DNA from: a bacterium
Lineage (GTDB): Bacteria > SZUA-182 > DTGQ01 > JAFGSM01
Direction of reading: 5' to 3'
DNA: 46,251 nucleotides
NCBI GenBank assembly: GCA_049472355.1
Contig: JBLIRP010000018.1
Span: 1-46,251 of the forward strand
This document shows, in pieces, positions 1 to 46,251 of this stretch (position 1 is its first letter; each line of letters starts with the position of its first letter). Both the position numbers and the translations under genes were made by a program. The notes under the pieces are model-generated. The model did not search any database. It was not told the origin of the DNA and saw nothing but the letters and a program-made list of their open reading frames with translations.

Positions 1-34
1 GGAGGTGTATCTCGGCGATCGGTTCTGTCTGTAG
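1..34 (+). CDS. lptB: 3' end of LPS export ABC transporter ATP-binding protein (partial)
   Basis: Frame 2 reads EVYLGDRFCL*, matching the typical LptB C-terminus (VYLGxxFxL). lptB normally lies just upstream of rpoN. Confidence 0.75.
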   Translation, partial: EVYLGDRFCL

Positions 35-55
35 ATCCATGAAATGGGCAAATTG

Positions 56-84
56 TTGACAAGAAATTTATATTATGTTATTGT
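56..84 (+). promoter_or_regulatory. Putative sigma70 promoter for the IHF/HU gene
   Basis: TTGACA (56-61), 17-nt spacer containing TG, TATTGT (79-84). Confidence 0.6.
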
Positions 85-150
85 TAATAATGATATTATA
101 GGTTATGCTTCAACTTTCCGGGCTGTTGTGTTGGGTGAAAGGAGGTCCAC

Positions 151-426
151 ATGACCAAGGCTGATTTGGTGATGGAGGTTGCCAAGCAGACATCGTTGAC
201 CAAAAAGGAATCAGAGACGGTCATAAAGACGATTTTCGGGAGCATAAGCGAGGCATTGAGCGCCGGAGACAAGGTGGAATTGCGAGGCTTCGGGAGCTTC
301 AGGGTTCGGGACCGGAAGTCGCGACAGGGAAGAAACCCCAAAACAGGCGATACCGTGAAGGTTCCTGCCAAAAAGGTGCCTTTTTTCAAGGCAGGCAAAG
401 AATTAAGGGCTATGGTTGACTATTAA
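151..426 (+). CDS. ihfB: Integration host factor beta-like / HU family DNA-binding protein
   Basis: MTKADL..., VELRGFGSF and GRNPKTG motifs; SD AGGAGG upstream. The IhfB versus HU assignment is tentative. Confidence 0.85.
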   Translation: MTKADLVMEVAKQTSLTKKESETVIKTIFGSISEALSAGDKVELRGFGSFRVRDRKSRQGRNPKTGDTVKVPAKKVPFFKAGKELRAMVDY

Positions 427-497
427 GGAATTTGATAACCATCCCTGAATGTAATAGAAAGGGATTGTACTACGGGAGGTTGCAGAGACTCCCGGCA

Positions 498-530
498 GTA
501 TTCCTTGGTTCGATCCCAAGGAATACCTTT
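498..530 (+). terminator. Hairpin between ihfB and rpoN (possible terminator or leader structure)
   Basis: Perfect 11-bp stem GTATTCCTTGG/CCAAGGAATAC with loop TTCGATC, followed only by CTTT. Confidence 0.4.
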
Positions 531-560
531 GGATTGTTTGCAGATTAAAAGGGGATTGCC

Positions 561-2036
561 ATGGGCTTAGAGATGAAACAGACACTCAGCATGAAATTGA
601 CCCAGAGGTTAATGATGACTCCTATGCTGCAGCAGTCCATTAAACTGCTTCAGTTGTCGAAATTAGAGCTGACTCAATTGGTTCATCAGGAGCTCCAGGA
701 GAATCCTATGCTCGAGGAGGTTCAGTCCGAGGTGCAGGAGCGTTCATCGGAAGAGGAATCGCATGATTGGGAGAAGGATTCGATACGGCCTGAAGATATC
801 AAATTGAGCGACGCTGAGCAACTTTACAGTGCCAGTGCAAACGAGGATTTTGACTGGGAAGGCTTTCTCAATGACTCGGGGGACACCGGATACTATTCGG
901 AACCCGAGGAAAGGGAGGTGCCGCCCCTCGAAAATATCCTCACCCGTCCTCAGACACTCCAAAACTACCTCTTGTGGCAATTGCGCATGTCCTCAGTAGA
1001 GGAGCAGGAATTTTGGGTGGGGGAATTCATCATCGGGAATATCGATGAGAATGGGTATCTCAGGGAGAGCCTTGATGAGATTGCACAGGAACTCTCCGTT
1101 CCCCAGGAATTGGTCGAAAAGATCCTTGCCAAGGTTCAGACATTCGATCCGGTGGGGGTGGGAGCACGGGATCCTCAGGAATGCCTGCTCCTGCAGATAA
1201 CGGAGGAGAAGCCGGAGAGAAGGGCCCTTCTTGAAAGGATCGTTCGTGATCACCTTCATCATCTGGAATTGAAGGAATATCCGGCCATTGCAAAGGATTT
1301 GGGCATCACCATCGATAACGTGATCGACCTGGCAAAGATCATCCTGAGTTACGATCCGAAACCGGGCCGGAAATTCGATCCCGAGGGATCATTCTATATT
1401 GTCCCGGATGTGTTTGTGTACAAAGTGGATGATGAATACGTCCTGACCCTCAATGACGAGGGGCTGCCTCAATTGAGGGTGAGCAATGCCTATAAGCGCA
1501 TCTTGAGGAACGGACATAAGGCCCCTGATCAAACCAGGAAGTACGTGGAGGAGAAGCTCAGGTCGGCTGTGTGGCTGATAAAGAGCATTCAACAGCGGCA
1601 GCGGACCCTCTACAATGTGGCCTCGAGCATCGTGCGGTTCCAGCGTGAATTTTTGGATAAGGGACTGGCGTATCTGAGGCCCCTGACATTGATGGACGTG
1701 GCAAACGATGTTTCCATGCATGAATCGACGATCAGCCGGGTGACCACGAACAAGTATATCTATACCCCCAGGGGTATTTTTGAATTGAAATTCTTTTTTA
1801 ATCCAGGCTTTAAAAGGGCCCAAGGCGATTACATCTCGTCGGTCAGGGTAAAGGAACTGATCAAGGAGATGATCAAGAACGAAGATGGCCGGAAGCCCCT
1901 GAGCGATAAGCAGATCTTACAAATGTTGAAACAAAGAGGGATCAATATCGCGCGGAGGACGATTGCCAAGTACCGCGATGAGCTCAATATCCTCCCTTCC
2001 CAGCGAAGGAAGGTCCTCTATCCGCGTCGGTCTTAA
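561..2036 (+). CDS. rpoN: RNA polymerase sigma-54 factor
   Basis: Gln/Leu-rich region I (TPMLQQSIKLLQL), HESTISR helix-turn-helix, RpoN box ARRTIAKYR. Confidence 0.98.
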   Translation: MGLEMKQTLSMKLTQRLMMTPMLQQSIKLLQLSKLELTQLVHQELQENPMLEEVQSEVQERSSEEESHDWEKDSIRPEDIKLSDAEQLYSASANEDFDWEGFLNDSGDTGYYSEPEEREVPPLENILTRPQTLQNYLLWQLRMSSVEEQEFWVGEFIIGNIDENGYLRESLDEIAQELSVPQELVEKILAKVQTFDPVGVGARDPQECLLLQITEEKPERRALLERIVRDHLHHLELKEYPAIAKDLGITIDNVIDLAKIILSYDPKPGRKFDPEGSFYIVPDVFVYKVDDEYVLTLNDEGLPQLRVSNAYKRILRNGHKAPDQTRKYVEEKLRSAVWLIKSIQQRQRTLYNVASSIVRFQREFLDKGLAYLRPLTLMDVANDVSMHESTISRVTTNKYIYTPRGIFELKFFFNPGFKRAQGDYISSVRVKELIKEMIKNEDGRKPLSDKQILQMLKQRGINIARRTIAKYRDELNILPSQRRKVLYPRRS

Positions 2037-2300
2037 GAGAGCCCTTTCCGCCTGTTTTAAAAAAGATGTGCACCTTATAAAGCAGCCTGGATAATGAACA
2101 CAGGTCGACAGATGCGGAATGAACCGGGTGTGGCATGTTTCTTCTATCCCTCCTCCTCTCTACCCTTTTTCGCGATTCTCATATATAATAGTTTGTTTAT
2201 TGCGATATCCCCGGTCTCTGAATGTCGGCGAGAGGGGCCCTTGAAGGGAAATAAATGGATACAGGGAACCCGTATAGATCTTTTGTGAAGGAGGATATAC

Positions 2301-2849
2301 ATGCAGTTATCAATTACCGCTCGACATATGGAATTGACAGAAGCCCTCAAAGAGCATGTAAGGAACAGAATAGACCGCCTCACCAAGTATGGTGATGATA
2401 TCATCGAGGCCAACGCCATTCTTTCGGTCGAAAAATACCGTCACAGTGCTGAGATCACGCTCATCGTCAACGGAACCACGTTCAACAGCGTGGACATGAC
2501 GGAAAATATGTATACCTCGATAGATCGGGTGACCGACAAGCTGGAACGGCAACTCAAAAAGCACAAGGGGAAACGCAAGGGCCACAAGCACAGAAAGGAC
2601 CTCAAGGATCTGCTGATGCCCGCGGATATCTTCAGCCCTGATCAGTCCGACGTAGAGGCGGAAAGGATGCGCCTTGTCAAATCGGTAAAGGTTGTCCTGA
2701 GGACGATGAATCTGAATGAGGCATTGGAGAATCTCGAAGTGAATAATACGGAGTGTTTCTTGTTCGTGAACGATAAAACCGATACAATTAATGTTTTGTA
2801 CAGAAATACCGATGGAAAGCTATTGCTCATGGAACCAGAGGAGGTATGA
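2301..2849 (+). CDS. hpf: Ribosome hibernation promoting factor (long HPF / RaiA)
   Basis: ITARHMELTEAL..., MYTSID...KLERQLKKHK, and a C-terminal domain with INVLYR. Located downstream of rpoN. Confidence 0.92.
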   Translation: MQLSITARHMELTEALKEHVRNRIDRLTKYGDDIIEANAILSVEKYRHSAEITLIVNGTTFNSVDMTENMYTSIDRVTDKLERQLKKHKGKRKGHKHRKDLKDLLMPADIFSPDQSDVEAERMRLVKSVKVVLRTMNLNEALENLEVNNTECFLFVNDKTDTINVLYRNTDGKLLLMEPEEV

Positions 2850-2882
2850 ATCCTGTCGAAAGGGAGGTTGGGAGGTCTATCA

Positions 2883-3362
2883 ATGAAAGTGGCAGAACTG
2901 AAACTTATCGATCTTTTGCCTGAGAAGGTGATCGCCCCGGATTTAAAGGCCGATAATAAGACGGACGTATTGAGGGAACTGGTTGGGCTTCTGTATCAGG
3001 CGGGAAGGATCGATGACCAGGAAAAGGTATTGGAAGTGCTCCTCGATCGGGAAAGACTCGGAAGCACCGGGGTAGGATATGGCGTCGCCATTCCTCACGG
3101 GAAATACAACAGCATCGAGAATCTGATTGCCGCATTCGGACGGTCGAAGAAAGGGATCGATTTCGATGCGGTGGACAACAAGCCGGTTCATATCTTTTTT
3201 CTCTTTTTGGCTCCCGAAAACGCCGCCAATCTTCATCTCAGGGTTCTGGCCCGGAGTTGCCGCCTTCTGAAGCGGGACACCTTTCGGGAGTCATTGATGC
3301 ATGCGGAAAACGCGGATGAAATCGTGAAGATCATTGCCAGGGAGGAAGGTGCCATGCCATAG
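2883..3362 (+). CDS. ptsN: PTS IIA (Ntr/fructose type) component
   Basis: RERLGSTGVGYGVAIPHG phosphorylation motif and FDAVDNKPV. ATG 2883 chosen for its GGAGG SD. Confidence 0.92.
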   Translation: MKVAELKLIDLLPEKVIAPDLKADNKTDVLRELVGLLYQAGRIDDQEKVLEVLLDRERLGSTGVGYGVAIPHGKYNSIENLIAAFGRSKKGIDFDAVDNKPVHIFFLFLAPENAANLHLRVLARSCRLLKRDTFRESLMHAENADEIVKIIAREEGAMP

Positions 3363-3477
3363 ACAGGGGGTGATGGAGGGGTGAAGGGGGCAGGCTGCAG
3401 CGGTATATCCCTGCTCCCGGCGTGAGGGTACTCAATGAGGAAGGGATTTTAACAATCAAAGATGGTTGCTCCCGGAT

Positions 3478-4452
3478 ATGCCTAATACGAAATTTCTTAC
3501 GGTTAAAAAACTCATCGAAGAGAGGAAAGATTATTTAGAAATCGCGATTATCTCAGGTAAATCCGGATTGCATAACAAGATCCGCAAGACACGCATCCAA
3601 CGACCAGGACTTGCCTTGTCCGGGTACATGGACAAAATGGACCCTCAGCGGATACAGGTACTCGGAAGTACGGAACTCGCCTATCTTGCCTCTTTGGAAG
3701 CAGAAAGGCGCAGAGAGATCCTTGCAACGATCACCGGTTTTCCCCTGTGTTGCATTCTTATAACCAAGGGATTGGAGCCTCCTCCCGAGTTGCTGGAGTT
3801 ATCTGAACAGCGCGGAGTTCCGATCATTCGATCCGTATTGCAAAGCTCCATTCTCATTCGACGCCTGACCTACTATCTGGAAGAAGAACTGGCCGAGGAG
3901 ATGAGCGTACACGGGTCTTTGCTGGATGTCTTCGGTCTGGGTGTGCTTATGCTCGGCAAAAGCGGTATTGGAAAGAGCGAATGCGCCCTGGACCTGTTGG
4001 ATAGGGGGCATCAGGTTGTTGCGGACGATATCGTCAAGATATCCCTGTGGCCCCCGGATACCCTCATAGGAAGCGGATACGACCTGACCCGGTATCACCT
4101 CGAGATACGCGGTATTGGAATCATCGATGTGAGGGCGCTTTTCGGCGTGGCGTCGGTCAGAAAGAAGTCGAAGGTTGAATTGGCGATCGTACTGGATGAA
4201 TGGAAGAAAACCGAAGAGGAGAATCGAACCGGCCTTGAGGAGAATACCACCGAATTTCTCGGGGTCCAGATTCCCATGATTCGAATGCCACTCGCCCCCG
4301 GCCGCAATATGGGGGTCATTATTGAGGTGGCGGTGCGCAATTTTCTCCTGAAAAGAGAGGGAATCAATTCAGCCATGGTCTTGGACCGACAGGTGAAGAT
4401 GAACAGCGTGAAGAAAAAATCTGCGGGCAAGGGAAGAACAGGGAGGATGTGA
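3478..4452 (+). CDS. hprK: HPr(Ser) kinase/phosphorylase
   Basis: RPGLAL, HGSLLDVFGLGVL, Walker A GKSGIGKSE, VADD, LEIRGIGII. Start could be TTG 3466. Confidence 0.97.
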   Translation: MPNTKFLTVKKLIEERKDYLEIAIISGKSGLHNKIRKTRIQRPGLALSGYMDKMDPQRIQVLGSTELAYLASLEAERRREILATITGFPLCCILITKGLEPPPELLELSEQRGVPIIRSVLQSSILIRRLTYYLEEELAEEMSVHGSLLDVFGLGVLMLGKSGIGKSECALDLLDRGHQVVADDIVKISLWPPDTLIGSGYDLTRYHLEIRGIGIIDVRALFGVASVRKKSKVELAIVLDEWKKTEEENRTGLEENTTEFLGVQIPMIRMPLAPGRNMGVIIEVAVRNFLLKREGINSAMVLDRQVKMNSVKKKSAGKGRTGRM

Positions 4453-4457
4453 GAGGT

Positions 4458-4889
4458 ATGATTGGTGTGGTTATCGTAGCCCACGGGCAACTGGCTCATG
4501 CGTTCAAGGAGGCAACCGAGATGATCATGGGGACGCAGGGAAATTTCATAGCCGTGTCTGTCGGGGCTCAAGAAAAGGTTGATTATGCGAGCAGGAAATT
4601 GAAGGAGGCGATCGCCAAGGTGGATGAAGGGAGCGGGGTGCTCATCCTGACGGATATGTTTGGGGGCACCCCCTCGAACCTGAGTTTGTCCTTTTTGGAT
4701 GAGAATCGCGTGGAGGTATTGACCGGCGTCAATCTTCCCATCCTCCTGAAGCTTATGAGCCTGAGAAATGAAACGGAGGATCTGGATGTCTTGAAGGAAG
4801 CCCTGTGCCGTTACGGCAGGGAAAAGATCATTGCCGCGGGTGATCTGCTGAACCGGCGACTTGTCAAGCAAGGTGCAAAACCAAAATGA
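4458..4889 (+). CDS. PTS mannose/fructose-family EIIA component
   Basis: IGVVIVAHG, LTDMFGGTPSN and TGVNLP motifs. Confidence 0.93.
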   Translation: MIGVVIVAHGQLAHAFKEATEMIMGTQGNFIAVSVGAQEKVDYASRKLKEAIAKVDEGSGVLILTDMFGGTPSNLSLSFLDENRVEVLTGVNLPILLKLMSLRNETEDLDVLKEALCRYGREKIIAAGDLLNRRLVKQGAKPK

Positions 4890-7051
4890 AACCGGTTTTC
4901 TTCATCCTCGGGATACACAATCATCAGCCCATCGGCAATTTTGACTTTGTATGTGAAAATGCCTTTCAGAAGGCATACTGGCCCTTTCTCCAGGCCCTCG
5001 AAAGGCATCCCCATATAAAGGCATGCCTGCACTACTCAGGCATATTATGGGAATGGCTCGAATTTTTACACCCGGAGATGCTCGATCTGTGCCATCGGCT
5101 CCTGGAGAAAAAACAGATAGAGCTTCTCTCGGGAGGGTTCTACGAACCGATCCTCACCATCATCCCCGACATGGACAAGATCGGGCAGATGAAGAAAATG
5201 GAATCGTATCTGGACCGGAAATTCGGGATACGGCCCCGGGGGATATGGCTTGCAGAGCGGGTGTGGGAGCCGGGGCTGCCCAAGTTTATACAGGATGCCG
5301 GATTGGAGTATGTGATCGTGGACGACCGCCATTTCCTGGCAACCGGGCTCGAACAGCCTGATCTCCATGGGTATTATATAACGGATGATCAGGGCAGGAT
5401 GGTGAAGGTGTTTCCCGGAAGCAAGGAGTTGCGCTACCTGGTCCCGTTCCAGTCGCCCGAAAGGGTCATTGAATACCTCGATGGTGTCCGCTGTCTGAAG
5501 ACAGGCGACCTTGCGATGATGGGGGATGACGGCGAGAAATTCGGCATCTGGCCGGGGACGTATCGATGGGTGTATGAACAGGGATGGCTGGAATCCTTTT
5601 TCAGCACGATCGAGAAAAACAGCGACTGGCTCAGAATGTGCACCTATTCCGAATATCTCCAGGAACGAGCCCCCCTCGGGCAGATCTATCTGCCCACCGG
5701 AAGCTATGCGGAGATGGAGGAATGGGCCCTCCCCGTGAATGCGCAGGAGCAATTCCACTCACTCCTCGAACGCTTGAGCCGGGAAAATCTCAACCATAAT
5801 GCCCACAACTTCGTGAGAGGGGGATTATGGCGGAATTTTCTGTGCAAGTACAGGGAGGGAAACATCATCTACAACAGGATGTTGCAGGTAAGCAGGAAGA
5901 TAGACGATACGGCATTGCTCATCGATACCACAGCAGAAGGGGGAGATTCTTGCGAGTGGCTTACCGTGGCCAGGGAGGAACTCTGGAAGGGGCAATGTAA
6001 CGATGCCTATTGGCATGGGCTCTTCGGGGGACTCTACCTTCCTCATCTGCGCTCCGCCCTCTATGCGCATCTTATTCGTGCGGACAATCTCATCGAGGAA
6101 CACCGGCATTCAAGCCCCCATTGGGTGGAATGGCATATGCAGGATATGAATCATGACGGGTTCGAGGAGATCGAGATAAATACCGATACATACTGCCTTT
6201 TCGTCGATCCCCACGGGGGAGGTGCGATCTATGAATGGGATTTCCGCCCCACGTGCTTCAATGTCATCAATTCCTTTATTCGAAGGCCGGAGGGGTATCA
6301 CCGGAAGATTCTGCACCTCGCCTCCCAGGGGAAGAATGCCGCTGCCGAAGAGGTGAGAAGTATCCATGACAGGGAAGGGACCCAGGTGGAGGGCCTCGAA
6401 AAGATCCTGGTATACGATCGATACAACCGAAACACCCTCATGGATCATTTCATTCCTGCATCGACCACCTTTGAACAATTTTCTGAACTGAACTATCAGG
6501 AGATCGGCGACTTTTTGCAGCGCCCCTACTCCTTTACAATGGAAAGGGACAAGGAACGCCTTGATGTCCGTCTCATGCGTCAGGCGGGCGTGGAGCCCTC
6601 GGGCCTGGTCGGCCTTGCCAAGACACTCATCCTTTCTCCGGGTGATACGGTGGTCAGGATACTGTACGATATCGATAATCTCGGTAAAACCGTCGTTGAT
6701 GCGCTGTTCGGTGTGGAGTTCAATTTCAACCTCCTGGCAGGCAGGGCCGATGACCGCTTTTTTCGCCTCGATGACCGTATCCCGCCAGAGCCATACCTGG
6801 CGAGCCGGGGGGATGTAAAGGGAATAAACCGGATCTGTCTGGTTGATACAAGCATGGGGCTTGAGATAGGGATTCATGCCCATGAAAAGACCGGTTTATG
6901 GCGATTCCCCATTGAGACCGCGTCCAATTCAGAGTCGGGATTCGAGAAGGTCTACCAGAGCTCCACGCTCTTTCTTCACTGGCCGATCCTCCTGCGGTCA
7001 GGAGAGCATCTGCGGTTGAGCCTGGACTGCTGGGTGAGGGAGATTGCCTGA
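4886..7051 (+). CDS. GH57 alpha-amylase / 4-alpha-glucanotransferase (DUF1925/DUF1926 type)
   Basis: HNHQP, GIWLAERVWEP, GDDGEKFG, QCNDAYWHGLFGGLYLPHLR motifs. ATGA overlap with the EIIA gene. Confidence 0.92.
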   Translation: MKPVFFILGIHNHQPIGNFDFVCENAFQKAYWPFLQALERHPHIKACLHYSGILWEWLEFLHPEMLDLCHRLLEKKQIELLSGGFYEPILTIIPDMDKIGQMKKMESYLDRKFGIRPRGIWLAERVWEPGLPKFIQDAGLEYVIVDDRHFLATGLEQPDLHGYYITDDQGRMVKVFPGSKELRYLVPFQSPERVIEYLDGVRCLKTGDLAMMGDDGEKFGIWPGTYRWVYEQGWLESFFSTIEKNSDWLRMCTYSEYLQERAPLGQIYLPTGSYAEMEEWALPVNAQEQFHSLLERLSRENLNHNAHNFVRGGLWRNFLCKYREGNIIYNRMLQVSRKIDDTALLIDTTAEGGDSCEWLTVAREELWKGQCNDAYWHGLFGGLYLPHLRSALYAHLIRADNLIEEHRHSSPHWVEWHMQDMNHDGFEEIEINTDTYCLFVDPHGGGAIYEWDFRPTCFNVINSFIRRPEGYHRKILHLASQGKNAAAEEVRSIHDREGTQVEGLEKILVYDRYNRNTLMDHFIPASTTFEQFSELNYQEIGDFLQRPYSFTMERDKERLDVRLMRQAGVEPSGLVGLAKTLILSPGDTVVRILYDIDNLGKTVVDALFGVEFNFNLLAGRADDRFFRLDDRIPPEPYLASRGDVKGINRICLVDTSMGLEIGIHAHEKTGLWRFPIETASNSESGFEKVYQSSTLFLHWPILLRSGEHLRLSLDCWVREIA

Positions 7052-7148
7052 TACATGAATGAACAGGTGCGGGTACGACACGAATGACCGGTGAACTGCG
7101 CGCCTGCATTATCTGTAACATTACCGGAAAACGCTGACACGTGATTCC

Positions 7149-7418
7149 ATGCCGAGACGGACAACGACAATCAAAAACACCCTTGGACTTCACCTTCGTG
7201 CGGCTTCGAAGCTGGTTAAACTTGCCCACAACTATGAATCGGAGATCTTTTTGCTTAAGGACAACATCAAGGCAAACGGAAAAAGCATGCTTGGTATAGT
7301 GACCCTCGGCGCCACCCGTGGATCCACCCTGGAGATCATCACGGAGGGCACTGATGCACAAAAGCTCCTGGACGCAGTTGTCCAGCTTATTGACCGGAAT
7401 TTTGACGAGGAGGATTGA
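7149..7418 (+). CDS. ptsH: Phosphocarrier protein HPr
   Basis: GLHLRAA (His15) and KSMLG (Ser46) motifs. Confidence 0.96.
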   Translation: MPRRTTTIKNTLGLHLRAASKLVKLAHNYESEIFLLKDNIKANGKSMLGIVTLGATRGSTLEIITEGTDAQKLLDAVVQLIDRNFDEED

Positions 7419-7425
7419 ACACCCC

Positions 7426-9171
7426 ATGTCGAAGCTGTTGAAGGGAATCCCCGTATCCTCCGGGATCGGTATCGGCCGTGCGTTCCTCCTGGATCGTCGC
7501 AAGATAAAGGTGGAAAAATATCCGATCAAGGCCGAGGACGTGCCCAGGGAAATCGAGCGATTTCATAAGGCCCTTGACATGGCGAAGAATCAGCTCCTGG
7601 AGATCAAGGAGAACCTGATCAAGGAACTCGGCGACAAGGGGCACGCCCATATTGTCGATGTCCATATCCTGATCCTCGAGGACGAGATGCTCATCAACGA
7701 GGCGATAAAGATCGTGGAGCAGGAACGGGTGAACGCCGAGTGGGCGTTGCGGACCGTGCTGAGCCAGTTCGTCAACATCTTCGAGGGGCTCGAGGACATT
7801 TACCTGAAGGAGCGGCGCAGCGACATCGAGCATGTGGGGGAAAGGATCCTGAGAAATCTGGTGGGAAAGACCATCAAGAACATCAGCGAGCTGGACCATG
7901 ATGTCGTGGTCATCGCCCATGACCTTTCACCCGCCGATACCGCCCAGATGCACAAAGGAAAGGTGATCGCCTTTGCCACGGATATGGGGGGGAGGACCTC
8001 TCACACGGCAATAACCGCACGATCACTGGAGATACCCGCAGTGGTCGGGCTGGAGAATGTTTCCGCCACGGTGAAGACCGGTGACCCGGTCATTGTGGAC
8101 GGCAACGAAGGCATTTTGGTCATCAATCCCACCCCCGGTGAATTCAGGACGTACCTGGATAAACAGAAGCACTACAAGTACATTGTTTCAGAGCTGCTGC
8201 GGCTCAAGGACCAGCCGGCTGAAACAAGTGACGGATACCGGGTGGATCTGAAGGCAAACATAGAATTTTTCGATGAAATCCCCAATCTCCTGTCACGGGG
8301 TGCCGAGGGGATAGGTCTCTACCGGACTGAATTCCTCTATATGAACCGGAAGGACCTCCCCACCGAAGAGGAGCACTTCCAGATTTACAAGAGGCTTGCC
8401 GAGCGTATCTCCCCCTATACGGCGGTCATACGAACCCTGGATATGGGCGGGGATAAGATCGATTCCCAGTTGCATGCCACCGAGGAACCGAATCCCGTAC
8501 TGGGGCTGAGGGCAATACGTTTTTCACTCAAACACCAGGACCTCTTCAAACTGCAGCTCAGGGCCATTCTTCGTGCGAGCGCCTTCGGAAAATTGAAGAT
8601 CCTCTACCCCATGATCTCCGGGATCAGCGAACTTCGCCAGGCAAACGACATCCTGGACAGCGTCAAACAGGAGCTGATATCGAAGGGCATCTATTTTGAC
8701 GAGGGAATACAGGTCGGGGCGATGATCGAGATCCCCTCCGCTGCCATGACCGTGGATTTTCTGGCCAAAGAGGTCGACTACATCAGCATCGGGACCAATG
8801 ACCTGATCCAGTACTCCATTGCCATAGACCGCGGGAACGAACATGTGGCCTACCTCTATGAACCGCTCCACCCGGCTGTCCTCAGGTGCATCAAACAATG
8901 CGTGGTCAGCGCGCACAGCGAGGGGATCAGGGTGGCGATGTGCGGAGAGATGGCGGGCGATCCCTTATGCACCCTTATCCTCATCGGCCTCGGTCTTGAT
9001 GAGCTGAGCATGAATGCCTCATCACTGCCCATAATCAAAAAGATCATACGGTCGGTTCGATACCAGCAGGCTGCGGAGATCGTCTATCGGGTCATGCTTC
9101 TTTCCTCCGCCCCGGAGATTGAGGAATACGTGGGAAAAACGATGAGACGACTCTTCCCTGAATTTTTTTAG
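7426..9171 (+). CDS. ptsI: PEP-protein phosphotransferase, PTS enzyme I
   Basis: TSHTAI, GIGLYRTEF, EPNPVLGLR, SIGTNDL, MCGEMAG. Start moved to ATG 7426 (MSKLLKGI); no N-terminal GAF domain visible. Confidence 0.97.
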   Translation: MSKLLKGIPVSSGIGIGRAFLLDRRKIKVEKYPIKAEDVPREIERFHKALDMAKNQLLEIKENLIKELGDKGHAHIVDVHILILEDEMLINEAIKIVEQERVNAEWALRTVLSQFVNIFEGLEDIYLKERRSDIEHVGERILRNLVGKTIKNISELDHDVVVIAHDLSPADTAQMHKGKVIAFATDMGGRTSHTAITARSLEIPAVVGLENVSATVKTGDPVIVDGNEGILVINPTPGEFRTYLDKQKHYKYIVSELLRLKDQPAETSDGYRVDLKANIEFFDEIPNLLSRGAEGIGLYRTEFLYMNRKDLPTEEEHFQIYKRLAERISPYTAVIRTLDMGGDKIDSQLHATEEPNPVLGLRAIRFSLKHQDLFKLQLRAILRASAFGKLKILYPMISGISELRQANDILDSVKQELISKGIYFDEGIQVGAMIEIPSAAMTVDFLAKEVDYISIGTNDLIQYSIAIDRGNEHVAYLYEPLHPAVLRCIKQCVVSAHSEGIRVAMCGEMAGDPLCTLILIGLGLDELSMNASSLPIIKKIIRSVRYQQAAEIVYRVMLLSSAPEIEEYVGKTMRRLFPEFF

Positions 9172-9235
9172 CAGCATCGCCCTTCCCCGCTGTTTTCCAT
9201 GCATCCCGCGGTGAGAGCCTTTCGATGGATATACA

Positions 9236-10306
9236 ATGTCTTCGATGAGCAAAGAAAAACCTACCGCCCGGTCGTGTGTTCGATGCGGTATTTGCCTCGG
9301 CGCATGCCCCGTGTATCGCGTTTCCAGGATCGAGACCGAATCGCCCCGCGGCAGATTGGAGCTCATGAGGGCATTGGAAGAACACGACCTCACCTCATCC
9401 CCGCCCCTTCCGGCCTCCCTGTCGAACTGTCTTTTCTGCCTCCGATGCCAAAGGGGATGCCCGGCCGGGGTGGCCTTCGACCGCATCCTCTTTCAGGTTA
9501 TGGCAAGTCTCTCACCCGAGGGAGGTATGTGCGATGAAACAGCACCTTTTAAGAGATCCTTACGCCCTGTGTCCGGCCTCCCTTTTGATGCGGATGAACG
9601 CTGGATCGGCGAGGAACTGAAAGGGACCCCGAGCACGGTAGTATTTCCCGGATGTTTGGAGGGGACGGAGGAGCGGGAGCGAATGCGTGCGGGGCTTGCA
9701 AAAAAGGGGATTGATGCGGTCATTACCCCGGAAGGGATGTGCTGCGGACTCCCCTATCTCCTCAGGGGTGACCGTATGGGTGCCGAAGGGGTGGTGAAAC
9801 GGAATATGAAGGCCTTTGGCAGACTGCACGCCACGGTCATCGCCACCCCCTGTCCCTTTTGCATCGAGACATTCCGCCGTTACTATCCCTTGCTTTACGC
9901 GGGAGGGATTGATATGACATTCAAGCACTGTGCCGATCTGATACCCGTGCGGAAATCGGTGCCCGGAGCGCTGAAGAGTAAGAAAGTTGCCTATCATACG
10001 CCTTGTTTACTGGATACAAAGATCGCACGCCATCACCAAAAAATCATAGAGAAATGGACCGGCAGTGCATATGTCACGCTCCCCGAGCAGGTCTGTTGCG
10101 GCCACGGGTTTGGGTTTTCCCCTCGATGCGCGGGGCTTTCCACGGAGATATGCCGGGCAAATCTCCTCATGATGGCCGACAGGGGTGTCCAGGTCCTGAT
10201 CACGGATTGCCCTTCCTGCACCGTCCAATGGAAGGAAGGGGTGCGCAGGGAAGTCTTGGACATCGAAATAATGCCCTTGTGGAATCTGGTGCTTTATGCG
10301 GATTAG
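9236..10306 (+). CDS. (Fe-S)-binding oxidoreductase subunit, GlcF/HdrD-like
   Basis: Two CxxCxxCxxxCP motifs plus two CCG domains (MCCGLP...CPFC and VCCGHG...CPSC). Confidence 0.85.
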   Translation: MSSMSKEKPTARSCVRCGICLGACPVYRVSRIETESPRGRLELMRALEEHDLTSSPPLPASLSNCLFCLRCQRGCPAGVAFDRILFQVMASLSPEGGMCDETAPFKRSLRPVSGLPFDADERWIGEELKGTPSTVVFPGCLEGTEERERMRAGLAKKGIDAVITPEGMCCGLPYLLRGDRMGAEGVVKRNMKAFGRLHATVIATPCPFCIETFRRYYPLLYAGGIDMTFKHCADLIPVRKSVPGALKSKKVAYHTPCLLDTKIARHHQKIIEKWTGSAYVTLPEQVCCGHGFGFSPRCAGLSTEICRANLLMMADRGVQVLITDCPSCTVQWKEGVRREVLDIEIMPLWNLVLYAD

Positions 10307-10635
10307 TTGGTATAGTTATTGCATGAAATCTAATAAGATTTGGGTTCCATGGGTGTGCCGTGTACCCGCCCTGCGGCCTATGTCTCGGGGGACATTGCTC
10401 ATTCATTTTAAGAAGCAGGCCTGTGAGGGTCCGCACCGTTGGCATGATTCCATAGGGGAACCAGCGGACGCTTGAATCCTATGTAAAGGAGATATGCAAA
10501 ACAGGTCACATCATCGATGACACCATGTCATAAATCGTGTACTCCATTTCCATGAAAGGGGGGATGGGCAACATCAAAGGGCCGGCTCATCATTAAAGGA
10601 CTTAGCGTAAGACGTCTTAAGATAAGGAGAAAAAG

Positions 10636-11289
10636 GTGAAACGAGAACAGAAAGGAATTGGGGGTTTATTGATCATCGGCGCCCTGTGCGCATTCCTTAT
10701 TTTCCTCAGCCTGGCCATTCCTTCCGAATCCCAGTCATACTACGGCGGCGGGTACTATGGCGGCGGCGGGTACTACGGCGGCGGCGGCTACTATGGCGGC
10801 GGGTACTACGGCGGCGGCGGGTACTATGGCGGCGGGTACTACGGCGGCGGCGGGTACTATCCCGGTGGGGGCATGTATGGCGGCGGCGGCTACTATCCCG
10901 GTGGGAGCATGTACGGCGGCGGCTACGGTGGCTCCATGTATTCGGGTATGGGCTATGCGGGCTACGGATCTCCCGGCATATACAACTCCGGGGCCGTCCC
11001 CACGATGGGTCCGTTCGGGTATACCGGCGTCTATCAGCCCGGGTACGGGTTCTTTAACCTTCCCCCGGGAAGCATCGCGCCATACTCCGTAAGCGGCGAT
11101 TGGCTGAAGGGTGCATACAGGCCCTTTATGCCCGGGTTCTTCCAGATGTATCCGGGTTCCGGGGGCTTGACCCATACCTATGGGCAGGGACTCTCAGGCT
11201 CCAACTACCTGGGGATGTCCATTCTGGGCTCTCGCAGTGCCATCGCCGGCCTGGGCGGATTTTCGGGTATGTGGGGAGGATTCTGGTAA
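10636..11289 (+). CDS. Secreted Tyr/Gly-rich low-complexity protein of unknown function
   Basis: GTG start with AAGGAG SD, basic then hydrophobic signal peptide, YYGGG(G) repeats, third-position codon variation, downstream terminator. Confidence 0.85.
   Translation: MKREQKGIGGLLIIGALCAFLIFLSLAIPSESQSYYGGGYYGGGGYYGGGGYYGGGYYGGGGYYGGGYYGGGGYYPGGGMYGGGGYYPGGSMYGGGYGGSMYSGMGYAGYGSPGIYNSGAVPTMGPFGYTGVYQPGYGFFNLPPGSIAPYSVSGDWLKGAYRPFMPGFFQMYPGSGGLTHTYGQGLSGSNYLGMSILGSRSAIAGLGGFSGMWGGFW
10738..10923 (+). repeat. Coding tandem repeat: 7 x YYGGG(G), then 2 x YYPGG(G/S)MYGGG
   Basis: Units of TACTA(C/T)GGCGGC(GGC)GG(G/C) read directly from the sequence. Confidence 0.95.
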
Positions 11290-11330
11290 TCCGGTAATAC
11301 CGAAGGTACGATAGTACAGACAAATCAAAC

Positions 11331-11376
11331 AAGGGGGTTGCCCTTCCGTATGCGCGAGAAGGGACACCCCCTTTTT
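11331..11376 (+). terminator. Rho-independent terminator after the Tyr/Gly protein gene
   Basis: AAGGGGGTTGCCCTTC...GAAGGGACACCCCCTT stem followed by a T run. Confidence 0.75.
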
Positions 11377-11642
11377 CTCATTTATCAATTCGAGACAATT
11401 CCATAGTAATTCCCCGCATCCTTTTGGCGAGAGTGCGATCGGAGGATTGCACTCATAACCTGAGGAGATGTTGTCTATCTGAGCAAATGCACCTGCCGAC
11501 ATTTCCTGACGCGCGATTCGGAATTACGATTTTTGGGGATGGAGGTCCTTTCTTGACACCGGAGGGGCTTTGAGGTAAAAATAAGGGTTCCTGATTTAAG
11601 GAGAACCGATCATATGAAACACACATGAGCCGGATGAAACTG

Positions 11643-11684
11643 CGAATGTCGAATGTAGAATGACGAATGTAGAATGTAGAAGTG
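11643..11684. repeat. Intergenic 7-bp tandem repeat (C/A)GAATG(T/A), about 6 units
   Basis: cgaatgt cgaatgt agaatga cgaatgt agaatgt agaagtg. Confidence 0.85.
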
Positions 11685-11744
11685 AAACGCAGATGAGACT
11701 TCGGCTCACAAAGAGGCATGAAAATGCCCAATAGGGATTTTTAG

Positions 11745-13001
11745 ATGAAAGAGACCCTTGCACAGAAGATTATCAGCGAGCATTGCGGGAGGCACGTTGA
11801 GCCCGGGGAGCTGGCGGTGGTGCCCATCGACTGGGCCATGACCCAGGACGGCACCGGCCCCCTGGCGGTGCAGCAGGTGGAGCGGCTCGGATTCGACCGG
11901 GTATTCGATCCGCAGCGGGTCATCCTCTTCATCGACCATTCGGCCCCCAGCCCGCGCAAGGAACTCTCCGATGCGCACCGTCAGCTCAGGGCCTTTGCCG
12001 CAAAAACCGGTGCACGCCTGTCCGACGTGGGAGAAGGGGTGTGTCACCAGCGGCTGGTGGAGGAGTTCATCCGACCTGGTGATATCCTGATCGGCGCCGA
12101 TTCGCACACCTGCACCGCGGGAGCCCTGTGCGCCTTTGCCACGGGCATGGGCTCCACGGACGTGGCCGTGGGCATGGCGCTTGGAAAGACATGGATGCGG
12201 GTTCCTGAGACCATCGGGATCGATGTCTCCGGCAGCTTCCCGCCGGGGACCTTTGCAAAGGACCTCATCCTGCGGATCATCGGTGAGATCGGCGCCGACG
12301 GCGCCACGTATGCGGCGCTCGAATTCGGCGGGCCCGCAATCCGCAGCATGCCCATGTCCGATCGTTTCACCCTCGCCAACATGGCGGTGGAGGCCGGGGC
12401 AAAGACCGGCTTGATCGCCTCGGACGAGGTGTGCCGCGAATACCTCGAACAGCAGGGAAGGGTCGGGGATTACCGGGAGATTCATCCGGATGAAGGGGCG
12501 CGCTATCTGCAAACGCTGAGCGTGGACCTCGCTGAAATGCGTCCCCTGGTGGCCACCCCCCACCGGGTGGACTCGGTGAGCCCCGTGGAAGCGGTGGCCG
12601 GGACGAGGGTGGACCAGGTATTCATCGGCACCTGCACCAACGGCCGGATCGATGACCTGCGAATCGCCTCCCGGATCTTGCGAGGGCACCGGGTTGCCGT
12701 CCATACCCGTTTGATTGTGGTGCCCGCATCGAGAAGCGTATTCCTTCAGGCCATGGAGGAGGGTATCATGAGCGACCTGGTGGAGGCCGGAGCGGTCGTG
12801 CTCGCCCCGGGATGCGGTCCCTGTGTGGGCATCCACGAGGGTATCCTGGGGGAGGGAGAGGTGTGCCTGAGCACCCAGAACAGAAATTTTTTGGGAAGGA
12901 TGGGAAATCCAAAGGGATTCATCTATCTTTCCTCACCCGCCACCGCCGCGTACTCGGCACTCAAGGGTGAGATCGCCGATCCCCGGGAGGTGTTCCCATG
13001 A
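11745..13001 (+). CDS. leuC: 3-isopropylmalate dehydratase / homoaconitase large subunit (short, archaeal-type)
   Basis: GADSHTCT, IGTCTNGR, PGCGPCVG and QNRNFLGRMG aconitase-family motifs; 418 aa. Confidence 0.9.
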   Translation: MKETLAQKIISEHCGRHVEPGELAVVPIDWAMTQDGTGPLAVQQVERLGFDRVFDPQRVILFIDHSAPSPRKELSDAHRQLRAFAAKTGARLSDVGEGVCHQRLVEEFIRPGDILIGADSHTCTAGALCAFATGMGSTDVAVGMALGKTWMRVPETIGIDVSGSFPPGTFAKDLILRIIGEIGADGATYAALEFGGPAIRSMPMSDRFTLANMAVEAGAKTGLIASDEVCREYLEQQGRVGDYREIHPDEGARYLQTLSVDLAEMRPLVATPHRVDSVSPVEAVAGTRVDQVFIGTCTNGRIDDLRIASRILRGHRVAVHTRLIVVPASRSVFLQAMEEGIMSDLVEAGAVVLAPGCGPCVGIHEGILGEGEVCLSTQNRNFLGRMGNPKGFIYLSSPATAAYSALKGEIADPREVFP

Positions 13002-13495
13002 TAACCGGAAGGGTATGGAAATTCGGTGATGACATCAGCACCGACCTCATCGCCCCGGGACGGCTCTTCCACCTCAGGACGAATCTCCCTGAGTTGGCCA
13101 AGCATGTGCTGGAGGATGCGGACCCCGAATTTCCGAAGAAGGTCAAACCGGGGGATATCATCGTCGCGGGGAAGAACTTCGGCCTCGGCTCGAGCAGGGA
13201 GCATGCACCCCTCATCATCAAGATGGCCGGGGTGGGTGCGGTGCTGGCACAATCCTTTGCCCGGATCTTCTACCGGAATGCCATCAACATCGGCCTTCCC
13301 CTCCTTGATCTCGATACGGACCCCATCCCGGAGGGGGCGATCCTGGAGATCGACTTGATCAAGGGGAGTGTGAAGGATCGGGAGGGCGGAATCAACCTCC
13401 GGGCGACCCCGGTCCCCCCTTTTATGATAAGGATCCTGGAGGAGGGGGGGCTTGTTCCCCATATACAGAAACACGGGGATTTCCAACTGAAGTGA
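12998..13495 (+). CDS. leuD: 3-isopropylmalate dehydratase / homoaconitase small subunit
   Basis: FGDDISTD, NFGLGSSREHA, SFARIFYRNAINIG. Confidence 0.9.
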   Translation: MITGRVWKFGDDISTDLIAPGRLFHLRTNLPELAKHVLEDADPEFPKKVKPGDIIVAGKNFGLGSSREHAPLIIKMAGVGAVLAQSFARIFYRNAINIGLPLLDLDTDPIPEGAILEIDLIKGSVKDREGGINLRATPVPPFMIRILEEGGLVPHIQKHGDFQLK

Positions 13496-13561
13496 CAGCA
13501 TTCCCGGGGATGCATCCATTGTCACCGTCCCAAGAAGGCACGAACAATTAGGGAAAAGGGC

Positions 13562-14020
13562 ATAGACTGGCGCACACTGTTCATCAAGGCCGTTGCCACC
13601 GGTCTCGGGGTGGGATATCTTCCCCTTTGCCCCGGAACCTGCGGTACCCTCCTTGCCGTGGGTCTTTATTTTTTCCTCAGTCGTGTGAAACCTCACTTCC
13701 TGATTCTGGTGATCATGGCCCTGTTTTTTTTAGGGGTATGGACTGCGTCCCAGGGTGAGCTGCTCTGGCAGCGGAAGGACCCCGGGAAGGTGGTCATCGA
13801 TGAGGTAGTCGGCTACCTCATCACCGTGTGTCTTGTTCCCTTTGATCTGAAGGGTGCGGCTGCCGGGTTCATTCTCTTCCGCCTCTTCGACATACTGAAG
13901 CCCTTTCCGATACGGAGGCTCGAAGGCATTCGGGGTGGTTGGGGGATCATGCTTGACGATGCGGTTGCCGGTGTGTATGCGGCGATACTCCTGCGGGTGT
14001 TTTTGAGGATCATCGGGTAA
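13562..14020 (+). CDS. pgpA: Phosphatidylglycerophosphatase A (start uncertain, probably non-canonical)
   Basis: ATGLGVGYLPLCPGT, DPGKVVIDE, FRLFDILKPFPI, GIMLDD. The family-like N-terminus extends upstream of the first GTG (13610) towards an ATA at 13562. Confidence 0.9.
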   Translation: MDWRTLFIKAVATGLGVGYLPLCPGTCGTLLAVGLYFFLSRVKPHFLILVIMALFFLGVWTASQGELLWQRKDPGKVVIDEVVGYLITVCLVPFDLKGAAAGFILFRLFDILKPFPIRRLEGIRGGWGIMLDDAVAGVYAAILLRVFLRIIG

Positions 14021-14125
14021 TGGATACGGCACCGCCAGCAAGTGATTGCAGGGTAAATGCAATATTTAGGGAAATGCGGAAACATATTGCCGGTAATTTT
14101 GTGCAAAGGTGACGATTAGATACGT

Positions 14126-14914
14126 ATGAACCTGCTTGTTGATATCCTTTTCTATCCATGCCTTTTGGTATTGGGCCTGATCGTGGGGAGCTTCCTGAAT
14201 GTGTGCATATGGCGTATCCCGCGAGGCGAGTCAATCGTCCTGCCTGCCTCACACTGTCCCAAGTGCGGAATGCCGCTTCGATTCTACGACAATATTCCGG
14301 TGCTGAGCTACCTGCTGCTGGGGGGACGGTGCAGGGGATGCCATGAGCGGATCTCCTGGCAGTATCCCCTCGTCGAATCGCTGAATTGCATCCTGTACCT
14401 GATGGTCGGGTGGCGGTTCGGCCCCTCCTGGCCCATCATCCCCTATTGTGTCTTTGTCAGCGCCCTCATCGTGGTGACGTTCATCGATATACACCATCTC
14501 ATCATTCCCGATATAATCACGCTGCCCGGCATTGTCCTGGGTATTCTGGTGAGTTTTTTCCCCTTTATGGGGGTAAGGCCGGTTGACTCATTGATCGGGG
14601 CCGTTGCCTGCGGGGGGTGTTTTTTCATCATCGCCATCCTCAGCAGGCTCATCTGGAAACGGGACGGCATGGGCGGCGGGGATGTAAAACTCATTGCCCT
14701 GATCGGCGCCTTTCTGGGATGGCAGGGCGGGGTGGTGACCATCTTCTGGGCATCCCTCCTCGGGTCATTGTTCGGGGGGTTTCTCATCCTGATACGAAAG
14801 AAGGGGAGAAAGGACGTGATTCCCTTTGGTCCGTTCCTGTGCCTTGGGGCCTTGATCAGCCTGCTCTTCGGCCCTGAAATGATCCTGTGGTACCGCAACC
14901 TGCTGTGGCCTTAG
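14126..14914 (+). CDS. pilD: Type IV prepilin peptidase / N-methyltransferase (A24)
   Basis: GSFLNVCIWRIP, two CxxC pairs, FIDIHHLIIPD, GMGGGDVKL, IPFGPFL. Confidence 0.96.
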   Translation: MNLLVDILFYPCLLVLGLIVGSFLNVCIWRIPRGESIVLPASHCPKCGMPLRFYDNIPVLSYLLLGGRCRGCHERISWQYPLVESLNCILYLMVGWRFGPSWPIIPYCVFVSALIVVTFIDIHHLIIPDIITLPGIVLGILVSFFPFMGVRPVDSLIGAVACGGCFFIIAILSRLIWKRDGMGGGDVKLIALIGAFLGWQGGVVTIFWASLLGSLFGGFLILIRKKGRKDVIPFGPFLCLGALISLLFGPEMILWYRNLLWP

Positions 14915-15183
14915 CCCGCCTTATCTCCATTTTCCACGGATATATTCATTTTTTTCAATGCCTTCATGACCGCCTTATCGAGCATGTTGCTGAAATCGTC
15001 GCTCATCTTGTTGATATGGCCGAAGAATTCCCTGATAAAGCACGGCCTGTCAGAGTCCGAAACGATTCCCTTCCGCATGAGGCACGAGAAGATGTAGTCC
15101 GCCTTGTCCTCGAGCTTGCCCTCGGTGTTGGCAATGGGGGTCAAAATGCTCATGAGGATCTTCTTTTTGACTCTCTTGTACAT
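14911..15183 (-). CDS. Small helical protein, weakly phasin-family-like
   Basis: GGAGG SD, 90 aa; residue pattern loosely resembles PHA granule-associated phasin-family proteins. Confidence 0.5.
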   Translation of the reverse strand: MYKRVKKKILMSILTPIANTEGKLEDKADYIFSCLMRKGIVSDSDRPCFIREFFGHINKMSDDFSNMLDKAVMKALKKMNISVENGDKAG

Positions 15184-15308
15184 CCTGCACCTCCAAGGCT
15201 AAAATCCTGGTCGATGGTTCGCGTGAGCTGAACACCAATCAGACTATATTCATATCAATTCGAAAAAAAATAATCAAATGCACTGAGGATCCCGCCCTGA
15301 AATTCTCC

Positions 15309-15390
15309 ATACGGCAATTCTCACCTTGATATTGCGTCGTCGTGGGAAGAGATGGCAACTTCCGCACCGAGTTCAAGATTTGAATTGTTT
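15309..15390. repeat. Degenerate copy of a REP/MITE-like palindromic element
   Basis: 15313-15354 matches 15565-15606 at about 34 of 42 nt. Imperfect terminal IR CAATTCTCACCTTGA / TCAAGATTTGAATTG. Confidence 0.6.
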
Positions 15391-15556
15391 TCATATACAT
15401 ATAGACAGTTTTTCCCTATGCAAACTTATGAACACGGGTGATGCATCACGCTGATGCACCACCCTTTATCCGGTATCATACCATAATTTTCTGTGCGCGG
15501 AGCGGGCATGTCTGCCTGCGCTCCGTGGCTCCGCATTCGAAGTTACAACTGCTGTA

Positions 15557-15657
15557 TATACACCGGCAATTCTCATTTTGATGTAGCATCGTTGTGGGCA
15601 GACATGTCTGCCCATACTCCCCGCCCGAAGGTCCACAATGAGAATTGCCGGTGCATA
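15557..15657. repeat. REP/MITE-like element with 17-bp terminal inverted repeats
   Basis: CACCGGCAATTCTCATT (15561-15577) and AATGAGAATTGCCGGTG (15637-15653), with an internal perfect 20-bp palindrome TGGGCAGACATGTCTGCCCA (15595-15614). Confidence 0.75.
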
Positions 15658-15886
15658 CGCCCGCTTTCTTGACATCCTTTCCGCGAGTTGGTATTTATTC
15701 GATACTCACCACGGATACCAGTGTTGGGACGTCACGTCCCGAGCGAAGGTAAAAATGGGATCACCCCTGGACAATGCATGAGCAATCTCTATATCCGGAG
15801 CGGATGAGGTATACCGTATGTCGGAACGCGGGATTTTCCCATACGATACTGAGCAATTACACAATCACTGCAGAGGAGAGGACATA

Positions 15887-17017
15887 ATGGCAGACAAGAG
15901 AGCGGACCTTGCCGGACCGGGAATCGGCGACTATGCGGAGCTTGAAGGGATCCTTCCCCGAGATTACACCTCGCTTCTCAATCCGAGAGAAACACAGCAG
16001 ACAGTCTTTGCGATAAAGAACTATATCGAGGAGAATCTTTGCCGGGAACTCAATCTGATCATGGTGACGGTCCCGCTTATCGTGGATGTTGAGAGCGGGG
16101 TGAACGACTACCTGGATCGCGACGGTTCCCGCACCCCCATCCAGTTCCATATTTCGAACGACCACGAAAAGAATCCCATCGACGCCCAGGTGGTGCAGGC
16201 TGCGACCAAGTGGAAGCGCATGGCGTTGAAACAGCTCGGAATGGGTAACGGAGAAGGGCTCTGCACCGATATGCGTGCGGTGCGCAAGGACTATTTTCTC
16301 GATCACGACCACAGCGCCTATGTCGACCAGTGGGACTGGGAATTGGCGATAACGGAGGAGCAACGGAGTCTTGATTTTCTGACGGAGGTGGTACGGAAGC
16401 TGTGGAAGGTCATCAAGGGGGCGGAATCGTATGTCCAGGATCTCTTCCCCCAACTTAAGTCGGACAGGTATCCCGATCTTCCCGAAGATCTCACCTTTAT
16501 TCATGCCGAGGATATCCTCGACATGTATCCTGATATGCCCCGCAAGGACCGGGAAACCGCGATAATCCAAAAATATCCCGCCGTGTTCATCTATGGCATC
16601 GGCTGGCCCCTCCAGGACGGCTACCCTCATGAAATGCGCGCAGCGGACTATGACGACTGGATCACGGAGACCGTTTCCAAGGATGGAAGGCCGATGCACG
16701 GACTCAACGGCGATATCCTGGTGTGGAACCCGGTGACGAAGCGGCGTCACGAGCTGACCTCCATGGGTGTTCGCGTCAATGCCGAAACCCTCAAGCAGCA
16801 GCTCGAAATGGCAGGGCAGAACCATTTCCTCAAGCTGCCCTACCATCAGGCAGTCCTCAACAACACCATACCGCTCAGCATCGGCGGGGGCATCGGACAA
16901 TCCCGGACCACGATGCTCCTTCTCAAAAAGGCGCACATCGGGGAGGTCAGCGTCACCGTCTGGCCGAAGATCCTCAAGGACATGTGCAGAAAGAGGAATA
17001 TCCATGTCCTCGAGTGA
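15887..17017 (+). CDS. asnA: Aspartate--ammonia ligase (asparagine synthetase A)
   Basis: KWKR, HSAYVDQWDWE, RAADYDDW, LNGDIL, SIGGGIGQSR, HIGEV. Start set to ATG 15887 with a GGAGAGG SD. Confidence 0.95.
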   Translation: MADKRADLAGPGIGDYAELEGILPRDYTSLLNPRETQQTVFAIKNYIEENLCRELNLIMVTVPLIVDVESGVNDYLDRDGSRTPIQFHISNDHEKNPIDAQVVQAATKWKRMALKQLGMGNGEGLCTDMRAVRKDYFLDHDHSAYVDQWDWELAITEEQRSLDFLTEVVRKLWKVIKGAESYVQDLFPQLKSDRYPDLPEDLTFIHAEDILDMYPDMPRKDRETAIIQKYPAVFIYGIGWPLQDGYPHEMRAADYDDWITETVSKDGRPMHGLNGDILVWNPVTKRRHELTSMGVRVNAETLKQQLEMAGQNHFLKLPYHQAVLNNTIPLSIGGGIGQSRTTMLLLKKAHIGEVSVTVWPKILKDMCRKRNIHVLE

Positions 17018-17239
17018 CCCGGAATACCTTGCCGGCCCGGACAATTTACCAACGAGCGCTGCAGGCGGGGCATGGTATCCCGGTCAGGACAAGGAGGGTG
17101 TAACCCAGGGGCACGTCCGTCCGGCCGGGAGGTTGCCGTCTTCCCTCCAGAAAACCTCCCGGTGGTGGCGGCACGGCATGATCACTTGATACGTGATGCG
17201 CGCAGCGATTCGGACGGGACGATCTTTTGACGGGGAAGG

Positions 17240-18271
17240 TCAACGGATGAGCATTGCATCGCCGTAACTATAAAACCGGTATCCCTTCTCCACGGCCCGG
17301 CGGTATGCACTCATGATCAGATCGTAGCCCCCGAAGGCGCAGACCAGAATGAGGAGGGTTGATCGGGGGAGGTGGAAATTGGTGACCAGCGCATCCACCG
17401 CATTGAACCGGAAACCGGGGGTTATAAACAAATCGGCCCATCCCTCAAGCGGTGCAAGGGATGGGGTTCCCTTCAGGTAAATGGTTTCGAGCACCCTGGT
17501 TGTGGTGGTTCCCACGGCGACAATCCTCCGCCCAGCCTCCTTGGCAGAGACGATCATGGCATGGTCCTCGGGCCGGATGCGATAGGCCTCGCTTTCCATG
17601 ATATGCCGTTCAATCGCCTCTTCGCGAATGGGCCTGAAGGTACCCGGTCCCACATGCAGGGTGACGGCGGCAATCTCGATACCCATCCCCCGTATACGTT
17701 CCAGGAGCTCGCCGGTGAAATGGAGCCCTGCGGTCGGTGCCGCCACGGCTCCCCAATGCCTGGCGAATACGGTCTGGTAACGGGCTCGGTCCTCCGGCAG
17801 GGGATGTTCCCGCTTGATGTAGGGCGGAAGGGGAATCTGACCGTGTTTCTGGAGCACCTCAAAGAGGTCTCCCTCCACGAGGAATTGCAGCGTGCATGTC
17901 CCATCCCCCTGTTTCTCCACCACCTCGCCTGCAATGGCCCCTCCGGCGAAAACAAGTCGCTGTCCGGCGCGGATCCTCCCCCTTACCATGCAGTGCCATC
18001 TGCCTTTATTGACGGGATGGACCAGGAGGACCTCCACCCTCCCTCCCGTATCCTCCTTTATTCCGCAAAGGCGTGCGGGGAAGACCCGGGTGTCGTTCAG
18101 TACCATCAGGTCATCCGGGCACAGGAATGCGACGATGTCTCTGAATTCGCACTCCGTAATGTCGCCCGTGGCGCGGTCGACGATCATGAGCCGCGAGCGG
18201 TCTCTGACCGGGGCGGGTTTCTGGGCAATGAGTCGGGAAGGGAGGGAAAAATCGAATGCGGAAAGCTCCAT
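17240..18271 (-). CDS. queA: S-adenosylmethionine:tRNA ribosyltransferase-isomerase
   Basis: NDTRVFPARL, PLPPYIKR, AAPTAGLHF, LHVGPGTF, TNFHLPRSTL, FYSYGDAM. Confidence 0.98.
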   Translation of the reverse strand: MELSAFDFSLPSRLIAQKPAPVRDRSRLMIVDRATGDITECEFRDIVAFLCPDDLMVLNDTRVFPARLCGIKEDTGGRVEVLLVHPVNKGRWHCMVRGRIRAGQRLVFAGGAIAGEVVEKQGDGTCTLQFLVEGDLFEVLQKHGQIPLPPYIKREHPLPEDRARYQTVFARHWGAVAAPTAGLHFTGELLERIRGMGIEIAAVTLHVGPGTFRPIREEAIERHIMESEAYRIRPEDHAMIVSAKEAGRRIVAVGTTTTRVLETIYLKGTPSLAPLEGWADLFITPGFRFNAVDALVTNFHLPRSTLLILVCAFGGYDLIMSAYRRAVEKGYRFYSYGDAMLIR

Positions 18272-18277
18272 TGCTTC

Positions 18278-19435
18278 TCAGTAGGCGATATCGATACCGG
18301 CACGGGGGTAATAATGGCTCAGGATGTCCCTGTAGCTCGCCCCCTGTTCGGCCATGGCCTTGGCACCCCACTGGCAGAGCCCGACCCCGTGACCCCATCC
18401 GGCGCCCTTGAATATAAAGAAACCATCCCCGTCCTTGGTCACCGTGAAGGTGGTGCTCCGCAGGATGTTGTTTCCCATGAGCGTCCGCAATTGCTTGCCG
18501 TTGATGATATCCCGACCCAGGGAATGGACGATGAGCAGGGTCTCCACGCCGCCGTTTGGGGTGTGATCCATGACACGGACGGATGTTATGGGCCCCATGC
18601 GGTAATACTTCCGGATAAAAAGGTTGCGCAGTTTGACGGGGGATATACAGTTTTCCCATTCAAAGTGGGGGGAATCCTTGCAGAATTCGCAGGGGACCCC
18701 GATGAGTGCAGGGTGGTCATAGAACACGTACTGGGCGTCCTCGGTATGACCACCGCAGCATGCGTGATAGAGGGCGGGGAGATAATCGCCGGAGTAGAGC
18801 AACACCTCCCCCCTGGTGGCGTCCACCGCCATGGAGGTCCTGGGGTCCTCGCCAACGATTCCCGAATAGACCTGGGAGTCTGCGGATGCCTTGAGGTCGT
18901 AGATGCCGCTTCGGTTTCGGTCGATCTGATAGAGTGTGTAGGTGCGGGCGACCACGGCCTGCGCCTTGAGGCTCTCAAAGGGCCAGACCGGGGAGATCTC
19001 GGTCTTCATGAGTCCCTTCACGTATTCCTCTGCATCGATGCGATTGATGACCTCGAGCCTCCATTTGGCATTGAGGTTGATAAGGATCTCCCCACGGTAG
19101 GCGTAGTATCCTACGTTGAGTGGCTTTCCATCAGAGGAGGTGATCACCAGGAGGGATGATTCAACCTCCTGGTCGGCCATTCGAATCCCCGAGGGCAAGG
19201 GGAAAAATTGCAGGGGATTGTCGCTTCCTGCAGTGAACGTTCCCACAACCTCCCCTCCATCGAGAGCCGCCTGGATACTCCCTTCGCTGGAGATCGTTAC
19301 CATGCCGGGTGATTCCTTAAGCAGGATTCTCACCATCGGGGCGGAGGATGAAAGGGCGCTGAGGGGGTGTGCAAAAAGAAAAAGGAGTGTTATCAGACCA
19401 CACCATGCAATCGAAGGAAACATTTTTTTCATCAT
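18278..19435 (-). CDS. SpoIID/LytB domain protein (lytic transglycosylase)
   Basis: Signal peptide, LKAQAVVARTY, QVYSG, GWGHGVGLCQWGA, ILSHYYP. Confidence 0.93.
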   Translation of the reverse strand: MMKKMFPSIAWCGLITLLFLFAHPLSALSSSAPMVRILLKESPGMVTISSEGSIQAALDGGEVVGTFTAGSDNPLQFFPLPSGIRMADQEVESSLLVITSSDGKPLNVGYYAYRGEILINLNAKWRLEVINRIDAEEYVKGLMKTEISPVWPFESLKAQAVVARTYTLYQIDRNRSGIYDLKASADSQVYSGIVGEDPRTSMAVDATRGEVLLYSGDYLPALYHACCGGHTEDAQYVFYDHPALIGVPCEFCKDSPHFEWENCISPVKLRNLFIRKYYRMGPITSVRVMDHTPNGGVETLLIVHSLGRDIINGKQLRTLMGNNILRSTTFTVTKDGDGFFIFKGAGWGHGVGLCQWGAKAMAEQGASYRDILSHYYPRAGIDIAY

Positions 19436-19995
19436 TCCGTCTCTTTCTCCTGATTCCGTGCTTTTTTCACCCTATAGCGATCCCTTTCGCTATAGATGCA
19501 TCCACAGTATGTCTGCCGGTAAAGCCCAAGGGCCTTTGATGTTTCGATGCCCTGTTTCCAACCTTCCCGGAAGTCCCTATAAAGAAAGGCAATGCCGTAT
19601 TGTTTCGAAAGGCTTGCCCCTATCTGTGATATGGCCTCATGGTCCTGGTATTTGCTGTAAAGGAGCGTGGAGGTGAAAGCGGAAAATTTCCCACGCCGGG
19701 CAATGATCGCCGTTTCCTTGAGCCGCATATGATAACAGAAAAGGCATCGTTTCTCCTCCCGGAATGCAATGCCTCGCAGGAATGCATCAAGGTCATACTC
19801 GTCCCGATAGATGATACTGAGCCCCTCCCGTTGCTCCAGTTCCCTGAGTGCACCGAGCCTTTTTTGATATTCCGTATACGGATGGATGTTGGGATTATAA
19901 AACAGACCATGCACCTGTAAGCCCTCCCCCAGAAGGGTCTCGTGAGGATAGAGAAAACACGGTGCACAGCATATATGAACCAAAACCCTTTCCAT
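19432..19995 (-). CDS. queH: Epoxyqueuosine reductase QueH (DUF208)
   Basis: HICCAPC, FYNPNIHP, RCLFCY, YRQTYCGCIYS. Confidence 0.93.
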   Translation of the reverse strand: MERVLVHICCAPCFLYPHETLLGEGLQVHGLFYNPNIHPYTEYQKRLGALRELEQREGLSIIYRDEYDLDAFLRGIAFREEKRCLFCYHMRLKETAIIARRGKFSAFTSTLLYSKYQDHEAISQIGASLSKQYGIAFLYRDFREGWKQGIETSKALGLYRQTYCGCIYSERDRYRVKKARNQEKETE

Positions 19996-20006
19996 TATAG
20001 AGCACT

Positions 20007-20035
20007 AAGGTATCAAGGCAGGATTTTTTTGTCAA
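20007..20035 (-). promoter_or_regulatory. Putative sigma70 promoter of queH-spoIID-queA
   Basis: Minus strand TTGACA-N17-TACCTT, ending 11 nt before the queH ATG. Confidence 0.55.
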
Positions 20036-20157
20036 GGAGGAAGGAAGCGAGTGATCTGAAGCGGAGAAAACAGGACTGATCACGCGTAGTACCTGACAGG
20101 CCAAATGGGAATTGCGGGCCGATGAGACATACACTCGGACATCTGCGGGGATGGTCC

Positions 20158-20186
20158 TTGACATATTTGTTCCTTCGTATTATTTT
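20158..20186 (+). promoter_or_regulatory. Putative sigma70 promoter of the lipoprotein gene
   Basis: TTGACA-N17-TATTTT. Confidence 0.5.
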
Positions 20187-20289
20187 TCATATAATTTTAT
20201 GACGCATGACGCAGTGGGTAAACGGGACCGTTAACCAATTAAACCCTGGGGGAAATGTTACAACCCGCAACGGGTGGAAAGAGATTCCT

Positions 20290-22530
20290 ATGAACGACAC
20301 GCATTGTAGACCGTACGGTTTGGTAGTGATACCAATCATATTCATGGTGATGGCCTTGGGGTGCGCCACCACAGGGCCGGGTTTGGGTGTAGGGGTACCC
20401 CCCACCACTCAGGGGAAAAATCTTTTCATGTCTGCGGAGCGGTTTTACGAAAAGGGCGACCTTGAACAGGCAGCCGCAGGATATGAAAAGGTGCTTGATG
20501 CGGAATCCGGCTCCTACATAGCCGATAATGCCCTGTTTCGCCTGGGGGAGATTGCCATGCACCAGGGGGATTATGTGAAGGCCGTTAGACTCTTCGAACT
20601 CCTCCCTACACAGTACCCGGAGAGTGAACTCATCCCGTCCGCCAGGTTCCAGGCGGCCCGGTCTCTGTATTTGAATCTCTCCTGGGAAAAGGCGCTGCAC
20701 GCCCTGCATACGTTCCGTGAGGATTTCCCCATGAGCCAGCACAATCCCACGGTCATGCTCCTGCTTTCCGATATTTACATCAAGACCAGGGAATACGCCC
20801 AATCAAAGGAGGTGCTCACCACCTTCTTTTCCCAGTACCCTCGCTCCCCTCTTATATCCAGCGCTTCATACCAGCTTGGATTGAGTGAGATGTATCTTGG
20901 GGAGACCGAGCAGGCATTCTCTCATCTCAAGGAGGCCCTTACCGGTGAACTCCCCGACGACCAACGAGAGGATGCCCTGTATGCCCTGGCCACGCTTTCA
21001 CTGATGAAGGATGACCTTCTCTCCTCCGTGGAGTATTTCTCGGATTTGTACAAGAGCCTCCCCACCGGAGACCGGAAGGAACGGGTCCTCAAAAAGGTAA
21101 GCGGATTGATCCAGGCGCGGCTGCCGGATGAAGACCTGCGGTCCCTTATTGAACGTCATTCCCGGGAGTTCCCCGGTGATCTTGCCATTATGGAAATGGC
21201 GGAGCGCAGCTTCAACCGTGGAGAAATCTTTGATGCCCGTCACTATGTGGAGGCCTTTCGGTCAGGTTTTCCCGGGCATCCGGAGACCGCCTCGCTGCAG
21301 GAGAGGCTCACCGTCTTCGAGAAAGAGCCCGGGCAGGCCGCTGCGGGAAAATTCGGGTGTATCGCCCCCCTCACCGATCTTTTCGCGGGGTACGGGGAGA
21401 AGATGATCAGGGGGGTCAAGATGGCCATTGACGAATATAACCAGAAGAATGGCACGGACATCAAGGTCGTGCTTTTCGATTCAATGGGAAAACCCGAGAA
21501 TGCCCAGAAGGGGGTGGAGGTGCTGGCATATGAGGACAAGGTGACGGCGATCATCGGTCCCCTTCTTACTGCGTCGGCAATCTCTGCAGCAAGGACGGCC
21601 GAGCGGATCGGCATTCCCCTGTTTACCCCCACCGCTGCCGGGGAAGGGGTACCTGAAATCGGGCGGTTTATATTCAGGAATTGTCTGACCAACAGGCATC
21701 AGGCCGAGTCACTGGCAACCTATGCGGTCGAGGAGTTGGGATTGACCAGCTTTGGGGTCTTGTTTCCCTTTAATGCCTACGGCAAGGAAATGATGGCCCT
21801 CTTTTCCGACAAGGTGGATGCCTTGGGTGCGCATGTGGAGATCATTGAGTTTTACGACCAGGACGACACCGATTTCCAGGAGCAATTGGTCAGGATACAC
21901 CAGGTGGAACCGGAGGCACTGTTTATGCCCGGTTCCTTCGAGAAGATCGTGCTCATTGCCCCCCAGATCCCCTTTTATGCGCCCGAAGAGGCGGATCCCA
22001 ACGATCCGAATGTCCCGGCTGAAGGCATGGAATCCCTGTCGGAAGAGGATGAGATACCCCTTATACCACCCGAGATTGCGATGGCACTCGAAGATACCGG
22101 GGAAAAGAGGGTGGAGACGAAGAGGGAGATGCAACTGCTGGGCACGGACGGCTGGTATGACCAGCGGCTCATAATGGAAGGGGAGTCGTATGTGGAAAAG
22201 GCCATCCTGAGCGTGGGATTTTACCTCGAAGGCCGCGATCCATTGGTGAGAAGATTCGTCTCTGACTTTCAGAAGAGGTATGGTGAGCCGCCTGACCTTG
22301 TCTCCGCTCAGGCCTATGATGCCACCAATATGATCCTGGAGGCGAGCAATGGAGGGACGGCATCGTGGGAATCAACCAGAAAGAAGCTCTCTCAGATCAA
22401 GGATTTCCCGGGTGTATCGGGCAGGACCACTATTCTTCCTTCCGGTGATTCGGTAAAGGAGGTTACCCTGCTGCGGGTCAAGAGGAGGCGGTTTGTTCCT
22501 GTGGAGTGGTTCTCGTTCAATCTGAACTAA
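20290..22530 (+). CDS. TPR + LppC/LivJ-fold lipoprotein, LpoA-like penicillin-binding protein activator
   Basis: Lipobox MALG-C, BamD-like TPR repeats (YPES, YPRS), C-terminal periplasmic binding domain (IIGPL, AQAYDA, FPGVSG). Confidence 0.8.
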   Translation: MNDTHCRPYGLVVIPIIFMVMALGCATTGPGLGVGVPPTTQGKNLFMSAERFYEKGDLEQAAAGYEKVLDAESGSYIADNALFRLGEIAMHQGDYVKAVRLFELLPTQYPESELIPSARFQAARSLYLNLSWEKALHALHTFREDFPMSQHNPTVMLLLSDIYIKTREYAQSKEVLTTFFSQYPRSPLISSASYQLGLSEMYLGETEQAFSHLKEALTGELPDDQREDALYALATLSLMKDDLLSSVEYFSDLYKSLPTGDRKERVLKKVSGLIQARLPDEDLRSLIERHSREFPGDLAIMEMAERSFNRGEIFDARHYVEAFRSGFPGHPETASLQERLTVFEKEPGQAAAGKFGCIAPLTDLFAGYGEKMIRGVKMAIDEYNQKNGTDIKVVLFDSMGKPENAQKGVEVLAYEDKVTAIIGPLLTASAISAARTAERIGIPLFTPTAAGEGVPEIGRFIFRNCLTNRHQAESLATYAVEELGLTSFGVLFPFNAYGKEMMALFSDKVDALGAHVEIIEFYDQDDTDFQEQLVRIHQVEPEALFMPGSFEKIVLIAPQIPFYAPEEADPNDPNVPAEGMESLSEEDEIPLIPPEIAMALEDTGEKRVETKREMQLLGTDGWYDQRLIMEGESYVEKAILSVGFYLEGRDPLVRRFVSDFQKRYGEPPDLVSAQAYDATNMILEASNGGTASWESTRKKLSQIKDFPGVSGRTTILPSGDSVKEVTLLRVKRRRFVPVEWFSFNLN

Positions 22531-24979
22531 ACCTCGGAGTGGCGGTCACGGCAGCCGGTGATCGATGAGGACCGGGCGTGCGGTCGTTTTTGCTCAGGTC
22601 CATGTCAATGCTGACGAAGTGCTCCTGGGATATACGATGGGAGCTGCAGAGTTCCTTCGGCTCGTTTCCCTCCCGGAATGCCTCCATAATAACGGCAGGA
22701 CATTCCTTGGTGGCCACAAGACCCGTTTTCCGGTCGATGGGGATGAATTTGATGCCGTTTGGCACGGGAAACGCCTGTATCGGTTTGTCGTTAATGTATT
22801 CCTTCATGAATTGCACCCAGATCGGAGATGCGGCGCGAGAGCCGGTCTCCATATCCCCGAGGCTTCGATATTCATCAAAGCCCACCCATACCCCGGTCAC
22901 CACATCCGGCGTATACCCAATGAACCATGCATCAACGTAGTTGTTGGTGGTTCCCGTCTTTCCTGCGATCGGCCTGCCCAGGGACTTGGCCCTCCACCCG
23001 GTGCCGTGATCCACAACCCCGATGAGCGCCTGGGTCATCAGGTAGGATGTCTGCTCATCCAGGACCTTTTTCGGCTGGGACTGGTTTTCCTCCATCACCT
23101 GCCCCTCCGGCCCTTCGATGCGAAGGATGGCGAAGGGCCTTGCCCGGATGCCTCCTGCTGCAAACACCCCGTAGGCCGAGGTCAATTCCAGGAGAGAGAC
23201 CCCCGAGCTTCCCAGTGCGAGCGAGAGATCGGGGGCCAGGGGGGAGACGATACCCGCCTGGCGGGCGGTTTCTATTGTCTCCTCGATACCGACCTTTTTC
23301 AGGAGCTTGATGGTAATGACATTTCTGGACTTTTCCAGCGCCTCCCTGACGGTGGTGGGACCGAAGAATTTCTGATAGTAGTTGACCGGTTTCCAATCCT
23401 TGTTTTGCGTTTCATCCTGGTAGATGATGGGAGAGTCGATAAAGATGTCTGCAAGGGTGTACCCCTTCCGGAGGGCGGTCTCGTAGATAAAGGGCTTGAA
23501 TGCGGAACCGGGCTGACGCCTGGCCTGCACCGCGCGGTTGAATTTGCTGAGACGGAAATCATATCCCCCCACCATGGCCCTGATCCATCCGGACCTCGGG
23601 TCGATCGCCATAAGCGCTCCCTGCACCTCGGGTATCTGTTCAAGCGCCAATTGGTATCGGGGGATGTCCGCCTTCACCCCGGCATTGGGATCCGAGGGCG
23701 CCGGAGGCTCATCAGGAGGGGATCCCTCCTGCTCGGGCAATTCCAGTCTTCCCACAATCCGTGTATATACCCTTTGTCCGGGATGGAGAATTGCGCCCAG
23801 GGATGCAGCCTTCGTCCATGCAGCGTTCTCCGCGTCCAGGATGCCGATGCAATTGGTATCCTCAAGACGCACCACGGCCTGGGTGGGTTCTACCGCGAGC
23901 ACCTCTCCCAGAAAGAGGTCGGCAGGTATCTGCCCGGTTTCCTCGTACTCATTCAGAATATCCCTCACCTCATCCTCGTGCGCAAACGTGAGCGGCGAAT
24001 CATCGGGGATGGGGCGGAAGCCCTGTCGCTTGTCCAGTTGCTCGATGCCCCAACGGAGTGCCGCCTCTGCGTGCCTTTGGGCCTCAAGGTCCAGGGTGGT
24101 GTATACCTTGAGTCCTCCCCGGTAGAGGGAGGTGGACCCATATTTCTCTTCGATGTAGCGTCGAACGTATTCCACGAAGTAGGGGGCTTGAATGGTTTGA
24201 GGTTCCACCCTGGTCACCGCTACGGGGATTTTTACGGTGTCACTTCGTGTCTTTTCGTCGATGAATCCCTCTTCGGCCATCCTTTGTAAAACGTGGTTGC
24301 GTCGCGCAAGGGCACGCTGGGGGAGCGTGAAGGGGTTATAATTATTAGGGGCCTTCGGCAAGCCCGCCAGCAGGGCGGCTTCCGCCAGGTCCAGGTCCTC
24401 CACATGCTTCCCGAAAAAGGTCCTCGCCGCAGCCTCGATTCCATATGCACCCTTGCCGAAATAGATTTGATTGAGGTACATCTCCAGTATCTTCTCCTTG
24501 GGGTATACCTTCTCCAGCTCGAGCGCCAGGAGGGCCTCCTTGAACTTGCGGATGATCTTCTTTTCCGAGTGAAGCAGGAGGGATCGGGTCAGTTGCTGGG
24601 TAATCGTGCTCCCCCCCTCCACGAATCCCCTGTGCTTTATATTGCGAAACGCAGCCCTGAGAATTCCCCCCAACTCGAGTCCCCGATGGTTATAGAAGTT
24701 GGCATCCTCTACGGCGATAATAGCCTTAATGAGATGGGGAGGCAACGAACTATAGGGGACGAGAATCCTCTTCTCAAGGCAGAAATATGCCAGGGACTGC
24801 CCATCCGCACTATATACCCTGGTGATGAGACTCGGTTCATACTCCTTCAGTATCGATAGATCGGGAAGCTGTCTCTTGATCTGAATGATAAAACCGGTCA
24901 TCGATCCAACCAGGATGATAGACAGGATGATCGAGGCGTAAATGAAAAGGGTTAATCCCCTTTTGGAATTTGATACCAT
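22517..24979 (-). CDS. mrcA: Class A penicillin-binding protein 1A
   Basis: Transglycosylase motifs EDANFY and GGSTITQQL; transpeptidase motifs GSAFKP, SRN and KTGTT. Confidence 0.95.
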   Translation of the reverse strand: MVSNSKRGLTLFIYASIILSIILVGSMTGFIIQIKRQLPDLSILKEYEPSLITRVYSADGQSLAYFCLEKRILVPYSSLPPHLIKAIIAVEDANFYNHRGLELGGILRAAFRNIKHRGFVEGGSTITQQLTRSLLLHSEKKIIRKFKEALLALELEKVYPKEKILEMYLNQIYFGKGAYGIEAAARTFFGKHVEDLDLAEAALLAGLPKAPNNYNPFTLPQRALARRNHVLQRMAEEGFIDEKTRSDTVKIPVAVTRVEPQTIQAPYFVEYVRRYIEEKYGSTSLYRGGLKVYTTLDLEAQRHAEAALRWGIEQLDKRQGFRPIPDDSPLTFAHEDEVRDILNEYEETGQIPADLFLGEVLAVEPTQAVVRLEDTNCIGILDAENAAWTKAASLGAILHPGQRVYTRIVGRLELPEQEGSPPDEPPAPSDPNAGVKADIPRYQLALEQIPEVQGALMAIDPRSGWIRAMVGGYDFRLSKFNRAVQARRQPGSAFKPFIYETALRKGYTLADIFIDSPIIYQDETQNKDWKPVNYYQKFFGPTTVREALEKSRNVITIKLLKKVGIEETIETARQAGIVSPLAPDLSLALGSSGVSLLELTSAYGVFAAGGIRARPFAILRIEGPEGQVMEENQSQPKKVLDEQTSYLMTQALIGVVDHGTGWRAKSLGRPIAGKTGTTNNYVDAWFIGYTPDVVTGVWVGFDEYRSLGDMETGSRAASPIWVQFMKEYINDKPIQAFPVPNGIKFIPIDRKTGLVATKECPAVIMEAFREGNEPKELCSSHRISQEHFVSIDMDLSKNDRTPGPHRSPAAVTATPRFSSD

Positions 24980-24993
24980 ACCATCTGATAGTG

Positions 24994-25404
24994 TTATGTG
25001 GATTTACTGAAGGCTTCTGCCACCTTTTCCTTCAATGCCGTGATATCCAGGGGCTTTTTCAGGAATCCGAAGGCCCCGAGACGCATGACCTCAAGATAGG
25101 TTTTCATCTCCTCATAGGCGGTGATGATGATTATCTTCATACGGGGATTCTTTTCCCTGATCATTTCCAAAAGTGCGATCCCATTTACCACGGGCATGCG
25201 AATATCGGATATTATGAGCCCCACCGCCTCGGATTTCGTGATCTGGTATGCCTGATCCCCATTGAATGCAATGAGGACCTTATGGCCGTCGGCTTCGAAG
25301 ATGTCTTTGAGGGTGTGACAGAAGTCTTTGTCGTCATCAACAATGAGAATCGCGTTGTTTTCGTTAGGAATTGAGGACTCCTTTTGGCCTTCCTTGGGGT
25401 TCAT
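24994..25404 (-). CDS. Single-domain response regulator (receiver)
   Basis: ILIVDDD, SDIRMP, IITAY, FLKKP. ATG 25404 has a GAGGAGG SD; GTG 25425 is an alternative start. Confidence 0.92.
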   Translation of the reverse strand: MNPKEGQKESSIPNENNAILIVDDDKDFCHTLKDIFEADGHKVLIAFNGDQAYQITKSEAVGLIISDIRMPVVNGIALLEMIREKNPRMKIIIITAYEEMKTYLEVMRLGAFGFLKKPLDITALKEKVAEAFSKST

Positions 25405-25425
25405 TTCCTCCTCGTGCCCATTCAC

Positions 25426-25860
25426 TTAAACCGGGGCCAGTATGGAATTTTGCACAAATTCCCTCAGCACCTTATACACATACTCTCCCTTGCTGAGCGC
25501 CTCCATTGCCTCCGGCTCGCCGTAAATCTTGGAGGGTATCCAGAGGGGAAGATCCTTCCGCTGGTAAAGGGGAAACCGTGTGCGCGCACCATGCTTTTCA
25601 AGGGAGATGATGCATTCGTAGAGCTTTTCAATGTCATCGATTTCCTCTTTGAATACGGCAAGAAAGAGGGTGGATGTCTTATGATCCCGGGTAACGACAT
25701 TCCTCATGGTAAGGCATGCCTTGGTTATCTTTTCCACCGCCTCCTGGGCAAAGTGGATGGTTCTGCTGTAGAGTCCGTTGACATAGGTGAGCCTCGCCGC
25801 CTCAATATCAACCTCGCTCTCCAGAAGATACGCCTCAACGATATCCTTCGGCTCGTGCAT
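25426..25860 (-). CDS. HEPN domain protein, paralog A
   Basis: Y...F.AQEAVEK..KA.L, R-X6-H (RNVVTRDH) and RFP, typical of the PF05168/COG2250 HEPN type. Confidence 0.85.
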   Translation of the reverse strand: MHEPKDIVEAYLLESEVDIEAARLTYVNGLYSRTIHFAQEAVEKITKACLTMRNVVTRDHKTSTLFLAVFKEEIDDIEKLYECIISLEKHGARTRFPLYQRKDLPLWIPSKIYGEPEAMEALSKGEYVYKVLREFVQNSILAPV

Positions 25861-25915
25861 AGTGTCCTCCCCGTCGGAAATCCTTAACGGCGGATTTCCG
25901 CGAAATTAAACATTG

Positions 25916-25944
25916 ATTATGTCAAAAGTCATTACTACTGTCAA
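25916..25944 (-). promoter_or_regulatory. Putative sigma70 promoter of HEPN-A / receiver genes
   Basis: Minus strand TTGACA-N17-CATAAT. A hairpin CGGAAATCC...GGATTTCCG (25875-25900) lies in the leader just before the SD. Confidence 0.7.
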
Positions 25945-26596
25945 GGAAAAGGAAATGTCACCCTGCTGAGGATTGGTGAATCCTTCAAGGGAATAGAGGG
26001 ACAATCTCCTTTATCTAACCTAATTATCGGCAGATCTTGGCGAATACACCGATTTTTCGCGGAATGGCGGAGGCGGGGTGCCCCGGGTTCCGCTGCGGGT
26101 TTACGCTCCATGTTCCGGTGCGGCTGGGGAGGCCGATCGTACCAGGCTTAGGGATGTGCTGATGGTGGCTGTGTCCCGGACATTATTGTGCCTTGTATAA
26201 AAAGGACCGGTTGATCGTGCATAGGGATTGCTATGGTCGCGGGTGCACCATGCGCACCATTCTGCAATGATTTGATTGCACACATGGTGACAATATCCGG
26301 CGCCGGGGCGAAAAAGACGGTGCAGAAAAAGAGGAAAGGGATGTAATGACGGCGTTTTTTTTAATGAGCGATGGGCAGGTACATGGTATGCATAGGAAGG
26401 GGTGCATAAGCATGTCAGATCATTGTGCCTTAAAAAAATAGATCAATCATCCTCACATTCCCGCTTGTGGTGACCCCGGGTTGACGTGCTGCAGCGATAC
26501 TGCACAGGAAGCCTTTTCGGATCGCGCACGAGGGGGACTATTAACTGAAATTCCAATGCCTTAGAGGCACAGAAGGTTAAGGGAGGGGGCATAGCA

Positions 26597-28444
26597 ATGA
26601 ACATGAAGAATACCGGTAATCATCAGATGATAAAGGCATTCTTAATTCTCGCAGTAGGCGCGGCAGTGCTGGTCTGCGCTGCGCCGGATTTTGTTTCAGG
26701 ACAGTACTTCGGTGGATGGTCGGGGGCCTATTCCGGCCTCTATATGGGGGGGCCTTTTTTTGGTTCCTATGGGTCAAGCGCCCCCCCGTTTTCAACGTTT
26801 TCCTCCTATCCCTCATCGGGTGCATCAATCGGATTCACCCCGCTGTGGGGTGGAAACAGCGCCGGTCTTTTCGGGATTCAGGCAGGCAGCGGGTATAGCC
26901 AGGGGCTCTTCGGCGGCTTTGCTCAGCCGGCCGTTTCATCCGGCGCCCCTGCGTGGGGAGGTGCGCTGTTCGGAGGGTCATGGCAGCCGGCTTCCTCCTT
27001 TGGTTTTTCCGGCGGCTACACCGGCGGCTATACGGGCGGCTTTACCGGCGGGCTGCAATCAGTAAGCCCATGGAGAACCTCCCTGGGGGGACAGAATTCC
27101 GTCATGTCGTTTTCTCCCTCCTGGCCGGGATCGAGCTACAACACCACGGGCATCTATCAAAACCCGCTTTCATGGACACAGCCCCTTGCGGGATCTACCA
27201 TTCCGGCGTCATCGGGGGGCACGAGCTCATCGGAGATTGCCGAGATGCCTCCGGTATCCGAATCTCGGTCGGACGACGGATATGTTCCCGATCAGATCCT
27301 GGTCACGTTCAAGGACGGCACATCCATGGACAAGAAGAAGGATATACACGACCGTCACGGATGCAAGGAGCTCTATACCAGTGACTACGGGGGATTCACC
27401 GTGGTCGAGATACCGGCGGATGCAACGGTTGAGGAAATGGTGAATCATTACCTCCAGGAGGATGAGGTGGAGATTGCCGAGCCCCATTACGTTCGGCATC
27501 GTCATTTGACTCCCAATGATCCCTATTTTTCCTACCAGTGGCACCATTCGATGATGAACAGCACCTCTGCCTGGAACCTGGGCAGAGGTGCCGGGGTGAT
27601 AGTGGCGGTGCTGGACTCGGGGGTGGCATACAGGACCGGCGGCGGATACGTCCAGGCACCTGATCTTGCCGGCACCGCCTTCAAGGCGGGATGGGATTTC
27701 GTGAACAGCGATCCCTATCCCGACGATGACAACGCGCATGGCACCCATATGGCGGGCTGCATTGCGCAAACCACCAATAATTACCGGGGGGTGGCAGGGG
27801 TGGCCTACGGGGCAACCATCTTCCCCGTGAAGATCATGGATCAGGCGGGGGACGTCACCATTGCCAACGAGGTGGACGGGATATACTATGCCGTCAATAA
27901 CGGTGCGCACATCATCAATATGAGCCTGGGGGGGGAGGGTATATCGGAAACCGAGCAGGCAGCCGTCAACTATGCGGTGGATAGCGGGGTGGTGGTAATA
28001 GGCTCTGCGGGGAATTCCGGCACCAGCGCCCTGGAATACCCGGCGTCATACCCCTCGTGCATCTCGGTGAGTGCGGTTCGCTACGACAAGACGCTGGCAT
28101 CCTATTCCAACTACGGGACGGCGGTCGATTTTTGTGCACCGGGCGGTGATATCACCGCGGATCAGAATTACGACGGCTATGGCGACGGGATCCTGCAGCA
28201 GACCCACACCGGAAGCAATGTCACCCTGTTTTACTACTACTTCATGGAGGGGACCTCTCCGGCGGCGGCATTGGTTTCAGGGGTGGCCGCACTGATTGTC
28301 GGCAAAAGCAGCGTCAGCCTCACACCGCAGCAGGTAAAATCGACCCTTGCCCTGTCGGCAACCAACCTGGGTGCGGATGGTTGGGACCAGTTGTATGGAT
28401 GGGGGCTGGTGAATGCCTACAACGCGCTTCTGAGGACCACATGA
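26597..28444 (+). CDS. Secreted subtilisin-family (S8) serine protease with a Gly/Ser/aromatic low-complexity N-terminal extension
   Basis: Signal peptide, prodomain (YVPDQILVTFK), VAVLDSG, HGTHMAG, AGNSG, GTSPAAA. Confidence 0.92.
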   Translation: MNMKNTGNHQMIKAFLILAVGAAVLVCAAPDFVSGQYFGGWSGAYSGLYMGGPFFGSYGSSAPPFSTFSSYPSSGASIGFTPLWGGNSAGLFGIQAGSGYSQGLFGGFAQPAVSSGAPAWGGALFGGSWQPASSFGFSGGYTGGYTGGFTGGLQSVSPWRTSLGGQNSVMSFSPSWPGSSYNTTGIYQNPLSWTQPLAGSTIPASSGGTSSSEIAEMPPVSESRSDDGYVPDQILVTFKDGTSMDKKKDIHDRHGCKELYTSDYGGFTVVEIPADATVEEMVNHYLQEDEVEIAEPHYVRHRHLTPNDPYFSYQWHHSMMNSTSAWNLGRGAGVIVAVLDSGVAYRTGGGYVQAPDLAGTAFKAGWDFVNSDPYPDDDNAHGTHMAGCIAQTTNNYRGVAGVAYGATIFPVKIMDQAGDVTIANEVDGIYYAVNNGAHIINMSLGGEGISETEQAAVNYAVDSGVVVIGSAGNSGTSALEYPASYPSCISVSAVRYDKTLASYSNYGTAVDFCAPGGDITADQNYDGYGDGILQQTHTGSNVTLFYYYFMEGTSPAAALVSGVAALIVGKSSVSLTPQQVKSTLALSATNLGADGWDQLYGWGLVNAYNALLRTT

Positions 28445-28508
28445 TGTGATCCGTGGACCGGGTACCGTGGGGGGGCGGGCCCGGCCTGCGGTTAAAAGGG
28501 GGAGGTTT

Positions 28509-29207
28509 TCACGTGCCTTGATACCGGAGGGGATCGATAATGCCGGCCTCTTTGAATCCCTTGAGCCTCAACTGACAGCTATGGCACCTGCCGCAGGGAT
28601 GCCCTGCGGCGTCCGGCTGGTAACAGCTCGAGGTGATGCCGTAATCGACACCCAGGCGCACCCCGGTACGAATGATCTCGGCCTTTGACATATAAAGGAG
28701 CGGGGCGCGAATCCGGATTCCCCAGTTTTCAACGAGGCCGGCCTTCGTACCGAGGAGCGCCGCCCGCTCGAACGCCTCCAGAAACGCGGGCCTGCAGTCG
28801 GGATACCCGCTGTAGTCGAGCGCATTCACCCCGATAAAGACCTCCCGGGCGCCGATGGTCTCGGCCCAGGCAACGGCCAGGGAGAGGAGGATGAGGTTTC
28901 TGGCGGGCACATAGGTGCTGGGAATACGGCTTTTCCCCGTATCGTCGGGGATATCAACCGGCGTCGTGGGCACATCAAGTGAAGGGTCGGTCAGGCTGGA
29001 ACCGGCGATTCTCCCCATGTCCATGGAGAGGATGCAATGTTCGGCCACACCGAAGAAGGATGCCGCCCTTTTTGCGGCGTCGATCTCACTGGAATGCCGC
29101 TGTCCATACTGCACACTCAGGGCATAAATTTTGCGGCCCTCCTCCCGTGCAATGGCCAGGCAGGTGGTTGAGTCGAGCCCCCCGCTCACCAGACAGACCG
29201 CCTTCAT
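28509..29207 (-). CDS. queC: 7-cyano-7-deazaguanine synthase
   Basis: [34 protein letters not shown] 29207 overlaps the queE stop. Confidence 0.97.
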
Positions 29208-29848
29208 ACCCCCCTCCTTTCCCCCCAGAGGATCCTGTGAAGCTGCACCTGAAACCTCACCTCCAGTTTCTCCTCGAGTATCCACTCCGCAAGATCCCGC
29301 GGTTCCAGACGGCCGGCAACAGGCGAGAAGAGGACCGCGGCCCGGGTGCAAATCCCGGAGCGTTCCACCAGGCCCTTCGCCCAGAGGAAATCCTCGCGGT
29401 TGCTGATAACGAACTTTACCTCGTCAAGGGGATTCACATGGTCAAGGTTGTGATAACGGTTTTTGCCGCTTTCGCCGCTACCCGGGCATTTCATGTCGAT
29501 CACCCTTCTGACCCGGCGGTCGATGGCGCTCACATCCAGGCTGCCGTTGGTTTCGAGGTATACGGTATGTCCGCGTTCCACCAGGCTTTCCAAAAGCCTC
29601 GGGGTCCCGGGCTGGATAAGGGGTTCGCCCCCGGTGACAAGCACGTGCCGGGGATAGGGGACCTTTACCCGGGAAAGGACCTCCTCGATCGAAAGCCGGG
29701 TGTGCTCGCTGAGGGCGAAGCGGGTGTCGCAATAGGAGCACCGGAGATTACACCCCCCCATTCGTACCAGGGTGCATGGCCACCCGCTGGCCCCCGACTC
29801 ACCCATCAGGGTTTCGTACACCTCACAGATATCGAACGAGACCGGCAT
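29204..29848 (-). CDS. queE: 7-carboxy-7-deazaguanine synthase (radical SAM)
   Basis: [25 protein letters not shown]; coupled to queC. Confidence 0.94.
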
Positions 29849-29850
29849 TC

Positions 29851-30585
29851 CTATCCCCCGTATCGCGGCATACTGTAAAGGAGCTGATCGACAAATCTAC
29901 GATTTATCCAGCAGGCCATGAGCACGGCGAGGTGAAACCGGATGGCGCCCAGGAGCTTCCCTGAGGGAACCCCCATCCGATGCCATCGCTTCCAGCACGA
30001 GGGATCGCACCAGGAAACAGGGGGAAGGACGGCGTCATAGGTATCCGAGACCCCTCTGGCCACCAGGGAGGGAATCCCCCGTTGTGCGAAGAACCGGGCG
30101 AAGTGATAGGATTCGAGGTCGACGCACCCTATATCGGGCGCCTTCAGGCGGAGGGCGCGCTTTTGCTCCGGGTCAAAGGCCCCGGCAACGGTCGCCGATG
30201 GACGAAAGTGAACCTTCGCCGTGCCAAACGCACCTGCGGCGGAACGGGCATGCACGAACATCGCCTCCGGTACGGTTTCCACCGATCCCTGCGGATGAAG
30301 CCGAATCTCTTGCGGTATGTTCAGGTGGGCCACCTTCATTTCGGGCACGAGGGCGCCTGTACAGCCGATGTTGATCGCAGCCGCTATCGCGCGGTCATCC
30401 GGAAGGTTGCTCAGTGCCCGGTGTATATTGCGCCTCCCTATGCCGGATTGAACAAGGAGCACCGGATGTTTCAGATAGATCCCCTTGACGAAGCGTGCCG
30501 ATCCGATGGCCCACTCCCTTTTCCTGCACATCCCTTTTTTGATCCAAAAGGTTTCGATTGGAGTGGCCCCGCAGATACAAATCAT
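29851..30585 (-). CDS. Nucleoside phosphorylase / MTA-SAH nucleosidase-like (HpnG-like) protein
   Basis: QSGIG, INIGCTGAL, VDLES and RGVSD motifs. Start moved to ATG 30585. Confidence 0.7.
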   Translation of the reverse strand: MICICGATPIETFWIKKGMCRKREWAIGSARFVKGIYLKHPVLLVQSGIGRRNIHRALSNLPDDRAIAAAINIGCTGALVPEMKVAHLNIPQEIRLHPQGSVETVPEAMFVHARSAAGAFGTAKVHFRPSATVAGAFDPEQKRALRLKAPDIGCVDLESYHFARFFAQRGIPSLVARGVSDTYDAVLPPVSWCDPSCWKRWHRMGVPSGKLLGAIRFHLAVLMACWINRRFVDQLLYSMPRYGG

Positions 30586-30955
30586 GGGGGATGTTTCATC
30601 GCGTTGCGTCACCTGTGTGCCCTCGTGTGTACGTCCTTGTCTATAGATTATCACGATTGCCGACGGCGAAAAAGGGGGCCTTCTGCGGACCGAATGGCAG
30701 TGTATCGGGGTGGGCATGACCGCGTAGACTCTCCGCACAAAGGTTCAAAACCGTCATTTGTGAGGATCATGAAAACACTTGAATCGATAAGCACTTCTGT
30801 GATACCATCAAATGGGCTGAGTATTTGGGTACCTTGTCGTTCATGCGGTTTAAGGCATTGTGGTCTGCTGCGGCACACACCCTGAATCCCTGAGGATGGT
30901 GACATGCGGGTGCATTATGCCGGGAACGCTTCAAAGATAGCATGTGAGGTAATTG

Positions 30956-31606
30956 ATGCCAGAGAATAAAATTAAGGTGGTACAGGAAAAACGAAGCAGG
31001 AAATCCGTCGCCTGGGAGTATATTGAGGCGATCATTATCGCCGTGATTTTGGCCTTCATAATCAGGAAGTTCGTTATTCAGGCCTATAAGATACCCTCCG
31101 GTTCAATGCTGGAGACATTACAGATCGGCGACCATATCCTGGTGAATAAGTTCATCTATTATTTCAAAGACCCGAAACGGGGCGATATCCTGGTCTTCAA
31201 ATATCCCAAGGATAAAAAAAGGGATTTCATCAAACGGGTGGTAGGTCTTCCCGGAGATACCCTGGAAATAAGGGATAAGGAGGTGTATATCAACGGCAGT
31301 CCCCTTGACGAGCCCTATGCGGTCTTCAAGGACAAGGAGAATATGTTCAACAAGAATCATCCCGCATACTATATCGATCCGTATGCGCGTAACAGGGATA
31401 ACTTCGGACCCAAGGTAATCCCTGAAGAGAATTATTTCATGATGGGAGATAACAGGGACTTCAGCCAGGACAGCAGATATTGGGGATTTTTGGACCGGGA
31501 GTTGATCGAAGGCAAGGCGCTCGTCATATACTGGTCCTGGAACGGGATCGAGGATAATTGGTTAAAGAAGGTTCGATGGGATAGAATCGGGGACACAATA
31601 CATTAG
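30956..31606 (+). CDS. lepB: Signal peptidase I
   Basis: IPSGSM, DFIKRVVGLPGD, MGDNRDFSQDSRYWG. Confidence 0.97.
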   Translation: MPENKIKVVQEKRSRKSVAWEYIEAIIIAVILAFIIRKFVIQAYKIPSGSMLETLQIGDHILVNKFIYYFKDPKRGDILVFKYPKDKKRDFIKRVVGLPGDTLEIRDKEVYINGSPLDEPYAVFKDKENMFNKNHPAYYIDPYARNRDNFGPKVIPEENYFMMGDNRDFSQDSRYWGFLDRELIEGKALVIYWSWNGIEDNWLKKVRWDRIGDTIH

Positions 31607-31922
31607 CCTTCCTGTTTCCATGCATCATGTACCCGCTGCGCATCAATGGTTCTGAGGCGAGTAGCGTCGTCGAATAACTCTCTGTAGTGCTTCCCGCAGG
31701 GTCATCTCTCAATACAGTGCGGGAAATGGCATTCCCTCTTCCCACACGATGTTGAGCACGTAAGCACTGCAGGCAACATGACGGATGCGGGCAATTCTTT
31801 CGCATTGGTGAATGGCGAGTTGTTACCACAGGGCATTTTTGCACTGTGTGTCCCGGAGATCCGAAAGATAACGAGATGCATGCTGCTATAAGGGATGTAA
31901 TCGAGGAAGGAGGAGAAATACC

Positions 31923-32870
31923 ATGCCCATTCATAAAGCAGTCTTTCCCGCCGCCGGGTTAGGGACCCGTTTTCTCCCTGCAACCAAATCCTCTCCCAAG
32001 GAGATGCTCCCCCTGGTTGACAAGCCGATGATCCAATATGTCGTGGAGGAGGCAATCGATTCCGGAATCGAGGATATTACCATCGTGACCGGCCGCGGAA
32101 AGCGGGCGATCGAGGATTATTTCGACATCTCCTTCGAACTGGAGCATGAGCTGGACAAAAAGGGCAAGCATGATCTCTTGAAACAGATGAAGGATATATC
32201 CACCATGGCCACCGTTTCCTATATCCGCCAGAAGGAGCCCCTCGGCCTCGGGCATGCCATCCTGGTGACCCGAAACCTGGTGGGCAACGAAACCTTCGCC
32301 GTTCTGCTCGGGGATGACATCATCGATGCAAATCCCCCCTGTCTCAAGCAATTGATCAATGTCTACGCCAAATTCAAATGCTCCGTCCTGGCGGTGCAGA
32401 GGGTGCCCAAGGAGCACATCTCGAGCTATGGCGTCATCAAGGCCCGCCATCTGGAGGAGAATGTCTATCAGGTCCTGGACCTGGTGGAAAAACCGGATGC
32501 GGACAAGGCCCCTTCGGATCTTGCCATCATCGGTCGCTATATTCTGACCCCCGAGATTTTCACCTGCCTCGAAGGGACCAGGAAAGACCGCACCGGGGAA
32601 ATCCAGCTCACCAACGGCCTTCGGCTTCTTCTGAAAAGGCAGGCCATTTTTGCCTGCGAATTCACGGGTGAGCGGTTTGATGCGGGCAACAAGATCGGAT
32701 TCTTAAAGGCCACGATCGAATTCGCACTGAAACGGCCCGATCTTGCCGATGAGTTCAGGTCGTATTTGAAGGAAAAGATACTGGGCGAGGGGGGTGATTC
32801 CCGTTTTAATCAGGAAAAAAGTCCGATTAAAAATGAGACGCCACGTGCGCACAATCACCCTGAAACATAA
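31923..32870 (+). CDS. galU: UTP--glucose-1-phosphate uridylyltransferase
   Basis: AAGLGTRFLPATK, KEMLP, PLGLGHA, VEKP, GEIQLT. Confidence 0.97.
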   Translation: MPIHKAVFPAAGLGTRFLPATKSSPKEMLPLVDKPMIQYVVEEAIDSGIEDITIVTGRGKRAIEDYFDISFELEHELDKKGKHDLLKQMKDISTMATVSYIRQKEPLGLGHAILVTRNLVGNETFAVLLGDDIIDANPPCLKQLINVYAKFKCSVLAVQRVPKEHISSYGVIKARHLEENVYQVLDLVEKPDADKAPSDLAIIGRYILTPEIFTCLEGTRKDRTGEIQLTNGLRLLLKRQAIFACEFTGERFDAGNKIGFLKATIEFALKRPDLADEFRSYLKEKILGEGGDSRFNQEKSPIKNETPRAHNHPET

Positions 32871-35333
32871 ATGAGATCACCCCAAAATCAAAAAGGAGAT
32901 CCTGACGTGCTGGAGAATGGACCTAAGAAAGACCAGGGTTCTGCCGCAATTCCTTCATGCATGCCGCTGCTTCCTGTTCGTGATATTGTCATCTACCCGT
33001 ACATGATCCTGCCTTTGTTTGTGGGTAGAGATAAGTCCATCAAGGCAGTCGAGGATTCCATGACGGGCTTTGACAGGAAGATATTTCTGGTTGCACAGAA
33101 GGATTCGAAGACCGAAGATCCTGCCCCCGAAGACATCTATACGTTTGGAACGATTGCGACCATCATCAAGCTGCTCCGCCTGCCTGACGGCAGGATCAAG
33201 ATACTGGTCCACGGTGTGATGCGTGGGGAGATCCAGAAATTCAAGCAGCAGAATCCCTATTTTCAGGCCAAGATCAAGCAGATCAACGAGCCGGATATGA
33301 GCGAGCATACCCTTGAGGTGGAGGCCCTGATGAGGAACGTCAAGGCCCAGTTGGAAAAGAGCGTCAACCTCGGGAAGGCCCTGCTTCCGGATGTGGTGGT
33401 CATCGCCATGAACATCGAGGACCCCGGCAAGCTGGCGGATTTGATCGTGTCCAATCTCGTGCTCAAGATCGATGAGTCCCAGAAGGTCCTCCAGACGTTC
33501 GATCCGGTCAGCAGATTGAAACTGGTGAACGAATACCTTTCCAAGGAATTGGAAGTGCTCGCAATGCAGAAAAAGATCCAGTCCCAGGCCAAGGAGGAGA
33601 TGGACAAGGATCATCGTGAATACATCCTTCGGCAGCAGTTAAAGGCCATTCAGCAGGAACTCGGACAGGTCGATGAAAAAACGGCGGAGATCGAGGAATT
33701 GAAGCAGCGGATCACCGATGCCAGGATGCCGAAGGAGGTCGAAAAGGAGGCCAGCAAACAGCTCATCCGGCTCGAACGGATGCATCCCGAGGCGGCTGAG
33801 GCGGGGATGCTTCGCAATTATGTCGAGTGGCTTGCCGATCTTCCCTGGAGCAAACACACGAAGGACAACCTGGATATTCAGCAGGCATCCAAGGTCCTGG
33901 ACGAGGATCACTATGACCTGGAAAAGGTCAAGGAACGGATATTGGAGTATTTGAGCGTACGAAAGCTTAAAAAACGGATGAAGGGCCCCATCCTCTGCTT
34001 TGTCGGCCCCCCCGGCGTCGGAAAGACCTCCCTGGGGAAATCCATTGCCCGTGCATTGGGCAGGAAATTCGTGCGCATCTCCTTGGGCGGGGTCCGGGAC
34101 GAGGCGGAGATCAGGGGACACCGGAGGACTTACATCGGCTCCCTCCCCGGGCGAATCATCCAGGGCATCAAACAGGCAGGCACGAACAATCCGATATTTA
34201 TGCTGGACGAGGTGGACAAGATCGGCGCCGATTTCCGGGGCGATCCATCCGCAGCCCTTCTCGAGGTGCTCGATCCCGAACAGAATTTCGCCTTTTCCGA
34301 TCACTACCTCGGGGTGCCCTTCGATTTGTCCAATGTGATGTTCATTACCACGGCAAACCTTCTTGATCCCATACTCCCGGCATTCAGGGACCGTATGGAG
34401 ATCTTACTCCTTACCGGCTATACCGAGATGGAGAAGCTGAAGATCGCGGAGCGATATCTCATCCCCAAGCAGATGGAGGAGAACGGGATAACCAATGAAC
34501 ATCTCACCATCTCCAAGGAGTCCGTACTCAAGGTCATCACCGAATATACCAGGGAGGCGGGGGTACGAAACCTGGAGAGAGAGATCGCCGCCATCTGCAG
34601 GAAGAGGGCGCGGAAGCTCGCCGAGGGCACGACCAAGACGGTGAGCGTCACCCCCCGTAATCTCTACCGTTACCTCGGCATCTCCAAGTTCAAGAAGGAA
34701 GAGGAGTATGAGGAGGATTCCGTGGGTGTTGCCACCGGGCTTGCCTGGACGGAATCGGGTGGGGACATCATCCATATCGAGGCAACCACCATGAAGGGAA
34801 AGGGGTGCCTCACCTTGACCGGTCATTTGGGTGACATCATGAAGGAATCCGCGCAGGCTGCATTCAGCTATGCCCGATCGAAGTGCGAGTACTGGGGAAT
34901 CACCGAGGATGCATACATGAACAGGGATATCCACATCCATGTGCCTGCGGGCGCCATCCCCAAGGATGGTCCGTCGGCGGGCGTTCCCATGGCCGTGTCG
35001 CTGGTCTCCGTCCTGACCAACAAACCCATTCCCCGTGATGTGGCCATGACCGGGGAGATAACCCTGCGCGGTCGGATCCTTCCGGTCGGCGGGCTCAAGG
35101 CGAAGGTGCTCGCCGCCAAGAGGGCGGGCATCACCACCGTGATTGTCCCGGAAAAGAACAAAAACGATATCGAGGATCTCGCAACAGAGGTAAAGTCAAA
35201 GGTAAAATTCGTCTTTACAAAGAATATGGACCAGGTACTGGAGGCCATATTCAATCATGGGACCTCGTTGACATCCCGCCCCTCCCGAAAGAACCCGTCA
35301 AGGGCACTGGAGGTCGAATACAGCCGCATATAG
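32871..35333 (+). CDS. lon: ATP-dependent Lon protease
   Basis: LPVRD N-domain, GPPGVGKTS, LDEVDK, PKDGPSAG. GTG 32907 (with an AGGAG SD) is an alternative start. Confidence 0.98.
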   Translation: MRSPQNQKGDPDVLENGPKKDQGSAAIPSCMPLLPVRDIVIYPYMILPLFVGRDKSIKAVEDSMTGFDRKIFLVAQKDSKTEDPAPEDIYTFGTIATIIKLLRLPDGRIKILVHGVMRGEIQKFKQQNPYFQAKIKQINEPDMSEHTLEVEALMRNVKAQLEKSVNLGKALLPDVVVIAMNIEDPGKLADLIVSNLVLKIDESQKVLQTFDPVSRLKLVNEYLSKELEVLAMQKKIQSQAKEEMDKDHREYILRQQLKAIQQELGQVDEKTAEIEELKQRITDARMPKEVEKEASKQLIRLERMHPEAAEAGMLRNYVEWLADLPWSKHTKDNLDIQQASKVLDEDHYDLEKVKERILEYLSVRKLKKRMKGPILCFVGPPGVGKTSLGKSIARALGRKFVRISLGGVRDEAEIRGHRRTYIGSLPGRIIQGIKQAGTNNPIFMLDEVDKIGADFRGDPSAALLEVLDPEQNFAFSDHYLGVPFDLSNVMFITTANLLDPILPAFRDRMEILLLTGYTEMEKLKIAERYLIPKQMEENGITNEHLTISKESVLKVITEYTREAGVRNLEREIAAICRKRARKLAEGTTKTVSVTPRNLYRYLGISKFKKEEEYEEDSVGVATGLAWTESGGDIIHIEATTMKGKGCLTLTGHLGDIMKESAQAAFSYARSKCEYWGITEDAYMNRDIHIHVPAGAIPKDGPSAGVPMAVSLVSVLTNKPIPRDVAMTGEITLRGRILPVGGLKAKVLAAKRAGITTVIVPEKNKNDIEDLATEVKSKVKFVFTKNMDQVLEAIFNHGTSLTSRPSRKNPSRALEVEYSRI

Positions 35334-35372
35334 GCGGGTGTCCCTCCCCGTCTGCCCTGATTGTGATGACCG

Positions 35373-35669
35373 CTACCGGAGTGTCACGATGGTGGCCCCC
35401 CACGAGCCTGCCTCGGGTGGGGCCAGGCGAAAGGATCGTACCAGGGGGGATCGTTTCAAGGCGCCATGGACCACCTCCCGCAACACCCCTGTCCCTTTAC
35501 CGTGGATGATCCTCACCTCGTGAAATCCCCTGCGCACACTCTCATTGAGATAGTCCTCCACCAGATCCTTCACCTCGTGAGGCCTGAAGGTGTGCAGATC
35601 CAGGGAATCGGTGATCGGCATCCGAAAGGGCTCTTCCGAATCAGGATTGTCGTGGTGCGTCTTTGACAT
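35373..35669 (-). CDS. Small Smr/MutS2-domain protein
   Basis: LDLHTF, IIHGKGTGVLR, GSWGATIV. Confidence 0.92.
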   Translation of the reverse strand: MSKTHHDNPDSEEPFRMPITDSLDLHTFRPHEVKDLVEDYLNESVRRGFHEVRIIHGKGTGVLREVVHGALKRSPLVRSFRLAPPEAGSWGATIVTLR

Positions 35670-35831
35670 GCCGTTCCCTTTATGCGGGGTTTTGCGCAGT
35701 TATCCTTCCGTTTCAATCCCCGCACGTGCGGTTAAGAACCATCAGGGCAGGGATGTATAGGCATGAAATCAACTGACTGGTTTTTTCAGGAACCTTCATC
35801 CTCTGCGCTGCGATCGGAATAGCACGTGCGG

Positions 35832-36533
35832 TCAAAAGCCGATGCCCCCGAAGCCTGAGGGGGGCGCCTGGCGCTTTTTTTTCTTCTTCTGGGTTGAATT
35901 GTGCGGTGTCTTCGGAAGGACATCGAACACGGATTTCATATTGGGATGACACCACAGGCAGGATTTGATGATGTCCTCGGACCGTGAAATGGTCGTTTCC
36001 GAAGGGACCCTCAAATAGCCGATATTCTGATTGGAGGGATGGGGATCGTGGCACCCCATGCAGGTCAATCGCTCCGATAGACCGCCGAAACCATCGGCCT
36101 TTTCCGGTAGTTTCACCATAACCGGCTCAATCCCGAAGGGGTGCTTTTTTTGCGGATCGATTACCCTGATCCCCTTGCCATATGGTGGAAGTGCATGGCA
36201 TTTCATGCACAGGGCATCGATTTTATCCATCTTCTCACCGGTATGGGGATTCATGATCTCGTCGGTGAGCGATTCGGGAAAAAGGGCCAGATCCTTGGCC
36301 GTATGGGCCCGGTGGCACATGGAGCAATTCTCGTGGCCCTGGCCTGCAACTGCAACCGAGGAGCACACCAGGAAAAGAAGGAGTATGATCAGGGGCGGGA
36401 TGCACGCCAGGGTCGACACGGAGAAAGAGGAGCGATCGCAGTTGTCCGCTGCGCATACCCTCCCCTGCCGGAGACGTCCATGCCCACGGGCTCCCCTTTT
36501 CAAGCGCACCTCACGTTCAATACGTACAGCCAT
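35832..36533 (-). CDS. Tetraheme c-type cytochrome, exported
   Basis: Four CxxCH motifs (CSMCH, CMKCH, CMGCH, CLWCH) after a hydrophobic signal segment. Start uncertain. Confidence 0.85.
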   Translation of the reverse strand: MAVRIEREVRLKRGARGHGRLRQGRVCAADNCDRSSFSVSTLACIPPLIILLLFLVCSSVAVAGQGHENCSMCHRAHTAKDLALFPESLTDEIMNPHTGEKMDKIDALCMKCHALPPYGKGIRVIDPQKKHPFGIEPVMVKLPEKADGFGGLSERLTCMGCHDPHPSNQNIGYLRVPSETTISRSEDIIKSCLWCHPNMKSVFDVLPKTPHNSTQKKKKKRQAPPSGFGGIGF

Positions 36534-36792
36534 TGTCTGTCGATTATATCCCCTATCCTTTCCACGTCGCCCTGTGGGATGTTATGCCTGAAGACACCCG
36601 CACCTATTATATCCGAAATATGTCCCGGGCGGTAGTTTCGATTATAACGGCCGATCGTTGCCGAATGCAATGATCCGAGTGCCGTTGTCCTTCGACGATC
36701 CCGAAATCGCTGCAAAAAGCCGATATACCTCATAGAGGAGGCAGTGGAGCTTGGACGGGCGGCAGCGGCCCGCAATTGAAACAGCCATAAGA

Positions 36793-36821
36793 TTGACGAA
36801 CCCCTTTTTTATAGATAATAT
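36793..36821 (+). promoter_or_regulatory. Putative sigma70 promoter upstream of HEPN-B
   Basis: TTGACG-N17-TAATAT. Confidence 0.5.
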
Positions 36822-36930
36822 AAGGAGGCTACAATGGATCTCGTTTTTTCCGGCATGGTATTTTACCGTGCCGTCCCGATTCAGCACGCTGCTAAGCAGT
36901 CACATTTACTTTTACAAGGAGGATCATACC

Positions 36931-37359
36931 GTGCATACTCCTAAAGATATTGCAGAGGCATACCTTTTGGAAAGCAGTGTCGATGTCCAGACAGCAAGGC
37001 TGACCCATGTCAACGGCCTTTACAGCAGAACCATTCATTTTTCTCAGGAAGCTGTGGAAAAGATCACCAAGGCCTGCCTGGCAATGAGGAATATCTTCAC
37101 GCGGGACCATAAGACCTCGACCCTTTTTATGGCCGTTTTCAGCGCCTCCATCCCTAATGCGGAAACGATCTATCAGGCGATGCTGAGTCTGGAGAAACAC
37201 GGTGCACGAGCACGATTCCCCCTCTATCAGAGGACGGATCTGCCCCTCTGGGTGCCTTCCAAGGTGTACGGGGAGGAGGAGTCAAAAGAGGCATTGGCCC
37301 AGGCCGAATACGTGTTTGAGTCCCTTAAGCCGTTCGTAGGACAGGAGCTCAATCAGTAA
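36931..37359 (+). CDS. HEPN domain protein, paralog B
   Basis: GTG start with AAGGAGG SD; about 68% identical to paralog A by manual ungapped count (97/142); R-X6-H (RNIFTRDH). Confidence 0.85.
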   Translation: MHTPKDIAEAYLLESSVDVQTARLTHVNGLYSRTIHFSQEAVEKITKACLAMRNIFTRDHKTSTLFMAVFSASIPNAETIYQAMLSLEKHGARARFPLYQRTDLPLWVPSKVYGEEESKEALAQAEYVFESLKPFVGQELNQ

Positions 37360-37376
37360 GGAAAGGTACATCGTAA

Positions 37377-38087
37377 TTGCTTCCCCTCAAGGATGATATA
37401 CCTTCACAGGGTTTTCCCTATGTCACGGTCGGTCTTATTCTCGTCAATTCCCTGATCTTTATCCTTCAAGTATCCATGGGCAGTAATGCCCGGACCTTTG
37501 TGACCGCCTTTGGGGCCACACCGTTCGAGTTGACCCGACATGTCGATATACCGCCCCGTATCCCGATCCCGGTATCCCTCACCCTTGTTACCTCCATGTT
37601 TCTGCACGGCGGTTTTTTTCATATCGGGGGCAACATGCTCTATCTGTGGATATTCGGGGACAATGTCGAGGACGCTATGGGCAGCGTTCGTTTCATGATA
37701 TTCTATCTCCTGTGCGGGGTCATCGCATCCCTGACCCATGTCGCGATTCAACCGCAGGCAACCACTCCCATGGTTGGGGCGAGCGGGGCGATATCAGGGG
37801 TGCTGGGGGCATATCTTCTCCTCTATCCCCATGCACGGGTGATCACTTTGATCATGTTTTTTTATTTTATACGGATCGTTAAGCTGTCCGCCCTGTTTGT
37901 CCTTGGTTTCTGGATTGTACTGCAGCTTCTGAGCGGTACAATGAGCCTCGGCAGAGAGATGGGGCGCGGTGGGGTTGCCTGGTTTGCACACATAGGAGGT
38001 TTCTTTGCAGGCATGTTGCTGGTGGCCATTTTTAAGAAGAAACGGGTCCGCTTCGGGATCCTGGACAGGCAACGATGGATGACGTAG
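37377..38087 (+). CDS. Rhomboid family intramembrane serine protease
   Basis: SMFLHGG, HIGGNMLYLWIFG, GASGA, AHIGGF. Confidence 0.95.
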   Translation: MLPLKDDIPSQGFPYVTVGLILVNSLIFILQVSMGSNARTFVTAFGATPFELTRHVDIPPRIPIPVSLTLVTSMFLHGGFFHIGGNMLYLWIFGDNVEDAMGSVRFMIFYLLCGVIASLTHVAIQPQATTPMVGASGAISGVLGAYLLLYPHARVITLIMFFYFIRIVKLSALFVLGFWIVLQLLSGTMSLGREMGRGGVAWFAHIGGFFAGMLLVAIFKKKRVRFGILDRQRWMT

Positions 38088-39550
38088 CCCTTGTTATCGG
38101 CGCCGGAATCGGCGGGTTGATCACCGGTGCGCTCCTGGTGAAGAGGGGCTGGCGCGTCATCATCATGGAGCAATCCACGAGGATCGGCGGGTGCTGCGGC
38201 AGTTTTTCCCGATCGGGATTCACCTTCGATATCGGTGCCACGCTCTTCCCTGATATCCTGTGGAGCGGGCTGGATCTTGTCTGCCGGGAATTGGGGCTCG
38301 AATTGGACCGGATTTTTGTGGACCCCTTTGCGCAGGTCTGCATTCCCGGTCACCGGATCGGGCTTTACAGGGATGGGGAGCTGACCAGGGAGGAATGGTC
38401 CCGGGAGTTTCCGGACGAGCGGGAGAGGATATCGGGTGTCCTTAAGTCCCTGCACAGGATAGAGGATCGGATCAGGCAGCATCATGCCGGGGATATTCCC
38501 GGGCAGTTTTCCGCGGAGACGAAGAAGGCGCATCGCCGATTTCAGATCGCACCGTTGCTCTGGACCGCATTCAGATATCCGCACCGATCAGCCCGGGGGA
38601 TGATGCACCGCGCCTTAAGGAATGGCAAGATATTGCCCGGATTCGATCTCCAGACCCTTTTTTGGGGACAGACGGAATGCGGGGAATCCAGCCTTGCATA
38701 CACGGCCATGGTTTCCGGATTGCATCTCAACGGGGGATTCTGCCTGAGGGGCGGGGGCATCTCCCTGTGCAACGCCCTTGCTCGATACATAGAGATGCAC
38801 GGGGGGGAGATTCGGCTCAAATCCCCCGTCAAAGAGATTATGATGCGCAAGAGAAGGGCGGTAGGGTTGCAGCTCGCCGGCGGGGAGGTTCTGGAAGGGC
38901 GTTGTTATATCGCCAATACCGTCCCGTGGGTGCTCTATGAGCGGCTCCTTTCCGAGGGATTCGGCAGAAACCGGATGATACGCACATTATCCAGGGTGCC
39001 TTCCCCACACGGGGTGTTTACCCTCTTTTTGGGGGTCAAGGAGAGCTGTCTGCCGTCGCAGATGGGGCACAAGGTCTTCTTTCTCCCCCCCATGGTGAAT
39101 GAAGAGGAATGGATCGGCCCGCTCTTCATCTCACTTGCCCCTCAAGAGGATGAGGGAAGGGTTCCTGATGGATGCAGGGCCATGACGGTGTTTCATTACA
39201 CCTCCTCAAAGGGATGGTATCGGGGCAAGGAGTACAGGCAGAACAAGGAGCGGATGGAGAACAGGGTGATACATGCCCTCAAGGGGCTCATTCCCTTCCT
39301 GGATGAAGGGATCTCCGTTCACGAATCCGCAACCCCCCTGACCTATGAACAGTTTACCGGGCGACCGGGGGGAGTGGTCAACGGTATCCCTCAGGTGGTT
39401 CGCGTTGCGGCAAACAGTGCATTGTCGGACACCACGTGTTACCGCGACCTGTTTATGATCAGCGACTGCACCTCTCCCGGTCTGGGGGTGGAGGGAATAT
39501 GCCAGTCCAGTTTGAGGCTGGTGGACCGGATCTGCAAGCGGTACGAATGA
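38075..39550 (+). CDS. FAD-dependent oxidoreductase, phytoene desaturase (CrtI/CrtISO) superfamily
   Basis: IGAGIGGL, GGCCGSF, FDIGA, ATPLTY, and C-terminal DCTSPGLG. Confidence 0.85.
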   Translation: MDDVALVIGAGIGGLITGALLVKRGWRVIIMEQSTRIGGCCGSFSRSGFTFDIGATLFPDILWSGLDLVCRELGLELDRIFVDPFAQVCIPGHRIGLYRDGELTREEWSREFPDERERISGVLKSLHRIEDRIRQHHAGDIPGQFSAETKKAHRRFQIAPLLWTAFRYPHRSARGMMHRALRNGKILPGFDLQTLFWGQTECGESSLAYTAMVSGLHLNGGFCLRGGGISLCNALARYIEMHGGEIRLKSPVKEIMMRKRRAVGLQLAGGEVLEGRCYIANTVPWVLYERLLSEGFGRNRMIRTLSRVPSPHGVFTLFLGVKESCLPSQMGHKVFFLPPMVNEEEWIGPLFISLAPQEDEGRVPDGCRAMTVFHYTSSKGWYRGKEYRQNKERMENRVIHALKGLIPFLDEGISVHESATPLTYEQFTGRPGGVVNGIPQVVRVAANSALSDTTCYRDLFMISDCTSPGLGVEGICQSSLRLVDRICKRYE

Positions 39551-39571
39551 TGAACGGTTTCCGGAGGGAGA

Positions 39572-40900
39572 GTGGCCAGGGGACATATTTTGATCGTGGA
39601 TGATGAGAACCGGATACGCTCCTCCCTTGGGGGGATCCTCAGGGACGAGGGGTATGACGTCAGTTGCGCGGAGGATGGTACGCACGCACTGGAAAGGATA
39701 GAGGAGGAGAATCCCGATCTCATGTTGCTCGATATCTGGATGCCGGGCATTGACGGCATGGAGGTGCTCAAGCGGACAAAGGAGCAGTGGCCGGACATCG
39801 CCGTGGTCATGATCTCCGGTCACGGAAATATAGAGACCGCGGTAAAGGCGATAAAGATGGGGGCCTACGATTTCATTGAAAAGCCCCTGTCCCTCGAGAA
39901 GACCATCCTGATCGTGCAGCACGCCCTGGAGACGCAGCGGCTCGCCAATGAGAACAGGAGGCTCAGGCTCAAGGACGAGAATCGCTACCGGATCATCGGG
40001 ATGAGCAATCCCGTTGAGGATCTCAGACGCCAGATCAGCCTGGCGGCCCCTACCAACGGATGGGTCCTCATAACGGGTGAGAACGGCACCGGCAAGGAGC
40101 TGGTGGCACGGGAGATTCACAACCGGAGCCACAGGGCGGACAAACCGCTGGTGGGCGTCAACTGCGCGGCGATTCCCGATGAGCTCATCGAAAGCGAACT
40201 CTTCGGTCATGAACGCGGGGCCTTTACCGGCGCCACCCTCAAGCGAAAGGGGAAATTCGAACTGGCCGATCAGGGCACCCTGTTTCTGGACGAGGTGGGG
40301 GATATGAGCTTGAAGACCCAGGCAAAGGTCTTGAGGGCACTGGAGGAACAATGCTTCCACCGGGTGGGGGGACACAAGACCATCTCCGTGGATGTACGGG
40401 TGATCGCCGCCTCGAACAAGGACCTGAAACAGGAGATGGAGGAGGGCAGGTTCAGGGAGGACCTCTACTATCGGCTGCACGTGATCCCCATTACCATCCC
40501 CCCGCTCAGGGAACGGAAGGAGGATATCCCGCTGTTGGTGGAGCACTTCCTGAATGTGTTTGCCACCGATCTCGGGCAGCCGGAGAAGGCGCCCGCCAAA
40601 GAGGCGATGCAGATCCTTCTCACCTACGATTGGCCCGGCAACATCAGGGAACTGAAGAATCTCCTGGAGCGATTGGTCATCATGGTGCCCGGATCACGCA
40701 TCAGCCCCATGGATATACCGGAGCCCTTTCGCAAGGAGCATCTGCAGCCCTCACTCAAAGAGGGGAAGCGGGAGTATGAGCGCTATCTGATCGGAAGGAC
40801 ACTCAAGGCATGCAGGGGAAATATCTCCCAGGCGGCGAAACAGCTCAAGATAGAACGAAGCCTCCTCCACCAGAAGATCAAATCCTTTGGCCTGCAGTGA
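39572..40900 (+). CDS. Sigma54-dependent response regulator (NtrC/NtrX family)
   Basis: Receiver domain (LDIWMP), GENGTGKE, ESELFGHERGAFTGA, WPGNIREL, Fis-type HTH. Confidence 0.95.
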   Translation: MARGHILIVDDENRIRSSLGGILRDEGYDVSCAEDGTHALERIEEENPDLMLLDIWMPGIDGMEVLKRTKEQWPDIAVVMISGHGNIETAVKAIKMGAYDFIEKPLSLEKTILIVQHALETQRLANENRRLRLKDENRYRIIGMSNPVEDLRRQISLAAPTNGWVLITGENGTGKELVAREIHNRSHRADKPLVGVNCAAIPDELIESELFGHERGAFTGATLKRKGKFELADQGTLFLDEVGDMSLKTQAKVLRALEEQCFHRVGGHKTISVDVRVIAASNKDLKQEMEEGRFREDLYYRLHVIPITIPPLRERKEDIPLLVEHFLNVFATDLGQPEKAPAKEAMQILLTYDWPGNIRELKNLLERLVIMVPGSRISPMDIPEPFRKEHLQPSLKEGKREYERYLIGRTLKACRGNISQAAKQLKIERSLLHQKIKSFGLQ

Positions 40901-41049
40901 CAGAGTGACGTCGGCGTATAATCACCCAACATCCCCTTAAACTTCTTTTGAGAGTGTATTGGGAGATCCTTGGGAATCGCAGGGATTTTTTGCGTCGGCG
41001 CCTGCCGCTCAGCCACCTGGGCCATCATTTATTTGCCCGGAGATTCCGT

Positions 41050-41733
41050 TCACAGAAGCTGCACCACGAGGATGGCCAGGTTGCCGCAGGCATGAATGAT
41101 CATTGGGGTGAGCAGGCTCCCTGAATACTCGAAGGAGAGGGTAAAGAGGATCGCCCCCAGCGCCTGAATGACGAGGGAAACGGAGATCCGTCCATGGGCG
41201 GCTGCAAAGAGGGGTACGACGATCGCAATGGAAAGGAGGAGGGGCAGTTTTTTCCTGAGGGCGTTATAGACAATGCCGATGAATACAAGGTCCTCGACCA
41301 AGGGGCCGATAAGACATCCCACCAGCACGTAGGCGATGAGCCTGCGGGCTGATTGCATCCGCATGCTGCCCAAAAGCCTGTGCGCAGGGACCCCTGCCAG
41401 GTGGAGGATGACGCCGACACCGCCGACTAAGGCGCCGAATCCGCAACACCACAGGATACCATGCAACAATCCCCTCCTGAACAGCGATGGTGAAAGCCCC
41501 AACCGATCGGGGCCGTATCCCCAGTAAGCCAGAAATCCCACGATGAGAAACACCCCTGCAATCCGTTGAAGCGCAATAAAAAGGAGCGAGGGGACAGCTA
41601 TGGCGCTCGGGGATTGCTGATAGACAATGGCGCTTCCGATTTCCAGGCAGATAAGAAGGAAAAAGAGGAAGAAGGCCTTGCCTAGGGGAAGGGCCTGGGT
41701 AGTATGCCTCTCTTTGAAGGTGACTGGCTCCAT
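41050..41733 (-). CDS. CPBP (CAAX/Abi) family intramembrane glutamic protease
   Basis: Multiple TM helices; PLVEDLVF (EE motif altered to ED, Arg missing), FAAAH, HACGN. Confidence 0.8.
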   Translation of the reverse strand: MEPVTFKERHTTQALPLGKAFFLFFLLICLEIGSAIVYQQSPSAIAVPSLLFIALQRIAGVFLIVGFLAYWGYGPDRLGLSPSLFRRGLLHGILWCCGFGALVGGVGVILHLAGVPAHRLLGSMRMQSARRLIAYVLVGCLIGPLVEDLVFIGIVYNALRKKLPLLLSIAIVVPLFAAAHGRISVSLVIQALGAILFTLSFEYSGSLLTPMIIHACGNLAILVVQLL

Positions 41734-43313
41734 CCTATCTCCCTTAAGGCGATATAGGCGGTTGTTTTAAGATACCATTCCCTTGTTGATGTTACAATCT
41801 CCAGGAGCTGATCGCGTGCCTGCATGGCCTTCATCTTCCCCAGACTCCTGGCGGCGTGGTACGCCACGTCCGGATTCGGGTCGTGTAACAGGGGTATGAG
41901 ATCATCAATCCCCTCCCTGCCCTCAGTGAGTGCGAGAAGGTCAATCCCCCATTTTCGCACCACCGGATGAGGATCATTGAGCATCGCAATAAAATGGCCG
42001 GAATACAGCCGTGCCTGTTTGCGGTCATGTTCGATGCATTCCCACAGAGCGATGGCGGCGGTAATTTTATCGCCCGGGGCCTTTCCCGCAATAATGCTCA
42101 CCAACCCCTCTGTGTCGCAGGCCGCCCGTTTGGGACCGACAATCGCGCTGAGCCCTATAAGGAGGAGCAGAAACAGGAGAAATGCCGCCAGGGCATCCCT
42201 GGTGGGACCCGGATTCGAAAAGGGAAGGCCGGCAAGAAGGACAAGGAGGGTGAACAAAAAGAAGATCCCCATAAGGGGCCACACCTGAAAGAGGCTCACC
42301 CTGACGGCCCTCCTGAGGACGAAGGCCCGATCCGCATCGTCATTATATTCCTTGAGCAGGATGTCGGGGTCCTTGATGAAGGCATGCAGATCCTTCTGAA
42401 TGCACACCCGGCGGTGGCGGGAAAGGACGCACAGTTCCCCGTCGGCGGCAATTTTTTTGATCCGCGCATCCGCCGGGGCATTCTCTCCGATGTAGATATC
42501 GCGCCACGCGAGGATTTGTTCGATGCGCTTGAGCTCCTTTTCCGTGAATCCCTCCCTGTCGACCCGCAAGACCCTTTGGAGCTTCTGATCGAAGGTCTTT
42601 ATCACCCGGGCGGGATAGAGGGTATAGCGATAGTAGAAATCGACGATCCCCCTTCCGACGGCGCTTCTCCCGAATACCCCGTCCCTCAAACGGACGAAAT
42701 CATGCCCGGTGAGCGTGGGGTTGAACAGCATGTAGACAACCGTCACGGTCCCCACCAGTCCCGTTACATAGGGCATGACCTCGGTCATCCGGTGACGTCC
42801 GCGCGCGGGGAACCGGCCACGGGAACAAACACAATGGATCAGCACGGGAACGGCCATGAGAAAGAGCCCGAAGGGCCACATCCCCCTCCATCCCGATGAG
42901 ATGATATACAGGATGAGGGCCGGCACAACAACGGCCATGAGCAGGATGGTCCGTATCTTAGGACGCGGTGCGAGCACCCAGAAGGGAATGCCCCACAGGA
43001 ATGCATAGCACAGCCCCACGGACAGAGAGAAAAAAAGCCCCCCTGCGGCATAGGTCTTCAAGGATCTGATCTGAGACCGGAGGGCCGTGCCCGGAACCGC
43101 AATGTATCCGGCCTTTTCGAGCCATTCCTGCTCCCTCAAAAGGTCCCGGTTGCTGCGTGCCACCAGGATGCCGCCCATCAATTCACCCGCTATGAACCCG
43201 ACGAGCAGACAGAGGAACAAAAACCACGTCAGGGAACCGAATGAGACTCGCCTGCTCGATGACGGTGCGCTGCTGCACGCCATGGAACGATTTCCCATTG
43301 CCGGATTCAGCAT
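41682..43313 (-). CDS. Polytopic membrane protein with C-terminal HEAT repeats
   Basis: Several hydrophobic helices; LNDPHPVVR and LHDPNPDVAYHAARSLG PBS-lyase-type repeats. Confidence 0.75.
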   Translation of the reverse strand: MLNPAMGNRSMACSSAPSSSRRVSFGSLTWFLFLCLLVGFIAGELMGGILVARSNRDLLREQEWLEKAGYIAVPGTALRSQIRSLKTYAAGGLFFSLSVGLCYAFLWGIPFWVLAPRPKIRTILLMAVVVPALILYIISSGWRGMWPFGLFLMAVPVLIHCVCSRGRFPARGRHRMTEVMPYVTGLVGTVTVVYMLFNPTLTGHDFVRLRDGVFGRSAVGRGIVDFYYRYTLYPARVIKTFDQKLQRVLRVDREGFTEKELKRIEQILAWRDIYIGENAPADARIKKIAADGELCVLSRHRRVCIQKDLHAFIKDPDILLKEYNDDADRAFVLRRAVRVSLFQVWPLMGIFFLFTLLVLLAGLPFSNPGPTRDALAAFLLFLLLLIGLSAIVGPKRAACDTEGLVSIIAGKAPGDKITAAIALWECIEHDRKQARLYSGHFIAMLNDPHPVVRKWGIDLLALTEGREGIDDLIPLLHDPNPDVAYHAARSLGKMKAMQARDQLLEIVTSTREWYLKTTAYIALREIGWSQSPSKRGILPRPFP

Positions 43314-43517
43314 GCTATTTTACGTGTTCCCCTATCGATGCCTTGTGTCACGAACGGCAGGCGCATGACGCGGCCATTCACAACAACAGAATTATACAAT
43401 CGCATACTATATGGGACTGTTCTTATAATTGATGCTAAAACAGTAATAAGGATTTTCATTATACCACGTCAAATAAAATAGAAAAACATGTTGTTTGCCA
43501 TTGTTCAGGAGTCAACA

Positions 43518-44111
43518 ATGCACGAAAAGACACCTCCATTCAATCCGCTTATCGCGATGTTTGAACAAGCGACCCGTAAGGCATTTTCCTGCTATCCGGA
43601 GCTTTATGACCGCGATGTATCCGAGCATATATGCTCTCACATCCTCTCCGAATTCGTGAGGACCGACAGGCTCTACTGGATTCGGGACAAGGAAGGAAAG
43701 AGGCTCGGCGAGATCCCCGATATGCTGGCGGAAGGGGATGTGCTTCTTCGTGCCGAAAGCATGGAAAAGGAACTGGCGGTACAGGAGCACATCGGCAACT
43801 TCTCCCTGTTCATGTCCGGGCTTTTCCCCAGGGACTCCGGGCGCCTCACCAACAGAATCCCGCTCAACATGAGAAAGGATCGGATCTACCTGGCCCTCTA
43901 CATGACCCTGCATTCTACCGACAAGGGCATAGACTACTACATCATCCAGGGGAGGAAGGCCTATGAGAAGGCATCAAGGATCTACAAGGGACTCAATGAC
44001 CTCAAGGCGTCCCTCCTCAAGAGGCTGAGCCAGCGTTTCGAGTCCTATGTCTGCCTCATGCAGACCATCAACGACTACCTCGTTACCCCCGGCCTCGTTG
44101 CAGGCACATAA
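43518..44111 (+). CDS. Conserved hypothetical protein
   Basis: AGGAG SD before ATG 43518, host-like codon usage, motif HIGNFSLFMSGLFP. No recombinase motifs seen. Confidence 0.75.
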   Translation: MHEKTPPFNPLIAMFEQATRKAFSCYPELYDRDVSEHICSHILSEFVRTDRLYWIRDKEGKRLGEIPDMLAEGDVLLRAESMEKELAVQEHIGNFSLFMSGLFPRDSGRLTNRIPLNMRKDRIYLALYMTLHSTDKGIDYYIIQGRKAYEKASRIYKGLNDLKASLLKRLSQRFESYVCLMQTINDYLVTPGLVAGT

Positions 44112-44297
44112 GCTCACCCGAGAGCACTTCCCTTTTCGTCCCATGAAGGGAATTCTCTTTGCCGGCATTTTCATGTCGGACAGGGCAATTTCAATGCACA
44201 GGGGCTCATCAAGGACATCCTGATAGAGAAAAAAACAGGGCGCTTAGGATACGACGGTAGGTCGACGCAGATACCTGACCATCGGGTTATTCTTTTC

Positions 44298-44326
44298 TTG
44301 ATTTTCCATATACCATCATATAGTAT
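44298..44326 (+). promoter_or_regulatory. Putative Pc-like promoter upstream of the cassette array
   Basis: TTGATT-N17-TAGTAT pointing into the array. Confidence 0.45.
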
Positions 44327-44398
44327 CGCAATATGTGGAAATAAACAGGGAAAAATGTAATAACTGGAAAGCGAAGCGCCAAATTTTCCATATTTTGC

Positions 44399-44482
44399 GT
44401 TTAATATGAGAATAAGTGGAAAACCCGTCCGTCTATAGGGGCTGATATGGCGGACAGCTTTCCACTTATTGCACTGTTATGT
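44399..44482 (+). other. Array head recombination site (attI-like or degenerate attC)
   Basis: Ends in GTTATGT (44476-44482). GTTATGTGC is the exact complement of GCACATAAC at the end of cassette 1. It is preceded by a hairpin with arms AATAAGTGGAAA/TTTCCACTTATT. Confidence 0.7.
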
Positions 44483-44534
44483 GCTGTAAAATTAATCGTT
44501 TTTGATATATAATATTATAAATGGAGAAATTATT

Positions 44535-44747
44535 ATGAAATTGGAAGAAAAAATAATACAAAAAATACATGAATTACCGGAATCTGAAAAAGCAGAAATC
44601 CTTGATTTCATAGAATACCTTAAAACAAAGAAAGTAAAAAAGGAAAATAAAAATTGGACTAAATTTTCTCTATCCTCCGCGATGCGAGGAATGGAGGATG
44701 AACAAACGCCTTATTCCCTTGATGATCTCAAGGAATCATTTTCATGA
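44535..44747 (+). CDS. DUF2281-like antitoxin (cassette 1)
   Basis: IHELPESEKAEILDFIEYL pattern; GGAG SD; ATGA overlap with the toxin gene. Confidence 0.8.
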   Translation: MKLEEKIIQKIHELPESEKAEILDFIEYLKTKKVKKENKNWTKFSLSSAMRGMEDEQTPYSLDDLKESFS

Positions 44748-45091
44748 TTGCAGAAGGTCAAATCGCCCTTTTCAGATTTCCTCAAACAGACCAAGCAGAA
44801 GGAAAACTTCGTCCTGCCCTTATACTTCGTCAGTTGCCTGGTCAATATAACGACTGGCTAATCTGTATGATATCCTCACAGATTGATCAAAGAATTACTG
44901 ATTTTGACGAGATAATTTCTTCTAACGATCCTGATTTCAAACAGTCTGGCTTGAAATTATTAAGTGTTATAAGAATAAGTAGAATTGCTGTAGTTAATAG
45001 TGACATTCTTTTGGGTAAGTTAGGGCAAATTGGTAGTCAAAGATTATTTCGAATTAAGCAAAAACTTTCCAATTGGATACTAGGCACATAA
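44744..45091 (+). CDS. PemK/MazF family toxin (cassette 1)
   Basis: GQIALFRFPQTD...KLRPALIL, CMISSQ, SGLK..SVIR; stop codon lies inside attC R''. Confidence 0.88.
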   Translation: MIAEGQIALFRFPQTDQAEGKLRPALILRQLPGQYNDWLICMISSQIDQRITDFDEIISSNDPDFKQSGLKLLSVIRISRIAVVNSDILLGKLGQIGSQRLFRIKQKLSNWILGT

Positions 45092-45180
45092 CTTTCAATC
45101 AACACCGACCTCACTTAGCTGGCCGTGAAAAGCGAAGAGCCACGTAAACCGTCGTGAGGCGGGTTATTTCTAAGTTATAA
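45086..45180 (+). other. attC site 1 (95 bp)
   Basis: R'' ACATAAC, L'' AATCAAC versus L' GTTATT (extra C), central imperfect palindrome, R' GTTATAA. Confidence 0.9.
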
Positions 45181-45192
45181 GAAAAATAAGTA

Positions 45193-45741
45193 ATGAAAAT
45201 CTATGGATATACAATTGAATTAAGACCCGCTCAAGAATCGGATCGCAAGAAAATATATAATTGGCTAACACAATCTAATATAACCTCCTTTATGATGGGA
45301 CCGCCAGAATATCCAGATCATCCCATTCCATCTTGGGAAGAATTTTGTGAAGATTATACTTTATCCTTTTTTAATGCGTCGGGAGATGGTAAAGGAAGAA
45401 ACTATATTATCGTTGTAAACAATGAAGAAATTGGTACAATCGGTTATGATTTACTTGATAAAAATAAAAACAGGGTTGTATTAGATATATGGATGAGTGA
45501 TGAAAAATATTGCGGTCATGGCTATGGAAGCAACGCACTTGATACACTTTGTAAATATATACATAAAACCTACGGTATTACAAATTTCATAATAAGCCCT
45601 TCTGCTAGAAATAAACGAGCAATTGCCGCATATAAAAAAGCCGGTTTTAAATATGTAAGAATAATAAATAAAGAAGAACAAGAAAAAGAATTCGGAAAAA
45701 GCGAATTTGATGATAATATAATTATGATAAAAACCTTATAA
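45193..45741 (+). CDS. GNAT N-acetyltransferase, RimJ/RimL or AAC(6')-like (cassette 2)
   Basis: IGTIGY, LDIWM, CGHGYG, NKRAIAAYKKAGF; stop codon lies inside attC R''. Confidence 0.88.
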   Translation: MKIYGYTIELRPAQESDRKKIYNWLTQSNITSFMMGPPEYPDHPIPSWEEFCEDYTLSFFNASGDGKGRNYIIVVNNEEIGTIGYDLLDKNKNRVVLDIWMSDEKYCGHGYGSNALDTLCKYIHKTYGITNFIISPSARNKRAIAAYKKAGFKYVRIINKEEQEKEFGKSEFDDNIIMIKTL

Positions 45742-45829
45742 CTTTTAATCAACCCGACCTCACTGAGCTGGCCGTGAAAAGCGAAGAGCCACGAAAACCG
45801 TCGTGAGGCGGGTTATTTCCACGTTAGCC
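45736..45829 (+). other. attC site 2 (94 bp)
   Basis: R'' TTATAAC (complement of the GTTATAA that opens this cassette), R' GTTAGCC; about 6 internal differences from attC 1. Confidence 0.9.
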
Positions 45830-45868
45830 GTAGAAAAATAGTATGTCAGCTTATGGAGTACATGATAA

Positions 45869-46251
45869 TTGGAAACCTTCACTGACTTGAGAGACTTAGC
45901 GGAAAACCCTCAATATCAATCGCAAAAACAGAAAACTTTATGCGATCTGAATGATGACATGATTGACATGCCTATTGTAGGTCTGATCAATGGGTTTAAC
46001 GAATTGCCATATTGTTTTACTCTGCAAAGCTGTTATGGCCACTTTGTCTACAACGGTCAAAATGATGCTCATAATCTTGATCCATTGCCGACAGAAAAAG
46101 CCGTTGCCGAAGTGGAATACAGGATCGCCTACGTTGCATTCTGCATTGAGAACAGTGCTTCGGGAAGATGGCTGTTTGATGCATTAAAGGAAATCCCGAC
46201 TATCGATCAAAAAAACATCCAGCTTTGTTGTGCGGAATGGTTCTGGGAAAG
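45869..46251 (+). CDS. Hypothetical protein with a TYW3-like N-terminal motif (cassette 3, partial; absent from the ORF track)
   Basis: TTG start with GGAG upstream; frame is open to the window end: METFTDLRDL...IDMPIVGLINGFNELPYCFTLQSCYGH...CCAEWFWE. Confidence 0.75.
   Translation, partial: METFTDLRDLAENPQYQSQKQKTLCDLNDDMIDMPIVGLINGFNELPYCFTLQSCYGHFVYNGQNDAHNLDPLPTEKAVAEVEYRIAYVAFCIENSASGRWLFDALKEIPTIDQKNIQLCCAEWFWE

Follow-up and report, generated by a model that had tools for sequence, protein, structure and literature searches.

The window analysed here, a stretch of 46,251 nucleotides that makes up the entire contig C59 of a 3.49-Mb bacterial genome (G000), ends in a cassette array preceded by a head of repeated motifs at 44298-44484. 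The question raised by this locus is whether the head is a new kind of primary attachment site that captures cassettes away from any integrase gene, as a sequence-only reading had proposed, or the regular attachment site of an integron. The attI site is the least understood part of integrons and is hard to find computationally. The answer that we favour, with a probability of about 0.8, is that 44298-44484 is the intergenic region between intI and attI of a sedentary-type integron, that its integrase belongs to a Desulfobacterota-centred IntI clade and that the extra boxes are accessory integrase sites.

The array head, its crossover and the intI remnant

The features of the locus are given below. 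Bit scores are those of a weight matrix trained on homologous boxes, with the window left out.

43488-44111, plus strand: open reading frame of 207 amino acids, no Pfam/NCBIfam family; abuts the end of the intI remnant and is not part of the platform
44177-44309, minus strand: 5′ remnant of intI; ATG at 44309, about nine codons, a deletion, then a frameshifted stretch corresponding to residues ~75-107
44303-44314, minus strand: box rev1, overlapping the intI start codon (first motif of the sequence-only reading); 8.7 bits
44320-44348, minus strand: weak candidate intI promoter, CTGTTT-17-TACTAT, 10 bases before the ATG
44330-44341, plus strand: box fwd1, oriented as the R box, within the spacer of the intI promoter candidate; 19.7 bits
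44359-44370, plus strand: box fwd2; 17.1 bits
44385-44396, minus strand: box rev2; 13.7 bits
44399-44405, plus strand: GTTTAAT, at the position where the R″ box of an attC would be
44411-44422, plus strand: box fwd3, which lies 65 bases upstream of the crossover and forms the left arm of the outer stem; 21.7 bits
44427-44438, minus strand: degenerate copy rev3, left arm of the inner stem, conserved columns in homologues; below 6 bits
44444-44456, plus strand: degenerate copy fwd4, longer by one base and forming the right arm of the inner stem; below 6 bits
44459-44470, minus strand: L box of the simple site of attI, forming the right arm of the outer stem; 21.7 bits
44476-44482, plus strand: R box GTTATGT; crossover 44476/44477, the bases beyond the G being those of the first cassette
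44477-45174, plus strand: cassette 1, DUF2281 (44535-44747) and a PemK/MazF-like toxin (44744-45091); attC 45086-45180
45175-45823, plus strand: cassette 2, GNAT acetyltransferase (45193-45741); attC 45736-45829
45824-46251, plus strand: start of cassette 3, open frame from 45869 without Pfam/NCBIfam family, running off the contig end

The six motifs that had been listed from the letters (44302-44311, 44331-44341, 44360-44370, 44384-44393, 44412-44422 and 44459-44469) all read as described, and the 12-bp stem (44411-44422/44459-44470) and the inner stem of GTCCG (44427-44431) and CGGAC (44451-44455) are both present in the predicted fold. The right arm, TTATT-N5-GTT, is indeed common to both attC sites (R′ at 45174 and 45823), and the left arm carries GTTTAAT at 44399-44405 with no bulged base. 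What had been overlooked is that the first motif contains the start codon of intI. Comparison with homologues shows that the divergent intI starts in this motif, that the last motif is the L box and that the G/TT is the R box. The motifs are strongly concentrated here: ATANNTGGAAA occurs 36 times across the 3.49 Mb of G000, four of them inside these 140 bases of the head, and of the 292 hits of the weight matrix in the whole genome at a threshold of at least 12 bits only those of the window head form a cluster of five, with no cluster of more than two elsewhere in G000.

The array in the window comprises three cassettes, and its two attC sites are 89% alike. The gene pair of cassette 1 is like a type II toxin-antitoxin pair. 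Since the R″ of the first cassette, ACATAAC (45086-45092), is complementary to GTTATGT at 44476-44482, the crossover is placed between 44476 and 44477, and the aligned sites show the cassettes to be inserted between the G and the TT.

The translation of the remnant reads MENQEKNN and then continues in two frames that match residues 75-92 and 92-107 of integron integrases, with identities of 67% and 75% to the intact IntI of a relative, P0001 (tblastn), which scores 444 bits against TIGR02249 (cut-off 265) and covers the full profile. Aligned to the intact relative, about 196 bases have been deleted at a 4-base microhomology and everything past about codon 110 is gone; nucleotide identity over 112 bases is 74%, or 79% to the best match. 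A terminator-like hit at 44273-44287 lies inside the remnant. Within G000, whose completeness is 87.5%, no intI above the TIGR02249 cut-off was found.

Homologous heads and their integrases

A DNA search with the head covered G000 and 60 other genomes and found it in five of the 60, every one among the six closest relatives. In a genome of the same genus (G001, contig C21) the head is 89-90% identical and precedes an intact IntI of 336 amino acids that starts at the same ATG. Eight heads in G001, G003, G004 and G006 were compared by tblastn: intI was intact beside one, broken beside five and undetected beside two. Across seven loci of these genomes (L220-L226: G003:C3, G004:C141, C73 and C99, G006:C79 and C28, G001:C47) the head usually outlives the integrase. 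A head that outlasts its intI is a route from complete integrons to CALINs in which attI is kept.

A set of 168 loci was also chosen by IntI protein alone; genomes and metagenomes each supplied 80 and a class search eight. From these, 18 without the 5′ end of intI and 18 with fewer than 200 upstream bases were dropped, leaving 132, some of them duplicated. The head profile, seeded with the 55 loci whose IntI is at least 80% identical, was found directly upstream of intI at 102 of the 132 (duplicates included): 54 of the 55 seed loci, where the scores are partly circular as the weight matrix and the profile were trained on the same clade, 48 of 57 at 60-80% identity and none of 20 below 60%. 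The record titles name mostly Deltaproteobacteria, Desulfobacterota or Syntrophales groups, with a few other phyla. Removal of heads more than 97% alike left 83, including that of the window.

These 83 heads are conserved between the intI start codon and the crossover, and conservation stops at the latter. The base at the crossover is G in all 83, followed by TT in 71 and AT in 12, and the L box is separated from the R box by five bases in 51 heads and six in 32. The 20-mer after the crossover G is different in every one of the 83, these being homologous platforms at different loci. The head is therefore neither unique nor followed by a constant sequence, and the proposal of a primary attachment site with iterated boxes held: such a site recurs upstream of intI, with different sequence after the G/TT in every relative. 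The search for a co-occurring recombinase, which that reading had suggested, leads to integron integrases (TIGR02249). The other part of the proposal, capture away from any integrase gene by a new system, failed, as the intI remnant starts in the first motif, homologous heads lie upstream of divergent integrases and the head is the attI of a recognisable IntI clade.

That a different recombinase serves the head as an integrase-independent site is thus extremely improbable. It would fit with there being no intact intI beside the window head or found in G000, and with seven of the eight heads in relatives of the same order lying beside a broken or undetected intI. Against this, loss of intI is described as common among integrons in the part of the literature drawn on here (bioRxiv 10.1101/2025.06.18.660453), the remnant begins within the first motif and the 102 loci that carry the head directly upstream of intI had been selected by IntI. 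A new integrase-free site was accordingly rejected, the head being found at the 5′ end of intact TIGR02249 integrases.

Among the 12 heads with G/AT (L024:55-257 on the minus strand, L050, L051, L054, L109, L120, L121, L164 and others) the first element, where the sequence suffices, is mostly a gene-less one of about 200 bases, combining a short perfect hairpin with a long attC-like arm behind it, the form in L120 being shorter. The same element is seen at later array positions in L052, L054, L109, L120 and L169; none was found in G000. Its frequent presence directly behind the crossover hints that GTT cassettes may be locked out of attI by a GAT core. Gene-less cassettes are known from Vibrionaceae.

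In the window the head has been retained better than the gene. Compared with locus L024 the head is 90% identical and the intI remnant 74%, the opposite of intact loci, where the same intI segment is conserved as well as the head or better in 25 of 31 comparisons. Decay of intI ahead of the head in G000 would leave the array either frozen or served in trans, and use in trans, or use of the head as a promoter region for the cassettes, would explain its retention. For such a promoter, Pc, the best candidate is TTGATT-17-TAGTAT, which matches at 8 of 12 positions; a consensus scan gave none on that strand. Inactivated intI together with mobilisation of CALINs in trans has been described (bioRxiv 10.1101/2025.06.18.660453, in part).

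G000 holds two more decayed heads, on contigs C66 and C36, each with the intI start kept. On C66 (40233-40310) the first 80 bases of the head are found with a cassette array of the window's attC type. On C36 (4004-4378 and 6726-6947) the intI start and the L box are kept, with three palindromic repeats of about 30 bases between them, and a fragment of intI (78% to P0001) lies 2.3 kb off, past a long unrelated gene.

Turnover of the array at this locus was sought through the flanking 207-residue gene and through contigs from four sequencing runs of four studies. Homologues of the gene, 62-64% identical, are present in G003 and G004, two of the five close genomes; the G003 contig stops about 450 bases beyond the gene, and in the 16 kb of G004 that were covered no head was found, the nearest intI fragments being about 11 kb away. 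Neither at the loci of this gene in the five close genomes nor in the run contigs was the same locus seen with another first cassette. The run contigs broke at or near the crossover, with one piece ending at 44478 and another starting at 44477 among the pieces listed. In one contig of run X7 the flanking gene is joined to the head through 175 different bases, so that in a related strain another sequence replaces the intI remnant at this locus, and another X7 contig has intact-looking intI codons ahead of the head. Cassette 2 lies behind a different junction in contigs of runs X5, X7 and X9. These breaks and junctions are compatible with alternative cassettes, although they give a hint of turnover and not proof, because such contigs break at any branch.

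The boxes, their probable binder and the hairpin

Comparison of the homologues identifies the motifs as copies of one 12-base box with the consensus AATAAGTGGAAA. In our reading the box consists of a degenerate GTTRRRY-like heptamer followed by GGAAA, the fit to GTTRRRY being at positions 3-7. Three boxes, at about −65, −117 and −146, are oriented as R, and fwd3 lies 63-67 bases from the crossover in 82 of 83 heads. The inner stem is formed by two further degenerate box-like copies, conserved in homologues and scoring below 6 bits in the window. Boxes rev1 and rev2 run opposite to R, with rev1 over the start codon; both differ from the forward boxes at the first five positions, and rev1, whose last seven positions are 95-100% conserved over 80 heads, is also coding. 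The reverse boxes may therefore serve another role.

The number of boxes follows the integrase and not the host. With falling IntI identity the mean per 220 bases goes from 4.85, in the top class that is partly circular, through 4.09 and 2.91 to 0.7, against a background of 0.1-0.2 in shuffled sequence and 0.08 in cassette DNA. Seven other integrases in G001, G006, G007 and G013 have 0-2 boxes, and records titled Anaerolineales, Pontiella, Ca. Scalindua and gammaproteobacterial symbiont have 4-6 beside this type of IntI. The distance from fwd2 to fwd3, which could be taken in 71 heads, is 51-54 bases in 60 and 42-43 in 10, with the remaining one, at 40 bases, belonging to a head that is missing a unit; it has changed at least five times on the IntI tree. 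A spacing that steps by one helical turn suggests proteins bound on one face of duplex DNA and, together with the tracking of the integrase, indicates that the upstream boxes are probably accessory duplex sites for IntI, which may also repress intI.

Whole box units are duplicated in L064 and L082 and lost in L071, L074 and L138, which makes the box number flexible. In L067, a distant cyanobacterial integron (record title Nodosilinea, IntI 53% identical), four direct repeats of a related box lie upstream of intI. They begin like GTTRRRY and continue with GGAAA or GGCAA, a hint that the extended box also exists outside this IntI clade.

With fwd1 between the −35 and −10 elements of the candidate intI promoter and rev1 on the start codon, the boxes are placed as would be expected of a repressor site. 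At the candidate −10 position TATTAA, TATTAT or TACTAT is found in 42 of 80 heads and at the −35 a TTG in 32 of 80, and the distance from the −10 to the ATG is 9-10 bases in 69 of 80; a consensus promoter scan gave nothing above chance and did not report the candidate. Binding of IntI to fwd1 and rev1, if it occurs, would make the integrase a repressor of its own gene, and this is the boldest part of the model. The same placing could also point to operators at which a host regulator, LexA-like or other, controls transcription of intI and the cassettes, the upstream boxes then not being integrase sites. In other integrons intI is known to be under LexA control (PMC8876359, in part), and G000 has a lexA gene. 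Nevertheless this is very unlikely, since G000 has no second box cluster and the lexA intergenic region is without a box, the sole hit lying 400 bases upstream inside the preceding open frame. The palindrome TAACA-N2-TGTTA of lexA is found in none of the 83 heads at one mismatch (the 5′ end of recA is off its contig, and the SOS comparison in G000 is that with lexA). The boxes moreover track the integrase clade through hosts of several phyla, are absent next to the other integrases that these genomes carry and have one copy that is the L box itself. The palindrome lies just upstream of lexA (G000:C75:9519-9530), with two other exact copies in the genome, and is a candidate SOS box of the lineage.

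The last 84 bases of the head could be read as an attC-like hairpin or cruciform, with attI being recognised and recombined as a folded single strand, or folding in a leader RNA. The geometry imitates R″-L″…L′-R′, the stem in the window is paired at 12 of 12 positions and the folds have z scores of −3.4 and −4.3; for the bottom strand of 44290-44500 (z = −3.4) none of 200 shuffles was equally stable. Over 82 heads (L145, which is without the inner part, was left out) the outer stem positions are 81% Watson-Crick and z falls below −2 in 58. Pairing is 76.6% compared with 74.0% in column shuffles, none of 500 shuffles being as high, and 81 cells are changed on both sides as against 51 in shuffles, an excess that relatedness alone can produce. 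The own-versus-cross excess with L is also highest for fwd3, at 0.49 compared with 0.40 and 0.16.

This folded form is nonetheless unlikely to be what is selected. A perfect outer stem occurs in only 11 of the 82 heads. In 72 heads (11 with a missing or unreadable box were left out) the 130 departures of L from its consensus are mirrored 29 times in fwd3, 30 in fwd2 and 21 in fwd1, and fwd2 and fwd1, which cannot be stem partners of L in this fold, thus mirror it to a similar degree. On the IntI tree of 71 tips the same-branch, same-base changes shared with L are similarly 10 for fwd3, nine for fwd1 and eight for fwd2, with nulls of 3-4, and RNAalifold predicts no pair (some rows with a 6-base spacer are one column out of register). 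Of the 82 heads, 62 have the triplet AAT at the R″ position and one has AAC, which would leave a mismatch in the bottom-strand cleavage pair, and the stem is a continuous 12 bp without an extrahelical base. The mismatches lean towards G-T on the top strand (51 compared with 25), whereas attC uses the bottom strand.

Examined by stem mirroring, tree co-change, shuffles and RNAalifold, the attC-like hairpin is not supported as a stem-specific, selected structure: the sequence of the head is conserved, while its pairing is not specifically kept, apart from the small excess over column shuffles. As judged from these alignments the boxes drift jointly, as they would under the preference of one protein, with no privileged role for the stem partner. 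It seems that the hairpin is a by-product, arising solely from the inverted orientation of copies of one box, fwd3 against L and rev3 against fwd4. Two further candidates were rejected: a decayed attC, the head being at the 5′ end of intI and not the 3′ end of a cassette and conserved across heads, and a structured RNA, as there is no Rfam match to an E value of 1 within 44100-46251.

Taking the boxes as integrase sites, the five to seven copies other than L would bind the cognate integrase on duplex DNA and, like DR1 and DR2 in attI1, would load integrase and shape the synapse with a folded attC. A more far-reaching version, possible but doubtful, has up to nine IntI-bound boxes from the crossover to the start codon acting in a phased complex as a recombination enhancer and a LexA-independent autorepressor of intI; here the palindrome would show how an attC-like hairpin originates from inverted attI boxes, and it might be extruded and used.

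Comparison with known systems

Known attI sites are duplex, with L and R boxes and in some cases accessory domains (PMC4792948, in part). The attI1 site, composed of L, R, DR1 and DR2, recombines in duplex form (PMC8946536, PMC4792948, both in part); DR1 and DR2 favour recombination of attI with attC and may be topological filters, and attIA has none (PMC8946536, in part). The head shares with attI1 (class 1, 65 bp) the divergent intI, a G/TT simple site with an inverted L box, an array of attC sites downstream and accessory boxes oriented as R. It differs in its length, about 175 bases from the intI start to the crossover, and in its boxes, of which six are clear and two degenerate and which face both ways; these are 12-base near copies of L and extend over the start codon of intI and its candidate promoter. 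An attC-like palindrome results from two inverted pairs, and the spacing varies by one helical turn. The box count in this clade is six to eight, compared with four at the attI of class 1.

Like environmental and chromosomal attI sites (PMC3146285; attIA of Vibrio cholerae), the head has a simple site next to intI, and the sediment integrons of PMC3146285, as far as this source was used, likewise have IntI proteins near those of Deltaproteobacteria. Unlike the head, attIA and most of the 30 marine-sediment attI families (Elsaied et al, 2011, PMC3146285) are without direct repeats in the parts of the sources considered, the alignment of those families covering only the last 65 bases. Putative attI sites of archaea appear, with no detail on boxes, in the part of bioRxiv 10.1101/2022.02.06.479319 consulted, and PMC7790495 and PMC8876359 served, in part, as general background. 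No published account of a multi-box head was found in the literature searched, which left aside figures, supplements and most subscription journals; the head is thus the attI of a recognisable IntI clade, although not one with a published description there.

With attC the head shares the R″-spacer-L″…L′-spacer-R′ spacing and a predicted hairpin, but it lacks AAC at R″, the extrahelical base and stem-specific covariation, and its sequence is fixed, as is its place ahead of the array, whereas an attC closes the 3′ end of a cassette. By all features tested, Pc aside, it compares as a member of the attI family and fails as an attC.

Integrons with an inactivated intI are known, as in Xanthomonas. 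The window resembles these and CALINs in having a cassette array without a functional integrase adjoining it, and read directly from the sequence it has the at least two attC sites and no intact intI nearby by which a CALIN is defined. It differs in that attI and a recognisable intI remnant are retained, which makes it a decayed complete integron and not an insertion of cassettes at a secondary site.

The locus is hence not a new recombination system. What it offers is an attI signature for a widespread sediment clade and a resource of 83 aligned attI examples in which the crossover has been mapped and an extended candidate binding motif recognised. The signature can flag platforms with a decayed integrase that would otherwise be classed as CALINs, and if the promoter boxes bind IntI they would allow a direct test of integrase autoregulation replacing SOS control. 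The unusual trait of this integrase lineage is the six to eight look-alike candidate boxes along attI and the promoter, and by analogy the head would work like attI1 with more and longer accessory boxes.
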